Assembly: GCA_963713975.1 (NCBI GenBank)
Contig: OY970218.1
Location: 992,001-1,056,000, forward strand
Direction of reading: 5' to 3'
DNA: 64,000 nt
Origin: an uncultured Chloroflexia bacterium
GTDB lineage: Bacteria; Chloroflexota; Limnocylindria; Limnocylindrales; CSP1-4
Numbering within the stretch: the first letter of the stretch is position 1; each line of letters starts with the position of its first letter. Positions 1 to 64,000 of the stretch are shown here, in pieces. A program made the position numbers and the translations under genes. The notes under the pieces were generated by a model, which saw only the letters and a list, made by a program, of their open reading frames with translations, did no database searches and was not told the DNA's origin.

Positions 1-502
1 CGTTGCCCCACCGGAACTCGTAGCGGCACATGGATCCCGTTGGCAGGCTGTAATCGGCCGGATACGCGAATGTGAAGGTGAACGGATGACCCGTGATCGC
101 CGGGTCCGGCATCCCGAGCGTCATCCTTGCGTTGATGCCCGGCGTGACCTGGCCATAGAAGATCGATGTCGTGTCGGCGAAGACCTGGACGCTCACCGTC
201 TTGAGCCCGTAGCCCTCACAGCCGGGCAGGTCGAGGCTCACCACGAACCGCGAGGCGAATGGGTACGGATCGCTCGCGTGGGCTCCGCCATCGCACGAGA
301 TCACGACGGTCCGGGCGCCGCCCGGATCCGGGATCGCATAGAAGATCAGGGTCATGTCGCGCGCGTAGTTGTTCTTGTCGAAGTCGACCGTGGGGGTGGT
401 CGGCGTCTTCGCCTCGACCGGGCTCACGAGCCCGGGCGTCACCAGGAGCGTCAGGGCAAGGGCCGCGCCGACGAACGCGCGTGGAGTACGACGAGCGTGC
501 AC
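1..502 (-). CDS. Secreted hypothetical protein, truncated by window edge
   Basis: GGAGG RBS then GTG at 502; reads MHARRTPRAFVGAALALTLLVTPGLVSPVEAK (signal-peptide-like) and stays open to the edge; missing from the ORF track because no stop lies in the window. Confidence 0.7.
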   Translation of the reverse strand, partial: MHARRTPRAFVGAALALTLLVTPGLVSPVEAKTPTTPTVDFDKNNYARDMTLIFYAIPDPGGARTVVISCDGGAHASDPYPFASRFVVSLDLPGCEGYGLKTVSVQVFADTTSIFYGQVTPGINARMTLGMPDPAITGHPFTFTFAYPADYSLPTGSMCRYEFRWGN

Positions 503-656
503 GGATTCCTCCCCGGATGGCGCATCGACAACGTGGGACGGCCGCCGCCGACGGTACGCGGCACGCCGATGCACGGCAACGTGCCATTGGTCATCGACCC
601 GGATACTGCGAAGCCCGGCGCCGGGCCGGGCTCCAGGGTCGCTGCGCACGCCGGGA

Positions 657-992
657 CTAGTCGCCGATCACGCTCCAGATCAGGCCCATCATGATGAAGA
701 ACCCGCTGAACATGGCGATCAGGCCCAAGCCCCCGTACGGCGAGCTGGCGCCCTCGTGCGGGACGAGCTGCAGCCCGATCCCGAACACGATCGCCCAGGC
801 GACAAACAGGGCCGCGAACAACAGCTTGGAGTTGGGGCCCGTGACCCGGCGGGACCAGCCCGGCCGGCCGCCCTCGGCCACCATCGCGGATCGTGCGAAT
901 GTGTAGACGAACCCGCCGGCGAGCAGGGTCGCAGCCAGGAAGATGACGAGGTTGTTCGGGAAGTCCTGGAACCAGATGGTGAAGATCGTCAC
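657..992 (-). CDS. Small membrane protein (~3 TM)
   Basis: Three hydrophobic segments; probable GTG start at 992 within ORF 657..1046. Confidence 0.7.
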   Translation of the reverse strand: MTIFTIWFQDFPNNLVIFLAATLLAGGFVYTFARSAMVAEGGRPGWSRRVTGPNSKLLFAALFVAWAIVFGIGLQLVPHEGASSPYGGLGLIAMFSGFFIMMGLIWSVIGD

Positions 993-1215
993 GCGTGGCG
1001 GCCCTCGGACGGTAAGGCTTGGCATCACGACGCCGCGGCGTGCCACGGCCGGACGATGCTAGCAGAACCGGTCACCGGGGAGACAGGGGGATCCGTTCCG
1101 GGACCGGTCAGCGCGCTACGCCGATCGACAGTAACATGCTACCGCTCAATCGCACGTTACCCGATCTAGCCCGTCCACCCATCCGCCGGACCCTGCTCCC
1201 CGAACCGGATCACGC

Positions 1216-3483
1216 ATGAGCTTCGACAGTCTCGGCCGCTTCGCCGTCCGCCGCCGGTGGTGGATCGTGACCGCGTGGGCCATCCTCATCCTCGTCGCGC
1301 TGCCGCTTGCGCCCCAGGCCCCCGGGGCCCTGTCTGCCGGCGGCTTCATCCTCGACGACCTCGAGTCGGCCCGGGCGAAGCAGCTCCTGTCCGAGGAGCT
1401 GGGCCTCGAGCCGTCCGCGTTCGTGCTGGTCTACACGTCCGACACGCTCACCGCGGGAACGCCCGAGTGGCTGGCGGCGGTGCGCGCCGCAACCGTGGAT
1501 GTCGCCACGGCACCGCATGTGACCCGGGTCCTGTCGCACGTCCTCGCCCCGCGCCAGGTCTCGGCCGGCGGTCACACGGCGTACGACATCGTCTTCCTGG
1601 ACTTGCCGCCGGACGATTCGCCCGATGCCATCCCGCCGGTGGCCGCCGCCCTCCGGGACGTGCCCGGGCTCACCGTCCGCATCGGCGGCGGCCCCGCGTT
1701 CTACGGTGACGTCCAGGCCGTCACCGAGACCGACCTGCGGCGCAGCGAGCTGATCTCCCTGCCGCTTGCGGCCCTCGCCCTTGTCCTGGTGTTCGGGAGC
1801 ATGGTCGCCGCGGGGGTGCCGCTCGCGGTGGGCGGGGCGGCGGTGCTCGTGGCCCTGGCCGGGATCTTCATCGTCGCCTCGTTCGTTCCCATGAGCATCT
1901 TCGTGCTCAACCTGGCCACGCTCCTCGGGCTGGGTTTGGGCGTGGACTACTCGCTCCTGATGACCAGCCGGTTCCGCGAGGAGCTGGCCAGGCGCGAGGG
2001 GCCGGACCGGGTCGGGGAGGCCGTGCGGATCACCGTCGCCACGGCCGGCCGGGCGGTCTTCTTCTCGGCGCTCACGGTCCTGCTCGGCCTGCTTGGCCTG
2101 GTCCTGTTCGAGTTCATGATCCTGCGCTCGGTCGGCATCGCCGGGGCCATGGTCGTCGGGCTGGCCGGTGCCGCGGCGCTGACCCTCCTGCCGGCGATCC
2201 TGGCCATCATCGGGACACGGATCGACGCCCTCGGCGTCCGCAAGGTGACCGTGGAGCCGGGATCCGACGGCCCGTGGGCGCGCCTGGCCCGCCGCGTCAT
2301 GCGTCACCCGGTGGCGGTCCTCATCCCTACCCTGACGCTGCTGATCGTGCTCGGACTCCCCTTCCTCAGCGTGCGCTTCAACGCACCGGACGCGACGATC
2401 CTGCCGCAGTCGGTGCCGTCACGGGAGACGTACGACATCCTCGCGAGCGAGTTCGGCGAGGGGGAGTTCGCTCCCCTGTTCGTCGCGATCCGGACCACCG
2501 GTGACGCGACGGGCCCCGGGAACGTGGCCGCGCTCTACGACTACTCGCGCCGGCTGGCCGCCGACCCCCGCGTCACCCGCGTGGCCGGGCTGGTGGACGT
2601 GGATCCGCGGATCACCCGGGAGCAGTACCAGCTCCTCTACGGGTCCGCGGGTGGGCCGCCGGACCGGTTCGTGACCGCCTCGCTCACCTCGACCACCCGT
2701 GGCGACCTCACCGTGTTCACGATCACGACCCCGTTCGGGCCGAACAACGAGGAGGCGCGGGCACTCGTCCGCGAGCTGCGGGCATCAACGGGCCCGCTCG
2801 CCGCGCCGGCGGGTGCCTCCATCATGGTCGGCGGCGGCGCCGCCGACGTCGATGACGTCGTCTCACGCGTCTGGTCCGACTTCCCACGCACCGCGGCGTT
2901 CATCGTGGTGACCACGTTCCTGGTCCTGTTCGTCCTGCTCCGGTCCGTCGTCCTGCCGGTCAAGGCGCTGGTGATGAACACCCTGTCGATCGTCGCCAGC
3001 TTCGGCGCGCTGGTCTGGATCTTCCAGGAGGGCAACCTCTCGGCACTGCTCGGGTTCCAGCCCCTGGGCTTCGTAGAGACCACCCTGCCCGTGATCCTGT
3101 TCTGCGTCCTGTTCGGGCTGTCCATGGACTACGAGGTGTTCCTGCTGTCGCGCATGAAGGAGGCCTGGGACCGGACCGGGGACAACACCGAGGCGGTCGC
3201 CCGTGGCCTGGAGCGCAGCGGGCGGATCGTGAGCTCGGCTGCGCTGATCGTCGTGGTCGTCGCGGGCTCGTTCGCGTTCGCCGACATCGTGCTCATCAAG
3301 GCGCTGGGTCTGGGCGTCGCCATCGCCGTGACGCTGGACGCGACCATCGTCCGTGCGCTGCTCGTCCCCGCGACGATGCGCCTCCTTGGCCGCTGGAACT
3401 GGTGGGTTCCCCGGCGCCTGGATCGTGCCCTGCAGGGCGTCCTGCCGCGCACGGAGGCCGAGGTGGAGGCCAGCGTCCGATGA
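1216..3483 (+). CDS. MMPL/RND family transporter
   Basis: Two TM repeats with GLGVDYSL and FGLSMDYEVFL motifs. Confidence 0.92.
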   Translation: MSFDSLGRFAVRRRWWIVTAWAILILVALPLAPQAPGALSAGGFILDDLESARAKQLLSEELGLEPSAFVLVYTSDTLTAGTPEWLAAVRAATVDVATAPHVTRVLSHVLAPRQVSAGGHTAYDIVFLDLPPDDSPDAIPPVAAALRDVPGLTVRIGGGPAFYGDVQAVTETDLRRSELISLPLAALALVLVFGSMVAAGVPLAVGGAAVLVALAGIFIVASFVPMSIFVLNLATLLGLGLGVDYSLLMTSRFREELARREGPDRVGEAVRITVATAGRAVFFSALTVLLGLLGLVLFEFMILRSVGIAGAMVVGLAGAAALTLLPAILAIIGTRIDALGVRKVTVEPGSDGPWARLARRVMRHPVAVLIPTLTLLIVLGLPFLSVRFNAPDATILPQSVPSRETYDILASEFGEGEFAPLFVAIRTTGDATGPGNVAALYDYSRRLAADPRVTRVAGLVDVDPRITREQYQLLYGSAGGPPDRFVTASLTSTTRGDLTVFTITTPFGPNNEEARALVRELRASTGPLAAPAGASIMVGGGAADVDDVVSRVWSDFPRTAAFIVVTTFLVLFVLLRSVVLPVKALVMNTLSIVASFGALVWIFQEGNLSALLGFQPLGFVETTLPVILFCVLFGLSMDYEVFLLSRMKEAWDRTGDNTEAVARGLERSGRIVSSAALIVVVVAGSFAFADIVLIKALGLGVAIAVTLDATIVRALLVPATMRLLGRWNWWVPRRLDRALQGVLPRTEAEVEASVR

Positions 3484-4649
3484 GCCGCCACGTCCTGCTG
3501 CTGCTCGCGCTCATCGCCGTGGTCGTCGCGGCATGCGGTGGTCCCGTGCTCGCCAATCCGCCGGCCGCGCGTCCCGCCGCGATCCCGGAGGCCTCCGTGA
3601 CCCCGGCGCCGCCCGATCCCCGGCCGGTGATCCTGCCCCGCGACGACGGGCCCCACGATCGCCTGACCGAGTGGTGGTACTACACGGGGCACCTCCGGGC
3701 AGAGGATGGCAGCCGGTTCGGCTTCGAGTACGTCGTCTTCCGTGCCGAGCGAGGAAGCTTCCCGGTGACGTGGGCGTCGCACCTCGCGATCACCGACGAA
3801 ACCGGCGGCCGGTTCCACTACGCCCAGCGCGCCGAGATCGGCTCCCAGGCCGACAGGTCACCACGTGAGGACGGCGTCCCGACCGGCTTCGCGCTCGCCG
3901 TGGGTGGCCTCAACCCCCAGGAGCCCGCAACGCTATCGGGCGCGCCATGGGTCATGGCCGGGAGCGGCGGCTCGGACAAGCTGAAGGCGGCCGCGACCGG
4001 CACCGAGGTGGCGGGGGATCGGGTCTCCGGCTTCGGGCTCGAGCTGGCGCTTGCCCAGCGCAAGCCACCCGTCTTCCACGATGGCGACGGCTACGTCGAC
4101 TTCGGGCCCGCGGGCGGCTCCTACTACTACTCGCGGACGGCGATGGACGCGACGGGGACGATCGCTCTCGGCGACCGCGTGCTGGCAGTGACGGGCGACG
4201 CCTGGTTCGATCACCAGTGGGGCGACTTCATCTCGGTCGGCGCGGGCGGCTGGGACTGGTTCGCGATCAACCTGGACGACGGGACGGACGTCACCCTGTC
4301 CCTGGTTCGGGCCGCAGACGGCAGCTACCCCCTGGTCTACGGGACGCTCGTGGATGCCGACGGGGGGACGAGCCACCTGGGGCCGGGCGACTTCACGGTG
4401 GAGGTGACCGGCGACTGGACCAGCCCGGCCACGGGTGCCGTCTACCCGGCAGCCTGGACGTTGACCCTCCCCGGCGAGGACCTGGAGATCCGGCTCGAAC
4501 CCACCGTGTCCCGCCAGGAGCTGGACACGCGTGCCACGACGGGCGTCACCTACTGGGAGGGTTCCCAGCGTGTCAGCGCGTCGCGGGCAGGCCGGGCGCT
4601 TGCCGGCGAGGGCTACGTCGAGCTCACGGGGTACGCCCCCGAACGCTGA
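3480..4649 (+). CDS. AttH/CrtC-like lipocalin-fold lipoprotein
   Basis: Lipobox VAAC; EWWYYTG, SYYYS, WFDHQW, GWDWF, YWEG and GYVELTGY motifs; ATGA overlap with the MMPL gene. Confidence 0.85.
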   Translation: MSRHVLLLLALIAVVVAACGGPVLANPPAARPAAIPEASVTPAPPDPRPVILPRDDGPHDRLTEWWYYTGHLRAEDGSRFGFEYVVFRAERGSFPVTWASHLAITDETGGRFHYAQRAEIGSQADRSPREDGVPTGFALAVGGLNPQEPATLSGAPWVMAGSGGSDKLKAAATGTEVAGDRVSGFGLELALAQRKPPVFHDGDGYVDFGPAGGSYYYSRTAMDATGTIALGDRVLAVTGDAWFDHQWGDFISVGAGGWDWFAINLDDGTDVTLSLVRAADGSYPLVYGTLVDADGGTSHLGPGDFTVEVTGDWTSPATGAVYPAAWTLTLPGEDLEIRLEPTVSRQELDTRATTGVTYWEGSQRVSASRAGRALAGEGYVELTGYAPER

Positions 4650-4653
4650 AGCG

Positions 4654-5088
4654 TCAGGTGCGCCTGAGTGCCAGGCCTGCCGTCACCACGGCCACGACAA
4701 TCGAGATCGCGAAGGCCACGCACCACAGGCAAATCGCGTGGATCACGAACAGCTCCAGATACGTCAGGTAGGCGGCGAACAGCGTGGAGAGCAGCAGCAG
4801 GCCATAGGCGGCGAGCAGCGCTCGTCGGTCGGACCTGAGCCACCACAGGACGGAGCAGACGACGAGCACGAGCGACATCCCGACGCCCAGGAACGCGACC
4901 GGGATCCCGAGGATCAACGCGTACTCCGACACGGCCACGGTCTCGCAGCCCTTGCTCGGGCCGCACGCCGGTGCCTCGCCGAGGATCCGCACGACCGCCA
5001 GGTAGCCGGCGATCACGAGGCCCGCCAGCGTGGCCAGCACGAGGGGCAGTCCCAGCGGGCCACGCGGGGGGCGTTCGATGACCGCCAC
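4654..5088 (-). CDS. Vitamin K epoxide reductase (VKOR) family protein
   Basis: C-x5-C loop pair and CLWC in the TM region; next to DsbA. Confidence 0.9.
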   Translation of the reverse strand: MAVIERPPRGPLGLPLVLATLAGLVIAGYLAVVRILGEAPACGPSKGCETVAVSEYALILGIPVAFLGVGMSLVLVVCSVLWWLRSDRRALLAAYGLLLLSTLFAAYLTYLELFVIHAICLWCVAFAISIVVAVVTAGLALRRT

Positions 5089-5093
5089 CGGGA

Positions 5094-5939
5094 TCAGGGG
5101 TTGGTGCTCGGCGAGGCCGACGGCGCCCCACCGGCTTTGGCCTGCTCGGCCTCGATCAGGGCGCCCAGCTCGGCGGCGCTCTTGAGGCCCACGATCAACT
5201 CCCCGCCGTTGAGGCGGAACGTCGGCGTTGAGTTGATCCCAATGCCGAGCGCGTCAGTGGTCGATGCCGTGACATGGGCCAGCGCCGCATCGGAGTCCTG
5301 GCAGGCGCTGAACGCGCCCTCCTCGACGCCCGCGGCAACCGCGATCTGGGTCACGCGCTCACGGTTGAAGCCGCCCTGGTTCTCGCCATCCTGGTTGTTG
5401 TAGATCCAGTGGGCGTACGGCCAGTAGACACCCTGCTCGTTTGCGCAGTAGGCGCCCGTCGCCGTGAGCTTGGACTCGTCCTCGGCACCGCCGGTGCCCA
5501 GGAAGGCGATGTCGTTGTGCACGATACGCAGCACCCCGGCATTGACGTACTTGTTGACCAGCGAGGGCTCGACCTCCAGGGAGTACCGGGCGCAGACCGG
5601 GCACTGGTAGTCCTCGTAGACCTCCATGACGACGGGCGCGGACGAGGATCCGATGGTGGTGCCGTCGAGGATCGCTGCCTGGTAGGCGAAGCCGGGGTCC
5701 TTGAGCGTTCCGACGGTGGTCCTGTTGCCCAGCTGGCCGACAGCCACGATTGCGACGAGCACCACGCCGATCGCGATCGCCGCGATCGTCATGTTGCGGG
5801 CGTTGATGAACGATGAGCCGCCACCCCCGGCGTCGCTGCGCGTGCGTCGTTCGTCCCGCGCTGTCTCGAAGCGGTCGCGGCGCTCCGCGGCGCGACGGTC
5901 CCGGCGGGTGGTCGGGGTGGTGGGCTGCTTGCCGCTCAG
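5094..5939 (-). CDS. DsbA-family thioredoxin-domain protein
   Basis: EDYQCPVC active site and cis-Pro STPTF; probable CTG start at 5939 behind GGAGG (alternative ATG at 5792). Confidence 0.88.
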   Translation of the reverse strand: MSGKQPTTPTTRRDRRAAERRDRFETARDERRTRSDAGGGGSSFINARNMTIAAIAIGVVLVAIVAVGQLGNRTTVGTLKDPGFAYQAAILDGTTIGSSSAPVVMEVYEDYQCPVCARYSLEVEPSLVNKYVNAGVLRIVHNDIAFLGTGGAEDESKLTATGAYCANEQGVYWPYAHWIYNNQDGENQGGFNRERVTQIAVAAGVEEGAFSACQDSDAALAHVTASTTDALGIGINSTPTFRLNGGELIVGLKSAAELGALIEAEQAKAGGAPSASPSTNP

Positions 5940-6111
5940 GGGAGACCTCCGTGTTCATGTGGGCGCGAGATGCCCTGCATTGTCGCGCAAGAACGCCCAG
6001 GAAGCCTCGCTTGCCGGTCGATGGTGCAGGAAGGGGCGTTCGTCCCCACCAACCGGGCCGCTCGGACCGGGCGGTTCCCCGCGATTCGCCGGTGGCAGCG
6101 CAGCCGTGTAG

Positions 6112-6128
6112 ATGATACTGTGTCTCAT
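6112..6128. promoter_or_regulatory. Candidate Fur/Zur-family operator
   Basis: Inverted repeat ATGATAC-TGT-GTCTCAT (6/7 match) overlapping a -10-like GATACT, immediately before the metal ABC operon start. Confidence 0.55.
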
Positions 6129-7052
6129 ATGGAGCCCGCTGGTACCCCCATCACCGCCCCGCCGCAGCCATCCGGACCGCCGCCCGGGGGCGAGCACGTC
6201 CACGCGACCGGGTCCGAGCACCTGTTCGATCCCGCTCACGCCCACGCGCATGCGGATGTCTGGCTGAGCGATGTCACCACCGGCTACGGAGACCGGGCCG
6301 CGGTCGAGCACGTGACCGTGGCCGTCGAGCCGGGGAGCCTGCTCGCCGTCGTGGGCCCCAACGGGGCCGGCAAGAGCACGCTGCTCAAGCTGATGGCCGG
6401 GCTATTGAGGCCGTGGTCGGGGCGGATCGAGATCCTGGGAGCCCCCGCCGGCCGCGAATCGCGCCGCGTGGCCTACGTGCCGCAGGCGGAGCTCGTGGAC
6501 TGGGCGTTCCCGGTCACCGTCGAGGACGTGGTGATGATGGGCCGCTACCCGCGGCTGGGGCTGCGACGACCTGGCAAGGACGACCGGCGATCCGTGCGCG
6601 ACGCGCTGGAGCAGGTCCGCATGGATGATCACCTGCGGACGCAGATCGGACGCCTGTCGGGTGGCCAGCGCCGTCGCGTCTTCCTGGCCCGCGCGCTGGC
6701 CGCAGAGCCGGACCTGTTCCTCCTGGACGAGCCGGTCACGGGGATCGATGCCACGACCCAGGAGCTCCTGATGGACATCCTCGAGGCCCAGGCGGCGCGC
6801 GGCAAGACCGTCGTGGCCACCACCCACGACCTCGTCTGCGCCGCCCAGCGGTTCCAGCAGGTCCTGGCGATCAACCGGACGGTCGTGGCCTACGGACCGT
6901 CCAACCTCGTCCTCGACGCCGACGTCCTGGCGGCGGCCTACGGCGGGCACCTCCTGGTGCTGGAGGGCCGCACGATGGTCCTCGACGACGCGCACCACCA
7001 CGACGACGCCGCCCCCGGCGAGCGCCATTTCCACGATGCGGAGGGTGGCTGA
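6129..7052 (+). CDS. Zn/Mn ABC transporter ATP-binding protein
   Basis: GPNGAGKST, LSGGQ, LLDEP; His-rich termini. Confidence 0.92.
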   Translation: MEPAGTPITAPPQPSGPPPGGEHVHATGSEHLFDPAHAHAHADVWLSDVTTGYGDRAAVEHVTVAVEPGSLLAVVGPNGAGKSTLLKLMAGLLRPWSGRIEILGAPAGRESRRVAYVPQAELVDWAFPVTVEDVVMMGRYPRLGLRRPGKDDRRSVRDALEQVRMDDHLRTQIGRLSGGQRRRVFLARALAAEPDLFLLDEPVTGIDATTQELLMDILEAQAARGKTVVATTHDLVCAAQRFQQVLAINRTVVAYGPSNLVLDADVLAAAYGGHLLVLEGRTMVLDDAHHHDDAAPGERHFHDAEGG

Positions 7053-7921
7053 TGGACTGGCTGCTGGAGCCGCTGGCCTCGCCGATCATCGTGCGCGCCC
7101 TGATCGCGTCCGCGATCGTGGGCGTGATCTGCGCCGTCGTCGGCACCTATGTCGTGCTGCGGGGGATCGCATTCATCGGCGACGCGGTCGCCCATGCCGC
7201 CTTCCCCGGCGTCGTCGTCGCCTACATGGTCGGCTTCCCGTTCTACCTCGGCGCGGCGGTGGCGGCCGTCGGGACCGCCCTCGCGATCGGGTTCGTGACC
7301 AAGCGCTCGGGTCTGCGCCAGGACACCGCGATCGGGGTCCTGTTCGCGGGCATGTTCGCGCTGGGCATCTTCCTGTTCAGCACGATCGACGGCTATGTCG
7401 CCGACCTGTTCAGCTTCCTGCTGGGCAACGTGCTGGCCATCGGCACGGCGGACCTCGTGACGCTGGTCATCCTCGGGACCGGCGTGATCGTGACGGTGGC
7501 CGTCCTGTGGAAGGAGATGCTGTACGCGACCTTCGACCCGCTCGGGGCAGCGGCATCGGGGATCAAGGTCGGTCTCCTCGAGTACCTGTTCCTCGCCCTC
7601 GTGGCGCTGACGATCGTGGTCAGCCTCCAGGCCGTGGGCATCATCCTCGTGGTCGCGATGCTCATCACGCCTGCCGCCACCGCCCAGTTGCTGACGGTCC
7701 GGTTCCCGAGGCTCATGCTCACGGCAGCGATTGTGGGCGTGGCCAGCGCGGTCATCGGCCTCTACCTGTCGTACTGGTTCGACGTGGCCAGCGGCGCAAC
7801 GATCGTGCTCGTCCAGACAACGGCGTTCGTGGTGGCCCTGGTGCTCGGCCCACGTGGGGTTCTCGCCCGCCGGCGCTGGACCGCCGTCGGACCTGATGCC
7901 GCCCACGGGGCCGCGTCGTGA
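7052..7921 (+). CDS. Zn/Mn ABC transporter permease (ABC-3)
   Basis: GDAVAHAAFPG motif; polytopic membrane protein. Confidence 0.92.
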   Translation: MDWLLEPLASPIIVRALIASAIVGVICAVVGTYVVLRGIAFIGDAVAHAAFPGVVVAYMVGFPFYLGAAVAAVGTALAIGFVTKRSGLRQDTAIGVLFAGMFALGIFLFSTIDGYVADLFSFLLGNVLAIGTADLVTLVILGTGVIVTVAVLWKEMLYATFDPLGAAASGIKVGLLEYLFLALVALTIVVSLQAVGIILVVAMLITPAATAQLLTVRFPRLMLTAAIVGVASAVIGLYLSYWFDVASGATIVLVQTTAFVVALVLGPRGVLARRRWTAVGPDAAHGAAS

Positions 7922-8400
7922 CGCAGTCCGCTCGCGTCACAGCCGTTCGGCGCACGCCGGGCGCCGCCGGGATCCCCGCCGAGGATCGCCTGGTACAGGC
8001 CATCGAGCGAGCCGGGTGCCGCCTGACCGTCCCCCGCCGTACCGTTGCCGGGCTGGTCGCCGCACGCGCAGGGCATTTCACCGCCGCGGACCTGGTGGAC
8101 GATGCCCGGCGGCAGCACCTCGGCATCGGCCGGGCGACCGTCTTCCGCACGCTCGACCTGTTCGTGACGCACGGGCTCGTCGAGCGCGTGGACCTGCCCG
8201 ACGGCGACCACGCCTACGTCGCGTGCGAGCCCGTCCATCACCACCACGCCATCTGCACGCGCTGCGGTCGGTCGCTGGACGTGTCGGACCATGGTCTCGG
8301 CGAGGTGCTCGGCGAGATCGCGCGGAGATCCGGGTTCCACGCCACCGCGCATCGGCTCGAGATCTTCGGCCTGTGCGCCGCCTGCCAGGGGGATTCGTGA
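7918..8400 (+). CDS. Fur/Zur family transcriptional regulator
   Basis: ATVFRTL, HHHHAICTRC, C-terminal CAAC. Confidence 0.9.
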   Translation: MTQSARVTAVRRTPGAAGIPAEDRLVQAIERAGCRLTVPRRTVAGLVAARAGHFTAADLVDDARRQHLGIGRATVFRTLDLFVTHGLVERVDLPDGDHAYVACEPVHHHHAICTRCGRSLDVSDHGLGEVLGEIARRSGFHATAHRLEIFGLCAACQGDS

Positions 8401-9311
8401 TGCGTATCAGCACAGCCACCGTCACCGTACTGCTGGCGGCCGTCCTCGCGGCATGCGGCGGTTCGGGTGCCCTGACGTCGCCCAGGGCCGGCGAGACGCT
8501 CAAGGTGGTCACCACCACCACGATCATCGCAGACCTGGTGCGCCAGGTGGGCGGATCCCGGGTCAGCGTCGAGAGCCTCGTGCCCAAGGGCGGCGAGGTC
8601 CACACGTTCGATCCCTCCCCGTCCGACGTCCGCAACATGTCCGAGGCGGACGTCGTGTTCACGAACGGTCTCGGACTGGACGGCTGGCTCTCGACCCTGA
8701 TCGACGATGCGGGGGTGAAGGCGCCGGTCGTCGCCCTGGGCGAGGACCTCGACGGGGTCGCTTACCTTTCCGGCGAGGGCGACGGCGCCGTCAACCCGCA
8801 CCTGTGGCTGGACATCGCGTATGCCGCCAAATACGTGCATCGGATCGGGGCGACGCTGGCAACCGCCGATCCGGATCACGCCGCCGATTACCAGGCAGGG
8901 GCTGCCGCGTATGAGGGCGATCTCGCCCGGCTCGACGAGCATGCGCGCACCACGCTCGGCGCCATCCCGGCGGCTAACCGCAACGTGGTCTCGTTCCATG
9001 ACGCGTTCCCGTACTTCGCGGCCGCGTACGGCCTGACCATCGACGGCACGGTCGTGGATGCCCCCGGCCAGGACCCCAGCGCGGCCCAGGTCGCGAACCT
9101 CGTCACGCTCATCCGGGACAGGGGCGTCCGGGCGATCTTCGCCGAGGCCCAGTTCAACCAGGACCTGGTGAAGACGATCGCCGACGAGACCGGCGCGGTC
9201 GTGGTGTCCGACCTGTACACCGACAGCGTGGGGGACGCGCCGAAGGACACCTACGCCGGGATGATGGCCTGGAACATCGAGCGCGTGGCGGCGGCCCTCG
9301 CCGGGGACTGA
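8400..9311 (+). CDS. Zn/Mn ABC substrate-binding lipoprotein
   Basis: Lipobox LAAC; EVHTFDP, NPHLW, FHDAFPYF. Confidence 0.92.
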   Translation: MRISTATVTVLLAAVLAACGGSGALTSPRAGETLKVVTTTTIIADLVRQVGGSRVSVESLVPKGGEVHTFDPSPSDVRNMSEADVVFTNGLGLDGWLSTLIDDAGVKAPVVALGEDLDGVAYLSGEGDGAVNPHLWLDIAYAAKYVHRIGATLATADPDHAADYQAGAAAYEGDLARLDEHARTTLGAIPAANRNVVSFHDAFPYFAAAYGLTIDGTVVDAPGQDPSAAQVANLVTLIRDRGVRAIFAEAQFNQDLVKTIADETGAVVVSDLYTDSVGDAPKDTYAGMMAWNIERVAAALAGD

Positions 9312-9516
9312 CCGGCCCTCGGAGCTCCCGCCCCGCCGGTGCCGGTGGTACCGCTGGTACGGTGGCGGCAGTGACCATCGGCGACTGGGTCGCTGAAACC
9401 TTCGGCTGGTGTGCCGCCTCAAAGGGAGGCCACACCATTCCGGGAGTCGCCATGGTCATCCGCTCGCGCCCCACCACCAGCGCTCGACGCAGTCCACTGC
9501 TCGAGGGGATCCCGAC

Positions 9517-10224
9517 ATGCGCGTAGGCGCCGCAACGCTGGTCGCGCTGGGGGCCATCGCCGCGCTGGTCGCGCTCGGAGTCACGGACCAGGTGCTCCCG
9601 GCGAGCGATCCGCGGGTGGCCGACCTCAGGCCGTGGATGGCAGCGCGGGCGCTCGGCGTGACGGCCTACCTCCTGCTTGCCGTCGAAGTCGGCCTCGGCC
9701 TGATCCTGAGCCATCCTCGCAACACGGCCGAGTGGCGCAAGACCAAGCAGGTCTTCCCGTGGCACGAGATGATCACCGTCTTCACCGGCGCCTTCCTCGC
9801 ACTCCACATCGCGCTGCTCGCGATCGACCCGTTCGCGAAGGTGGGCGTCCTCGGCGCCCTCGTGCCGGGGTTCTCCGAGTACCGGCCGGCCGCGATCGCC
9901 ATCGGGACGGTGGCGCTCTACGCACTGATCTTCACGGCGGTGACGGCGAAATGGACGAAGCTGCTCCCTGCCGGGTGGTGGCTCAAGGTGCACCGGTTCG
10001 CCGCCGTCGCATTCCTGCTCGCCTGGACCCACGCCGTGCTCGCCGGAACCGATGGCGGCGCGCTCACCCCCATGTTTCTCGCGACCGGCTTGCCCATCGC
10101 GGCGGGCGTCGCACACCGCTGGTGGACCGCCCGCGTCCGTCCGCAGCGTTCCGAACGGCCGGCCACTCCGGTCCTGTCCGTCGCCCGGCCGCAGCCGGCG
10201 ACCGCCACCGTGGAGGATTCATGA
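9517..10224 (+). CDS. Ferric-reductase-like (MsrQ-type) transmembrane protein
   Basis: Multiple TM helices with His residues (WHE, ALHI, KVHR, WTH) typical of heme b ligation. Confidence 0.8.
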   Translation: MRVGAATLVALGAIAALVALGVTDQVLPASDPRVADLRPWMAARALGVTAYLLLAVEVGLGLILSHPRNTAEWRKTKQVFPWHEMITVFTGAFLALHIALLAIDPFAKVGVLGALVPGFSEYRPAAIAIGTVALYALIFTAVTAKWTKLLPAGWWLKVHRFAAVAFLLAWTHAVLAGTDGGALTPMFLATGLPIAAGVAHRWWTARVRPQRSERPATPVLSVARPQPATATVEDS

Positions 10225-10733
10225 TCGCGAAGGAGACCCTCGCCCGGCTCGGCCGGCGACTGGTGGTCATGGCGGCGACCCTTGCCGTCATTGGCGTCGG
10301 CGCGGGGACAGTCCAGCTGGCCGCCCAGTGGCGTGCCGGGGCCGCGCCACTCGATACCGCTCCCGTGAGCCTGACCTCGGCCAGCGATGACTACGTCGCA
10401 CAGACCGAGCGCGCCGCCGACCTCGCCACCCAGATGGACGGCGTCGCACGGCAGGTCTCGAGCCTCCAGGCTGCGCTCATCGCGGCCAACGGCAGCGTTG
10501 CCGGTGACGCGGAGAGCGCCACGGTCCTCCAGGTGCAGCTTGATGGGGCAGCGGTCAAGCTGACCAGGACCCAGAAGCAGCTCAAGCTCGCACAGGCCCG
10601 CCTCGTTGCGCTCAACCAGGCTGCTGCCCGCCAGGCTGCGCTGAACCGGGCAGCAGCGGCGTCGCGCAGCACCGGCAGCACCACGGCCGCCAGGACTCCC
10701 GAGCCTCGCGAGCACGAGGACGACGATGACTGA
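10221..10733 (+). CDS. Membrane-anchored coiled-coil protein
   Basis: GGAGG RBS; N-terminal hydrophobic helix, Ala/Gln-rich coiled coil, acidic HEDDDD tail. Confidence 0.75.
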   Translation: MIAKETLARLGRRLVVMAATLAVIGVGAGTVQLAAQWRAGAAPLDTAPVSLTSASDDYVAQTERAADLATQMDGVARQVSSLQAALIAANGSVAGDAESATVLQVQLDGAAVKLTRTQKQLKLAQARLVALNQAAARQAALNRAAAASRSTGSTTAARTPEPREHEDDDD

Positions 10734-11292
10734 GCGCGCACTCCCGGCAGCAGGCATCGGCATCGGGGCCAGGCCCCGGCCGGGAGTCGCCCCCAAGACC
10801 AGTCCCGTCGCACGCCCGGCCGCTACCCGTCCTGCCGTCACCCGCAAGGAGGCGCTCCTCGGGACGCCGTCTCGAGCCGGAATGCTGTTCGGAGCCTCGG
10901 CGGCCGTGTACGCCGTGACCCTCGCGGGGATCGCCGGTCTCCAGGGCGAGTCGGACGCTGCGCTTGCCGCAGCTCGTGCCCCTTACCTCAGCGCGGTCGA
11001 GGAGGCGCGGGCTGCCAATGACGCCCTCGAGGCCAGGGTCGTTGAGATCGATGCCAAGGTTCGCGCCATGATCGCCGGCTACGACACGGTGACCGGCGAC
11101 GTGACGGCGTACCAGGCGCGACTCGACTCGTTGGCGGCGCTGGTCGCCGAGGTGGAGGGCAGCGCCGCCGCACTCCCGGCGCGCATCAAGCTGCCCACGG
11201 TGAGCATGGCGGGTGCTGTCGCCGGAAGCTCGAGATCAAGGACGACCACCGCGCCCAAGACGACCGCGAATACCGGTGCCTCCGGCGGCTGA
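10726..11292 (+). CDS. Membrane-anchored coiled-coil protein with C-terminal TGAS flavinylation-like motif
   Basis: TM helix, coiled coil, C-terminus KTTANTGASGG; adjacent to ApbE. Confidence 0.75.
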   Translation: MTERALPAAGIGIGARPRPGVAPKTSPVARPAATRPAVTRKEALLGTPSRAGMLFGASAAVYAVTLAGIAGLQGESDAALAAARAPYLSAVEEARAANDALEARVVEIDAKVRAMIAGYDTVTGDVTAYQARLDSLAALVAEVEGSAAALPARIKLPTVSMAGAVAGSSRSRTTTAPKTTANTGASGG

Positions 11293-12322
11293 GGCGCCGG
11301 CGACGAACCTCGCCGGTGGTCAACACGCCGACGCCGGCCCCGACCGGCTGGTCGCGTTCTCGGCGCGAGCCCTCGGGTCGGCGCTTCGGCTGACGGTCCG
11401 AGTCCCCGAGCCCACGGACGCCGCCTCGCTTGCGGCCGCGGAGCTCGCCTGGGACGAGGTGCGGGCCGAGTTCGAGGCCGTGGATGCCGCGCTCTCGCGG
11501 TTCCGCTCGGACTCGGAGCTGACGCTGCTCAACCGGCAGGCGGGTAGCGGGGCCGTTGTTCGCGTGTCGCGCAGGCTACGTGTCGCCCTGGCCGCGATCG
11601 ATCGGGCAGGCCGGGTCACGGACGGCCGGTTCGACGCCGGCGTCCTGGGGACGCTGGAACGGATCGGCGAGCATGGCGCGGATCTCGACCGGACCGCGGG
11701 CACGCCCCCCGGCGACGCGGGTGGGCCTCGCCTTCGTGGGGCGACTGCGAGCGCAGTGCGAATGTGGCCTGTCCACGTACCGGCCACGCCCGTCGACATG
11801 GGCGGCATCGGCAAGGGGCTGGCGCTGCGCTGGGCTGCGGCGCGGGCCGAAGTGCTCCTTCCTCCCGGCGCGGGCCTGCTGCTCGAGGCTGGGGGCGACA
11901 TCGTGCACGCCGGTCTGCCATCGGCATCCGGGTGGAGTATCGGCGTCGAGGATCCCGTCGCCGACGGTGACGATGCCGCACCGTTGGCCGTGATCGACCT
12001 GCGATCGGGCGCGATCGCGACGTCGTCCGTCCGTGTCCGGACCTGGATCGGCCCAGAGGGACGGCCGGTCCATCACCTGGTGGACCCGCGGACGCGTGAG
12101 GCTGCCCGTACCGGGCTGATCGCGGTCACCGTGGGCGCCGCGGATCCAGCATGGGCAGAGGTCTGGACGAAGGACCTGTTCCTCCTCGGCCGCGGGGCGA
12201 TCGGGGAGCAAGCCCGGGCGCGTGGCCTTGCGGCGTGGTGGATCGATGATCGAGGTCGCCTGGGGATGACGCCGGAGGCGAGGATCCGCACCGCCTGGGC
12301 GAATGAGGTCCGACTGGGCTAG
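11276..12322 (+). CDS. apbE: FAD:protein FMN transferase (ApbE family)
   Basis: LSRFRSDSEL, DMGGIGKG, AGGD, ATS and HHLVDPRT motifs; probable GTG start at 11276. Confidence 0.88.
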   Translation: MPPAAEAPATNLAGGQHADAGPDRLVAFSARALGSALRLTVRVPEPTDAASLAAAELAWDEVRAEFEAVDAALSRFRSDSELTLLNRQAGSGAVVRVSRRLRVALAAIDRAGRVTDGRFDAGVLGTLERIGEHGADLDRTAGTPPGDAGGPRLRGATASAVRMWPVHVPATPVDMGGIGKGLALRWAAARAEVLLPPGAGLLLEAGGDIVHAGLPSASGWSIGVEDPVADGDDAAPLAVIDLRSGAIATSSVRVRTWIGPEGRPVHHLVDPRTREAARTGLIAVTVGAADPAWAEVWTKDLFLLGRGAIGEQARARGLAAWWIDDRGRLGMTPEARIRTAWANEVRLG

Positions 12323-12334
12323 GGTGCCCTCCGG

Positions 12335-13417
12335 TCAGGCGCCCTCGGGACCCGAGCCGGGCGCCGCGCGATCCGGCGGCCCGCCTGTGGCCTCCGCGGC
12401 TGCCGCAGCCGCCGTGGCCGCGATGGCCTCGGCACGCAGCTGGGACGGCGGCGTCTCGCCGAGGGCCACGGCCAACTCGTCCAGCGTCGGGTAGCCCTCG
12501 CGCGCACCCGCGTGCGTCACGGACACGCTGGCTGCGACCACCGCCCGCCGGGCGGCCGTCTCCAGGCTCAGCCCGCCGGCGAGCGCGGCCGCGAGCGCGC
12601 CGTTGAGCGCATCCCCGGCACCCGTAGCGTCGATCGCCTTGACCCTGGGGGCCTTGATGTCGATCGCCGCACCCTGGCGTCGGACCAGTACGGCGCCAGC
12701 GGCGCCAAGTGACACCAGAATCGCCTCGCCGGCCCCCGGTCCCTCGCTGCTGGCCTCGAGCAGGGTCCGGGCGGCCTTCACCGGCTCGTCGGCCCCGATC
12801 GGCTCGCGGCCGGATCGCCGCGCGTCGTCGGCAACGAGGCGGGCAAGCTCTCCCCGGTTGGGTACAACGACGTCGGCCAGCGAGATCACCGACCTATCCA
12901 GGCCGCCCGCGGGGGCGGGATTGAAGATGGTCCAGGCGCCGCCAAGGCGGCCGATCCTGAGGGCCTCTCGCGCGGCGTCGGTGGAGATCTCGTGCGTCAC
13001 GAGAACGGCGTCGCCCGTGTGCGGGTTGAGACGCGTGAGTGCCTGGCGCACATGGGCGGCCGTCAGGCCGGCGTTGGCTCCGGGCGCGACCGCGATCTGG
13101 TTCTCGGCCTTGGCGTCGACCAGGATGAGGGCCACCCCGGTTGCCGTGTGCTCCAGGGTCACCAGCACGTCGGTGCCGATCCCTTCGCGGGCGAGCGCGG
13201 CGCGTGCCTCGGCGGCGAACTCGTCGTCGCCCAGGGCGGCGACGAGCATCACGGGCACACCCAGGCGCGCGGCAGCCACGGCCTGATTGCCACCCTTGCC
13301 ACCGTGGAAGCGCGTGAACGTGCCGCCGAGCACCGTCTCGCCGGGCAGCGGCAACCGGTCCGTCTGCACCACGAGATCGACGTTGACCGATCCCACGACC
13401 AGGACTCGACCGCTCAT
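12335..13417 (-). CDS. rbsK: Ribokinase / PfkB carbohydrate kinase
   Basis: GSVNVD, GGKGGNQA, DATGAGD. Confidence 0.85.
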   Translation of the reverse strand: MSGRVLVVGSVNVDLVVQTDRLPLPGETVLGGTFTRFHGGKGGNQAVAAARLGVPVMLVAALGDDEFAAEARAALAREGIGTDVLVTLEHTATGVALILVDAKAENQIAVAPGANAGLTAAHVRQALTRLNPHTGDAVLVTHEISTDAAREALRIGRLGGAWTIFNPAPAGGLDRSVISLADVVVPNRGELARLVADDARRSGREPIGADEPVKAARTLLEASSEGPGAGEAILVSLGAAGAVLVRRQGAAIDIKAPRVKAIDATGAGDALNGALAAALAGGLSLETAARRAVVAASVSVTHAGAREGYPTLDELAVALGETPPSQLRAEAIAATAAAAAAEATGGPPDRAAPGSGPEGA

Positions 13418-13444
13418 CGCAGGTATGCCCCTTCCCCTGTCCGG

Positions 13445-14266
13445 CTAGGAGCCGGTCACGTACTCGCCGCCATCGACACCGATGACCTCGCCGTTGATGA
13501 ACCCGGTGCCCTCACCGGACAGCGCGAGGATCGTGCTGGCCACGTCCTGGGGCGTCGTCATCCGGCCGGTGGGGTTGCGCCGCGTGGCGGCCTCGATGAT
13601 CGCGTCGTGCTCCGGGATCTTCATGAGTGCCGGTGTCATCGTGACGCCGGCCCGGATCGTGTTGGCGGTGATGCCGGTCCCCAGCCGGGCGAGCTCCATC
13701 GCGAGCTGCCGGGTGTGGGATTCGAGGGCCGCCTTTGCCGATGACACGACGCCGTAGCTGGGCACGACGCGGGTCGAGCCCTCGGATGTCATCGCGAAGA
13801 TCCTGGACCCGTCGCCCAGGAAGCCGCCCCGCCACAGGTCCTGCACCCAGTAGACGAGGCTGTTGGCCATGACGTCCTGGGTCATCTCCATCTTCTTGCG
13901 GTCGACGCCGGCCTTCGGGTCCTCGGTCAGGAAGGGCACCAGCGAGCCGAACGCGAGCGAGTGCATCACCACCCGCACATAGGGCGCCCGGCCATCGGCG
14001 CGCGAGCGGTCAAAGCGCTCGCGGAGCGTGGCCAGGGCGGCGGCCCGCTTGTCGTCGTCGGCGGCGTTCATGTTGATGTACAGCGCCTCGGAGCCGAGCG
14101 CGACGATCTTGGCCTTGACCTCCTCGACATGCGCGAGCGCCGCACGAAAGTCCAGGTGGACACCCGCGATCCGGTACCCGTGCGCGGCGAGCGTGAGCGC
14201 AGTGGCCTCGCCCATCCCGGAGGATGCCCCGAGGATCAGTGCCCAGCGCTCGCGGTCGTCGGTCAT
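13445..14266 (-). CDS. SDR oxidoreductase, enoyl-ACP reductase (FabL/FabI-like)
   Basis: GASSGMG Rossmann motif; YGVVSSAK (Yx6K) catalytic motif. Confidence 0.8.
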   Translation of the reverse strand: MTDDRERWALILGASSGMGEATALTLAAHGYRIAGVHLDFRAALAHVEEVKAKIVALGSEALYINMNAADDDKRAAALATLRERFDRSRADGRAPYVRVVMHSLAFGSLVPFLTEDPKAGVDRKKMEMTQDVMANSLVYWVQDLWRGGFLGDGSRIFAMTSEGSTRVVPSYGVVSSAKAALESHTRQLAMELARLGTGITANTIRAGVTMTPALMKIPEHDAIIEAATRRNPTGRMTTPQDVASTILALSGEGTGFINGEVIGVDGGEYVTGS

Positions 14267-14538
14267 GGTGCTCCTCCGGGGACGTGACGGGAACGGCCGC
14301 GGCGGGATGCACCGCAGGCTACGGGGAGTCTACAGCGCGCCGTGGCGGCACTCGGGTCCCGCTACAATTCGGCGGTCGCCCGATCCGTCGAACGGCGTCC
14401 GTTGAGCGGTCGGGAACCGCCCCGGCACGGCTCCAGCCGGCCGGCTCCCGCTCCTCGTGATCTCGCAATCCGGGACTTGCCGCGACCCGATCCCCTGGAG
14501 CCCGGCGCATTGGCCCGATGCCGACCCAGGAGCCCCTC

Positions 14539-15927
14539 GTGAACATCCCCGATCTCGGAGCCATCGACCCAACCGTCCTGCTGCTCGTCGTTCCGCTGGT
14601 GGTGATCCAGGTGGGCCTGATGATCGCGGCCGTCGTCGACCTGCTGCGGGACGACCGTCGCGTGCGCGGCGGGAACAAGGGCGTCTGGGCCCTGATCATC
14701 GTGTTCGTCAACCTCGTTGGCCCGGTGCTGTACTTCCTGGTGGGCCGGGACGACGGTTCTGCGGAGACCCGGGCGCCGGGTGAGGGTGCGGTGCCCGGCT
14801 GGGGCAGCCCCCACGATCCGCCGATCGTGGTCGGGCCGAGGGCCGGGGAACCGGCGCCGGCTGGACCCGCCGACGTGGCGTCGTCCGCCTCGACACGGCT
14901 CACGCAACGAGGCGCCCTCCCGGCTGCCGAGTCCGCTCCACCTCCTGCGTCCGCCCGGGCTCCCCTGCCCGATGCGCCTGCGGCCATCCGCGTCGAGGGA
15001 CTCACGAAGCGCTACGCCGGCGGGGTCCTGGCGCTCGACGCGCTGTCGATGGTCGTCCCCGCCGGATCCGTGTTCGGCCTGCTGGGACCCAACGGTGCCG
15101 GCAAGACGACCTGCCTCCGCCTGCTTGCCGGACTGACCCGGCCGACGGGGGGTCGTGCCGTCGTGAGCGGCGCGGTCGCGGAAGCCGACGCGCTTACGGT
15201 CAGGCGGGGGCTCGGCTACCTCGAGCAGGATCCTCGGGCCTATCGATGGATGTCCGGCCGGGAGCAGCTCCGTCTGCTCGGGCGTCTGCATGGCCTGGAG
15301 GGGCCGGCGCTGGATAGCGCGATCGACGACGCCCTTGCCAGGGTGGACCTCGCGGACGCCGCGGACCGGCGGACATCCACCTACTCGGGCGGCATGCGCC
15401 AGCGCCTCGGGATCGCCGGGGCCCTGGTCCACCGCCCACCCGTGGTCGTCCTGGACGAGCCGGTCAGCGCTCTGGATCCCGCCGGGCGGAGGGACGTCCT
15501 CGGCCTGATCGCCGCCCTGCGAGGCGAGACCACCGTCCTGTTCTCGACCCACGTGCTGGCCGACGTGGAGCGTATCTGCGATCGCGTCGGGATCCTGGAC
15601 CACGGGCGGCTCATCGTCGAAGGACCGCTCGACCAGCTGCTGGACCAGTACGCGCTGCCCGTGTGGCGGATCGAGGCTGAGCCCGGGCAGGACGACTCGC
15701 TCGCCGCGCTGGCCGACCGGCTGCGCGAGCTCGATTGGGTTACAGCCGCGGGCGTGGACCACGGGCTGCTGACCGTGGCCGTCGCCGATCCGGTCGTGGC
15801 CTCGCGCGAGCTGCTCCAGCTCGTCGGGGAGCAGGACCTGGCCGTCGTCTCGGTGGCCAGGGCGCGCCCCACGCTCGAGGACGTCTTCCTCCGGCTCACC
15901 GGCGACACCCAGGAGGCCGCGGCGTGA
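14539..15927 (+). CDS. PLDc_N domain fused to ABC ATP-binding protein
   Basis: N-terminal KGVWALIIVFVNLVGPVLYF; Pro/Ala linker; GPNGAGKTT, YSGGM, LDEP; start at 14518 or 14539. Confidence 0.85.
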   Translation: MNIPDLGAIDPTVLLLVVPLVVIQVGLMIAAVVDLLRDDRRVRGGNKGVWALIIVFVNLVGPVLYFLVGRDDGSAETRAPGEGAVPGWGSPHDPPIVVGPRAGEPAPAGPADVASSASTRLTQRGALPAAESAPPPASARAPLPDAPAAIRVEGLTKRYAGGVLALDALSMVVPAGSVFGLLGPNGAGKTTCLRLLAGLTRPTGGRAVVSGAVAEADALTVRRGLGYLEQDPRAYRWMSGREQLRLLGRLHGLEGPALDSAIDDALARVDLADAADRRTSTYSGGMRQRLGIAGALVHRPPVVVLDEPVSALDPAGRRDVLGLIAALRGETTVLFSTHVLADVERICDRVGILDHGRLIVEGPLDQLLDQYALPVWRIEAEPGQDDSLAALADRLRELDWVTAAGVDHGLLTVAVADPVVASRELLQLVGEQDLAVVSVARARPTLEDVFLRLTGDTQEAAA

Positions 15928-16694
15928 GCGGGTTCGGGGTCCTGCTGCGCAAGGAGCTGGTGGAGTCGTGGCGGACGCGGCGCCTGCCGGTCGTCGCGGT
16001 GCTGTTCCTGGTCGTGGGGATCCTCTCGCCGCTGACCGCCCGGTATCTCAACGAGATCCTCGCGGCGGCGCTTGGTGACCAGATCCCGATGGTCCTGCCC
16101 GATCCCACGGCGACGATGGCCCTGGAGCAGCTCCAGAAGAACCTCGGGCAGTTCGGCGCGTTGGCCGCGATCGCGCTGGCGATGGGCAGCGTGTCCGGAG
16201 AGCTTGACCGCGGCACGGCGGCGATGGTGCTGGCCCAGCCCGTGGGGCGACCCGCCTTCCTGGCTTCGAAGCTCCTGGCGATCGCCGTGGTCCTCGGGAT
16301 CGCGACGCTGCTGGCCTGCTTGGTGGCGTGGGTCTACACGGCCATCCTGTTCGAGCCGCTCCCGATCGGCGGCTGGCTGGCGATGGCCGCGCTCTCGTGG
16401 CTGGGGCTGGTCGCCTGGACATCGGTGACGTTCCTCGCCTCGACGGCGACGGGCTCCACGATGGCCGCCGCCGGCATCGGATTCACCGCCATCATCGTCT
16501 TCGGGCTGCTAGCCGTCGCACCCGCAGTGGACAGGTTCCTGCCCAGCGGCCTGACCGTCCCGGCGATCGGACTGGCGGCCGGCAGCGCGGCCGTGGACGG
16601 TGCACGTCTCGCGACGGCCGTCATCGGCTCCGTGTTCATGGTGGGGGGCGCACTGGTGGCGGCCGTCGCGGCCTTCCGGCGCCGGGAGCTGTAG
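15924..16694 (+). CDS. ABC-2 type permease
   Basis: LLRKEL N-terminus, ELDRGTAAMVLAQPV, about 6 TM helices. Confidence 0.87.
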   Translation: MSGFGVLLRKELVESWRTRRLPVVAVLFLVVGILSPLTARYLNEILAAALGDQIPMVLPDPTATMALEQLQKNLGQFGALAAIALAMGSVSGELDRGTAAMVLAQPVGRPAFLASKLLAIAVVLGIATLLACLVAWVYTAILFEPLPIGGWLAMAALSWLGLVAWTSVTFLASTATGSTMAAAGIGFTAIIVFGLLAVAPAVDRFLPSGLTVPAIGLAAGSAAVDGARLATAVIGSVFMVGGALVAAVAAFRRREL

Positions 16695-16832
16695 CGGTCC
16701 CGTCGGGACCCCAAGGGACGATCCTCCCGGTTCCGGCGGGTCGTCGATGACGGGTTGGGGCAGAGCAGGCCACAATGCAGGTCCTCACACCACGCGATCG
16801 GCGCCCGTCGAGGCGCACTGCCCGGGAGTCCC

Positions 16833-19800
16833 ATGACCTCGTCCGCGTCCCCGCAGCCGAGAGCCGCGACGGAGTGGGATCTTGCCCGGGACCGGCCCGA
16901 CGCGTACATCCCGCGCGATCGCCGCTGGGCCCTGCACGCCGGGCGCACCATCCCGGACCGCGTCACGGGCTCGGCGCTGTTCGCGGACATCAGCGGGTTC
17001 ACGCCCCTCACCGAGGCGCTCGCAAAGGAGCTCGGCCCACAGCGAGGTGCGGAGGAGCTCACGGCCAGCATCGGTCGCGTGTTCCACGCCGTCATCAGCG
17101 CGCTCGACGCCTATGACGGCAACGTCATCTACTTCGCCGGTGACGCGATCACCTGCTGGATCGACGGCGACGACGGCACCCGGGCATGTGCGGCGGCCGC
17201 CGGCATGCAGGAGGCAATCGGACGGACGGGCCTGATCGTGACGCCGGGCGGGAGCGAGGTCCAGCTCGCGATGAAGGTCGCGATCGCGGTGGGCGCCGCA
17301 CGCCGGTTCGTGGTTGGCGACCCCGACCTCCAGCTGATCGACGTCCTGGCCGGGCGACTGATGGACGACCTGGCCGAGGCTGAGCACCACGCCCGGAAGG
17401 GTGAGGTTGTGCTCGATCCTTCTGCGGTCGCGGCCCTCGGTGACCGTGCGGTGCTGGGCGACCTCCGGACCGACGAGGACACGGGCCGGACCTGCGCGGT
17501 CCTTCGGGGGCTGGTCATCGATGTGGAGCCGGAGCCGGGTCACCAGCCAGCTCCACTCCCCGATGACCTCGTGCGGCCGTGGCTGCTGCCCGCCGTCTAC
17601 GAGCGCATCCGCACGGGCCGCGGGGAGTTCCTCGCCGAGCTGCGCCCTGCGATCCCGATCTTCCTGCGCTTCGGCGGGATCGACTACGACAATGACGATG
17701 ATGCGATCCACAAGCTGGACGAGTTCGTGCGCGCAGCCCAGCGGGTCCTCAACGGGTTTGGCGGCAACGTCCTGCAGCTGACCCTGGGCGACAAGGGCGC
17801 ATACCTGTACGGCGTGTTCGGGTCACCGCTCGCCCACGAGGATGATGCCGCGCGCGCGGCCGCCGCGGCCCTCGACCTCCGGGACCTGGAGCGCACGACG
17901 GCCGCGCGCGGCATCCAGATCGGGCTGACCCAGGGCCGACTGCGCAGTGGCACCTATGGCCACGAGATGCGCCGGACCTTCGTGTGTCTCGGCGACGCGG
18001 TGAACCTCTCCGCGCGCCTGATGTCGGCCGCGCCGCCCGGACAGATCTTCGTGGCCCGGCCCGTGCGCGAGGCTGCCGGCGACGCCTTCATCTGGGAACG
18101 GCTGCCCGACCTCACGGTCAAGGGCAAGGCCGACCCCATCGAGGCCTGGTCGCTCACGGGCTCGCTGGAGCGGGCGTCGCGCCGCAGGACCCGGTTCGAA
18201 CTGGGCCTGGTCGGCCGCCGGCGCGAGCTCGCCGTGCTGGGCGATGGCCTGGCCATGGCCTCGAGCGGCCACGGCCGCGCCATCGGCATCGCCGCCGAGG
18301 CCGGTATGGGCAAGTCACGGCTCGTGGCGGAGTTCGTGCGGAACGTGCGGCGGAGCGGCATGACCGTGGCGTTCGGCGAGTGCCAGTCCTACGGGACGAG
18401 GACGCCGTACTTCGTCTGGCGCGAGATCTGGCGCCGCCTGTTCGGGCTGGACGACGATGATCCGCGCGAGCGCCAGGTCGCGGCGCTCGAGCGCCGGCTC
18501 CGGGCGATCGATCCCGCGCTGGTGTCCCGTGCCCCACTCCTGGGCGAGGTCGTGGGCCTGGTGATCCCGGACAGTGACCTCACCCGGAGCTTCGATGCCA
18601 AGCTCCGCAAGACGTCCCTCGAGGATCTGCTCGCCACGTGCCTGCGCGCAAGGGCCGCCGAGGCTCCCTTCGTCGCCGTCCTCGAGGACTGTCATTGGAT
18701 CGACGAGCTCTCGCGCGACCTGCTCGGCACGCTGGCCCGCGCCGCCGTCGCGCTGCCGGTCCTGTTCGTCCTCGCCTACCGGCCGGAGGCCGAGCCGGGC
18801 GGGGGCCTGGGGATCGCACGCGTCGCCGGGTTCAGCGAGCTCGAGCTGGACCAGATGGAGCCGGCCGAGGTCGCCCAGCTGGTCCGTTCCAAGATGGAGC
18901 AGCTCCAGGGTGAGGATGTCGAGGTTTCCGACGCGCTCATCGAGCTGGTCGCGGCACGCTCCGAAGGCAACCCGTTCTACGTGGAGGAGCTCCTCAACTT
19001 CATCGTCGCCCAGGGTATCGACGCCGCCGACGGTTCCGCGGTGGACGCCGTGCACCTTCCGGAGAGCCTCCACATGCTCGTGCTCAGCCGGATCGACGCC
19101 GCGTCAGAGGGTCCGCGACGGACGCTGAAGGTGGCGAGCGTCGTCGGCCGCGTCTTTCCCGCCCCGATGCTCCCGGGCACGTACGAGGAGCTCGGGACGC
19201 TCGACGCCGTCCTCGGCCACCTCGACTCGCTGCGGACGCTGGACCTGGTCGCCCTGGACCGCGAGGAGGACCAGGCCTGGATGTTCAAGCACGTGGTGAC
19301 CCAGGAGGTCGCCTACGAGAGCCTCCCGTTCGCCATCCGGGCCGAGCTCCACGGGCGGGCGGCCGGCCACATCGAACGGACCGAGCCTGACCTCGAGCGC
19401 GTGGTGCCACTGCTCGAGCACCACTACTACCGGAGCGACCTGGAGGACAAGAAGCGCGAGTACCTGTGGAAGGCTGCCGAGGCGGCGCAGGCCTCGTACG
19501 CGAACAAGGCCGCCGTCGCCTACTTCGAGCGCCTGGTCCCGTTGCTCGAGGACGAGGAGTGCATGCGGGCCAGGCTGGCCCTCGGCAGGGCCTACGAGCT
19601 CACCGGCGACTGGGCGCGGGCGGCCGAGCTCGACGAGGCCGCCCTGGAGCTCGCACAGGCGATCGGGAACCGGCGGGGGGAGGCCGATGCGCTCGCGGCC
19701 CTCGCGGAGGTCGCCCGCAAGCAGGGACGCTACGACGAGGCGTCCGAGCGGATCGACAGGGCACGCGTGCTCTTCACGGAGCTGGACGACGAGCTCGGGA

Positions 19801-20564
19801 TCGGGGTGGTCGTCCACCTGTCGGGGACCATCGCCGCCCAGCGCGGAGACTACGAGGAGGCACGGGCCCGGTACCTCGAGAGCTACGCGATCCGGGAGCG
19901 GCACGGTGACCGCGACCAGCTCGGACGGCTGCTGTCCAACCTCGCAATCGTGGCCGAGTACTCCTCGGACTTCGTCGAGTCCCGGCGCCTCAACGAGGAG
20001 GCGCTGGCGGTCCGGACGTCGCTCGGGGACCAGTGGGCCATCGCCCTGTCGCTCAACAACCTGGCCGTGATCGACCTCTACGAGCGGAAGTACGCGGAGG
20101 CTGCGGAGCGCTACGAGGCATCCGTGCGGCTGGCCCGCGAGGTCGGCGACCCGTGGCTGCTGTCGCTCGCCTACTTCAACCTCGGCAAGGCTCGCCGGGG
20201 CCTGGGCGACACCGAGCGGGCCTGCCGGATCTTCGCCGAGTCGATCGACTCGTTTCAGCGCCTCGACGACCCGTACGACCTGGCGGAGGTCATCGAGGAT
20301 GTGGCCGTGATCGCCGCCGACACCGAGCCGGCGCTGGGCCTCGAGCTGCTGGGCGGCGCGGACCGTCTCCGCGCGGACATCGGAGCCGCCCGACCGAGCG
20401 CGCGGGCGGCGGAGCTTGACGAGGCGCTCACGCCGGCACGCGCGGTGCTGGGCGAGGCCGGTGCGGCCGACACCATCGAGCGCGGCCGTCAACAGGAGCC
20501 GGGGCACGCGATCGAGATCGCGCTGGCAGTCTGCGCGGGGCGCGGAGGCACCACTTCCGCATAG
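16833..20564 (+). CDS. Class III adenylate/guanylate cyclase (two domains) with STAND NTPase and TPRs
   Basis: FADISGFT...FAGDA, GDKG, GDAVNLSARL; P-loop AEAGMGKS; EDCHW; GNPFY; C-terminal TPRs. Confidence 0.9.
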   Translation: MTSSASPQPRAATEWDLARDRPDAYIPRDRRWALHAGRTIPDRVTGSALFADISGFTPLTEALAKELGPQRGAEELTASIGRVFHAVISALDAYDGNVIYFAGDAITCWIDGDDGTRACAAAAGMQEAIGRTGLIVTPGGSEVQLAMKVAIAVGAARRFVVGDPDLQLIDVLAGRLMDDLAEAEHHARKGEVVLDPSAVAALGDRAVLGDLRTDEDTGRTCAVLRGLVIDVEPEPGHQPAPLPDDLVRPWLLPAVYERIRTGRGEFLAELRPAIPIFLRFGGIDYDNDDDAIHKLDEFVRAAQRVLNGFGGNVLQLTLGDKGAYLYGVFGSPLAHEDDAARAAAAALDLRDLERTTAARGIQIGLTQGRLRSGTYGHEMRRTFVCLGDAVNLSARLMSAAPPGQIFVARPVREAAGDAFIWERLPDLTVKGKADPIEAWSLTGSLERASRRRTRFELGLVGRRRELAVLGDGLAMASSGHGRAIGIAAEAGMGKSRLVAEFVRNVRRSGMTVAFGECQSYGTRTPYFVWREIWRRLFGLDDDDPRERQVAALERRLRAIDPALVSRAPLLGEVVGLVIPDSDLTRSFDAKLRKTSLEDLLATCLRARAAEAPFVAVLEDCHWIDELSRDLLGTLARAAVALPVLFVLAYRPEAEPGGGLGIARVAGFSELELDQMEPAEVAQLVRSKMEQLQGEDVEVSDALIELVAARSEGNPFYVEELLNFIVAQGIDAADGSAVDAVHLPESLHMLVLSRIDAASEGPRRTLKVASVVGRVFPAPMLPGTYEELGTLDAVLGHLDSLRTLDLVALDREEDQAWMFKHVVTQEVAYESLPFAIRAELHGRAAGHIERTEPDLERVVPLLEHHYYRSDLEDKKREYLWKAAEAAQASYANKAAVAYFERLVPLLEDEECMRARLALGRAYELTGDWARAAELDEAALELAQAIGNRRGEADALAALAEVARKQGRYDEASERIDRARVLFTELDDELGIGVVVHLSGTIAAQRGDYEEARARYLESYAIRERHGDRDQLGRLLSNLAIVAEYSSDFVESRRLNEEALAVRTSLGDQWAIALSLNNLAVIDLYERKYAEAAERYEASVRLAREVGDPWLLSLAYFNLGKARRGLGDTERACRIFAESIDSFQRLDDPYDLAEVIEDVAVIAADTEPALGLELLGGADRLRADIGAARPSARAAELDEALTPARAVLGEAGAADTIERGRQQEPGHAIEIALAVCAGRGGTTSA

Positions 20565-20740
20565 ACAGGGCTCCGGCTGCCCGCAGGCGCGCGGCCTTCG
20601 CAGTGTGTCGTGGGTGCCATAGGTACTATCCAAACCCTGCCAGAGGTCACATACTGCCGTGATCGCGGCCCCGGGTCGGGGTCGCCACCGGTCGCATGCC
20701 CACAGTGCCGGGCAGGCGTGCCAGCCAGCCAGGAGCCGAG

Positions 20741-23700
20741 GTGCCGTCCGTGTCCCAGAACCCGTCGGGTTCCACCCACCATCGCTTGACCCACAGGACA
20801 TCTCGTGAGGGGCGCGTCCGCCTCCGGCGTCTCGGGTCGCTCCTGCTGACCGGGCTCCTGCTCGCCCAGGCTGTACCCGTGCTCGGCGCCGGCGTCACGG
20901 TCGTGGCCAACGTGGGGACCTGGGCGGGAGATGGCCCAGGCACGACCGCGACCGTCCTGGACGGAACCGGCGGGCTCGCCCAGTTCGACTACAGCCTCAA
21001 TCGAGGCGGCGACTTCGACGCGAAGTCCTGGTCGTTCCAGACGACCGCGACCAGCTCGGGCACCGTGCCCATGACCTGGCGCCTCACCGGCTTCCATGCG
21101 TGGTACCAGGTCACCTTGGGCCTCGAGGCGTACGTCAAGCCACAGGGCGGCGCGCCCGCGTACACGTCCGTCCTCGGCGCAGGTCCCGCGAACTGCTGCA
21201 CTGAGCCGTCCGGTGGCTTCGACTACGCCGGCACGACCAGCCTCACGGTCCAGGCGGGCGATGAGTTCGGCTTCCGGATCACCGGCGACAACTACGACGC
21301 CAACAACGTCCTCCAGGGCTCCCTCAGGGTCGGCCTCAACGTGGTCTCGAATGGCGGCTTCGAGGATCCGGCCATCCAGCACACGGCGACCTTCGACACC
21401 TACGGCTCCCAGTCGAGCCAGCTCACCGGCTGGGACGTGACGACAGGATCCATCGATCACATCGGCGAGTACTGGCACGCGGCGGAGGGGGACCAGTCCG
21501 TCGACCTCGACGGCTCCGCGGCAGGCACCATCACGCAGACGGTCCCGACCGTCCCGAACCAGGCGTACCGCGTCGCATTCCAGTACTCGGCCAACGGCGA
21601 CCGGCCCGCGGCCCAGGCCAAGCCCAAGATGATCGTGAAGGCGGATGGCACGTCGCTGGGCACCTTCGACCACGGCTTCGCCGCCGCCAACCCGAACATC
21701 AACTGGGCGGCAGGTGAGGCGTCGTTCGTCGCGACCGGGACATCCACAGTGCTCTCGTTCGTCTCGGACGACGACGCCGCGTCGCCATGGGGGATCGCAC
21801 TCGACGCGATCACGGTCGTGCCGGACCTCTCGATCGTGCCCGCACCGCCCGGCTTCTCCTTTGACGCGCCGGGGGCCGGCGCCACCGACGCTGATCCGCT
21901 CGAGTTGACGCCCGGGACGAGCCACGAGGTCACGATCCCGGTCGTGCTCACGCACGGCGCCACCAGCGTCGACGTGGGCGTGGCGGGCGTCGCGCCCGCG
22001 GCCTCCGGGGTTAGCGCGACGGCGATCGCCACCGCAACGGAGACCGCCACCGTCACGGTGTCGGCCGCGGCCAACGCCCCCGCGGGGAACTCCGTGGTGA
22101 CCGTGGCCGGCAACGTCGGCTCCGTGTCCGACACCGTGCCCATCTACGTCACGGTGCTGCCACCTGCGCCCGACTTCTCGTTCGGGACGCCGAGCGCCGG
22201 TAGCGACAGCGGGCAGCCGCTGAGCGTGGCGCAGGGCACGAGCGCCCAGAGCCTTGTCGGCGTGAGCCTGCTCAACGGCGCTGCCAGCGTCGCCACCTCC
22301 GTCGAGGTCAATCCCGCGGGCGGCGGCGTCACGGCGACGACCGGCGCGACCGCGACGACCTCCGCGGCGGTGGTCATCTCCGCCGGCCCGGACACGGAGC
22401 CCGGCACCTACCAGGTGACCCTCAGCGGTGCGGTCGGGGACCTGTCCCACGACGCGATCATCCACGTGAGCGTGCCGGCGCCGGCAGCTGTTGGCATCCC
22501 GCAGCTGACCAACGCCTACCACGCGGCCGGAGCGGCGACCACGCTGGTCGCCGGGCGCATCACGGCGACCGCCAACACGACGTACACGATTGGTTTCGCC
22601 TCGGCGGCCTCCTGCCCCAGCGGCATCTTCCCCGTGGGATCGACCGACTTCGGCGCGATCTCCGTGACCACGGACAGCAATGGCAACGCGTTCTTCAACT
22701 CGACCACGCCCCCGGGCGCCGTGACCGGTCATCCGGAAACCGGCGAGTCGTTCATCGCAGCCCACGTGACGGGTCCCCATGGACGGAACTCCGGCTTCTC
22801 GCCGTGCGTGGTCAACAGCCCGGACAACGACACCTGGCCGCGCGCATTGCTCCTCAGCGGCAACGGCGGACCGGCACCGGCCGGGACGTGGATCGACCAG
22901 CCCGGCGCGGCCCGCTGGTTCAAGGTGCATGTCGTCCCGGGCGGCAGCGTGACGCTCGACCTGTCGAACGTCCCGGCGGACTACGACGTCTACCTGTTCC
23001 GCGACATCCAGCAGACCTATGACGCCCTGACGACCGAGCAGGACCTCGTCAAGATGAGCGCGGAGTTCGCGGGATCGGGCTTCAGTGGCTCCGGTTTCAG
23101 CGGGTCCGGCTTCAGTGGCTCGGGGTTCTCGGGCTCCGGGTTCTCGGGCTCGGGCTTCAGTGGCTCGGGGTTCTCAGGCTCGGGGTTCAGCCCTGACTCC
23201 TACTCGGGCTCCGGGTTCAGCGGTTCCGGCTTCAGTGGCTCCGGGTTCAGCGGTTCCGGCTTCAGCGGTTCCGGCTTCAGTGGCTCCGGGTTCAGCGGCT
23301 CGGGCTTCAGTGGCTCCGGGTTCAGCGGTTCCGGGTTCTCCGCCGACAGCTTCTCCGCGGCGCAGGTGTACAGCCTGATCGCCTGGTCCAACAACCTGGG
23401 CCTGGCGACCGAGCACGCGGCGTCCAACACATGGACGAGCACCGGTGACTTCTACATCCGCGTCAACGGCAAGAACGGCGTCGCAAGCCTCGATCAGCCA
23501 TTCACGCTCGAGGTCGCTTTGGACGGCAACCTCTGCTCCGGGGTCAACCCGAGCAATCTCAACCCAATCGCGGTCGATTCAGGCCTTGGTTCTCTCAGCA
23601 CCCTCATCCTCACCGACACCTCCCGCTTCGGCGGGGCGGCGACATCGACGATGGTGTCGAAGCTCGGCGAAGTCGGTCACGTGGTTGACCTGGCGGCCGA

Positions 23701-26700
23701 CGGCCGCGTCCAGGCGCTCCAGGCCCAGGCCGACGAGAACGCCGGCTGCGTCTATGCGAAGAACCTCGTGGCCTCCGCTGCCAAGGACGTCGTGGACGCC
23801 TATCGCTCCGCCTACCCCAGCGTCAGGTACATCGTCCTCGCGGGTGGGGACGATGTAGTCCCGTTCTTCCGTTACCCGGACACCTCTTCGATCGGCCCGG
23901 AGGTCAACTACTTCCCGCCGGTCGAGAGCAGCTCCACCTCGGAGGCCAGCCTCCGCAGCAACTACACCCTGGGCCAGGACGCGTACGGCTCCACCATGTC
24001 GATCTCGCACGGACCGGTCGACTTCCCGATCCCCGGCCTCCCGGTCGGGCGACTCGTGGAGTCACCGTCCGAGATCACGGGCATGGCGCAGGCGTACCTC
24101 GACCAACACACCGTGATCCCCGGAACCTCGCTGGTGACCGGCTACGACTTCATCGCGGATGCGGCCGCCTCGATCAAGGGCAGCCTTGACGCGGGCACGG
24201 GGCAGGCGGGGCAGGCCCTCGTCGACCCATATGGCGCCTCGCCGGCCACCGGTTGGAACGCCACCGCCCTCAAGAGCGCACTTCTCGGCAGCAGGAACGA
24301 CATCACCTTCCTGGGCGGGCACTTCAGCGCCAACAGCGCCCTGGCGGCCGACTTCACCACCGTCATGACGACCGACGACTTCGCCGCGTCGCCGACCAAC
24401 TTCGCCAACACCATCATCTTCAGCATCGGCTGCCATTCGGGCTACAACCTCGTGGACGCCCACGGCATCCCGAACGTCACCCGAACGCTCGACTGGCCGC
24501 AGGTGTTCTCGCAGCGCCAGGTGACCTCGATCCTGGGCACCGGCTACCAGTACGGTGACACCGACTTCATCGAGTACAGCGAGCGCATCTACAGCGAGTT
24601 CTCGAAGCAGCTGCTCTACGGGAGCGGCCCCGTCGGGATCGGCAACGCCCTCGTTGCAGCCAAGCTCGCCTACCTCAAGGAGACACCGGCCGTCGGCGAC
24701 CTCCACGAGAAGGCGCTCCTCGAGTCGGCCCTCTACGGACTGCCGATGCTGGGCATCGACATGCCGTCCGGCCGCACCCCGGCACCGTCGGACTCGTCCG
24801 CGATTCCGCTGACGCCGTTCGGCACCGAGCCCGGTATCACGACCGGTCTCCGCTACCACGATATCGACCAGTCGACGCCGAGCGTCGAGAAGACCAAGAC
24901 GCTCAACGTCCAGGGCGGTGGCACGCTGACCGCCAGGTACCTCACCGCTCCCGGCGGTGGTGTCCTGACGACGCCCGGCGCGCCGGTCCTGCCGCTCTAT
25001 TCGACGAGCGCCAGGGCGAGCGATGCCGGGTATGTCCTGCGTGGCGTCGGGTTCCTCGGCGGTGCGTATTCGGACGCGTCCGTCACGCCGTTGACCGGTG
25101 CGCCCGGCACCGAGCTGCAGTCGGCCCACACCTCCTTCTCCTCGCCGACCTTCTATCCCACCGAGATGTGGTCCGCCAACTACTTCGACGCGCTGGGAGG
25201 GGGCGGCGGCGTCACCCTGTTCACCACCCCGGCCCAGCACCGGGCGGACGTGCCGGGAGGCGATGTCGTAACGCTCAGGACCTACGGCAACCTCAACCTC
25301 CGGCTGTTCTACAGCAACACCACGGCCAGCGGTTCCAAGTCCGCGCCGCCCGCCATCTATGGGGTCAGGAGCGACCTGGAGACCGGGGCCAACCCGCCCA
25401 CCAGGATCACGGCCCACGTCGTGGGCGATCCCAAGGCCGACGTCCAGCAGGTCTGGGTGACGTACACGGAGCCCGGTAGCGGCCTGTGGGGGTCATTCGA
25501 ACTCGTGCGGGACGGGACCGACCCGACGCTCTGGGCCCGGTCGATGGCGCTCGCCGCCGGCACGCAGTTCATCGTCCAGGCGGTGAACGGCTTCGGCGTC
25601 GTCAGTCGCAACGACAACTCCGCCGCGTACTACCAGGCCGGCGTCGCCGCCACCACCCCCGCACCCGGCAGCATCGAGCTCTCCGGCGCGACCGATGGTG
25701 CGTACGGGTCGACGGCCTCGGTCACCGCGACGCTCAAGAGCGGCGGGACGCCGGTTGCCGCCGGGAGGCTGGTGACCTTGACGCTCGGCTCCGTGACCCG
25801 GAGCGGGCACACGAACGGGAATGGCAAGGTCACCGTGTCGATGCCGCTCTCGGCAGGCGCCGGCACCTACCCGCTCACCGCCACCTTCCTGGGTGACGCT
25901 GAAACAGCGCCAGCCTCTGCCGCCGAGTCGTTCACCATCATCGCCGCGACATCGTCAACGACCATCACGTGCCCGGCCTCGGTGGGCTACTCAGGCAGTG
26001 CCCAGTCGCCGTGCACGGCCGTTGCCGAGGGCGCCGGCGGTCTCTACCAGCCCCTGGCTGTCGCCTACTCCGACAACCTCAATCCTGGGACCGCGACCGC
26101 GACCGCGACGTTCTACGGTGACGCCGCCCACGTGGGCAGCGACGCGACAACGACATTCGCGATCACCAAGCTTGGCCAGACGATCACGTTCTCCTCACCC
26201 GCGCCGGTCCCGGCGCCGACGAAGCTCACCACCGATCCCGACTTCACGGTGGTGGCGACCGCATCCTCGTCGCTGCCGGTGGCCCTCAGCGCCTCTGGCA
26301 GTTGCACGATCACGGGCCAGACCGTCCACATCACCGGGATCGGCACCTGCACGATCAAGGCGAACCAGGCCGGTACGCAGATCTACAGCGCGGCACCCGA
26401 GGAGGTGCTCAACATCAGCGTGACCTGGCCCTTCGACGGGTTCCTCTGGCCGGTGGCCAACCCGCCGACGATCAACATCGCCAGGGCGGGAGGCTGGGTT
26501 CCTCTGCGGTTCAGTCTCGGTGGCGACCGTGGCCTCGGCATCATCCAGGGTGGGGCACCCACCGTCTCGGAGATTGCATGCCCGGTCGGGCCTCCAGCCG
26601 CAACCGTCGACCAGACGGGGGCTTTCCAGGCGAAGTTGATCTACGTGAAGCTGACCGGTCGCTACCTGTATGCCTGGAAGGTGCCCCAGGCGTACAAGAA

Positions 26701-26770
26701 CCGGTGCTACCAGCTCCAGCTCAAGCTCGTGGACGGATCGACCCACCTGGCCAACTTCAAGTTCAGGTAG
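20741..26770 (+). CDS. Large secreted multidomain protein: DUF642-like, SGSGF repeats, C25/gingipain-like peptidase, Ig-like domains, PxKF-type C-terminus
   Basis: Signal peptide; NGGFE...SVDLDG; VLAGGDDVVPF, VGRL, GGHFS, IGCHSG, LYGLP; C-terminal FDGFLWPV...VPLRFSL. Confidence 0.82.
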   Translation: MPSVSQNPSGSTHHRLTHRTSREGRVRLRRLGSLLLTGLLLAQAVPVLGAGVTVVANVGTWAGDGPGTTATVLDGTGGLAQFDYSLNRGGDFDAKSWSFQTTATSSGTVPMTWRLTGFHAWYQVTLGLEAYVKPQGGAPAYTSVLGAGPANCCTEPSGGFDYAGTTSLTVQAGDEFGFRITGDNYDANNVLQGSLRVGLNVVSNGGFEDPAIQHTATFDTYGSQSSQLTGWDVTTGSIDHIGEYWHAAEGDQSVDLDGSAAGTITQTVPTVPNQAYRVAFQYSANGDRPAAQAKPKMIVKADGTSLGTFDHGFAAANPNINWAAGEASFVATGTSTVLSFVSDDDAASPWGIALDAITVVPDLSIVPAPPGFSFDAPGAGATDADPLELTPGTSHEVTIPVVLTHGATSVDVGVAGVAPAASGVSATAIATATETATVTVSAAANAPAGNSVVTVAGNVGSVSDTVPIYVTVLPPAPDFSFGTPSAGSDSGQPLSVAQGTSAQSLVGVSLLNGAASVATSVEVNPAGGGVTATTGATATTSAAVVISAGPDTEPGTYQVTLSGAVGDLSHDAIIHVSVPAPAAVGIPQLTNAYHAAGAATTLVAGRITATANTTYTIGFASAASCPSGIFPVGSTDFGAISVTTDSNGNAFFNSTTPPGAVTGHPETGESFIAAHVTGPHGRNSGFSPCVVNSPDNDTWPRALLLSGNGGPAPAGTWIDQPGAARWFKVHVVPGGSVTLDLSNVPADYDVYLFRDIQQTYDALTTEQDLVKMSAEFAGSGFSGSGFSGSGFSGSGFSGSGFSGSGFSGSGFSGSGFSPDSYSGSGFSGSGFSGSGFSGSGFSGSGFSGSGFSGSGFSGSGFSGSGFSADSFSAAQVYSLIAWSNNLGLATEHAASNTWTSTGDFYIRVNGKNGVASLDQPFTLEVALDGNLCSGVNPSNLNPIAVDSGLGSLSTLILTDTSRFGGAATSTMVSKLGEVGHVVDLAADGRVQALQAQADENAGCVYAKNLVASAAKDVVDAYRSAYPSVRYIVLAGGDDVVPFFRYPDTSSIGPEVNYFPPVESSSTSEASLRSNYTLGQDAYGSTMSISHGPVDFPIPGLPVGRLVESPSEITGMAQAYLDQHTVIPGTSLVTGYDFIADAAASIKGSLDAGTGQAGQALVDPYGASPATGWNATALKSALLGSRNDITFLGGHFSANSALAADFTTVMTTDDFAASPTNFANTIIFSIGCHSGYNLVDAHGIPNVTRTLDWPQVFSQRQVTSILGTGYQYGDTDFIEYSERIYSEFSKQLLYGSGPVGIGNALVAAKLAYLKETPAVGDLHEKALLESALYGLPMLGIDMPSGRTPAPSDSSAIPLTPFGTEPGITTGLRYHDIDQSTPSVEKTKTLNVQGGGTLTARYLTAPGGGVLTTPGAPVLPLYSTSARASDAGYVLRGVGFLGGAYSDASVTPLTGAPGTELQSAHTSFSSPTFYPTEMWSANYFDALGGGGGVTLFTTPAQHRADVPGGDVVTLRTYGNLNLRLFYSNTTASGSKSAPPAIYGVRSDLETGANPPTRITAHVVGDPKADVQQVWVTYTEPGSGLWGSFELVRDGTDPTLWARSMALAAGTQFIVQAVNGFGVVSRNDNSAAYYQAGVAATTPAPGSIELSGATDGAYGSTASVTATLKSGGTPVAAGRLVTLTLGSVTRSGHTNGNGKVTVSMPLSAGAGTYPLTATFLGDAETAPASAAESFTIIAATSSTTITCPASVGYSGSAQSPCTAVAEGAGGLYQPLAVAYSDNLNPGTATATATFYGDAAHVGSDATTTFAITKLGQTITFSSPAPVPAPTKLTTDPDFTVVATASSSLPVALSASGSCTITGQTVHITGIGTCTIKANQAGTQIYSAAPEEVLNISVTWPFDGFLWPVANPPTINIARAGGWVPLRFSLGGDRGLGIIQGGAPTVSEIACPVGPPAATVDQTGAFQAKLIYVKLTGRYLYAWKVPQAYKNRCYQLQLKLVDGSTHLANFKFR
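23069..23353 (+). repeat. 15-bp coding tandem repeat (SGSGF)n
   Basis: 8 units, SPDSY, 9 units, SADSF; synonymous codons vary between units. Confidence 0.95.
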
Positions 26771-26808
26771 GTCTCACCTCGAACAGCACGCCCCGGCGTC
26801 CCCCGGGA

Positions 26809-26841
26809 GAGAGAAGCCCCGCCATCGGCGGGGCTTCTCTC
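26809..26841 (+). terminator. Intrinsic terminator-like hairpin after the large secreted protein
   Basis: GAGAGAAGCCCCGCC-ATC-GGCGGGGCTTCTCTC, perfect 15-bp stem. Confidence 0.75.
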
Positions 26842-26938
26842 ATGGCGGCTGGAGCTCCTTGGTCGCCCTGGACCACGCCGGAACCCAGGACAGGCCCGTC
26901 CATCGGGTTTGCGCGTGACTCCACGCCCGGACGCAGGA

Positions 26939-26961
26939 CGGCCCCGCCATCGGCGGGGCCG
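26939..26961 (-). terminator. Hairpin downstream of rpmE
   Basis: CGGCCCCGCC-ATC-GGCGGGGCCG; no clear U-tract. Confidence 0.55.
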
Positions 26962-26986
26962 CTATGTTGTCGCGAGAGAACCGGCG

Positions 26987-27199
26987 TCAGGCGCGGACCT
27001 GGCGCTCCATGCGGCGCTGGAACCGCTCGACCTGGCCGGCGGTGTCGATGATGTTCTGCTTGCCCGTGTAGAACGGGTGGCAGTTGCTGCACACGTCGAC
27101 CCGCAACTCCTCGCGGGTCGAGCCGACCTCGAAGTCGGTGCCGCACGAGCCGCAATGGACCTTCGCCTGGTGGTACGTGGGATGGATGCTGGGCTTCAC
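26987..27199 (-). CDS. rpmE: 50S ribosomal protein L31 (Zn-binding type)
   Basis: MKPSIHP...CGSC...CSNCHPFYTG. Confidence 0.97.
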   Translation of the reverse strand: MKPSIHPTYHQAKVHCGSCGTDFEVGSTREELRVDVCSNCHPFYTGKQNIIDTAGQVERFQRRMERQVRA

Positions 27200-27269
27200 G
27201 GGTGCTCCTTCGACGCCGTCCGCGCGGGATCGTGCCCGCCGGTGGTCGCCGCTGTGGGAAGGTCCGGCA

Positions 27270-27566
27270 CTAGGCCTCGGTCGCGACCGGCTCGGCCGCG
27301 GCCAATTCGGTTGCGACCGGGATGATCCGGACGCGCTTCTTGTCGCGGGTCTCGTGCTCGAAGCGCACCTTCCCGTCGATCTTGGCGAAGATCGTGTAGT
27401 CGTGACCCAGACCGGCGCCCTCGCCCGCCTTGAAGGTCATGCCGCGCTGGCGGACGATAATCGATCCGGCCGTGACGAACTGGCCGTCACCGGCCTTCAC
27501 GCCCAGCCGCTGGCCGGCGCTGTCGCGGCCGTTCTTGACGCTGCCGCCTGCCTTCTTGTGCGCCAT
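27270..27566 (-). CDS. rpmA: 50S ribosomal protein L27
   Basis: [16 protein letters not shown]...RLGVK. Confidence 0.97.
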
Positions 27567-27568
27567 CG

Positions 27569-28552
27569 CTAGCCGTCCTTCTTGGTGCGCGCGGCCCGCT
27601 TGCGCGGCGCGGCATCGCTGGTGCTGGTCTCATCCGATTCGGGCTCGGAGTGGCCCTCGGCCTCGGCCACGTTGCGCCGGACCACGTCCAGTGCGCGGAC
27701 GACGCCGGACTTGCTCGAGAACCCCTGCTCCGGGATCGCCAGGAGCTCGCCGTTGGAGGCGCGGAGGCGCCAGCGCCACTCGCCCGCCTTGTCCTCGTAG
27801 ATTTCGAAGCCCGTGATGTTCTTGGACTCGTCGTCGCCCTCGGGAGCCTCCTCGTGGCCCTCGGCCTCGGCCACGTTGCGCCGGACCACGTCCAGGGCGC
27901 GGACGACGCCGGACTTGCTCGAGAACCCCTGCTCGGACATGGCGACGAGCTCGCCGTTGGAGGCGCGGAGGCGCCAGCGCCACTCGCCCGCCTTGTCCTC
28001 GTAGATCTCGAAGGCCATGGATTCCTTCGCGTCCGCCTCGGGCGCCTCGGCGGTGGCTGTCTTGGCGCGCGTCCTCTTGGGTGCGGCAGGCGTGGCCTCC
28101 GCCTCGGGGGCGGCGACCTTGAGCCTGGCTGCCAGCGCGGCATCCTCGGCAGCCTGGCGTGCGGCGGCCTCCTCGAGACGCTGCTTCTGCTCCGCCTTGG
28201 ACGGGGCGGCCTCCGCCGTGCCCTCGGCCGCGCTCTTGCCGCCGAAGCGGATGTCGGCGATCCGGAGCACGGTCAGGTTCTGTCGGTGGCCCTTCTTGAC
28301 CCGTCGGCGGGCCTTGGGACGGTATTTGAAGGCGATGACCTTGTCGGCCCGGGTGGCGCCCACGACGTAGGCGTCGACAGCCGCGCCGTCAACGGTGGGA
28401 GTCCCGACGGCCGCATCGGCTCCGTCGGCGACGAGGAGGACCCGGTCCAGCGTGATGGACTGGCCGGGCTCAACGTCAAGCAGCTCCACCTCAAGCTCGG
28501 TGCCGACCTCGACGCGGTACTGCTTCCCGCCGGTCTCGATGACTGCGTACAT
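27569..28552 (-). CDS. rplU: 50S ribosomal protein L21 with C-terminal tandem DUF1508/YegP-like domains
   Basis: [14 protein letters not shown]...KGHRQ, then an Ala/Glu-rich linker and two copies of [21 protein letters not shown]; 327 aa. Confidence 0.92.
27650..28013 (-). repeat. Near-identical direct repeat (~160 bp, 204-bp period) inside rplU
   Basis: Copies begin at about 27650 and 27854 with few mismatches. Confidence 0.9.
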
Positions 28553-28694
28553 GGGTCCTCGGAAAAACGTGGCGGCCGCGGGCGACCGCGACGTGGACAT
28601 GGTGAGGCGCCCTGCAACCATCGCGGGCGCGAACGGAGAGTGTAGGGTGGATGCGTGAACCGGGTCAAACAGCGCCCTGACCAGGTCTGCCCGA

Positions 28695-29477
28695 TCAACC
28701 CGGGCGCCCGGCACCCGGAGTGGACAGGCGGCGCGGCGCGGGCGCAGACGGACGTGGGTTCGCGAGGACGAGCCGCTCTCGTACGAGACAGGTGGGCTGC
28801 AGCGCCACGCCCATGACGTCACCCAGTGCGGCGAGGCACTCGTCCGGCCGACCGACGCCCTTCTCCGGGTCGTGGCGGAGCGTCATCCGGACCACGCAAC
28901 CGTCCTCGGTACGGGCAATCTCCACCGCGTCGATGAACGGCCGCAGGTCGTACACCACGACTCCATCCCCCTTCTTCCGCTCGCGCGGCAAAGAGACGGC
29001 GGCGATCAGCGTGCGGGCGGCAGCCTCGAGTGGGGCGGCACCGTGAGCGCCCGGGGCAAGGTGCGCCCGGTACACGGACGCGACGACACGGCCAGGCAGC
29101 GCAGCCTCGCCCAGCCACACGTCGGACAGGTCCACGAGCCGCGATCCGGCCGGCATGACGCCCACGAGCGCCTCCCGGACGCGCCAGACCGGCAGTCGGT
29201 CCACGAGCCAGATGTCGACCAGCTCGGCCTCGCCTGCAATCGATGCCGCGAGCGGGGCTGCGGGCGCGAACCTGGGCCGGGGTTTGGGTGCGTCAAGGCC
29301 GGCCAGCGGCAGGGCGGATGCGGTGAGCGCGATCTCCCAGCCGGACGCCTGTTCACGCTGTGCCGCTTCCGGACCGGCGTCCCGGGTCACAACGAGGCGC
29401 CACCGCTGGACCGCCTCGCGCGGCCGCATGGGTGGGCTGTCGGATAGCCCTTTGGGGTCATCGGATGCGCTATTCAC
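28695..29477 (-). CDS. DUF2344 / TIGR03936 radical-SAM-associated family protein
   Basis: PRPRFAPAAPL...GEAELVDI, RERKKG..YDLRPFI, GRP; position upstream of rplU is typical; start uncertain. Confidence 0.72.
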   Translation of the reverse strand: MNSASDDPKGLSDSPPMRPREAVQRWRLVVTRDAGPEAAQREQASGWEIALTASALPLAGLDAPKPRPRFAPAAPLAASIAGEAELVDIWLVDRLPVWRVREALVGVMPAGSRLVDLSDVWLGEAALPGRVVASVYRAHLAPGAHGAAPLEAAARTLIAAVSLPRERKKGDGVVVYDLRPFIDAVEIARTEDGCVVRMTLRHDPEKGVGRPDECLAALGDVMGVALQPTCLVRERLVLANPRPSAPAPRRLSTPGAGRPG

Positions 29478-29596
29478 AGGTGTTAGTCTGCGGCCGATGG
29501 AGCCAGCCGTCGCGCGTCATCGCGTCCTCCTTTTCGGGGCGGGGCCGGGACCGCGGTCTGGCCCTTCGTGGAGGCACTGCAGCGCGTGATCCGCCC

Positions 29597-30310
29597 GTGA
29601 GCATTCCGGACCCGTACAAGGTCCTCCAGGTGGACCCGGAGGCCGAAGACGAGGTCATCGAGGCTGCCTACAAGCGCCTTGCCCGCAAGTACCACCCCGA
29701 CGTCTCGCCGGACCCGGCGTCCGTGGATCGCATGGTCAGCATCAACCAGGCGTGGGAGATGCTTCGGGACCCGATCCGGCGCGCCGCTGCGGATCGCGCG
29801 CGCACGCGCAACGCCGGCGCCACGGCAAGCGCAGCGGCCGCTGAGGGCCGGGCACGGGCGACGGCACAGGCGCGCCCGGATCCGGCCGCCGCCCGCAGGC
29901 CCGCTGCTTCGGCACGCCCCCCGAGGGGAGTCCATCCGGACTGGCCGTTCTCGGGCATGCAGAACCCGGGTGCGGGAGGGTTCGAGCCTGGCGGCGCCGG
30001 CGGAGCGTCCAACTGGACGCCCGGCAGGTCCACCGAGGGCTCGCAGTACAGCACGCGCACCATGGGCGCCGGCAGCGCCGGCGCGCCACCCGGCAATCCG
30101 TCCGGGAGCCTTGTGAACTTCGGCCGGTACGACGGATGGACTTTGGGCGAGATCGCACGTAGGGATCCCGAATACCTCGAGTGGCTGAGCCGGATGCCGA
30201 TCGGGCGAACCTACCAAGCCGAGATCGATGTGCTCCTCCGCCAGCATGGGCTCCGGTCCGCGGCACCCGAGCACGGTAAGGGCCGGCGCGGCCTCTTCCG
30301 CCGCCGCTGA
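29597..30310 (+). CDS. J-domain (DnaJ-like) protein
   Basis: DPYKVL...YKRLARKYHPD; C-terminal FGRYDGWTLGEI..YLEWL domain. Confidence 0.88.
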   Translation: MSIPDPYKVLQVDPEAEDEVIEAAYKRLARKYHPDVSPDPASVDRMVSINQAWEMLRDPIRRAAADRARTRNAGATASAAAAEGRARATAQARPDPAAARRPAASARPPRGVHPDWPFSGMQNPGAGGFEPGGAGGASNWTPGRSTEGSQYSTRTMGAGSAGAPPGNPSGSLVNFGRYDGWTLGEIARRDPEYLEWLSRMPIGRTYQAEIDVLLRQHGLRSAAPEHGKGRRGLFRRR

Positions 30311-30318
30311 CCAGGGTC

Positions 30319-31641
30319 TCAGGCTTCCGACGCCGGCCCCCGACCGGGCCCACCGGCGGCAATCGCCTTCGCCTCCGCCTCCGCCTTGGGCACAGACCAC
30401 GCCAGGAGGTACGGCGCCACCACCGTCGTCAGGACCACCGCGATCACCATCACGGCGAACAGGTTCTCATCCACCACGCCCGTCACGAGCGCAAGGGTGG
30501 CGACCACGATGCCGACCTCGCCCCTGGGCACCATTCCGAACCCGACCGTGGCGGCGCTCCAGCGCCCGATGGAGCGGGCCCCGATCAGGCCACCGACCGC
30601 CTTGGTGATCACGCCGATCACGGCCAGGGTGACGGCGATCGCCGCGACGGCGGGGTCGAGCAGCACTGACAGATCGAGCTGTGAGCCGGTGACGGCAAAG
30701 AAGAACGGAACGAAGATCGACGCCAAAGGCTCGATGTCGCGCTCGAGCTCCTCGGAGGCCTCGGTCTCGGCGACGATCAGCCCGGCGACGAACGCTCCGA
30801 TGATGGCAGCGAGGCCGACTCCGGTCGCGAGCAACGCGATGGCCAGCATGATCAGGAACGCGGGGACGAGCGGCGTGTCGGCGAACAGCGGCCAGGTGAA
30901 CACGCTCGATGGCAGGCCGCGGGCGCGGCGGGCGACCGCGAACCCGAGGATCACGAGGCCGATCCCCGCGACGCCCACGAGGAGCGTGCCTGCCGACAGG
31001 TCACCATTGGCCGCGCCGCCCGCCAGGCCGATTAGGATGAGCGCGAGGATGTCGTCGACCAGCGCCGCCCCGATCACGACCTTCGCGAACGTCCGGTCCA
31101 TGACGCCCATGTCGCGCAGGACCCGGCTGGTGATGCCGATGCTGGTGGCGGCAAGGGCAAGGCCCACGAAGAACGAGGCGCCGGGAGTCTCGCCCAGGGC
31201 TGCGGCGAGCGCGAACCCGCCGATGATAGGCAGGATCATCGCGGTGATGGCGGTGAGGACGGCCGGCTTGCCCACCTTGAGCAGGTCGTCGGTGCGGACT
31301 TCGAGACCGACCGAGAACAGCAGGATCACGACGCCCAGCTCGGCGAAGGTGAGGGCTGTCTCGCCCGGCTGGACGAGACCCAACCCGAACGGGCCCACGA
31401 TGAAGCCACCCAGCAGCTCGCCCACAACGCCGGGCTGCCCGAGCCGGCGCATGATCTCCTCGCCGATCTTGGCGGCCAGCAACAGGATGAACAGCCCGGC
31501 GATGATCTGGGTGATCTCATCGCCTCCCGCCGCCGGGGCCGCGGCACCGGGCCCGCCGGACGGGGCGGCAGCCCCGAGTGCCGTGGGGGCGAGCAGCAGG
31601 ACGCCTATGGCAGCGAGCGCGAGCACGACCCAGCGCGCCAT
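30319..31641 (-). CDS. Cation:proton antiporter (CPA2)
   Basis: VVGELLGG, LFSVGLE, ATSIGIT, DDIL, MVPRGEV. Confidence 0.9.
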   Translation of the reverse strand: MARWVVLALAAIGVLLLAPTALGAAAPSGGPGAAAPAAGGDEITQIIAGLFILLLAAKIGEEIMRRLGQPGVVGELLGGFIVGPFGLGLVQPGETALTFAELGVVILLFSVGLEVRTDDLLKVGKPAVLTAITAMILPIIGGFALAAALGETPGASFFVGLALAATSIGITSRVLRDMGVMDRTFAKVVIGAALVDDILALILIGLAGGAANGDLSAGTLLVGVAGIGLVILGFAVARRARGLPSSVFTWPLFADTPLVPAFLIMLAIALLATGVGLAAIIGAFVAGLIVAETEASEELERDIEPLASIFVPFFFAVTGSQLDLSVLLDPAVAAIAVTLAVIGVITKAVGGLIGARSIGRWSAATVGFGMVPRGEVGIVVATLALVTGVVDENLFAVMVIAVVLTTVVAPYLLAWSVPKAEAEAKAIAAGGPGRGPASEA

Positions 31642-31694
31642 CCGCCGGCGGGGCCCTGCCTGGTTCTGGCGGGCAGAGTGCCGCCTCGTGGGCG

Positions 31695-32854
31695 CTACCA
31701 CTCGGCGCGATGCTGGCGGATGTTGATGCTCTGCATCACCCCGAGCCCGATGGCCAGGCTGATCAGGGATGCGCCGCCGTGCGTGATGAACGGCAGCGGG
31801 ATCCCCGTCACGGGCAGGATCCCGATGACCATGCCCACGTTCACGAACACCTGGAACAGGATCATCGTCGCAAGTCCGGCGCCGAACAGCGTGCCGAATG
31901 GGTCGCGGGACCGCCACGCGCACGAGATGATCCGCCACAGCAGCGCCGCAAACAGCCCGAACACCACCAGCGCGCCGAGGAGCCCGAGCTCCTGGGCGAG
32001 CACGGCGAACACGAAGTCGGACTCCTGAACCGGAAGGAATCCGCCCGGAGGTGGCTGCCGTTCGTGAGACCGGTTCCCAGCAGGCCGCCGGAGCTGACCG
32101 TGATCTGGGACTGGGCGACCTGCCAACCCGCGCCCTGCGTATCCGCGGTGGGGCTGATGAACGACAGGATGCGGTCCTTCTGGTAGTCGCGCAGCACGTA
32201 GCTCCAGACGATGGGAATGGCCGCCAGGACGACCAACGCGATCGCCACCAGCCAGCGCAGGCTGGCTCCGGACATGAACAGCATCCCGCCGAGGATCGCG
32301 AGGAGCACGAGGCTGGTGCCGAGGTCGGGCTGCATCATGACGAGCGCCCACGCCGGGATCATCAGGAGACACGCACCCAGGATCGACCACAGCGAGTCGA
32401 GGCGGCCCTCGCGATTGCCGAGATACGCGGCCAGGACCGTGATCATCAGGATCTTGGCGAGCTCGGAGAACTGGAACTGGAACGGCCCGAAGCTCACCCA
32501 GCGAGCGGATCCGCCGACGCCGTCGCCGATGAGGAGGGTCAGCACGAGCAGCCCGATGTTGACGAGGTAGATCGGCCAGGCCAGCGTCTTGAGCCACCGG
32601 TAGTCGAACGCCGTCATGATCATGAACACGACCATCGCGAGGCCGGTCCACATCAGCGCCCGCTGGAACACGGTTCCACCCTCGAGCACGGACTGGCCGG
32701 CCTCAACGCTGTTCGTGTACGCCATAGCGAGGCCCACCGCCGCGAGCAGCGCCGCGAACACAGTGAGCTGGAGGTCGTAGGCGCGCCAGACTGCACCGAC
32801 GGCCTTCGAGGTCGAGTCGGCGAAACGCCCGGGTTCGGCCCGCATCACGCGCAT
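31695..32854 (-). pseudogene. rodA: Rod shape-determining protein RodA (SEDS), frameshifted near 32045-32060
   Basis: N-terminal part in ORF 31862..33082 (QFSELAK, QPDLGT); C-terminal part in ORF 31695..32651 (FLPVQESDF, PVTGIPLPFITHGG); one base missing; may be a sequencing error. Confidence 0.85.
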
Positions 32855-32865
32855 TCGAGCCCGCC

Positions 32866-34767
32866 CTAGTTGCTCTGGTAGAAGTTGCCGCGCCGCAGCA
32901 GGTCGCGGTTGAGGTAGTCCTTCTTGATATCGAAATGCAGCTGCAGGAAGGCTTTGGCGATCTCCGTCCCCGCGTTTCCCTTGGTCCGCGAGTCGTAGGC
33001 GAAGGCCAGGAACGCGAGCTGGGAATCGGTCTTCGTGAAGTCGGCCTTGTACGGGTTCTTGGGCACGAAGCCGACGAACCACGAGTGGAATGGCAGACGG
33101 CCCTTCTTGTCGCGAGTGCCGAACTCCGCCGTACCCGACTTGCCGGCCACCTTCACGGGCATATCGACGAGGTTGTAGGTGTGGCGGAGAGTGACGGTCG
33201 AGCGCGCGGCGAGACGCATCGCCCGCAATGTCTTCTGCGACACCTTCATCTTGCGAATCAGATCAGGCTTGAACGAGGTGACGACCTCCCCATCGGGTCC
33301 CACGATCTCGCGCACGATCTGCGGCCGGTAGAGCTTGCCGCCGTTCGCCAGCGCGGTGTAAGCGTTGATCAACTGGATCGGCGTGACGACGTCGTAGCCC
33401 TGCCCAATGCCGGCCTGGTAGACCTCACCCGGGAACATCGGCTGGCCGAGCGCCTCGATCTTCCACTGGTTGGACGGCACGATCCCGGAGACCTCGCCGG
33501 GCAGGTCGATTCCGGTGGTATTTCCGAACCCGTACATGCGGGCCCAGTACGCCAGGCGATCCGCGCCCAGCATGCCTGCCAGCTGGAAGAAGTACGTGTC
33601 CGACGAGTGGCCGAAGCCGCAGTTCATATCGCACAGGCCGAAGCCGCGTCGGTTCCAGTCGTAGAAGCGCGAAGCGCCCAGCGTCAGGTAGCCGCGGGTG
33701 CGGATCTTGGTCGTGGGCGTAATCTTGCCGTCCTGGATGGCGCCCGTCCCGGCGACCAGCTTGTACGTCGAACCCGGCGGGTAGTGGGCCTGGACCGCGT
33801 GATTGGTCAACGGCTTGTCGGGGTTCTTGAGCAGCGCCTGGAAGTCCTTGTTGGAGATACCGCGGGCGAAGAGGTTGTTGTCGTAGGTGGGCAGGCTAAC
33901 TAGCGCCAGCACCTCGCCCGTCTGCGGGTTCATCACGATGAACACGCCCCGCTTGAGGCCGGCCGCCTTCATGCCCCACTTGAGGGCCTGGGTAGCCTCA
34001 CGCTGGATCGTCTGATCGATGGTGAGTTTGAGCGAGGCACCAGGCACGGCGTCCTGGGTGGTCTGGAGCACCTGGATGTCCTTGCCGGTCGCGTCCTTCT
34101 CGACGACCTGGACGCCATATGTGCCGCGGAGCTCGCTTTCGAACGTCGACTCGACGCCGGCCTTGCCGATCATGTCGTCGGCGAGATATCCGTCGGCCCT
34201 CAGCCGGCTGTACGTTCCACCGTCGATCGGCCCCGTGTAGCCCAGGATGTGGGCCAGCAGCGGGCCATCGGGGTACTCGCGACGGGTCTCCACGACCACA
34301 TGCACGCCCGGCAGCTGGTCGGAGGACTCGGAGACGAGGTGCGCCGTGTCCTCCGGGACGTCCTGGGCAATGCGCACCGGGTCGAAGCGGGACCCGGGGG
34401 CGCTGTCGAGCGTGGCCAGGATGTCCGAGGCCTCCATGCCCAGCATGCCCGAAAGACGCTGTGCCACATCCCCACGCTCGTCGAACGGGAGGTCCGACGG
34501 GGTGATCTTGACGGCGAAGGTCGCGACGTTGGCGACGAGAAGCCTGCCGGTGCGGTCGTAGATCAGGCCTCGCGGAGCGGGGATCGCCTCATCGGCCGTC
34601 CGCTGTGCTTCCGCGCGGGCCGCAGACGCCTGGCCACTCGTGATCTGGAGGTAGGCCAGGCGCGAGGTGAGGGTGCCGAACACGAGGATCGCGGCAATCC
34701 CGAACACGAGGAAACGGATCGGACGTCGATCCCGCTCGCGGTTGGGGGTGAGGAAGGTGTCGCTCAC
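32866..34767 (-). CDS. mrdA: Penicillin-binding protein 2
   Basis: APRGLIYDR; STYK (SxxK), SSD, KSGTA; lies between mreD and rodA. Confidence 0.93.
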   Translation of the reverse strand: MSDTFLTPNRERDRRPIRFLVFGIAAILVFGTLTSRLAYLQITSGQASAARAEAQRTADEAIPAPRGLIYDRTGRLLVANVATFAVKITPSDLPFDERGDVAQRLSGMLGMEASDILATLDSAPGSRFDPVRIAQDVPEDTAHLVSESSDQLPGVHVVVETRREYPDGPLLAHILGYTGPIDGGTYSRLRADGYLADDMIGKAGVESTFESELRGTYGVQVVEKDATGKDIQVLQTTQDAVPGASLKLTIDQTIQREATQALKWGMKAAGLKRGVFIVMNPQTGEVLALVSLPTYDNNLFARGISNKDFQALLKNPDKPLTNHAVQAHYPPGSTYKLVAGTGAIQDGKITPTTKIRTRGYLTLGASRFYDWNRRGFGLCDMNCGFGHSSDTYFFQLAGMLGADRLAYWARMYGFGNTTGIDLPGEVSGIVPSNQWKIEALGQPMFPGEVYQAGIGQGYDVVTPIQLINAYTALANGGKLYRPQIVREIVGPDGEVVTSFKPDLIRKMKVSQKTLRAMRLAARSTVTLRHTYNLVDMPVKVAGKSGTAEFGTRDKKGRLPFHSWFVGFVPKNPYKADFTKTDSQLAFLAFAYDSRTKGNAGTEIAKAFLQLHFDIKKDYLNRDLLRRGNFYQSN

Positions 34768-35264
34768 CAGTCTGGCCGCTCCGCGGCGCGACGTCGCATG
34801 ACGACGGCGACGGTCAGCGGACCGACGGCCGCCGCAAGCACGGTGTCGTAGACAGCGCTGGGCACGATCGTGTCCAGGGCGGCCGACGAGATCGTGGCGG
34901 CGGTCAGAGCTGTTGTCGCGACAAGAAGAAGCATGGAGTAGACCGGACTTGCGATGGCTGTGGCGATGATGGGGGCAACGATCCGGACTCGATCCAGGAA
35001 GCCGCCGATGACGGATGCGAGGCCGATGGCGATGAGCATCGCGAATGCGGAGCTGCCGAGCGGTCGCTGCCCCAGGACGTCAAGGGCAAGCCCTCCGACG
35101 AGGGCCCAGACCAAGGCCGCCTCCAGGGTTCCAGCGATCACCCAGACGACGCCGAAGACCAGCACCACGTGCGGTACCGCATCGCCGATCTTCATGTATG
35201 GGACGATGGTGAACTCTGCAAGCGCGGCCACCACGGACAGCGCCGCGGCGATGAGAAGTTGCAT
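34764..35264 (-). CDS. mreD: Rod shape-determining protein MreD
   Basis: Hydrophobic 166 aa; PHVVLV and GGLALDVLG...PLGSS; overlaps the mrdA start. Confidence 0.8.
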   Translation of the reverse strand: MQLLIAAALSVVAALAEFTIVPYMKIGDAVPHVVLVFGVVWVIAGTLEAALVWALVGGLALDVLGQRPLGSSAFAMLIAIGLASVIGGFLDRVRIVAPIIATAIASPVYSMLLLVATTALTAATISSAALDTIVPSAVYDTVLAAAVGPLTVAVVMRRRAAERPDW

Positions 35265-35487
35265 CAGGGTGTTCGAACCTCGGCTGACGAGCCGACGGTC
35301 GGGAGCACGGCGATGGCGACCGCGACGACGGGTGACAGCTAGCGCGACCAGAAGTATCCCATCTCCCCTCGGAACGGGCAATCGCGGAGATGGTGAAGAC
35401 GGGGTTGCGGGTCCTGCACTGGCAGTACCGGCGATGAGCGCTATCGGGATTCGCGCGCTAGCCGGAATGGCGGATCCCGCCCGGGAA

Positions 35488-35503
35488 CGTTTCACGTGAA
35501 ACA
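35488..35503. promoter_or_regulatory. parS site 1
   Basis: CGTTTCACGTGAAACA, canonical ParB-binding palindrome upstream of parAB. Confidence 0.93.
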
Positions 35504-35659
35504 CCACGTCCACGGCTCCATCCTCGGGGCCGGCCGACCGGCAGCGTCAGATCCGGAACGACCGGCGAGCGGTCCGGCAGGTGGCGGTGGTCCGAGAGGT
35601 GGCATCGAGGCTGGCGCGGCGATGGCGCCCCTGTCGGGACCGGAAACCGCGAACGGCGA

Positions 35660-35675
35660 CGTTTCACGTGAAACA
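35660..35675. promoter_or_regulatory. parS site 2
   Basis: CGTTTCACGTGAAACA, identical to site 1. Confidence 0.93.
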
Positions 35676-35787
35676 CCCACGTGGCGAATGACTGCGGGCG
35701 TCCGATGAGTCGCCGGTAAGTGGTTTCGCGCATCCTCGGGAGTGACCGGACGCGGCACCCGTCCAAGCCCGGTCCAAGGGGCCTCGA

Positions 35788-35796
35788 TGCTAGAAT
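35788..35796 (+). promoter_or_regulatory. Extended -10 promoter element of parA
   Basis: TGCTAGAAT about 35 nt upstream of the GTG start, with a GGAGG RBS. Confidence 0.5.
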
Positions 35797-35831
35797 TGGA
35801 GTTCATGATCAAGCTTCGGAGTGGAGGCTGA

Positions 35832-36625
35832 GTGGGCCAGACGATCGCCTGCACAAATCAGAAGGGCGGCGTCGGGAAGACCACCACAGTGGTCAATCTC
35901 GCAACCTATCTGGCTCTGCTAGGTGACCGCGTCCTCGTCATCGACCTCGATCCCCAGGGCAACGCCTCGAGCGGCTTCGGGATCGAGCGTGCTTCCCTCG
36001 AGGGATCCGTCTACGACGCGCTCGTCGACGATCGGCCCCTCGCGACGCTCCACGTTGAGACCCCGGTTCCCGGACTGCGGCTGGTCCCATCGTCGATCGC
36101 CCTCGCGGGCGCCGAGATCGAGCTCGCCGGCGAGGCGGGTCGGGAGCACCGGCTCGGGCGCGTGCTCCAGGCCGAGCGGGATGCCTGGGACTGGATCCTC
36201 GTGGACTGCCCGCCGTCTCTCGGGCTGCTGACGGTCAACGCGCTGACCGGCACCGATGCCGTCCTGATCCCGATCCAGTGCGAGTACTACGCGCTCGAGG
36301 GCCTGACGCAGCTGATCGCGACCATCAACCTCGTGCGAGACCACCTGAACCCCGACCTGGCGATCTCCGGAGTGCTCCTGACCATGTTCGACGCCCGCAC
36401 GAACCTGTCCGCGGAGGTCGCCGGTGAGGTTCGACGGCACCTTGGCGATGCCGTCTTCCGGACGGTCGTCCCCCGCAGCGTCCGCCTCTCGGAGGCACCC
36501 AGCCACGGACTTCCGATCGCCCTGTATCGACCGGAGTCCAAGGGTGCCGAGGCATACCTGGCGCTGGCCGGCGAGCTGCGAGCACGTCGCGGACTCGGGG
36601 CTGCCGGCATCAGCGGAGCCGTCGC

Positions 36626-36629
<4 letters not shown>
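35832..36629 (+). CDS. parA: ParA/Soj ATPase
   Basis: NQKGGVGKTT, DLDPQGN, DCPPSLG. Confidence 0.96.
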
Positions 36630-39981
<3,352 letters not shown>

Positions 39982-39985
<4 letters not shown>

Positions 39986-40962
39986 CGACCGCGGCCACGC
40001 TGAGCCCCGCCACGGAACGAGCGCACACGTTCGTCGCCGCAAGGCTGGACGACGCCGCGGCGCTTGGCCGGGCCGCCGGCGATCTCGTGCACGATCCCGC
40101 CGCCCTGGTGGCCGCCCTGCGGACCGGTCTGGCCCCCCTTGCCGACCCGGAGTACCTCGTCGGTCAGCGCCTGGTCGCTCCCGGACTCGGACCGGTGCTC
40201 GGCGTGCGCACACCACTCCTCGGGGCCGTCGGCCGCGGCCTGCGCACGGCCACGCGCGGGGACCGGCCGACGACGGTGCTGGACATCGCCGCAGCGATGC
40301 TCCGGGAGCCACTGGCTGAGCTCCGCTGGCTCGCCATCGATCTGCTCGAGCGGACCGTTGCGCCCGAGCCCGAGCTGACCTGGCAGCTGGTGCGATCCAC
40401 CGCCGGCCGGGCGACCGAATGGGTCACTGTCGACCGGCTTGCCCATGTCGCCGGCCGAGGGATCCTCGACGAGCCATATCGCTGGGCCGAGCTGGAGCAG
40501 CTCGTGTACTCGCCATCACGCTGGGAGCGGCGCCTCGTCGGATCCACCGTGGCCACGATCCCGTTCGTGGACCGGACCGCGGGTCGCACGCCCGAGGTGG
40601 CCCGTCGCGGCCTGGCCCTCGTGGGCGACCTCGTCGGCGACGCGGAACCGGACGTCCAGAAGTCGCTCTCCTGGGCGCTGCGGACCATGGCCCAGATCGA
40701 TCCGCCCGGCACGGTGGCGCTTCTGCGATCGGAGGCGGCTCGAGCGGCATCGTCCGCCGACGGCCACCGCGCCTGGGTGATCCGAGACACGTTCCCCAAG
40801 CTGCCGGCGCCCATCCGGGACGAGCTCGCAGCCATCCTCGCCGGGATCCGCAAGCGCCCCGGCGCCCCGTCGACGTCCCGTGCCTCGGCGACCGCCGCCG
40901 ATTTCCTCGCGTTCGGCGGCGGGGTCCCGCCCGCGGAGCGCACCGTCATCGACCGAACCTGA
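39982..40962 (+). CDS. DNA alkylation repair (AlkD-like HEAT-repeat) protein
   Basis: GVRTP, WVTVD, WERR, VQKSLSWALR. Confidence 0.78.
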
Positions 40963-41005
40963 CCGGGCTGCCTGACGACCCGACCGACCGGAGGAGAGCC
41001 ACCAC

Positions 41006-43579
41006 GTGACCGACAACCTGGGCGACGTCCGAGCCATCCGCATCGAAGACGAGATGCGTGTCTCGTACCTCGACTACGCGATGAGCGTCATCGTCGCTCG
41101 CGCGCTGCCGGACGTCCGCGACGGCCTCAAGCCGGTGCACCGGCGGATCCTGTACACGATGGGCGAGATGGGGCTCTCTGCCACGAGCTCCTACCGCAAG
41201 TGCGCGGCCATCGTCGGCGAGGTGATGGGCAAGTACCACCCGCACGGCGACGTCGCGCTCTACGACGCGCTGGTCCGGCTGGCCCAGGACTTCTCCCTCC
41301 GTTACCCCTTGGTTGATGGGCAGGGCAACTTCGGCTCGATCGACGGCGACTCCGCCGCCGCGATGCGGTACACCGAGGCCCGACTCACCGCGATCTCCGC
41401 GGAGATGCTCGCGGACATCGACAAGGACACGGTCGACTACACCGACAACTACGACGGCACCCAGAAGGAGCCGACGGTCCTGCCGGCCAAGCTGCCGAAC
41501 CTGCTGATCAACGGCTCATCGGGGATTGCGGTCGGCATGGCCACCAACATCCCGCCCCACCACCTGGGTGAGGTTGCCGACGCGACGGTCGCGCTGATCG
41601 ACGATCCCTCGATCACTAACGACGACCTGTGCGGCATCGTCCGCGGTCCGGACTTCCCGACCGGTGCCTCGATCTTCCGCTACGAGACGCGGCGCAACGC
41701 GCTGACCGGCGAGCAGGAGACGATCGACGCCATCCGCGAGATGTACGCCCACGGCCACGGGCGCGTCGTGATGCGGGCACAGGTGGCGTTCGAGGAGAGC
41801 CGCCAGGACCGGACGGCGATCATCGTCACCGAGCTGCCGTACCAGGTGAACAAGGCCAACCTGCTCGAGAAGATCGCCGACCTGGTCAAGGACAAGAAGC
41901 TCGACGGCATCTCGGACCTGCGCGACGAGTCGGACCGCGACGGGATGCGGATCTTCATCGAGGTCAAGCGGGATGCCAACCCCCACAAGGTGCTGAACAA
42001 CCTGTTCAAGCACACGGCTCTCCAGACGACCTTCAACCTCAACATGCTGGCGCTCGTCGACGGCCAGCCGCAGACTCTGTCCCTCAAGAGCGTCATCGGC
42101 CACTACGTCGAGCACCGGCGCGAGATCGTCCGCCGCCGCACCGAGTACGACCTCGAGAAGGCGCGGTCCCGGGCCCACATCCTCGAGGGGCTCAAGATCG
42201 CGCTCGACAACCTCGACGAGGTCATCAGGACGATCCGCGAGTCGGCCGACGTCGAGCGAGCCCGCAACAACCTCATGACCCGCTTCGGGCTGTCCGAGCT
42301 GCAGGCCCAGGCAATCCTGGACATGCGCCTCGCCCGCCTGGCCGCCCTCGAGCGCCAGAAGATCGAGGACGAGTACCTGGCCGTCATCCAGCTCATCGCC
42401 GAGCTGGAGGACATCCTGGGCAACCCGGCCCGCGTGCTGTCGATCATCAAGGACGAGCTGGCGGAGCTGAAGAAGAAGTACGCCGGCGAGCGCCGCACCC
42501 GCGTCGTGGACGACTCCAGCCGCGAGATGACCGACGAGGACCTGATCGCCGACGAGGACGTCGTCGTCACGATCAGCCGGCGCGGCTACATCAAGCGCCA
42601 GCCCGTGGCCACGTATCGCCGCCAGCACCGGGGCGGCAAGGGGATCATCGGCCACGTGACCCGCGAGGAGGATGCCGTCGAGCATCTCCTCGCCGCCAAC
42701 ACCCACGACTGGGCCCTGTTCTTCACGAACCGCGGCCGGGTGTTCTCGGCCAAGGTCCACGCGATCCCCGACGCGTCGCGCCAGGGCAAGGGGATGGCGA
42801 TCATCAACCTACCGGGCGTCCAGGTGGACTCCGGAGAGGTACCGGTGGCCACCATCTGCCTGCCGGACTTCGGGCCCGGCCACTACCTGGTCCTCGCGAC
42901 CCGGCGCGGCGTCATCAAGAAGACGCCGCTCGAGCAGTTCGAGCGGGTGCGCTCGACGGGCATCCGCGCGATCACCATCGCCGATGGCGACGAGCTGGCA
43001 TGGGTGTCAATCTCGTCCGGCGAGGACGACGTGATCATTGCCACCGCCCAGGGCATGCTCGCGCGCTTCTCAGAGGGCGAGGTCCGGGCGATGGGCCGCG
43101 ACGCCGGCGGGGTCATCGGCATCCGCCTGGCCCGCCTGGGGGACGCGGTGGTCTCAATGACCGTCGTGGAACCCGACGCCGAGCTGCTGGTCCTGTCCGA
43201 GACCGGGTACGGGAAGCGCGTGGCGCTCACGGAGTTCCGGCGCAAGCATCGGGGCGGTCAAGGCGTGCGCCTGATCGCGCTCGAGGGCCGGAAGACCGGC
43301 CTCGTCGCCGCGGTCCAGCAGGTGACCACCGAGGACGAGGAGCTGCTGCTGATCTCGTCCAACGGCCAGGTGATCCGCACCGACACCAACTCGATCAATC
43401 GCTATTCCGCCGCGGCCCGCGGCGTGATCGTGATGCGGCTGGGCGAGGGCGACACGGTCGCCGCCATCGCCGCCTTCCGGTCGGGGCTGGCGGAGCGTGG
43501 GGCCATCGGCGACAATGACGACCCCCAGCCCGACGGCGGCGCACCGGCGGGCGCGGGAACCGGACCAGCAGGCTCGTGA
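41006..43579 (+). CDS. gyrA: DNA gyrase subunit A
   Basis: YHPHGD, AAMRYTE, GyrA box QHRGGKG. Confidence 0.96.
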
Positions 43580-44643
43580 TGACCGCCTTCGGCGCACGGG
43601 AGGCCGACGTGTACGCGGACCAGTACGAGATCTACCACGGGAACGCCAACCCGGAGCTGGCCCGGAAGATCGCGCATTGGCTCGCCAGCGAGCCCGGCCG
43701 CGCCGAGGTGTTCAGGTTCGCGAACGAGAACATCTTCGTCCGCATCCTGGACAACGTGCGCGAGAAGGACATCTTCCTGGTCCAGCCCACGTCGCGGCCC
43801 GTGAACCAGTCGATCATGGAGCTGCTGATCATGATCGACGCCTTCAAGCGGGCGTCTGCCGGGCGGATCACCGCCGTCGTGCCGTACTACGCCTACGGCC
43901 GCTCCGACAAGAAGGACCAGCCGCGCGTCCCGATCACCGCCCGGCTCATCGCCGACATGATCTCGGTGGCCGGCGCGGACCGGATGCTGACCATGGATCT
44001 CCACCAGGGCCAGATCCAGGGCTTCTTCAACATCCCCGTGGACGAGCTCACGGCGGTCCACATGCTCAGCCGCTACTTCCTGGACCGCGACCTCCAGGAC
44101 TGCGTGGTCGTCACCGATCTCGGCTTCGCCAAGCGCGCCCGGGCGTTCGCGGAGCTGCTGGATGCACCCCTGGCCATCGTCGAGAAGCGCCGCCACGGCA
44201 ACCTCGACCGGGCGGAGGTCGTCAACGTCATCGGCGAGGTCCGCGGCCGGCGCGTGATCATCGTGGACGACGAGATCGACACGGCCGGCACGCTCATCGA
44301 GATCACCCGCGCGCTCGAGAAGGAGGGCGTGCACGAGATCTACGCCTGCGCCACCCACGGCGTGCTGTCGGACCCGGCGATCGACCGGATCGCGAACTCC
44401 AGCCTGGCGGAGGTGGTGATCACGGACACGATCCCGCTCCCGGCCGACAAGCACATCCCCCAGCTGAGGGTCCTGTCCGTGGCGCCGCTCATCGGCGAGG
44501 CCATCAAGCGGATCCACCGCGGCGAGTCCGTGGGCGCCCTGTTCTCGTCCGAGCTGTCGTTCACCCAGGAGATGCTCCTGTGGGAGGACGGGGTGGGCGT
44601 GGCGATCGCCCCGACGGACGGTGACGGCGTACCATCATCCTGA
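43576..44643 (+). CDS. prs: Ribose-phosphate pyrophosphokinase
   Basis: [26 protein letters not shown]. Confidence 0.94.
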
Positions 44644-44684
44644 CCCCACCGGCGGGCGTCTGACCCGCCACCTCTCGGAGACGC

Positions 44685-44939
44685 ATGAGCCTGCAGCTGC
44701 ACAGCCCGGACGGCAAGGGGGGCCTCGAGGTCCGGCCCACGACCGAGGAGGGCTACCGGTCCACGCTGCGCAGCCCCCGCTGGGGCGCGGCGCTCAGGGG
44801 CGGCCGTCTGCCGGAGCTCTCGAACCCCGAGATGAACCCCACGTCGACCGCCCGGTCGGTGGCGTTCTGGGGCGTCCTCGGCCTGATCACCTTCGGGATC
44901 ATCGTCGCGGGCTACGGCACCGGCCTCTGGACCCTCTGA
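44685..44939 (+). CDS. Small membrane protein
   Basis: GGAG RBS, ATG, single C-terminal TM helix. Confidence 0.65.
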   Translation: MSLQLHSPDGKGGLEVRPTTEEGYRSTLRSPRWGAALRGGRLPELSNPEMNPTSTARSVAFWGVLGLITFGIIVAGYGTGLWTL

Positions 44940-44982
44940 GGCGCGGGAACCAGAACACGATCCCAGGCGTCCGGAGGGCACC

Positions 44983-45228
44983 ATGCAGCGGATCCTGATC
45001 TGCACCGGCGTCCTCGGCGGGGGTACCGCCATCGTCTTCCTCCTGGCCGCGATGACAGCCGCCCTGTTTCCCAACGGGACGATGGTCAACGCGGGCTGGA
45101 ACGGCGGCTGGGCGAAGGGCGGCATGGAGGTCGTGGTCGAGGCGCAGCCTCCCATGATCATGCCGGCCGACGGCGGCCCGATCCCCGGAGGCCTGGACGT
45201 CGTGGTCGATGGCGTGCAAGAGAAGTAG
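44983..45228 (+). CDS. Small membrane/secreted protein
   Basis: GGAGGG RBS, N-terminal hydrophobic helix. Confidence 0.6.
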   Translation: MQRILICTGVLGGGTAIVFLLAAMTAALFPNGTMVNAGWNGGWAKGGMEVVVEAQPPMIMPADGGPIPGGLDVVVDGVQEK

Positions 45229-45318
45229 CCGCGGCAGACCGATGCGGCCGCGAGCACCCGAGCCTCGGCTGTCGCGATAACCGGGCTCACCGGCCCTCCA
45301 CCCTATACTCAGCCGGCC

Positions 45319-48323
<3,005 letters not shown>

Positions 48324-48327
<4 letters not shown>

Positions 48328-48950
48328 CCCGCGGCGTCCGACTCCTGGTGCGCGTCATCCTGCTCGGGGGCCTGGTGGTCGCCGTCGCGGCCTGCGTCGC
48401 GACCATCCTCGTCTGGCAGCAGGGCGACCGTGACGAACAGCGACCCGCCGATGCGATCGTGGTGCTGGGGGCCGCCCAGTACGACGGCCGGCCGTCTCCG
48501 GTCTTCGAGGCTCGGCTGGACCACGCCGTGAACCTGTGGCACGCCGGCCTGGCCAAGGCGTTCGTGGTCACCGGTGGCAAGTTGCCCGGCGACCGCACGA
48601 CCGAGGCGGCGGTTGCCCGCAGGTACGCGATCGAGCACGGGGTGCCCGCGGAGGCGATCTTCGGTGAGGATCAGGCCCACAACACGCTGACGTCGCTGGC
48701 CGCAGTGGCGGACGAGCTCCGCGCTCGAGGCATGGACAACGCGATCTTCGTGTCCGACCCGACCCACATGCTGCGCGTCCTGTGGATAGCCGATGACCTG
48801 GGCATCGATGCGTATGGTTCGCCGACGCCAACCTCGCCGGTCCAGCACGACCTGCTGCGCCGCGCCCAGGCCACGATCCACGAGCTCGGTGCCCTGGCCG
48901 TCTATCTCCTCACCGGCGACAGCCCACAGGTGGAGCAGGCCGGCGGCTGA
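48324..48950 (+). CDS. YdcF/DUF218 family protein
   Basis: DAIVVLGAA, RLD, VTGG, HMLR; start uncertain (CTG overlapping the secA stop, or GTG at 48348). Confidence 0.85.
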
Positions 48951-49276
48951 CGCCCGTCATCCTCGGTTGGGGCCACATCCGCGGACCCCATGGGGCCTCC
49001 CGATATCGGCCATGTCCGTGCCCGATCCGGCACCGTTTCCGTGAACGATCACGGAACTTCGGCCCAGGATGGGCCGAATCTGGACGAAGTCCCCGAAAAA
49101 GACGCCCGAAACCCAGTCTGCCCTCTTGGAATGCGTCGAATCGGCCCCTGATACTCGGAACCAGTCTTCCGCCCCCAGGGACCGGCGCCGTCGCCCATGA
49201 GTCGCCCCGAATGCTCTCGGCGCCCCGTCCCGAACCGTCACCTCCTTCGACAGCGGAAGACGAGGAGAGAGGGACT

Positions 49277-49501
49277 GTGAAGCAGGCCGAGGAAGCCCAG
49301 TTCGTGGATCTGATCGCTTGCGAACGGGACTGCCGGTCATGCAGTTATGCCGCGGCACTCGACTGTGACGGCAACTGCGGCGTCTGCACCCACAACTCCT
49401 ACTGCCCCTGTGTGAACCCCGTCGTCGCCCGGAGCAAGACCGCCCTACGGCTGATCGAGCTCCGTCCGATCCTGCTCCAGGACCTCCGGGTTCGCGCCTG
49501 A
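49277..49501 (+). CDS. Small Cys-rich protein (74 aa, 8 Cys)
   Basis: GAGGAG RBS and GTG; two CxxxCxxC plus CPC; stop overlaps the prfB ATG. Confidence 0.7.
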   Translation: MKQAEEAQFVDLIACERDCRSCSYAAALDCDGNCGVCTHNSYCPCVNPVVARSKTALRLIELRPILLQDLRVRA

Positions 49502-50623
49502 TGGACGCCGCGTCCATCCGCGACCTGGCCGAGCGGATCCGGTCGACCTCGGGGCGTCTTTGACCTAGCCGCCAAGGACATCCGCGTCGCGGAGCTTGAC
49601 GCCCGCGCCATCGAGCCCGGCTTCTGGGACGACCAGCGAGCCGCCCAGAAGGTCGTCCGGGAGGCCGAGGGCCTGCGCGATGAGATCACGCTCTGGCGAT
49701 CCCTGGAGAAGCGCGCCGACGACCTCGTCGAGCTGGTCGACCTGCTCGCGGACAGCCCCGACCCGGACACCGAGCGGGACGTCGAGCGCGAGGCAGACAC
49801 GCTGCGTGCCGAGTTCGAGCGGGAACGCACGCTGCTGCTGTTCTCCGGCGACTACGACGCGAAGAACGCCGTCCTGACGATCAGCGCCGGCGCCGGTGGC
49901 ACCGAGGCCACGGACTGGGCCGAGATGCTCCTGCGGATGTACCTGCGCTGGGCGGAGCGCCACCGCTTCAAGACCGACATCGTGGACTCGCAGGAAGGTG
50001 AGCAGGCGGGGATCAAGAGCGCGACCGTGACCGTGACCGGCCGCTTCGCCTATGGATGGCTGCGCCCGGAGCGCGGCGTGCACCGCCTGGTCCGGATCAG
50101 CCCCTACGACGGCCAGAAGCGGCGCCAGACGACGTTCGCCCTGATCGAGGTGATGCCCGAGGCGGACGAGGACGTGGCCATCGAGCTCAACTGGGACGAG
50201 ATCCGCACGGACACCTTCCGCTCGTCCGGCGCCGGCGGCCAGCACGTGCAGAAGACCGAGTCCGCCATCCGGCTGACGCATGTCCCGACCGGCATCGTGG
50301 TCTCGTGCCAGAACGAGCGATCCGCCACCCAGAACCGCGAGATCGCGATCCGCGTCCTCAAGTCCCGGCTGCTCGAGCTGGAGCTGGAGAAGCGCGAGGA
50401 GGAGCTGCGCAAGTTGCGCGGGGAGCACGTGACGGCGGGCTGGGGCAACCAGATCCGGTCCTACGTCCTGCACCCGTACCAGATGGTGAAGGACCTCCGG
50501 TCCGGGCATGAGACCTCGAACACCGGGGCCGTCCTGGACGGCGACCTGGACCCGTTCATGCAGGCGGAGCTGGAGCGCCTTGCCACCGGACGGCCGCCGT
50601 CCGCGGACGCCGACGACGAGTAG
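49501..50623 (+). CDS. prfB: Peptide chain release factor 2 with programmed +1 frameshift
   Basis: MDAASIRDLAERIRSTSGRL, then CTT TGA C at 49558-49564; +1 frame gives FWDD, SPY, GAGGQ. Confidence 0.95.
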
Positions 50624-50627
50624 GCTC

Positions 50628-51620
50628 GTGGCCGTCGCCGATCGCCCGGCGTACCGGCCCGGCCGCGAAGCGGACCTGGACGGCTGCGTCCGCACCTGGC
50701 GCCTTGCGACGGAGGACTACCTGGTCCGGCTGGGGCAACCGCCGCTGCCCGAGGACACCGCACCCCTGCGCCGGATTCTGGCCCACTCGATGGCAACCGA
50801 CCCGGACCGCTTCTGGGTGGCCACCCTGGACAACGAGGTGGCCGGCTTCTCGTCCGCAACCGTCCGCGAGGGCCTCTGGTTCCTGGCCATGCTGTTCGTC
50901 CGGCCGGACCTCCAGGCGCGCGGCGTGGGCAGGGCGTTGATGGACCGCGCCCAGGCGGGACGCGACGTGGATCCGGGAGGCCCTGCCGTCCCCGGCCCCG
51001 ACGATGCCTTCGACACGGGCATCCACACCTGGGGCATGGCCGCGGATTCGGTCCAGCCGATCTCCAACGCGCTCTACGCCAGGCGCGGGATGGTGCCCAG
51101 GATCCCCGTCTGGCGGCTGCTGGGCGAGGTCAGGCGGTGGTCCGCGCTCCCGCAGCTTCCCCGGTCCCTGGAGGTCGTGCGGCTCGATGGCCCGGCCCCC
51201 GGGAGCGGGGACGGCTGGCAGCCGCAGGACGACGTCGTCGACGAGCTGGATCGCGAGGTGGTGGGATCAGCGCATCGGGTCGATCACGAGTACCTGCGGC
51301 GTGACGGACGCACCGGGTTCCTGGTACGGGATCGCGGCAGCGGACGAGCCGTCGGGTACGCGTACGGGTCGGGGGGCGGGCGCATGGGCCCGATCGCCGC
51401 GGTCGACCCCGATCTGCACCCGGTGCTGGCCGGCGTTGCGATCCGCGAGACGCCGGCCCTCGGCACCGTGGCGCTGTGGGTCCCGGGCCCTGCCGATCGG
51501 ATGACCCGCGCATTGCTCGACGCGGGCCTGCGTTTCGACGGGTTCCCGGGCCTCATCTGCTGGTCACGCCCGGATCACCCGTTCGATCGCTACCTGCCGA
51601 TCTCCCTGGCCCTGATCTGA
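50628..51620 (+). CDS. GNAT N-acetyltransferase
   Basis: LFVRPDLQARGVGRAL acetyl-CoA motif. Confidence 0.85.
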   Translation: MAVADRPAYRPGREADLDGCVRTWRLATEDYLVRLGQPPLPEDTAPLRRILAHSMATDPDRFWVATLDNEVAGFSSATVREGLWFLAMLFVRPDLQARGVGRALMDRAQAGRDVDPGGPAVPGPDDAFDTGIHTWGMAADSVQPISNALYARRGMVPRIPVWRLLGEVRRWSALPQLPRSLEVVRLDGPAPGSGDGWQPQDDVVDELDREVVGSAHRVDHEYLRRDGRTGFLVRDRGSGRAVGYAYGSGGGRMGPIAAVDPDLHPVLAGVAIRETPALGTVALWVPGPADRMTRALLDAGLRFDGFPGLICWSRPDHPFDRYLPISLALI

Positions 51621-51721
51621 CCGGCAGGATCAACGGGGCGGTGCTAGCCTCGGGGGAACGTGGCTCCCTCGACCGTGCCCTCGGACGGAGTCGTCAGCCC
51701 GATCCGCCCTCGAGCGAACGC

Positions 51722-52504
51722 ATGACCGTCCAAGGCCCGTCCCCGTCCCCAGCGCCGCCCCCGTCCCTGCTCGACCGCCTGACCGGCCGCGTGCACCGAC
51801 CCCGGCAGGAGCACGCCGTCGTCGTGCTCCACGACGTCACCATGCGCTATCCCAACGGCCGCGAGGCGCTCAAGGACGTGGACCTGGTGGTCCCGGAGGG
51901 CGACTTCGTGTTCCTGGTCGGCCCGTCGGGAGCCGGCAAGTCCACCCTCATGAAGCTCCTGATCCGCGACGAGCTGGCGACGCGCGGCGACGTGGTGATC
52001 GATGGCTATGATCTCGCCCGGATCAAGCGCCGTCAGGTCCCCAGGATCCGGCGCAAGATCGGGATCGTGTTCCAGGACTTCAAGCTCCTGCCGCGCAAGT
52101 CGGTCTGGGAGAACGTCGCCTTCGCTCTGGAGGTGACCGGCACGCCACGCCGCCAGATCCGGCCGGCCGTGGACCGCGTCCTGGCGCTGGTGGGCCTCAC
52201 GGACCAGGCGGACCAGATCCCCACCCAGCTCTCGGGTGGCGAGCAGCAGCGGACCGCGATCGCGCGCGCGCTTGTCCACGACCCGCGGATCATCATCGCG
52301 GACGAGCCCACCGGGAACCTCGACCCGGTGATCAGCTGGGAGATCATCCAGCTCCTCCTGCGGATCAACGAGCTCGGGGTCACGATCCTGATGGCCAGCC
52401 ACGACGCCGAGGTCGTCACGGCCATGCGCAAGCGCGTCGTCGCCCTCGAGGACGGCCGGATCATCCGCGATGAGCTCGGCGCCACCTACCACCGGGAGGA
52501 CTAG
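51722..52504 (+). CDS. ftsE: Cell division ATP-binding protein FtsE
   Basis: GPSGAGKST, VFQDFKLL, ADEPTGNLD; upstream of ftsX. Confidence 0.93.
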   Translation: MTVQGPSPSPAPPPSLLDRLTGRVHRPRQEHAVVVLHDVTMRYPNGREALKDVDLVVPEGDFVFLVGPSGAGKSTLMKLLIRDELATRGDVVIDGYDLARIKRRQVPRIRRKIGIVFQDFKLLPRKSVWENVAFALEVTGTPRRQIRPAVDRVLALVGLTDQADQIPTQLSGGEQQRTAIARALVHDPRIIIADEPTGNLDPVISWEIIQLLLRINELGVTILMASHDAEVVTAMRKRVVALEDGRIIRDELGATYHRED

Positions 52505-52510
52505 CGGGAC

Positions 52511-53395
52511 GTGATCCCCTTCGTCCTCTTCTCCATGCGGCGTGCCTGGCAGGGGTTCTGGCGCAACGCGCTGATGAGCCTCGCGGCGACGCTGACGATG
52601 GTCCTCATGCTGCTGCTGCTCTCCGGCTTCTTCATGCTCCAGACCGTGCTCCTGGCCAGCCTCTCCTTCGTCGAGGAGAAGGTGGAGGTCGTGGCCTACA
52701 TCGAGACCACGGCGACCCAGAACCAGGTGGACGACCTCGTCGCCAGGATCGGCGCGATGCCGGAGACCTCGTCCGTGGAGTACATCACGCGTGAGGAGGC
52801 ACTGGTCCGATTCCGTGCGGCGCAGGAGGCACAGGGCCGCGAGGACCTCACGAAGTACCTCGAGGCCAACCCGCTGTACGCCAGCGTCAACGTCAAGCTG
52901 ACCAGTCCGAGGGACCTGGACGTCGTGGCCACGGCCCTCCGCGAGGATCCGCTCGTGCGGAACGTCCTCAACATCGATGCCCTGGTGGATCGCGTCGTGA
53001 CGGTGACCAGCTTCGTCCGCACGGCCGGGGTGGCGATGGTGGCGATCGTCGGCGTCATCGTGCTGTTCATCATCGTCAACACGATCCGGCTGGCCGTCGT
53101 GGCGCGCGCGGAGGAGATCGAGATCATGCGGCTCGTGGGGGCATCCGACGCCTTCATCCGCTGGCCGTTCGTGTTCGAGGGCGCGCTCGTCGGGCTGCTC
53201 GGTGCGCTCATCACGCTGGCGCTCCTGGCGATCGCCGCCGATCCGCTGTCACAGGCGATGGTGGGCTTCTTCAACGTGCTGCCACTCCACCTGGGCTCAC
53301 TGGCCCGCGACACGGCCACGATCGTGCTGGCGACGGGGCTGGGGCTCGGCGTGCTGGGGTCGTTCGTGTCGGTGCGGACCTACCTGATCCGGTAG
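52511..53395 (+). CDS. ftsX: Cell division permease FtsX
   Basis: NTIRL...EIEIMRLVGA...IRWPF.FEG. Confidence 0.93.
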   Translation: MIPFVLFSMRRAWQGFWRNALMSLAATLTMVLMLLLLSGFFMLQTVLLASLSFVEEKVEVVAYIETTATQNQVDDLVARIGAMPETSSVEYITREEALVRFRAAQEAQGREDLTKYLEANPLYASVNVKLTSPRDLDVVATALREDPLVRNVLNIDALVDRVVTVTSFVRTAGVAMVAIVGVIVLFIIVNTIRLAVVARAEEIEIMRLVGASDAFIRWPFVFEGALVGLLGALITLALLAIAADPLSQAMVGFFNVLPLHLGSLARDTATIVLATGLGLGVLGSFVSVRTYLIR

Positions 53396-53494
53396 GTCTG
53401 GGGCACCCGTCGGTCGCGGGGCACCCTTCGGCATCCGGCGGTACCCTGTCGACCCGCGCCGGACGGCGCGCCGAACCCGCTCGAGAGCATCGCG

Positions 53495-54880
53495 ATGTCC
53501 CCCGATCCCACACCCGCCGGGGAGCCCGCCGACACGACCCCGGTCGAGCCCGTGCCCGAGCCCGCTCCTGTGCCGACCCTTCTCGCCGAAGGAGGCGCCT
53601 CCCCCACGCCATCACGTCCGGGCCGGCGCACCGGCGTCGCGATCGTGGCCGGCGCCATCATCGCCGTGCTGGCGGGCGGCGCCCTGTTCTTCTCCGGCCT
53701 GACCCTTGGCCGCCAGGCGGCGCTCACGCCGGGCACCCCGGTGAGCGAGGCGGAGGCGTTCCAGCCGTTCTGGGACACCTACCGGGCCGTGACCGAGCGC
53801 TACGCCGGCGGCGAGGTGGACCGCAAGGCGGTGATCGAGGGCGCGATCAAGGGCATGATCGACGCCCTCGGCGATCCGTATTCCCGCTATCTCACGTCCG
53901 ACGAGTTCAAGGCCAGCCTGGAGGGGATCTCCGGGGAGTTCACGGGGATCGGGGCAACCATCGGGACCGTGGACGCCACCGGCGCCACGTCATCCTGCAC
54001 GGACCTGTCCCCTGACTGCCGGATGGTCATCGTGGCCCCGATCAAGGGCTCGCCCGCGGACAAGGCCGGCCTGCGCCCGGGCGACGCGATCACGGCGATC
54101 GACGGCGTGACCGTGGACGGCCAGCCCCTGGACGAGGCCCGGATGAAGGTCCGCGGCCCCAAGGGGGTACCGGTGGTGCTCACGATCGAGCGCGACGGCG
54201 CGACGCCCATCCAGATCGAGGTGGTGCGGGACGTGATCGTCACGCCGGATGTCGAGACCCGGGACCTCGCTGACGGAACGGTTGGCTACATCCGGCTGTC
54301 CGGCTTCTCCGATCACGGTGCAGAGGAGTTCGACCAGGCGGTCGTCGGCAACGTCAAGGCCGGGCGGACGAAGCTGATCCTGGACCTGCGCGGCAACCCG
54401 GGCGGGTTCGTGACCGCGGCCCGCGACATCGCGGGCCAGTTCCTGGCCGACGGCACGATCTTCTGGCAGGAGGACGCGGACGGGAACCTGGTCCAGACGG
54501 TCGCGACGCCTGGTGGTGCGGCCACCGACCCGGCGATTCGGCTGGCGGTGCTCGTCGACGGCGGGACGGCATCGGCGTCGGAGATCGTGGCCAGTGCCCT
54601 CCAGGACCGCGGGCGTGCGGTGCTGGTCGGGTCCACGACGTTTGGCAAGGGCACCGTCCAGCAGTGGACCCAGCTCGAAGACGACACCGGCGGCTTCCGG
54701 CTCACGATCGCCAAGTGGCTGACGCCCGACAAGACCTGGATCCACGGCAAGGGGATCACCCCGGACGTCGTCGTGGACGCCCAGCCGGCGAAGCCCGGCG
54801 ACGACCCGGTCCTGGACGCCGCGCTCGAGAAGCTGGGCGCTGCGACGACCGGCGCCTCGGGCCCCCGCGCGACGGCCTGA
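53495..54880 (+). CDS. S41 carboxyl-terminal processing protease with PDZ domain
   Basis: DPYS, PDZ, LDLRGNPGG, TASASE, FGKG. Confidence 0.92.
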   Translation: MSPDPTPAGEPADTTPVEPVPEPAPVPTLLAEGGASPTPSRPGRRTGVAIVAGAIIAVLAGGALFFSGLTLGRQAALTPGTPVSEAEAFQPFWDTYRAVTERYAGGEVDRKAVIEGAIKGMIDALGDPYSRYLTSDEFKASLEGISGEFTGIGATIGTVDATGATSSCTDLSPDCRMVIVAPIKGSPADKAGLRPGDAITAIDGVTVDGQPLDEARMKVRGPKGVPVVLTIERDGATPIQIEVVRDVIVTPDVETRDLADGTVGYIRLSGFSDHGAEEFDQAVVGNVKAGRTKLILDLRGNPGGFVTAARDIAGQFLADGTIFWQEDADGNLVQTVATPGGAATDPAIRLAVLVDGGTASASEIVASALQDRGRAVLVGSTTFGKGTVQQWTQLEDDTGGFRLTIAKWLTPDKTWIHGKGITPDVVVDAQPAKPGDDPVLDAALEKLGAATTGASGPRATA

Positions 54881-54924
54881 GCGCGAACTCGCCTGCGTCC
54901 GAGGTGGCCTCGGCAACTCGGTGC

Positions 54925-54953
54925 TTGCGCGGCTCCGCAGGATCGGGTACGGT
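54925..54953 (+). promoter_or_regulatory. Sigma70-like promoter of the small transcript
   Basis: TTGCGC-17 bp-TACGGT. Confidence 0.5.
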
Positions 54954-54982
54954 CGCTTGCGAACGAAAGGAGGTGATGTGCA

Positions 54983-55033
54983 GTGATCGACAGTAGTAGT
55001 TGCTGCACCACCTCGTTGGAGATCGCCGCCTAG
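54983..55033 (+). CDS. Candidate 16-aa micro-ORF MIDSSSCCTTSLEIAA
   Basis: Preceded by AAAGGAGGTGAT at 54966-54977; GTG...TAG; flanked by a promoter and a terminator hairpin. Confidence 0.55.
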   Translation: MIDSSSCCTTSLEIAA

Positions 55034-55062
55034 TTGCGATCCCGACGGGTGGTCGGTAGCAA

Positions 55063-55096
55063 ATGAACGCCGGTCCGGCAACGGGCCGGCGTTCGT
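55063..55096 (+). terminator. Hairpin with GCAA tetraloop
   Basis: ATGAACGCCGGTCCG-GCAA-CGGGCCGGCGTTCGT, 15-bp stem with G-U pairs. Confidence 0.7.
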
Positions 55097-55172
55097 GCGT
55101 CCGGGCCACGGGGTCGCGCGTGCGACACTTGCGGCCATTCCCGGCAGCCGTTTCCTCGAGAGGAGTTCCGCC

Positions 55173-55631
55173 ATGGGCGACACGATCGCCCAGAACCGAC
55201 GAGCACACCACGACTACAGCATCGAGGACACCTTCGAGGCTGGCATCGTGCTGCGTGGCACCGAGATCAAGAGCATCCGCGACCACAAGGTGAGCCTCGC
55301 GGATGCCTACGCGCGCATCGAGCGCAACGAGGCCTGGATCATCGGTCTCCATATCGCTCCCTGGGGCACGGCAGACGTCCGCTTCAACCACGAGCCCAAG
55401 CGCGCCCGGAAACTGCTGCTGCACCGCCGCGAGATCGACGAGCTGCTGGGCAAGAGCAAGGCCAAGGGCCTGACGATCGTCCCGCTCCGGATCTACCTGT
55501 CGCGGGGCCGGGCCAAGGTGGAGCTGGGACTCGCCCGTGGCAAGCAGACCTGGGACCGGCGGCGCGAGATCGCGGAGCGCGATGCGAAGCGGGACATGGC
55601 GCGCCAGGTCGCCGAAGCGCGCAAACGCTAG
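55173..55631 (+). CDS. smpB: SsrA-binding protein
   Basis: IAQNRRAHHDY, EAGIVLRGTEIKS, RKLLLHRREI, GKQTWDRR. Confidence 0.96.
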   Translation: MGDTIAQNRRAHHDYSIEDTFEAGIVLRGTEIKSIRDHKVSLADAYARIERNEAWIIGLHIAPWGTADVRFNHEPKRARKLLLHRREIDELLGKSKAKGLTIVPLRIYLSRGRAKVELGLARGKQTWDRRREIAERDAKRDMARQVAEARKR

Positions 55632-55650
55632 CGGGACACGAGGGTCAGGG

Positions 55651-56703
55651 ATGCGGCTCGCACGAATGCTCCAGGCAGTGGACCTGCACGCGGCAGGGGA
55701 ACCCGGTCGGGTCATCGTCGGCGGTGTGCTGGACGTCCCCGGCGCGACGATGCTCGAGAAGGCGCGCCACCTGGAGCAGCACGGTGACGGCCTGCGCCGC
55801 CTGATGCTCCGCGAGCCCCGCGGCTACCCGGCCCTGTGCGCGAACCTGATCCTGCCACCCACCCACCCCGATGCCGATGCCGGGTACGTGATCATGGAGC
55901 ACGTCGAGTACCCGGGCATGTCCGGGACCAACACGATCTGCGTGGCCACCGCGCTGCTCGAGACCGGTATGCTGCCGATGACGGAGCCGGTGACCGAGAT
56001 CGTGCTCGAGGCACCGGCGGGCCTGATACGGATCCGCGCGACCTGTGCCGACGGCAAGGTCACCGGAGTGACCTTCCGCAACGTGCCGGCCTTTGCGACG
56101 CATCTCGACAGGCCCGTCGAGGTCCCGCAGCTGGGCACTGTCGTGGTGGACGTCGCCTATGGCGGCATGTTCTACGTCATCGCAGACGCCGTGGCGCTGG
56201 GGTTCAGCCTGGTGCCCGACGAGGGGCGCGACATCACGCGCGTGACAGAGATGATCAAGGCCGCCGCCGCCGAGCAGCTGCCGGTCGTCCACCCGGACCA
56301 GCCAGGGTTTGCGGGCATCACCATCGGTCAGCTGTCCGGTCCGCCCCACGATCCGCGCAACTCCTGGCGGAACGTGACCACGGTGTCCACCGGGACGCTC
56401 GACTGGTCGAAGCCGTCGACGTGGACCGGCGTCATCGACCGGTCTCCGTGCGGGACCGGCACCTGCGCCAAGATGGCCGTCCTCCATGCCAGGGAACAGC
56501 TGGGGCTGGGCGAGGACTTCCGTCACGAGGGGATCCTCGGGACGGTGTTCACGGGCCGGTTGACCGAGGAGGTGCGCGTGGGTGAGCGGACGGCTGTCGT
56601 GCCCACGATCAGCGGGACGGCGTGGATCACCGGCTTCGCGAGCTACGTGGTCGACCCCACGGACCCGTTCCCGGAGGGCTACACGGTCGGGGACATCTGG
56701 TAG
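55651..56703 (+). CDS. Proline racemase superfamily enzyme (Ser/Cys type)
   Basis: DLHAAGEPGR, EPRG, MSGTN, DRSPCGTGT. Confidence 0.9.
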   Translation: MRLARMLQAVDLHAAGEPGRVIVGGVLDVPGATMLEKARHLEQHGDGLRRLMLREPRGYPALCANLILPPTHPDADAGYVIMEHVEYPGMSGTNTICVATALLETGMLPMTEPVTEIVLEAPAGLIRIRATCADGKVTGVTFRNVPAFATHLDRPVEVPQLGTVVVDVAYGGMFYVIADAVALGFSLVPDEGRDITRVTEMIKAAAAEQLPVVHPDQPGFAGITIGQLSGPPHDPRNSWRNVTTVSTGTLDWSKPSTWTGVIDRSPCGTGTCAKMAVLHAREQLGLGEDFRHEGILGTVFTGRLTEEVRVGERTAVVPTISGTAWITGFASYVVDPTDPFPEGYTVGDIW

Positions 56704-56744
56704 GCGGGACGACGTGCCGCCGCTGCGGCGAAGGACGCCTCGCG

Positions 56745-58463
56745 CTACCGGAGCAGGTAGCGGCGACTGAGCGGGACCTCGGCGACCGGGTCCACGGCCA
56801 ACGATCGTCCGCCGAGGGACACCGCACCGGTCCGGAGGTCGATGTCAACTGGCGTAACTGCTCGGTTGAGCAGCAGTGATGCTCGTGTGAGCGATCTCTG
56901 CCCCGACACGGCGACCAGACTGCGTCGCGTCCCCAACCGGCGCGCCAGCGCCACACGATCCACGGACCCCGAGACGAAGGTCACGGCCACGCGCGGCGCC
57001 GCCGTCGGGACCCCACCCCAGTCGGGCCGGTACCTGGTCGGCTCGGCGCGCTCGAGCGACGCGTTGCCCTCGCCAAGCGGTCCCCAGGCCGGGAAGCCGC
57101 CCTTGAACACCCACTCGGGCTTGACGCCGAAGAAGCCTGGTGCCCACAGGACGATGTCGGCGATGCGCCCCGGCTGCAGCGAGCCCACGTGCGCCGCCAC
57201 CCCGTGCGTGATCGCCGGCTCGATCGTCACCTTGGCCAGGTACCGCAGCACCCGGGCGGTGTCGTCGCGGTCGTCCGGGTCGAGGAGACCCGGGTCGTCC
57301 GGCAGGTCCGGCACACCCGCCGAAGCCTCGGACCGCCGCCACGCCTTCATCACGTGCGCCAGCTGGAACGTGCGCCGGACCGTCTCGCCGATGCGCCCCA
57401 TCCCCTGCGAGTCGGAGTTGATGATGCCGATGGCGCCCAGCTCGTGGAGCGGACCCTCGGCTGCCATGCGCGCCTCAAGGACGCGCTCGAGCACCAGCTC
57501 CATGTCGCCAGGCACATCCCACGACAGGCCGTGGTTGAGCACCGTCATCGGGACGTGCTCGGCCGCCGCGTGGACCCCGAACGGCAGAGTGGGCGTCGTG
57601 GACGAGCACAGGATCGACGGCTCGCGCACTAGGCCCAGCAGGTCCGGCACGTGGCCGCCTCCGGAGCCTTCCACGTGGTAGGCGTGGACCGTGCGCCCGC
57701 CGATGGCCGCGACCGTGTCCTCGAGCTCGGCCGACTCGTGAAGCCCGTCCGTGTGCAGGCTGACCGAGAGGTCGCGCGCGTCGGCGTAGCGCAGGACGTA
57801 GTCGATCAGCTCCGGGTATGCCCCGTTGTCCTCGTGGATCTTGAAGCCGATGGCGCCCGTCTCCACCAGCGCGTCCAGGTGCCCGTCCTCGGTGGCCCGG
57901 GCCCCCGCCTGCATCCCCACGTTGACGGGCCAGCCCTCGAGGCCGGCCAGCACCCGCTCCATCGCGAACGGCGGCTCTTCGAACCCGGCCGTGATCAGCG
58001 TGGTCACGCCGGCGGACAGGGCCGGCGGGAGCAGCTCCGGGTCGATGGTGTGGACGTGTGAATCGACGGCACCCGGGGTGGCGATCAAGCCATACGCCAT
58101 GTAGGACTTGGTGCCGGGGCCGATCACGAGGTCGATGCCATCGCTGATCTCGGGGCTGCCCGCGCGCCCGATGCCGGCGATGCGGCCGTCCTTGATGCCG
58201 ATGTCGGCCTTGACCACGCCGATCACGGGATCGACGACCAGCGCGCCCGTGAGCACGATGTCGAGCTCCGAGAGACCGCTGGCCCGGTCCCACTGGGCCA
58301 TCCTCGAGCGGAGGTTCTTCGCATAGCCCCAGATCGGCTCGTCGCCGCGGGCGGTGCGATCCTCCCGGACCCTGATCCACAGGTCGGTGTCGCCGAGCCG
58401 GACGCGATCGCCGGTGGTGGCGCCGTAGCGCAGGCGGTACTCCTCCGCGGAGAGCCGGGTCAC
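56745..58463 (-). CDS. ureC: Urease alpha subunit homolog (divergent)
   Basis: DSHVH, FKIHED, HTD, YHVEGSGGGH, SDSQGMGRIGE, GRIADIVLW. Confidence 0.85.
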   Translation of the reverse strand: MTRLSAEEYRLRYGATTGDRVRLGDTDLWIRVREDRTARGDEPIWGYAKNLRSRMAQWDRASGLSELDIVLTGALVVDPVIGVVKADIGIKDGRIAGIGRAGSPEISDGIDLVIGPGTKSYMAYGLIATPGAVDSHVHTIDPELLPPALSAGVTTLITAGFEEPPFAMERVLAGLEGWPVNVGMQAGARATEDGHLDALVETGAIGFKIHEDNGAYPELIDYVLRYADARDLSVSLHTDGLHESAELEDTVAAIGGRTVHAYHVEGSGGGHVPDLLGLVREPSILCSSTTPTLPFGVHAAAEHVPMTVLNHGLSWDVPGDMELVLERVLEARMAAEGPLHELGAIGIINSDSQGMGRIGETVRRTFQLAHVMKAWRRSEASAGVPDLPDDPGLLDPDDRDDTARVLRYLAKVTIEPAITHGVAAHVGSLQPGRIADIVLWAPGFFGVKPEWVFKGGFPAWGPLGEGNASLERAEPTRYRPDWGGVPTAAPRVAVTFVSGSVDRVALARRLGTRRSLVAVSGQRSLTRASLLLNRAVTPVDIDLRTGAVSLGGRSLAVDPVAEVPLSRRYLLR

Positions 58464-59071
58464 CCTCCGTCGCCCGCGTTCCCGCCACCGCCCGCGTAGC
58501 GGACGAGTCGGACGGTCTTCGTCTCGCCCGGTTCCCACCCCGTGTAGCCGCCCGCGGGCAGGTCGAGGCGGGAGCCGCGCGCCGCTTCACGGTCGAACGA
58601 CAGGCGCGGATTGACCTGGTGGAACGGGTAGTGCGAGGAGACCCGGACCCGCCGTCGCGACGTGCTCGTGACGGCGAGCGTGATCGATTCGCGGCCGGCG
58701 TTGACCTCGACCTCCACGTCGTCACCGATCACGAGGGCACCGGGACCGAGCGGGTCCGGCGGCGTGCCCCGGCCGAGGGGGTCCCGGAGCGCGATGACCC
58801 GGGTTCCGTCACCCAACAGGACCTCCAGCCGGACCTCGCCGATGAGCTCGCGCACGCCGTCCATCACCTGGTCCGGCTCGACGGCGGCAATCCCGGCCGC
58901 CTCGACCTCCGCGTAGCCCGCCCCGCCCCGCGCGGCCTCCAGCATCGCGTCGCACATGATCGCGATCGCCTCGGGGTGGTTGAGCGGCACGCCGGCAGCC
59001 CGGCGTCGGCGGGCGAGCTCTGCCGCGGCGAAGATCTGGAGGCGCTCCTCCTCCCAGGGGATCAGGCGCAT
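58460..59071 (-). CDS. ureAB: Urease gamma-beta fusion subunit
   Basis: MRLIPWEEERL...LNHPEA (gamma); VNAGR, SSHYPF, RLDLPAG (beta). Confidence 0.88.
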   Translation of the reverse strand: MRLIPWEEERLQIFAAAELARRRRAAGVPLNHPEAIAIMCDAMLEAARGGAGYAEVEAAGIAAVEPDQVMDGVRELIGEVRLEVLLGDGTRVIALRDPLGRGTPPDPLGPGALVIGDDVEVEVNAGRESITLAVTSTSRRRVRVSSHYPFHQVNPRLSFDREAARGSRLDLPAGGYTGWEPGETKTVRLVRYAGGGGNAGDGG

Positions 59072-59166
59072 CAGCGGATGGTAGCTGCCACCGCGCCATG
59101 CAACCATCCGATCACGGGCAGCGTCACGGGACTGGCGTCCACGCTGTCCCTGGGGAGACCCACCCG

Positions 59167-60459
59167 ATGCTTCGACCGATCGCGGCGCTTGTGGCGCTTG
59201 TCATCGTCGCCGGCTGCACGGCGGCGACGACATCGCCTTCGACCGCAGCGGACATCACGACCCTCGCCGCGGTGTCCCTCCCGCGCCTGGCCACCACGCG
59301 GGACGACGCCAAGGCGGCAGGCGACGCGGTCAACGCATTCGGCCTCGACCTCTACGCGAAGCTCGTCGCGGCGGATCCCGAGGCGAACCTCGTCGTCTCC
59401 CCGGCGAGCATCCAGCTGGCGCTGGCCATGGCCCGGGCCGGAGCGAGGGGTGCGACCGCCGCCGAGATGGACGCAGTCATGCACGGTCTGGGTGCCGACG
59501 CGAACGCCGCCTGGGTCGCGGCCCTCGACCAGTCGCTCAACGCGAGGACCGCGACCTTCAAGGACGCGATGAACGAGAGCCAGGACGTCGTCCTCCGCTC
59601 CGTCAACGCCCCGTTTGCCCAGCAGGGCTACCCACTCGAGGACGCGTATCTCGCGGCGCTCGCGGAGCGGTTCGCGGCCGGAGTGCGGCTCGTGGACTAC
59701 ATCGGCGACCCGGAGGGCGCGCGCGGCATCATCAACGGCTGGGTCAAGGACCAGACCGAGGACCGGATCCCGGAGCTGCTCGCGGCCGGCACCGTCGACC
59801 AGGCCACGCGGCTCGCGCTCGTCAACGCCATCTACCTCAAGGCAGCCTGGGACCTGCCCTTCGACGAGGGCGCCACCGCCCCGGCGCCGTTCACGCTGCT
59901 GGACGGAACGACGACGGATGTCGAGATGATGCGCAACGGCGGCCACTTCGCCTACGCATCGGGCGACGGCTGGCAGGCCGTGGACCTCCCGTACGTGGGC
60001 CGGCAGCTGTCGATGCTGGTCATCGCGCCGGCGGATCTTGCCCGGTTCGAGGGGTCGCTCGACGCCGCGAAGCTCTCCGAGATCACCGGCGCGCTCACCG
60101 AGCAGCAGGTGATGCTGGGACTGCCGAAGTACGGGGCGGAGTCACAGCTGGACCTTGGCGACGTGCTCGCCGCCCTCGGCATGCCAACGGCATTCCACGC
60201 GGACACGGCCGACTTCTCGGGCATGACGACGGCCGAACGGCTGTACATCAGCGCCGTGGTCCACCAGGCCAACATCGAGGTGGACGAGAAGGGGACCGAG
60301 GCCGCGGCGGCCACGGCCGTCATGATGCGCGCCGGCGCGGCGCCGGCGCCGCCCGTCGAGATGACCGTGGACCACCCGTTCATCTACGCGCTGCGGGACA
60401 TGGAGACGGGCGCGATCCTGTTCCTCGGCCGAGTGACCGTGCCGGAGATCCGCGCCTAG
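59167..60459 (+). CDS. Serpin family lipoprotein
   Basis: Lipobox VAGC; SPASI, NAIYLKAAW, EKGTEAAAATAV, DHPFIY, ILFLGRV. Confidence 0.93.
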   Translation: MLRPIAALVALVIVAGCTAATTSPSTAADITTLAAVSLPRLATTRDDAKAAGDAVNAFGLDLYAKLVAADPEANLVVSPASIQLALAMARAGARGATAAEMDAVMHGLGADANAAWVAALDQSLNARTATFKDAMNESQDVVLRSVNAPFAQQGYPLEDAYLAALAERFAAGVRLVDYIGDPEGARGIINGWVKDQTEDRIPELLAAGTVDQATRLALVNAIYLKAAWDLPFDEGATAPAPFTLLDGTTTDVEMMRNGGHFAYASGDGWQAVDLPYVGRQLSMLVIAPADLARFEGSLDAAKLSEITGALTEQQVMLGLPKYGAESQLDLGDVLAALGMPTAFHADTADFSGMTTAERLYISAVVHQANIEVDEKGTEAAAATAVMMRAGAAPAPPVEMTVDHPFIYALRDMETGAILFLGRVTVPEIRA

Positions 60460-60475
60460 CAGCCTGCCTGGTGCC

Positions 60476-61432
60476 TCAGCTCCCGGCCGGTTCGATGCGC
60501 GGCACGCCGGAGCGCGCCAGGCGCTCCTCGAACCGCCTGGCGGCGAGGTCCAGTTTGTCCAGGTGCTCGGCGAGCCTGCGGCGTGCATCCTCGGCGGTCG
60601 CGTCCAGGCCGGAGAGCTCGAACACGCCCCAGAACTTGAGGATCGGCAGCAGCACCTCGTCGCGATGCACCCGCAGGTCGTAGATGCCGGCCTTGGCGAT
60701 GTCCGCGGCCTTGCGCAGGAAGTTCTGGATCCCGGCGCCCGGCATCTCGAACTTGAGGATCTCGTCCACGATGGCCCGTACGGCCGCGGAGGGCTCGATC
60801 GCGATGGCCGCCTTGAGGATGTCCCGGTAGAACACCATGTGCATGTTCTCGTCGGCGGCGATGCGGACCATGATCCGGTCCGCTACCGGGTCCTCGGAGT
60901 AGCGCCCGGTGTTGCGGTGCGAGATCCGGGTCGCCAGCTCCTGGAAGGCCACGTACGCGAGCCCGTGGAGGGTGTCGGGCATGTCGTGGTCGTAGCCCTT
61001 CTGGAGCTGCGCCATGCGACCGCGCTCGAGGAGCGTGGGGTCGAAGTTGCGCGTCACCACCAGGTAGTCCCGCAGCACGATTGCGTGGCGGCCCTCCTCG
61101 GCCGTCCAGCGGCCCACCCAGTTGAGCCACGCGCCGTCACCCTTGCCGAACATCCCGTGGATGAGCCGGTGGTAGCTGGGCAGGTTGTCCTCGGTCAGCA
61201 GGCCGACCTCGAACGCCGTCTGGGCGACGCCCGTCAGCCGTGGCTGGTCCGGGGTCCATGGCTCCTTGTCGAAGTCCCGGCCCAGGCGATACGGGATGAA
61301 GTCGTGCGGGAACCACTCCTGGGACACCTTGAGATGGCGGTCCAGCAGCCGTCCGGCCTCCGGCTCCAGCTCCTCGAGCAGGCGGCGATCGAGGGCGGGG
61401 ACCTCCACGGGGGCAACGGGATCGTCGGACAT
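60476..61432 (-). CDS. Acyl-ACP desaturase (di-iron, DesA-like)
   Basis: TEDNLPSY, WTAEEGRH, FQELAT, DENMH. Confidence 0.92.
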   Translation of the reverse strand: MSDDPVAPVEVPALDRRLLEELEPEAGRLLDRHLKVSQEWFPHDFIPYRLGRDFDKEPWTPDQPRLTGVAQTAFEVGLLTEDNLPSYHRLIHGMFGKGDGAWLNWVGRWTAEEGRHAIVLRDYLVVTRNFDPTLLERGRMAQLQKGYDHDMPDTLHGLAYVAFQELATRISHRNTGRYSEDPVADRIMVRIAADENMHMVFYRDILKAAIAIEPSAAVRAIVDEILKFEMPGAGIQNFLRKAADIAKAGIYDLRVHRDEVLLPILKFWGVFELSGLDATAEDARRRLAEHLDKLDLAARRFEERLARSGVPRIEPAGS

Positions 61433-61567
61433 GGGTCACCAGGCGGGGAAGGGACGGCGCTCGCCCCGGGTCCGAGAGTATGTGGCGCCGGCGGACCACC
61501 ACGCTGCGACATCAGTGCAGGGATGCAGAGGTGATTCGCGAGCCGACCGAGCCCGAGGGGCGCCGGA

Positions 61568-63772
<2,205 letters not shown>

Positions 63773-63930
63773 GGCCACCTCGTAACAGTCATCGGGCCCA
63801 TCAGTGGGTCGCCCGAGGATAGCCCGGACCGGCGGGCGGGGCGGGTCATTGCGTCCGGTCCGGAGCTGCCGCACGACCCTCTTCAGCCCCGGTGCTACCA
63901 TTCGCTCCCCGAACGGTGGTTCGGTCCTGT

Positions 63931-64000
63931 GGGGATGCGTGGTTTCGACAGGGCTTGGCTGCCAGGGAACGCGAGCCGAGGTGCCGTCAGGCCTCGTTAA
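63931..64000 (+). ncRNA. ssrA: tmRNA 5' end (truncated by window edge)
   Basis: GGGGATGCGTGGTTTCGACAGGG matches the tmRNA 5' consensus; TGCTACCAT extended -10 upstream; smpB about 8 kb away. Confidence 0.85.

Follow-up and report, generated by a model that had tools for sequence, protein, structure and literature searches.

A conserved micro-ORF element with an extended Shine-Dalgarno sequence upstream of smpB in Candidatus Limnocylindria: a possible ribosome-engaged leader

The DNA between ctp and smpB of an uncultured Chloroflexota bacterium carries a compact unit that we read, with about even confidence, as a ribosome-engaged 5′ leader setting smpB expression, by a mechanism that we infer. 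The unit is conserved throughout the order Candidatus Limnocylindria, looks translated, and clearly resembles, in anatomy rather than by membership of their models, two orphan Rfam sRNA families, Ms_IGR-5 and CC2171.

The element and its place before smpB

The window analysed is a 64 000-nt stretch of contig OY970218.1, and all features described here lie on its + strand. The gene for an S41 C-terminal processing peptidase, ctp (53495–54880; TIGR00225, 296.8 bits against a cut-off of 218.6), is followed by smpB (55173–55631; NF003843, 202.1 bits against a cut-off of 130). Between them, positions 54925–55102 bring together a promoter, a complement of the 16S rRNA tail, an ORF of 16 codons, hairpins set one inside the other and a 15-bp hairpin capped by GCAA. 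An initial annotation of this DNA had listed a promoter, a long Shine-Dalgarno sequence (SD), a short ORF and a GNRA-capped 15-bp stem, and all are present in the sequence, the stem at 55063–55096 with its GCAA loop. The predicted RNA folds with −76.2 kcal/mol (z = −7.0 against 200 shuffles).

The promoter (54925–54953) consists of a −35 hexamer TTGCGC (54925–54930), a 17-nt spacer and a −10 hexamer TACGGT (54948–54953), and sequence comparison finds the hexamers at the same spacing in relatives from the genus and the order and in the sister family. A simple E. coli-type sigma-70/terminator consensus scan reported neither a promoter nor a + strand terminator here; the promoter and the terminator-like hairpin are read instead from conservation, the hexamers and the hairpin keeping the same places across the order. 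Transcription would start at about 54958–54962, some 5 nt 5′ of GAAAGGAGG, so that the conserved promoter would drive an RNA of about 140 nt with the SD a few nucleotides from its 5′ end. In no sequencing run did the share of sampled words from 54700–55700 exceed 15%, roughly what the conserved element alone, from relatives, would give. RNA-library contigs of relatives (X15 record 1, X17 record 11) span the element into smpB; these are contigs, not transcripts, DNA carry-over is possible, and since they reach upstream of the predicted start they show no start, end or transcription as such, while stretches that they leave uncovered carry no meaning.

The extended SD, GAAAGGAGGTGAT (54965–54977), is a 13-nt complement of the genome's own 16S rRNA 3′ tail. 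It had been annotated as a 12-nt complement; the 12-mer AAAGGAGGTGAT (54966–54977) is preceded by a G that extends the match to 13 nt, and it occurs only twice in the 3 624 741-bp genome, once at this site and once on the strand opposite the 3′ end of the 16S gene. Judged by its sequence, it is the strongest predicted ribosome-binding site of the genome. The SD is without variation in 20/20 sequences of the genus, and the spacer from GGAGG to the start codon is 9 nt in 90 of 92 distinct Limnocylindria-type sequences. A second, internal SD core, GGAG (55018–55021), precedes the stop codon by 9 nt; in 89/92 sequences such a core (GGAG or GAGG) has its 3′ end 8–9 nt 5′ of the stop, and the core-to-stop spacing is also fixed in relatives from Actinomycetota (14/14) and Acidobacteriota (3/3). 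This spacing could be a by-product of hairpin geometry.

Conservation of the element greatly exceeds what chance would give. Of the 24 other genomes of the genus, 23 carry it at 83–96% identity, and a covariance-model search yields a single copy, complete in length, in 144/151 genomes of the order, covering 28/28 genera; it is kept in 35/42 genomes of one family (f2, ~1.1 Mb) and is present in all ten genomes of the sister family. The idea of a micro-mRNA that carries an exceptional SD and serves as a leader before smpB is supported. The order ctp-[element]-smpB, with smpB downstream on the same strand, is found at 38/39 loci of the order, at 8/8 of the sister family and on 18/19 named Limnocylindria-type contigs. 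In several genera smpB begins about 9–30 nt beyond the conserved element; at the 11 loci whose listed start yields an SmpB-like N-terminus the gaps are 7–30 nt. So short a gap leaves no space for a promoter of smpB's own, which makes the element the 5′ leader of smpB, and smpB transcription would have to pass through the terminator hairpin.

The micro-ORF, its two folds and the terminator

The micro-ORF (54983–55033) starts with GTG at 54983, encodes 16 codons, MIDSSSCCTTSLEIAA, and stops with TAG at 55031–55033. In all 92 distinct Limnocylindria-type sequences the ORF is open over 13–17 codons, starting with GTG (87), ATG (4) or TTG (1) and ending with TAG (61), TAA (20) or TGA (11). The motif offset takes values of 19, 22, 25 or 28 nt and is in frame in 91/91, and the ORF alignment has gaps only in multiples of 3, save for one nucleotide inserted at the start codon in a single sequence (L065), which turns GTG into TTG and leaves the frame intact. 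This turnover of starts and stops, together with frame-keeping indels, is a comparative signature of translation, and by it the micro-ORF looks translated. An alternative frame from ATG 54976 (MCSDRQ*) was rejected, its length and stop not being kept in relatives as judged by eye. The conserved peptide letters are coded by bases that also serve the pairing or the mimicry of SD and anti-SD, so that selection on the peptide is inseparable from selection on the RNA. A scan against NCBIfam, which takes peptides of 20 aa or more and so covered 10 related micro-peptides of 22–26 aa, longer than the 16-aa one of the window, matched 0 families.

Two alternative folds of the RNA are supported comparatively, and both involve the ORF. 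In the predicted State A (hairpin 54970–55014), the SD and start codon, GAGGUG(AU)GUGCAGUG, pair with codons 6–11, the centre of the partner being the anti-SD-like stretch CUGCAC-CACCUC (55003–55014). In the alignment, 93.9% of cells are paired in State A against at most 55.6% when the pairing is slid, and shuffles give 92.8%; both sides change in 3 of 14 pairs, covariation being thin because the 5′ strand is invariant. The duplex is better than all 50 shuffles in 72/95 sequences, one other family of Chloroflexota has it in a perfect form of 12 bp (GAGGUGAUGCCU:AGGCAUCACCUC), and State A is the minimum free energy (MFE) fold of the free RNA in five of six relatives folded.

In State B, a long hairpin (54999–55060), the anti-SD-like stretch would pair instead with an SD-like copy, GGGUGGU (55047–55053), around an inner hairpin GAUCGC/GCGAUC (55021–55041) that holds the stop codon in its loop. 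The small hairpin originally annotated at 55034–55062 represents the 3′ half of this longer hairpin around the stop. State B is the MFE fold of this genome's RNA and also the RNAalifold consensus. Over 40 diverse sequences it has 87.9% of cells paired against 74.5% in shuffles, with both sides changing in 29/38 pairs (terminator included), counts that come from a model-fitted alignment and so lean towards structure; a compensatory example is ACCACC:GGUGGU to ACCGCC:GCGGU. When the footprint of a 30S subunit is blocked, State B forms in five of six relatives. For the exception (L052) the wrong start was taken, an AUG 7 nt downstream, so that the footprint was oversized and shifted and only a truncated inner helix was left.

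The terminator-like hairpin and its tail (55063–55102) comprise 15 bp, the GCAA loop and a conserved tail, GUGCGUCC. In this helix both sides change in 13/14 pairs and 96.4% of cells are paired. A U run is absent in this genus, but lower-GC relatives, in the sister family and the family with small genomes, have U-rich tails. Neither inspection by eye nor constrained folding found an antiterminator, the terminator being whole in 24/24 folds (six sequences in four ribosome states each), and the hairpin is likewise whole in 21/21 folds of seven arfB leaders of a related kind from Rhodobacterales. As the terminator is never disrupted in these folds, a classical attenuation switch is not visible. 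The stop codon, 30 nt 5′ of the terminator stem, is too far away for a terminating ribosome to block it.

Related RNAs and known systems

Checked against Rfam, the element has no match at curated thresholds, so that the match to a described Rfam family which would have told against the annotation is lacking at that level; its kinship with two orphan sRNA families is clear all the same. Its sole Rfam match is CC2171 (RF01867), at 25.3 bits and E = 0.0019 against a gathering score of 75; the CC2171 model has no match in the whole genome and no hit at gathering level in the window. Ms_IGR-5 (RF02471, gathering score 45 bits) is absent from the element's matches even at E up to 10. Among the super-SD micro-ORF RNAs that are putative homologues or analogues of the element are Ms_IGR-5, CC2171 and a leader of arfB in Rhodobacterales.

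Members of Ms_IGR-5 share the anatomy of a 5′ extended SD, an ORF of ~12–17 codons with a T-x-E-V/I-x-x tail, a fixed distance from SD core to stop and a terminal hairpin. Their 5′ end bears the same 13-nt SD as the element, GAAAGGAGGUGAU or variants with GGUCC; their stop lies within a hairpin, and they have an anti-SD-like stretch. Their ORF has 12–14 codons and ends in T-R-E-V-A-A-x, against C-T-T-S-x-E-[IVM]-x-x in the element, and a tail T-x-E-[VIM]-x-x is common to Chloroflexota, Actinomycetota and Acidobacteriota. They differ in having the anti-SD stretch after the stop, whereas that of the element lies inside the ORF, and in standing alone, with smpB, arfB and rnr absent within 1.5 kb at 27 loci. 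One divergent upstream gene is common to nine Actinomycetota loci. Excerpts of two reports (PMC8079986, PMC8780764) describe Ms_IGR-5 as a non-coding sRNA and, as far as those excerpts go, mention neither a function nor an ORF; the first of these reports it, in a table, as a discrete RNA detected by RNA-seq in Streptomyces lividans (PMC8079986).

CC2171 has the 5′ module CGAAAGGAGGUGAU..CAGUG, a GUG-started short ORF, complementarity between the SD region and an internal stretch, and a terminal hairpin in common with the element. It differs in its longer 16S complement (17 nt), its ORF of 21–27 codons (MSHC...) with an unrelated peptide, and its variable neighbours. One preprint describes it as a discrete RNA on Northern blots of Methylorubrum and as being of unknown function (bioRxiv 10.1101/2022.01.24.477521). 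The Rhodobacterales RNA shares the 5′ module of the element (GAAAGGAGGUGAUCCAGUG); its ORF has 18 codons, an anti-SD mimic and a terminator are present, and it lies directly upstream of arfB in 14/24 loci and within 1.6 kb of it in three more. Anti-SD-like stretches occur in all members of the wider RNA family.

CC2171 RNA lies directly upstream of the RNase R gene (rnr) in two Bosea genomes. With the arfB leader, this gives the leader reading a separate tie to ribosome rescue; this and the other associations with rescue genes (arfB, smpB) were spotted after the fact. Clustering of the ORFs flanking CC2171- and Ms_IGR-5-type RNAs brought out no rescue gene but arfB (Rhodobacterales) and rnr (Bosea only). 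In other Chloroflexota families smpB was near the element-like RNA at 0/7 loci within the flanks examined, three of them short; in Actinomycetota relatives a smpB, arfB or rnr neighbour was found at 0/27 loci, and most alphaproteobacterial copies also have unrelated neighbours. With related RNAs standing alone beside unrelated genes, the core function of the family cannot be smpB control as such.

Self-regulated rescue factors of the arfA type, to which brfA adds a further alternative factor, depend on a non-stop design, in which a terminator or cleavage site within the ORF takes away its stop codon. The element shows no sign of this: its micro-ORF has a stop codon in 92/92 sequences, conserved upstream of the terminator and in the window 30 nt before the terminator stem. 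The genes under control at leaders of the present type would be smpB and arfB themselves, as against self-regulation in arfA. Another group of known systems is that of the uORF or leader-peptide attenuators that report translation stress, among them the ermC and trp leaders. Like these and the whiB7 leader, the element has a short leader ORF (translated, as judged solely by its comparative signature), alternative pairings in which the ORF takes part, and, ahead of the gene to be regulated, a terminator-like hairpin. Unlike them it has an extreme SD and no antiterminator that would compete with the terminator in response to ribosome position; its alternative pairings would gate the SD of the micro-ORF itself, whereas those of uORF attenuators gate the terminator or a downstream SD. 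According to a preprint, whiB7 riboregulation is linked to trans-translation (bioRxiv 10.1101/2025.10.10.681568).

Proposed mechanism, alternatives and significance

In the leader reading, the promoter would give an RNA of ~140 nt with the 13-nt SD at its extreme 5′ end, followed by the GUG start and the 16-codon micro-ORF. State A would hide the SD and start codon behind the anti-SD-like stretch of codons 6–11; in State B that stretch would be taken by the SD-like copy after the stop, so that the true SD becomes free, while the stop codon comes to lie in a hairpin loop, preceded at 9 nt by the second SD core. Ribosome engagement, by which we mean a 30S subunit on the super-SD and then a ribosome held at the stop, would decide the fold and the lifetime of the leader RNA, and with them how much full-length leader-smpB transcript is present, a quantity that would follow the availability of ribosomes or the state of translation. 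What counts in the micro-ORF would be the act of translation, not the peptide made. The comparisons show the anatomy, its conservation and synteny, and the signatures of translation and of the two folds; the transcription start, termination, read-through and any sensing are predictions of this scheme. A promoter of smpB may also be hidden within the element.

It is possible, if on balance unlikely, that the unit is a tiny gene in its own right, like Ms_IGR-5 and CC2171, which codes for a micro-protein or acts as a dual-function sRNA and just happens to lie upstream of smpB, with a leaky terminator co-transcribing smpB and no sensing on behalf of smpB. Standalone copies with strong U-tailed terminators and unrelated neighbours in other Chloroflexota families, in Streptomyces and 26 other Actinomycetota loci and in most Alphaproteobacteria speak for it, as do the tail T-x-E-[VIM]-x-x across three phyla, the lack of an antiterminator, and the discrete RNAs reported for CC2171 and Ms_IGR-5 in the parts of the literature cited above (bioRxiv 10.1101/2022.01.24.477521, PMC8079986). 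The class-wide fixed position and short gap, however, make smpB depend on the promoter and terminator of the element, and similar RNAs have been placed before the rescue genes smpB, arfB and rnr two or three times independently; for a micro-protein, peptide selection is inseparable from RNA selection, alphaproteobacterial peptides are unrelated, and the 10 peptides scanned had no NCBIfam match. The same SD near the predicted 5′ end could instead serve a constitutive stabiliser of the STAB-SD type with a fixed partial terminator, in which a parked 30S or 70S shields the RNA from 5′-end-dependent decay and constant low read-through tunes smpB without sensing, an explanation that we regard as improbable. 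One study gives the precedent of cry3A, where a 30S subunit on a 5′ SD-like sequence blocks RNase J1 (PMC4113751). The genome encodes an RNase J (591.9 bits against a cut-off of 400), from which a ribosome sitting on the 5′ end could shield the RNA, a point that favours the leader reading too; the 13-nt complement of the 16S 3′ end and a terminator that is indifferent to ribosome position in the folds fit as well. STAB-SD sites, however, lack a translation start, whereas this SD is followed, 9 nt after GGAGG and so at normal spacing, by a conserved start codon and a conserved frame; the anti-SD/SD-copy switch and the pre-stop SD core would also be left unexplained.

Capture of 30S subunits, which had been suggested as a role in its own right, is compatible with the predicted anatomy. 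An abundant terminated RNA acting in trans, as a sponge that holds 30S subunits or titrates a factor binding the 16S tail through its anti-SD mimics, would make use of the genome-unique 13-nt SD, of two SD cores spaced for a ribosome at the start and another at the stop, and of the anti-SD-like stretches in every family member. It is very unlikely all the same: one gene copy set against thousands of ribosomes calls for extreme abundance, and conservation of the frame implies productive translation, not mere binding. We give scarcely any credence to an amino-acid-sensing attenuator in which Ser, Cys and Thr codons (SSSCCTTS) stall ribosomes when their tRNAs are uncharged, as in thr/his-type leaders or, for Cys codons, the mycobacterial poly-Cys leaders. 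Ser, Thr and Cys are indeed frequent in the peptide here and the ORF precedes a terminator, but smpB is not a biosynthetic gene, an antiterminator is lacking, and most relatives are without codon runs (e.g. MSEHSRCTTSQEMAV, MSSSCHATTEAVR). The initial annotation had further proposed that the CC pair senses redox state or metals and that the C-terminal -AA is an ssrA-like degron; the pair is present in only 21 of 74 distinct peptides, four of which have no Cys at all, and -AA ends only 11, the others ending in AV, VV, GL, TV, GE, VR or one of 19 more dipeptides. With neither feature conserved, both ideas fail. An ssrA-tag mimic that titrates ClpXP or tunes trans-translation can appeal to the end LEIAA of this peptide and to ALAA, read by eye from the tmRNA sequence, at the end of the genome's own tag; ends that vary even within the genus (AA, VV, GA, GL, VL, VA) leave it next to no probability. 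The suggested link to trans-translation through tmRNA did not materialise either. An ordinary tmRNA gene lies 8 kb downstream, and RNAduplex found no significant pairing with the element in three genomes (the observed energy was matched or bettered by 21, 2 and 45 of 100 shuffles), although duplex folding at full length is a poor tool for this purpose. That the element is a degenerate or minimal tmRNA was rejected, ARAGORN finding none in the window and the normal one at 1055931–1056302 of the genome's contig C1.

Beyond the ribosome-engaged leader reading lies a broader one, which we put forward as tentative and rather doubtful: that super-SD micro-ORF RNAs form a class across phyla (Chloroflexota, Ms_IGR-5 of Actinomycetota, Acidobacteriota, CC2171 of Alphaproteobacteria and the arfB leader of Rhodobacterales) of switches whose ligand is the ribosome, wired in cis to smpB and arfB in Limnocylindria and Rhodobacterales. 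In such switches a 13–17-nt 5′ SD would compete for free 30S subunits with a mimic of the 16S tail that the RNA itself contains; at the stop, the ribosome would be held by a second SD core.

To our knowledge, little is understood of how bacteria control the level of SmpB, a universal rescue protein. A full-text literature search found no description of a leader ORF before smpB or arfB; supplementary sRNA and sORF tables of papers on Caulobacter, Sinorhizobium, Streptomyces and Methylorubrum might list them. The analysis contributes a cis element on smpB that is conserved throughout the class, in a lineage of soil and fresh water that is abundant and uncultured. It reads two orphan 'non-coding' Rfam sRNA families as RNAs that bear a conserved and probably translated micro-ORF, with an SD as strong as an SD can be, and it adds an undescribed arfB leader in Rhodobacterales, whose cultivable members allow the idea to be tested. 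Should ribosome engagement be the signal, the element would be a simple RNA device that gauges ribosome availability or termination capacity, and, if the class reading is true, such a sensor would give homeostatic control of ribosome rescue through smpB and arfB.

Position and conservation of the element

The element lies in a 293-nt gap of the window that follows an S41 C-terminal processing peptidase gene (53495-54880) and precedes smpB (55173-55631); ftsE and ftsX are upstream of this gap. Promoter-like hexamers (TTGCGC, 54925-54930, and TACGGT, 54948-54953, with a 17-nt spacer) are followed by an extended SD, GAAAGGAGGTGAT (54965-54977), a 16-codon micro-ORF (MIDSSSCCTTSLEIAA) running from GTG at 54983 to TAG at 55031-55033, a nested hairpin region, and a 15-bp terminal stem with a GCAA loop (55063-55096), then GTGCGTCC. 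The initial annotation had described the SD as an exact complement of the 16S 3′ end, and the genome bears this out: the 12-mer occurs twice in 3.62 Mb, in the element and as the complement of the 16S 3′ end. The rDNA strand there reads AGAAAGGAGGTGATCCAGCC, which makes the element complementary to the 16S tail over 13 nt. The 143-nt element RNA folds at -76.2 kcal/mol (z = -7.0 against 200 dinucleotide shuffles).

By BLAST, the 176-nt stretch is 83-96% identical in 23 of 24 further genomes from the genus. With 20 of the genus sequences as its basis, a covariance model finds a single full-length copy in 144/151 genomes of the order, covering 28/28 genera and including 35/42 genomes of a family whose genomes are ~1.1 Mb; the seven order genomes with no match are 61-90% complete. 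Across the phylum the model matches 38/151 genomes, among them all 10 of the sister family in the same class. Synteny with smpB, which the initial annotation had singled out for checking, is conserved. Of 39 order loci, 38 have the peptidase gene upstream and 38 have smpB downstream in the same orientation, the single miss being a contig end; the same gene order recurs in 8/8 sister-family loci and in 18/19 Limnocylindria contigs from databases (one is cut). Promoter-like hexamers stand at a constant distance 5′ of the element throughout the relatives compared.

Among loci whose listed start yields an SmpB-like N-terminus, smpB begins only 7-30 nt past the conserved element (L041, L042, L062, L038, L043, L068, L056, L046, L037, L044, L040). 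Such a gap hardly leaves room for a separate smpB promoter in those genomes, which makes the element the 5′ leader of smpB; the spacing then implies that its hairpin must be read through.

The locus itself was in none of the sequencing runs searched, and shares of 0.05-0.15 in runs reflect the conserved element from relatives. Contigs of four RNA libraries cover the element, and two span it into smpB (X15 record 1, 54946-55204; X17 record 11, 54961-55450). These contigs, which extend upstream of the inferred start and may include DNA, are compatible with co-transcription of element and smpB and are evidence of nothing beyond that.

Several other features were seen nearby. A small hairpin, CCGAGG-UGG-CCUCGG (54900-54914, + strand), lies 20 nt past the peptidase stop codon and before the leader promoter, and may mark where the ctp transcript ends. 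At 63931-64000 the window end cuts the tmRNA gene (G000:C1:1055931-1056302 in the genome, 133.7 bits), leaving its 5′ part ~8 kb downstream of smpB; in relatives L083 and L130 the distance is roughly 0.7-1.2 kb. A sub-threshold ArfB-model match (28.1 bits, window about 50180, G000:C1:1042180-1042278) sits in a 373-aa open frame just 5′ of ftsE and probably represents a release-factor GGQ region, for instance that of prfB, in which case the cluster would read prfB-ftsE-ftsX-ctp-leader-smpB. The window's only Rfam match at gathering level is ASdes (RF01781; 61030-61096, + strand, 45.4 bits against a gathering score of 40).

A micro-ORF within two alternative folds

A frame of 13-17 codons opens at a constant place in all 92 distinct Limnocylindria-type sequences compared, with GTG (87), ATG (4) or TTG (1) as start and TAG (61), TAA (20) or TGA (11) as stop. 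The distance from the start to a conserved CC[AG]CC motif is 19, 22, 25 or 28 nt, keeping frame in 91/91 scorable sequences. In a MAFFT alignment of 25 sequences all gaps within the ORF but one are multiples of three; the exception, in L065, is a single-base insertion at the start codon that changes GTG to TTG without disturbing the frame beyond it. The compared relatives are not independent, yet the pattern requires several separate indel and codon-swap events, and on this comparative signature the micro-ORF is very probably translated. The peptides share the consensus M-x-[DE]-S-x-x-(x)-C-T-T-S-x-E-[IVM]-x-x. Its conserved letters are encoded by structure-pairing bases, so selection on peptide and on RNA cannot be separated.

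Codons 6-11 contain an anti-SD-like stretch, CUGCACCACCUC, with two predicted partners. In state A it pairs with the true SD and start codon, GAGGUG(AU)GUGCAGUG; in state B, the RNAalifold consensus and the minimum free energy fold of the window RNA, it pairs with an SD-like copy, GGGUGGU, downstream of the stop, enclosing an inner hairpin with the stop codon in its loop. In 40 diverse model-aligned sequences, 87.9% of state B cells pair, against 74.5% when shuffled and at most 50% when slid, and state B and the terminator together have both-side changes in 29 of 38 pairs, counts that lean towards structure because the alignment was fitted to the model. A compensatory example in the small-genome family is ACCACC:GGUGGU to ACCGCC:GCGGU. 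For state A the paired share of cells is 93.9%, with 55.6% at most when slid and column shuffles reaching 92.8%; both-side changes are found in only 3/14 pairs because the 5′ strand is invariant. By RNAduplex the median energy of the state A duplex is -21.5 kcal/mol (-13.2 when the ORF bodies are shuffled), and the duplex outdoes 50/50 shuffles in 72/95 sequences. Another Chloroflexota family has a perfect 12-bp version in different spelling, GAGGUGAUGCCU:AGGCAUCACCUC.

In constrained folds of six relatives the free RNA adopted state A five times, the window sequence adopting state B. With the start masked by a 30S footprint, state B was obtained in five of the six; in the exception, L052, an AUG 7 nt downstream was taken as the start, so that footprints were shifted and the blocked region oversized, and a truncated inner helix alone remained. 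The terminator hairpin was unbroken in all 24 folds, and no antiterminator appeared in any of them. These results suggest that the anatomy controls access to the SD of the micro-ORF itself. In 89/92 sequences the end of a GGAG or GAGG core is 8-9 nt 5′ of the stop, a distance that could suit anti-SD re-pairing by a ribosome whose A site holds the stop, or may be a plain consequence of hairpin geometry.

Relatives in other phyla and before other rescue genes

No Rfam family fits the element at curated thresholds. The only weak match is CC2171, an orphan Caulobacter sRNA family (25.3 bits against 75), which shares with it CGAAAGGAGGUGAU..CAGUG and the terminal hairpin. The pattern GAAAGGAGGTGRTN{1,3}CAGTG, searched in 185,579 species genomes, matches at least 120 contigs; the pattern itself requires SD and GTG, so an ORF in its matches proves little. 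Among the matches listed are Limnocylindria in which peptidase and smpB adjoin the motif, many Alphaproteobacteria (three tested exceed the CC2171 threshold), and a few Planctomycetota, Acidobacteriota and others.

One acidobacterial contig among them matches Ms_IGR-5, an orphan actinobacterial sRNA family. In Streptomyces and at 13 more Actinomycetota loci, its members also open with this extended SD. There a 13-nt SD precedes an ORF of 12-14 codons ending T-R-E-V-A-A-x (L218:1501-1722 and 13 other Actinomycetota loci; the set is L218 and L220-L248, unpublished genomes left out). A GAGG core stands 11 nt 5′ of the stop in 14/14 Actinomycetota and 3/3 Acidobacteriota loci, and the tail in Limnocylindria, T-S-x-E-[IVM]-x-x, where 8-9 nt separate the SD core from the stop, looks homologous. 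No smpB, arfB or rnr was found within 1.5 kb in 27 actinobacterial loci, or in seven loci of other Chloroflexota families (three with short flanks); these relatives are standalone. In the passages available (bioRxiv 10.1101/2022.01.24.477521, PMC5596092, PMC8079986, PMC8780764) CC2171 and Ms_IGR-5 are treated as expressed sRNAs of unknown function; the corresponding passage on Rfam 15 reports just one base pair added to CC2171 (PMC11701678), and those on Ms_IGR-5 make no mention of an ORF.

Among the matches listed, 24 Rhodobacterales-type loci carry GAAAGGAGGUGAUCCAGUG. They also have an 18-codon ORF (MSRVILERGVGT...), an anti-SD mimic (e.g. CCACCUCCU) and a U-tailed terminator. An arfB start follows 179-296 nt past the motif on the same strand in 14 of the 24 (arfB leader loci, with a 17-nt 16S complement and GUG: L087:1739-1927, L085, L096, L103, L106, L109, L132, L135, L141, L170, L175, L176, L188, L190) and 1.0-1.6 kb downstream in three more; it is absent near the motif in seven, one of them truncated after 63 nt. 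On the ArfB model the downstream protein reaches 175 bits (cut-off 100). Five arfB-leader loci tested had no match at Rfam gathering thresholds, and this leader is apparently undescribed. In two Bosea genomes, and in none of the other CC2171 loci compared, a CC2171 RNA lies ~120 nt 5′ of an RNB/CSD/S1 protein, RNase R, on the same strand (L116:3017-3191 with L116:3314-5629; likewise L119). That three placements precede components of non-stop rescue is striking, with the proviso that they were spotted post hoc and the majority of family members have different neighbours.

The Bradyrhizobium/Afipia group supplies a third variant among the Alphaproteobacteria, with a 14-codon ORF, MSxxKRCHLAGIAR (L093, L127, L139, L145, L153, L163, L172, L178, L184, L191, L195); the one locus tested, L145, does not match CC2171. 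In a Streptomyces sp. chromosome (L158) the SD-GTG motif precedes a 51-codon Cys/Ser/Thr-rich ORF, ...CCWSSILDGCQFFSLTISSCHSCTNTGS, which looks like a modified-peptide precursor with no relation to the smpB leader.

Proposed ribosome engagement and smpB

We are highly confident that the element is a conserved, translated leader RNA of smpB. The sequence comparison supports a promoter-proximal super-SD, a very probably translated micro-ORF, a strong terminal hairpin with smpB immediately after it, two predicted, mutually exclusive pairings of the in-ORF anti-SD mimic, and a stop codon that sits in a hairpin loop downstream of a second SD core. A 30S subunit catching the emerging SD would keep the RNA from state A, and a translating ribosome would melt state B and might be retained at the stop codon. 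In this way the fold, the 5′-end protection and the fate of the leader-smpB transcript would all depend on ribosome engagement. Bearing on 5′-end protection, the genome encodes RNase J, and the relevant passages of PMC4113751 offer STAB-SD as a precedent. An early 30S-RNA polymerase complex is described structurally in PMC12820379. The weak point is control of read-through: no antiterminator is visible, and the stop codon lies 30 nt before the terminator.

We give about even chances to the whole reading, an smpB leader governed by ribosome engagement. An independent micro-gene that merely shares the smpB transcript is rather unlikely, set beside standalone relatives on one side and order-wide smpB synteny on the other. 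A constitutive stabiliser with a leaky terminator, which would accommodate the unbroken hairpin and leave the alternative folds aside, is improbable. The 30S capture offered in the initial annotation, a sponge for which the long 16S complement might speak, is very improbable, and an amino-acid attenuator, despite the translated ORF before a terminator, still more so. Least probable is the tag-mimic peptide suggested by the ssrA-like -AA end: the peptide end is not conserved, with a terminal AA in only 11 of 74 distinct peptides. The CC pair once proposed as a sensor fares similarly (21/74, with Cys absent from four).

The kind of element, a uORF leader or orphan sRNA family, is already known. 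Searches of the main texts of papers turned up no account of a leader ORF, or of an attenuator, in front of smpB or arfB. What appears new is an extreme SD joined to a micro-ORF that sequesters itself, the interpretation of Ms_IGR-5-like RNAs as carrying micro-ORFs, the smpB wiring across a whole class, and the parallel arfB wiring. That the smpB leader senses ribosome status is a tentative suggestion, somewhat doubtful as it stands. Nothing in the genome exceeds the ArfB cut-off, so trans-translation may be this bacterium's only rescue route.
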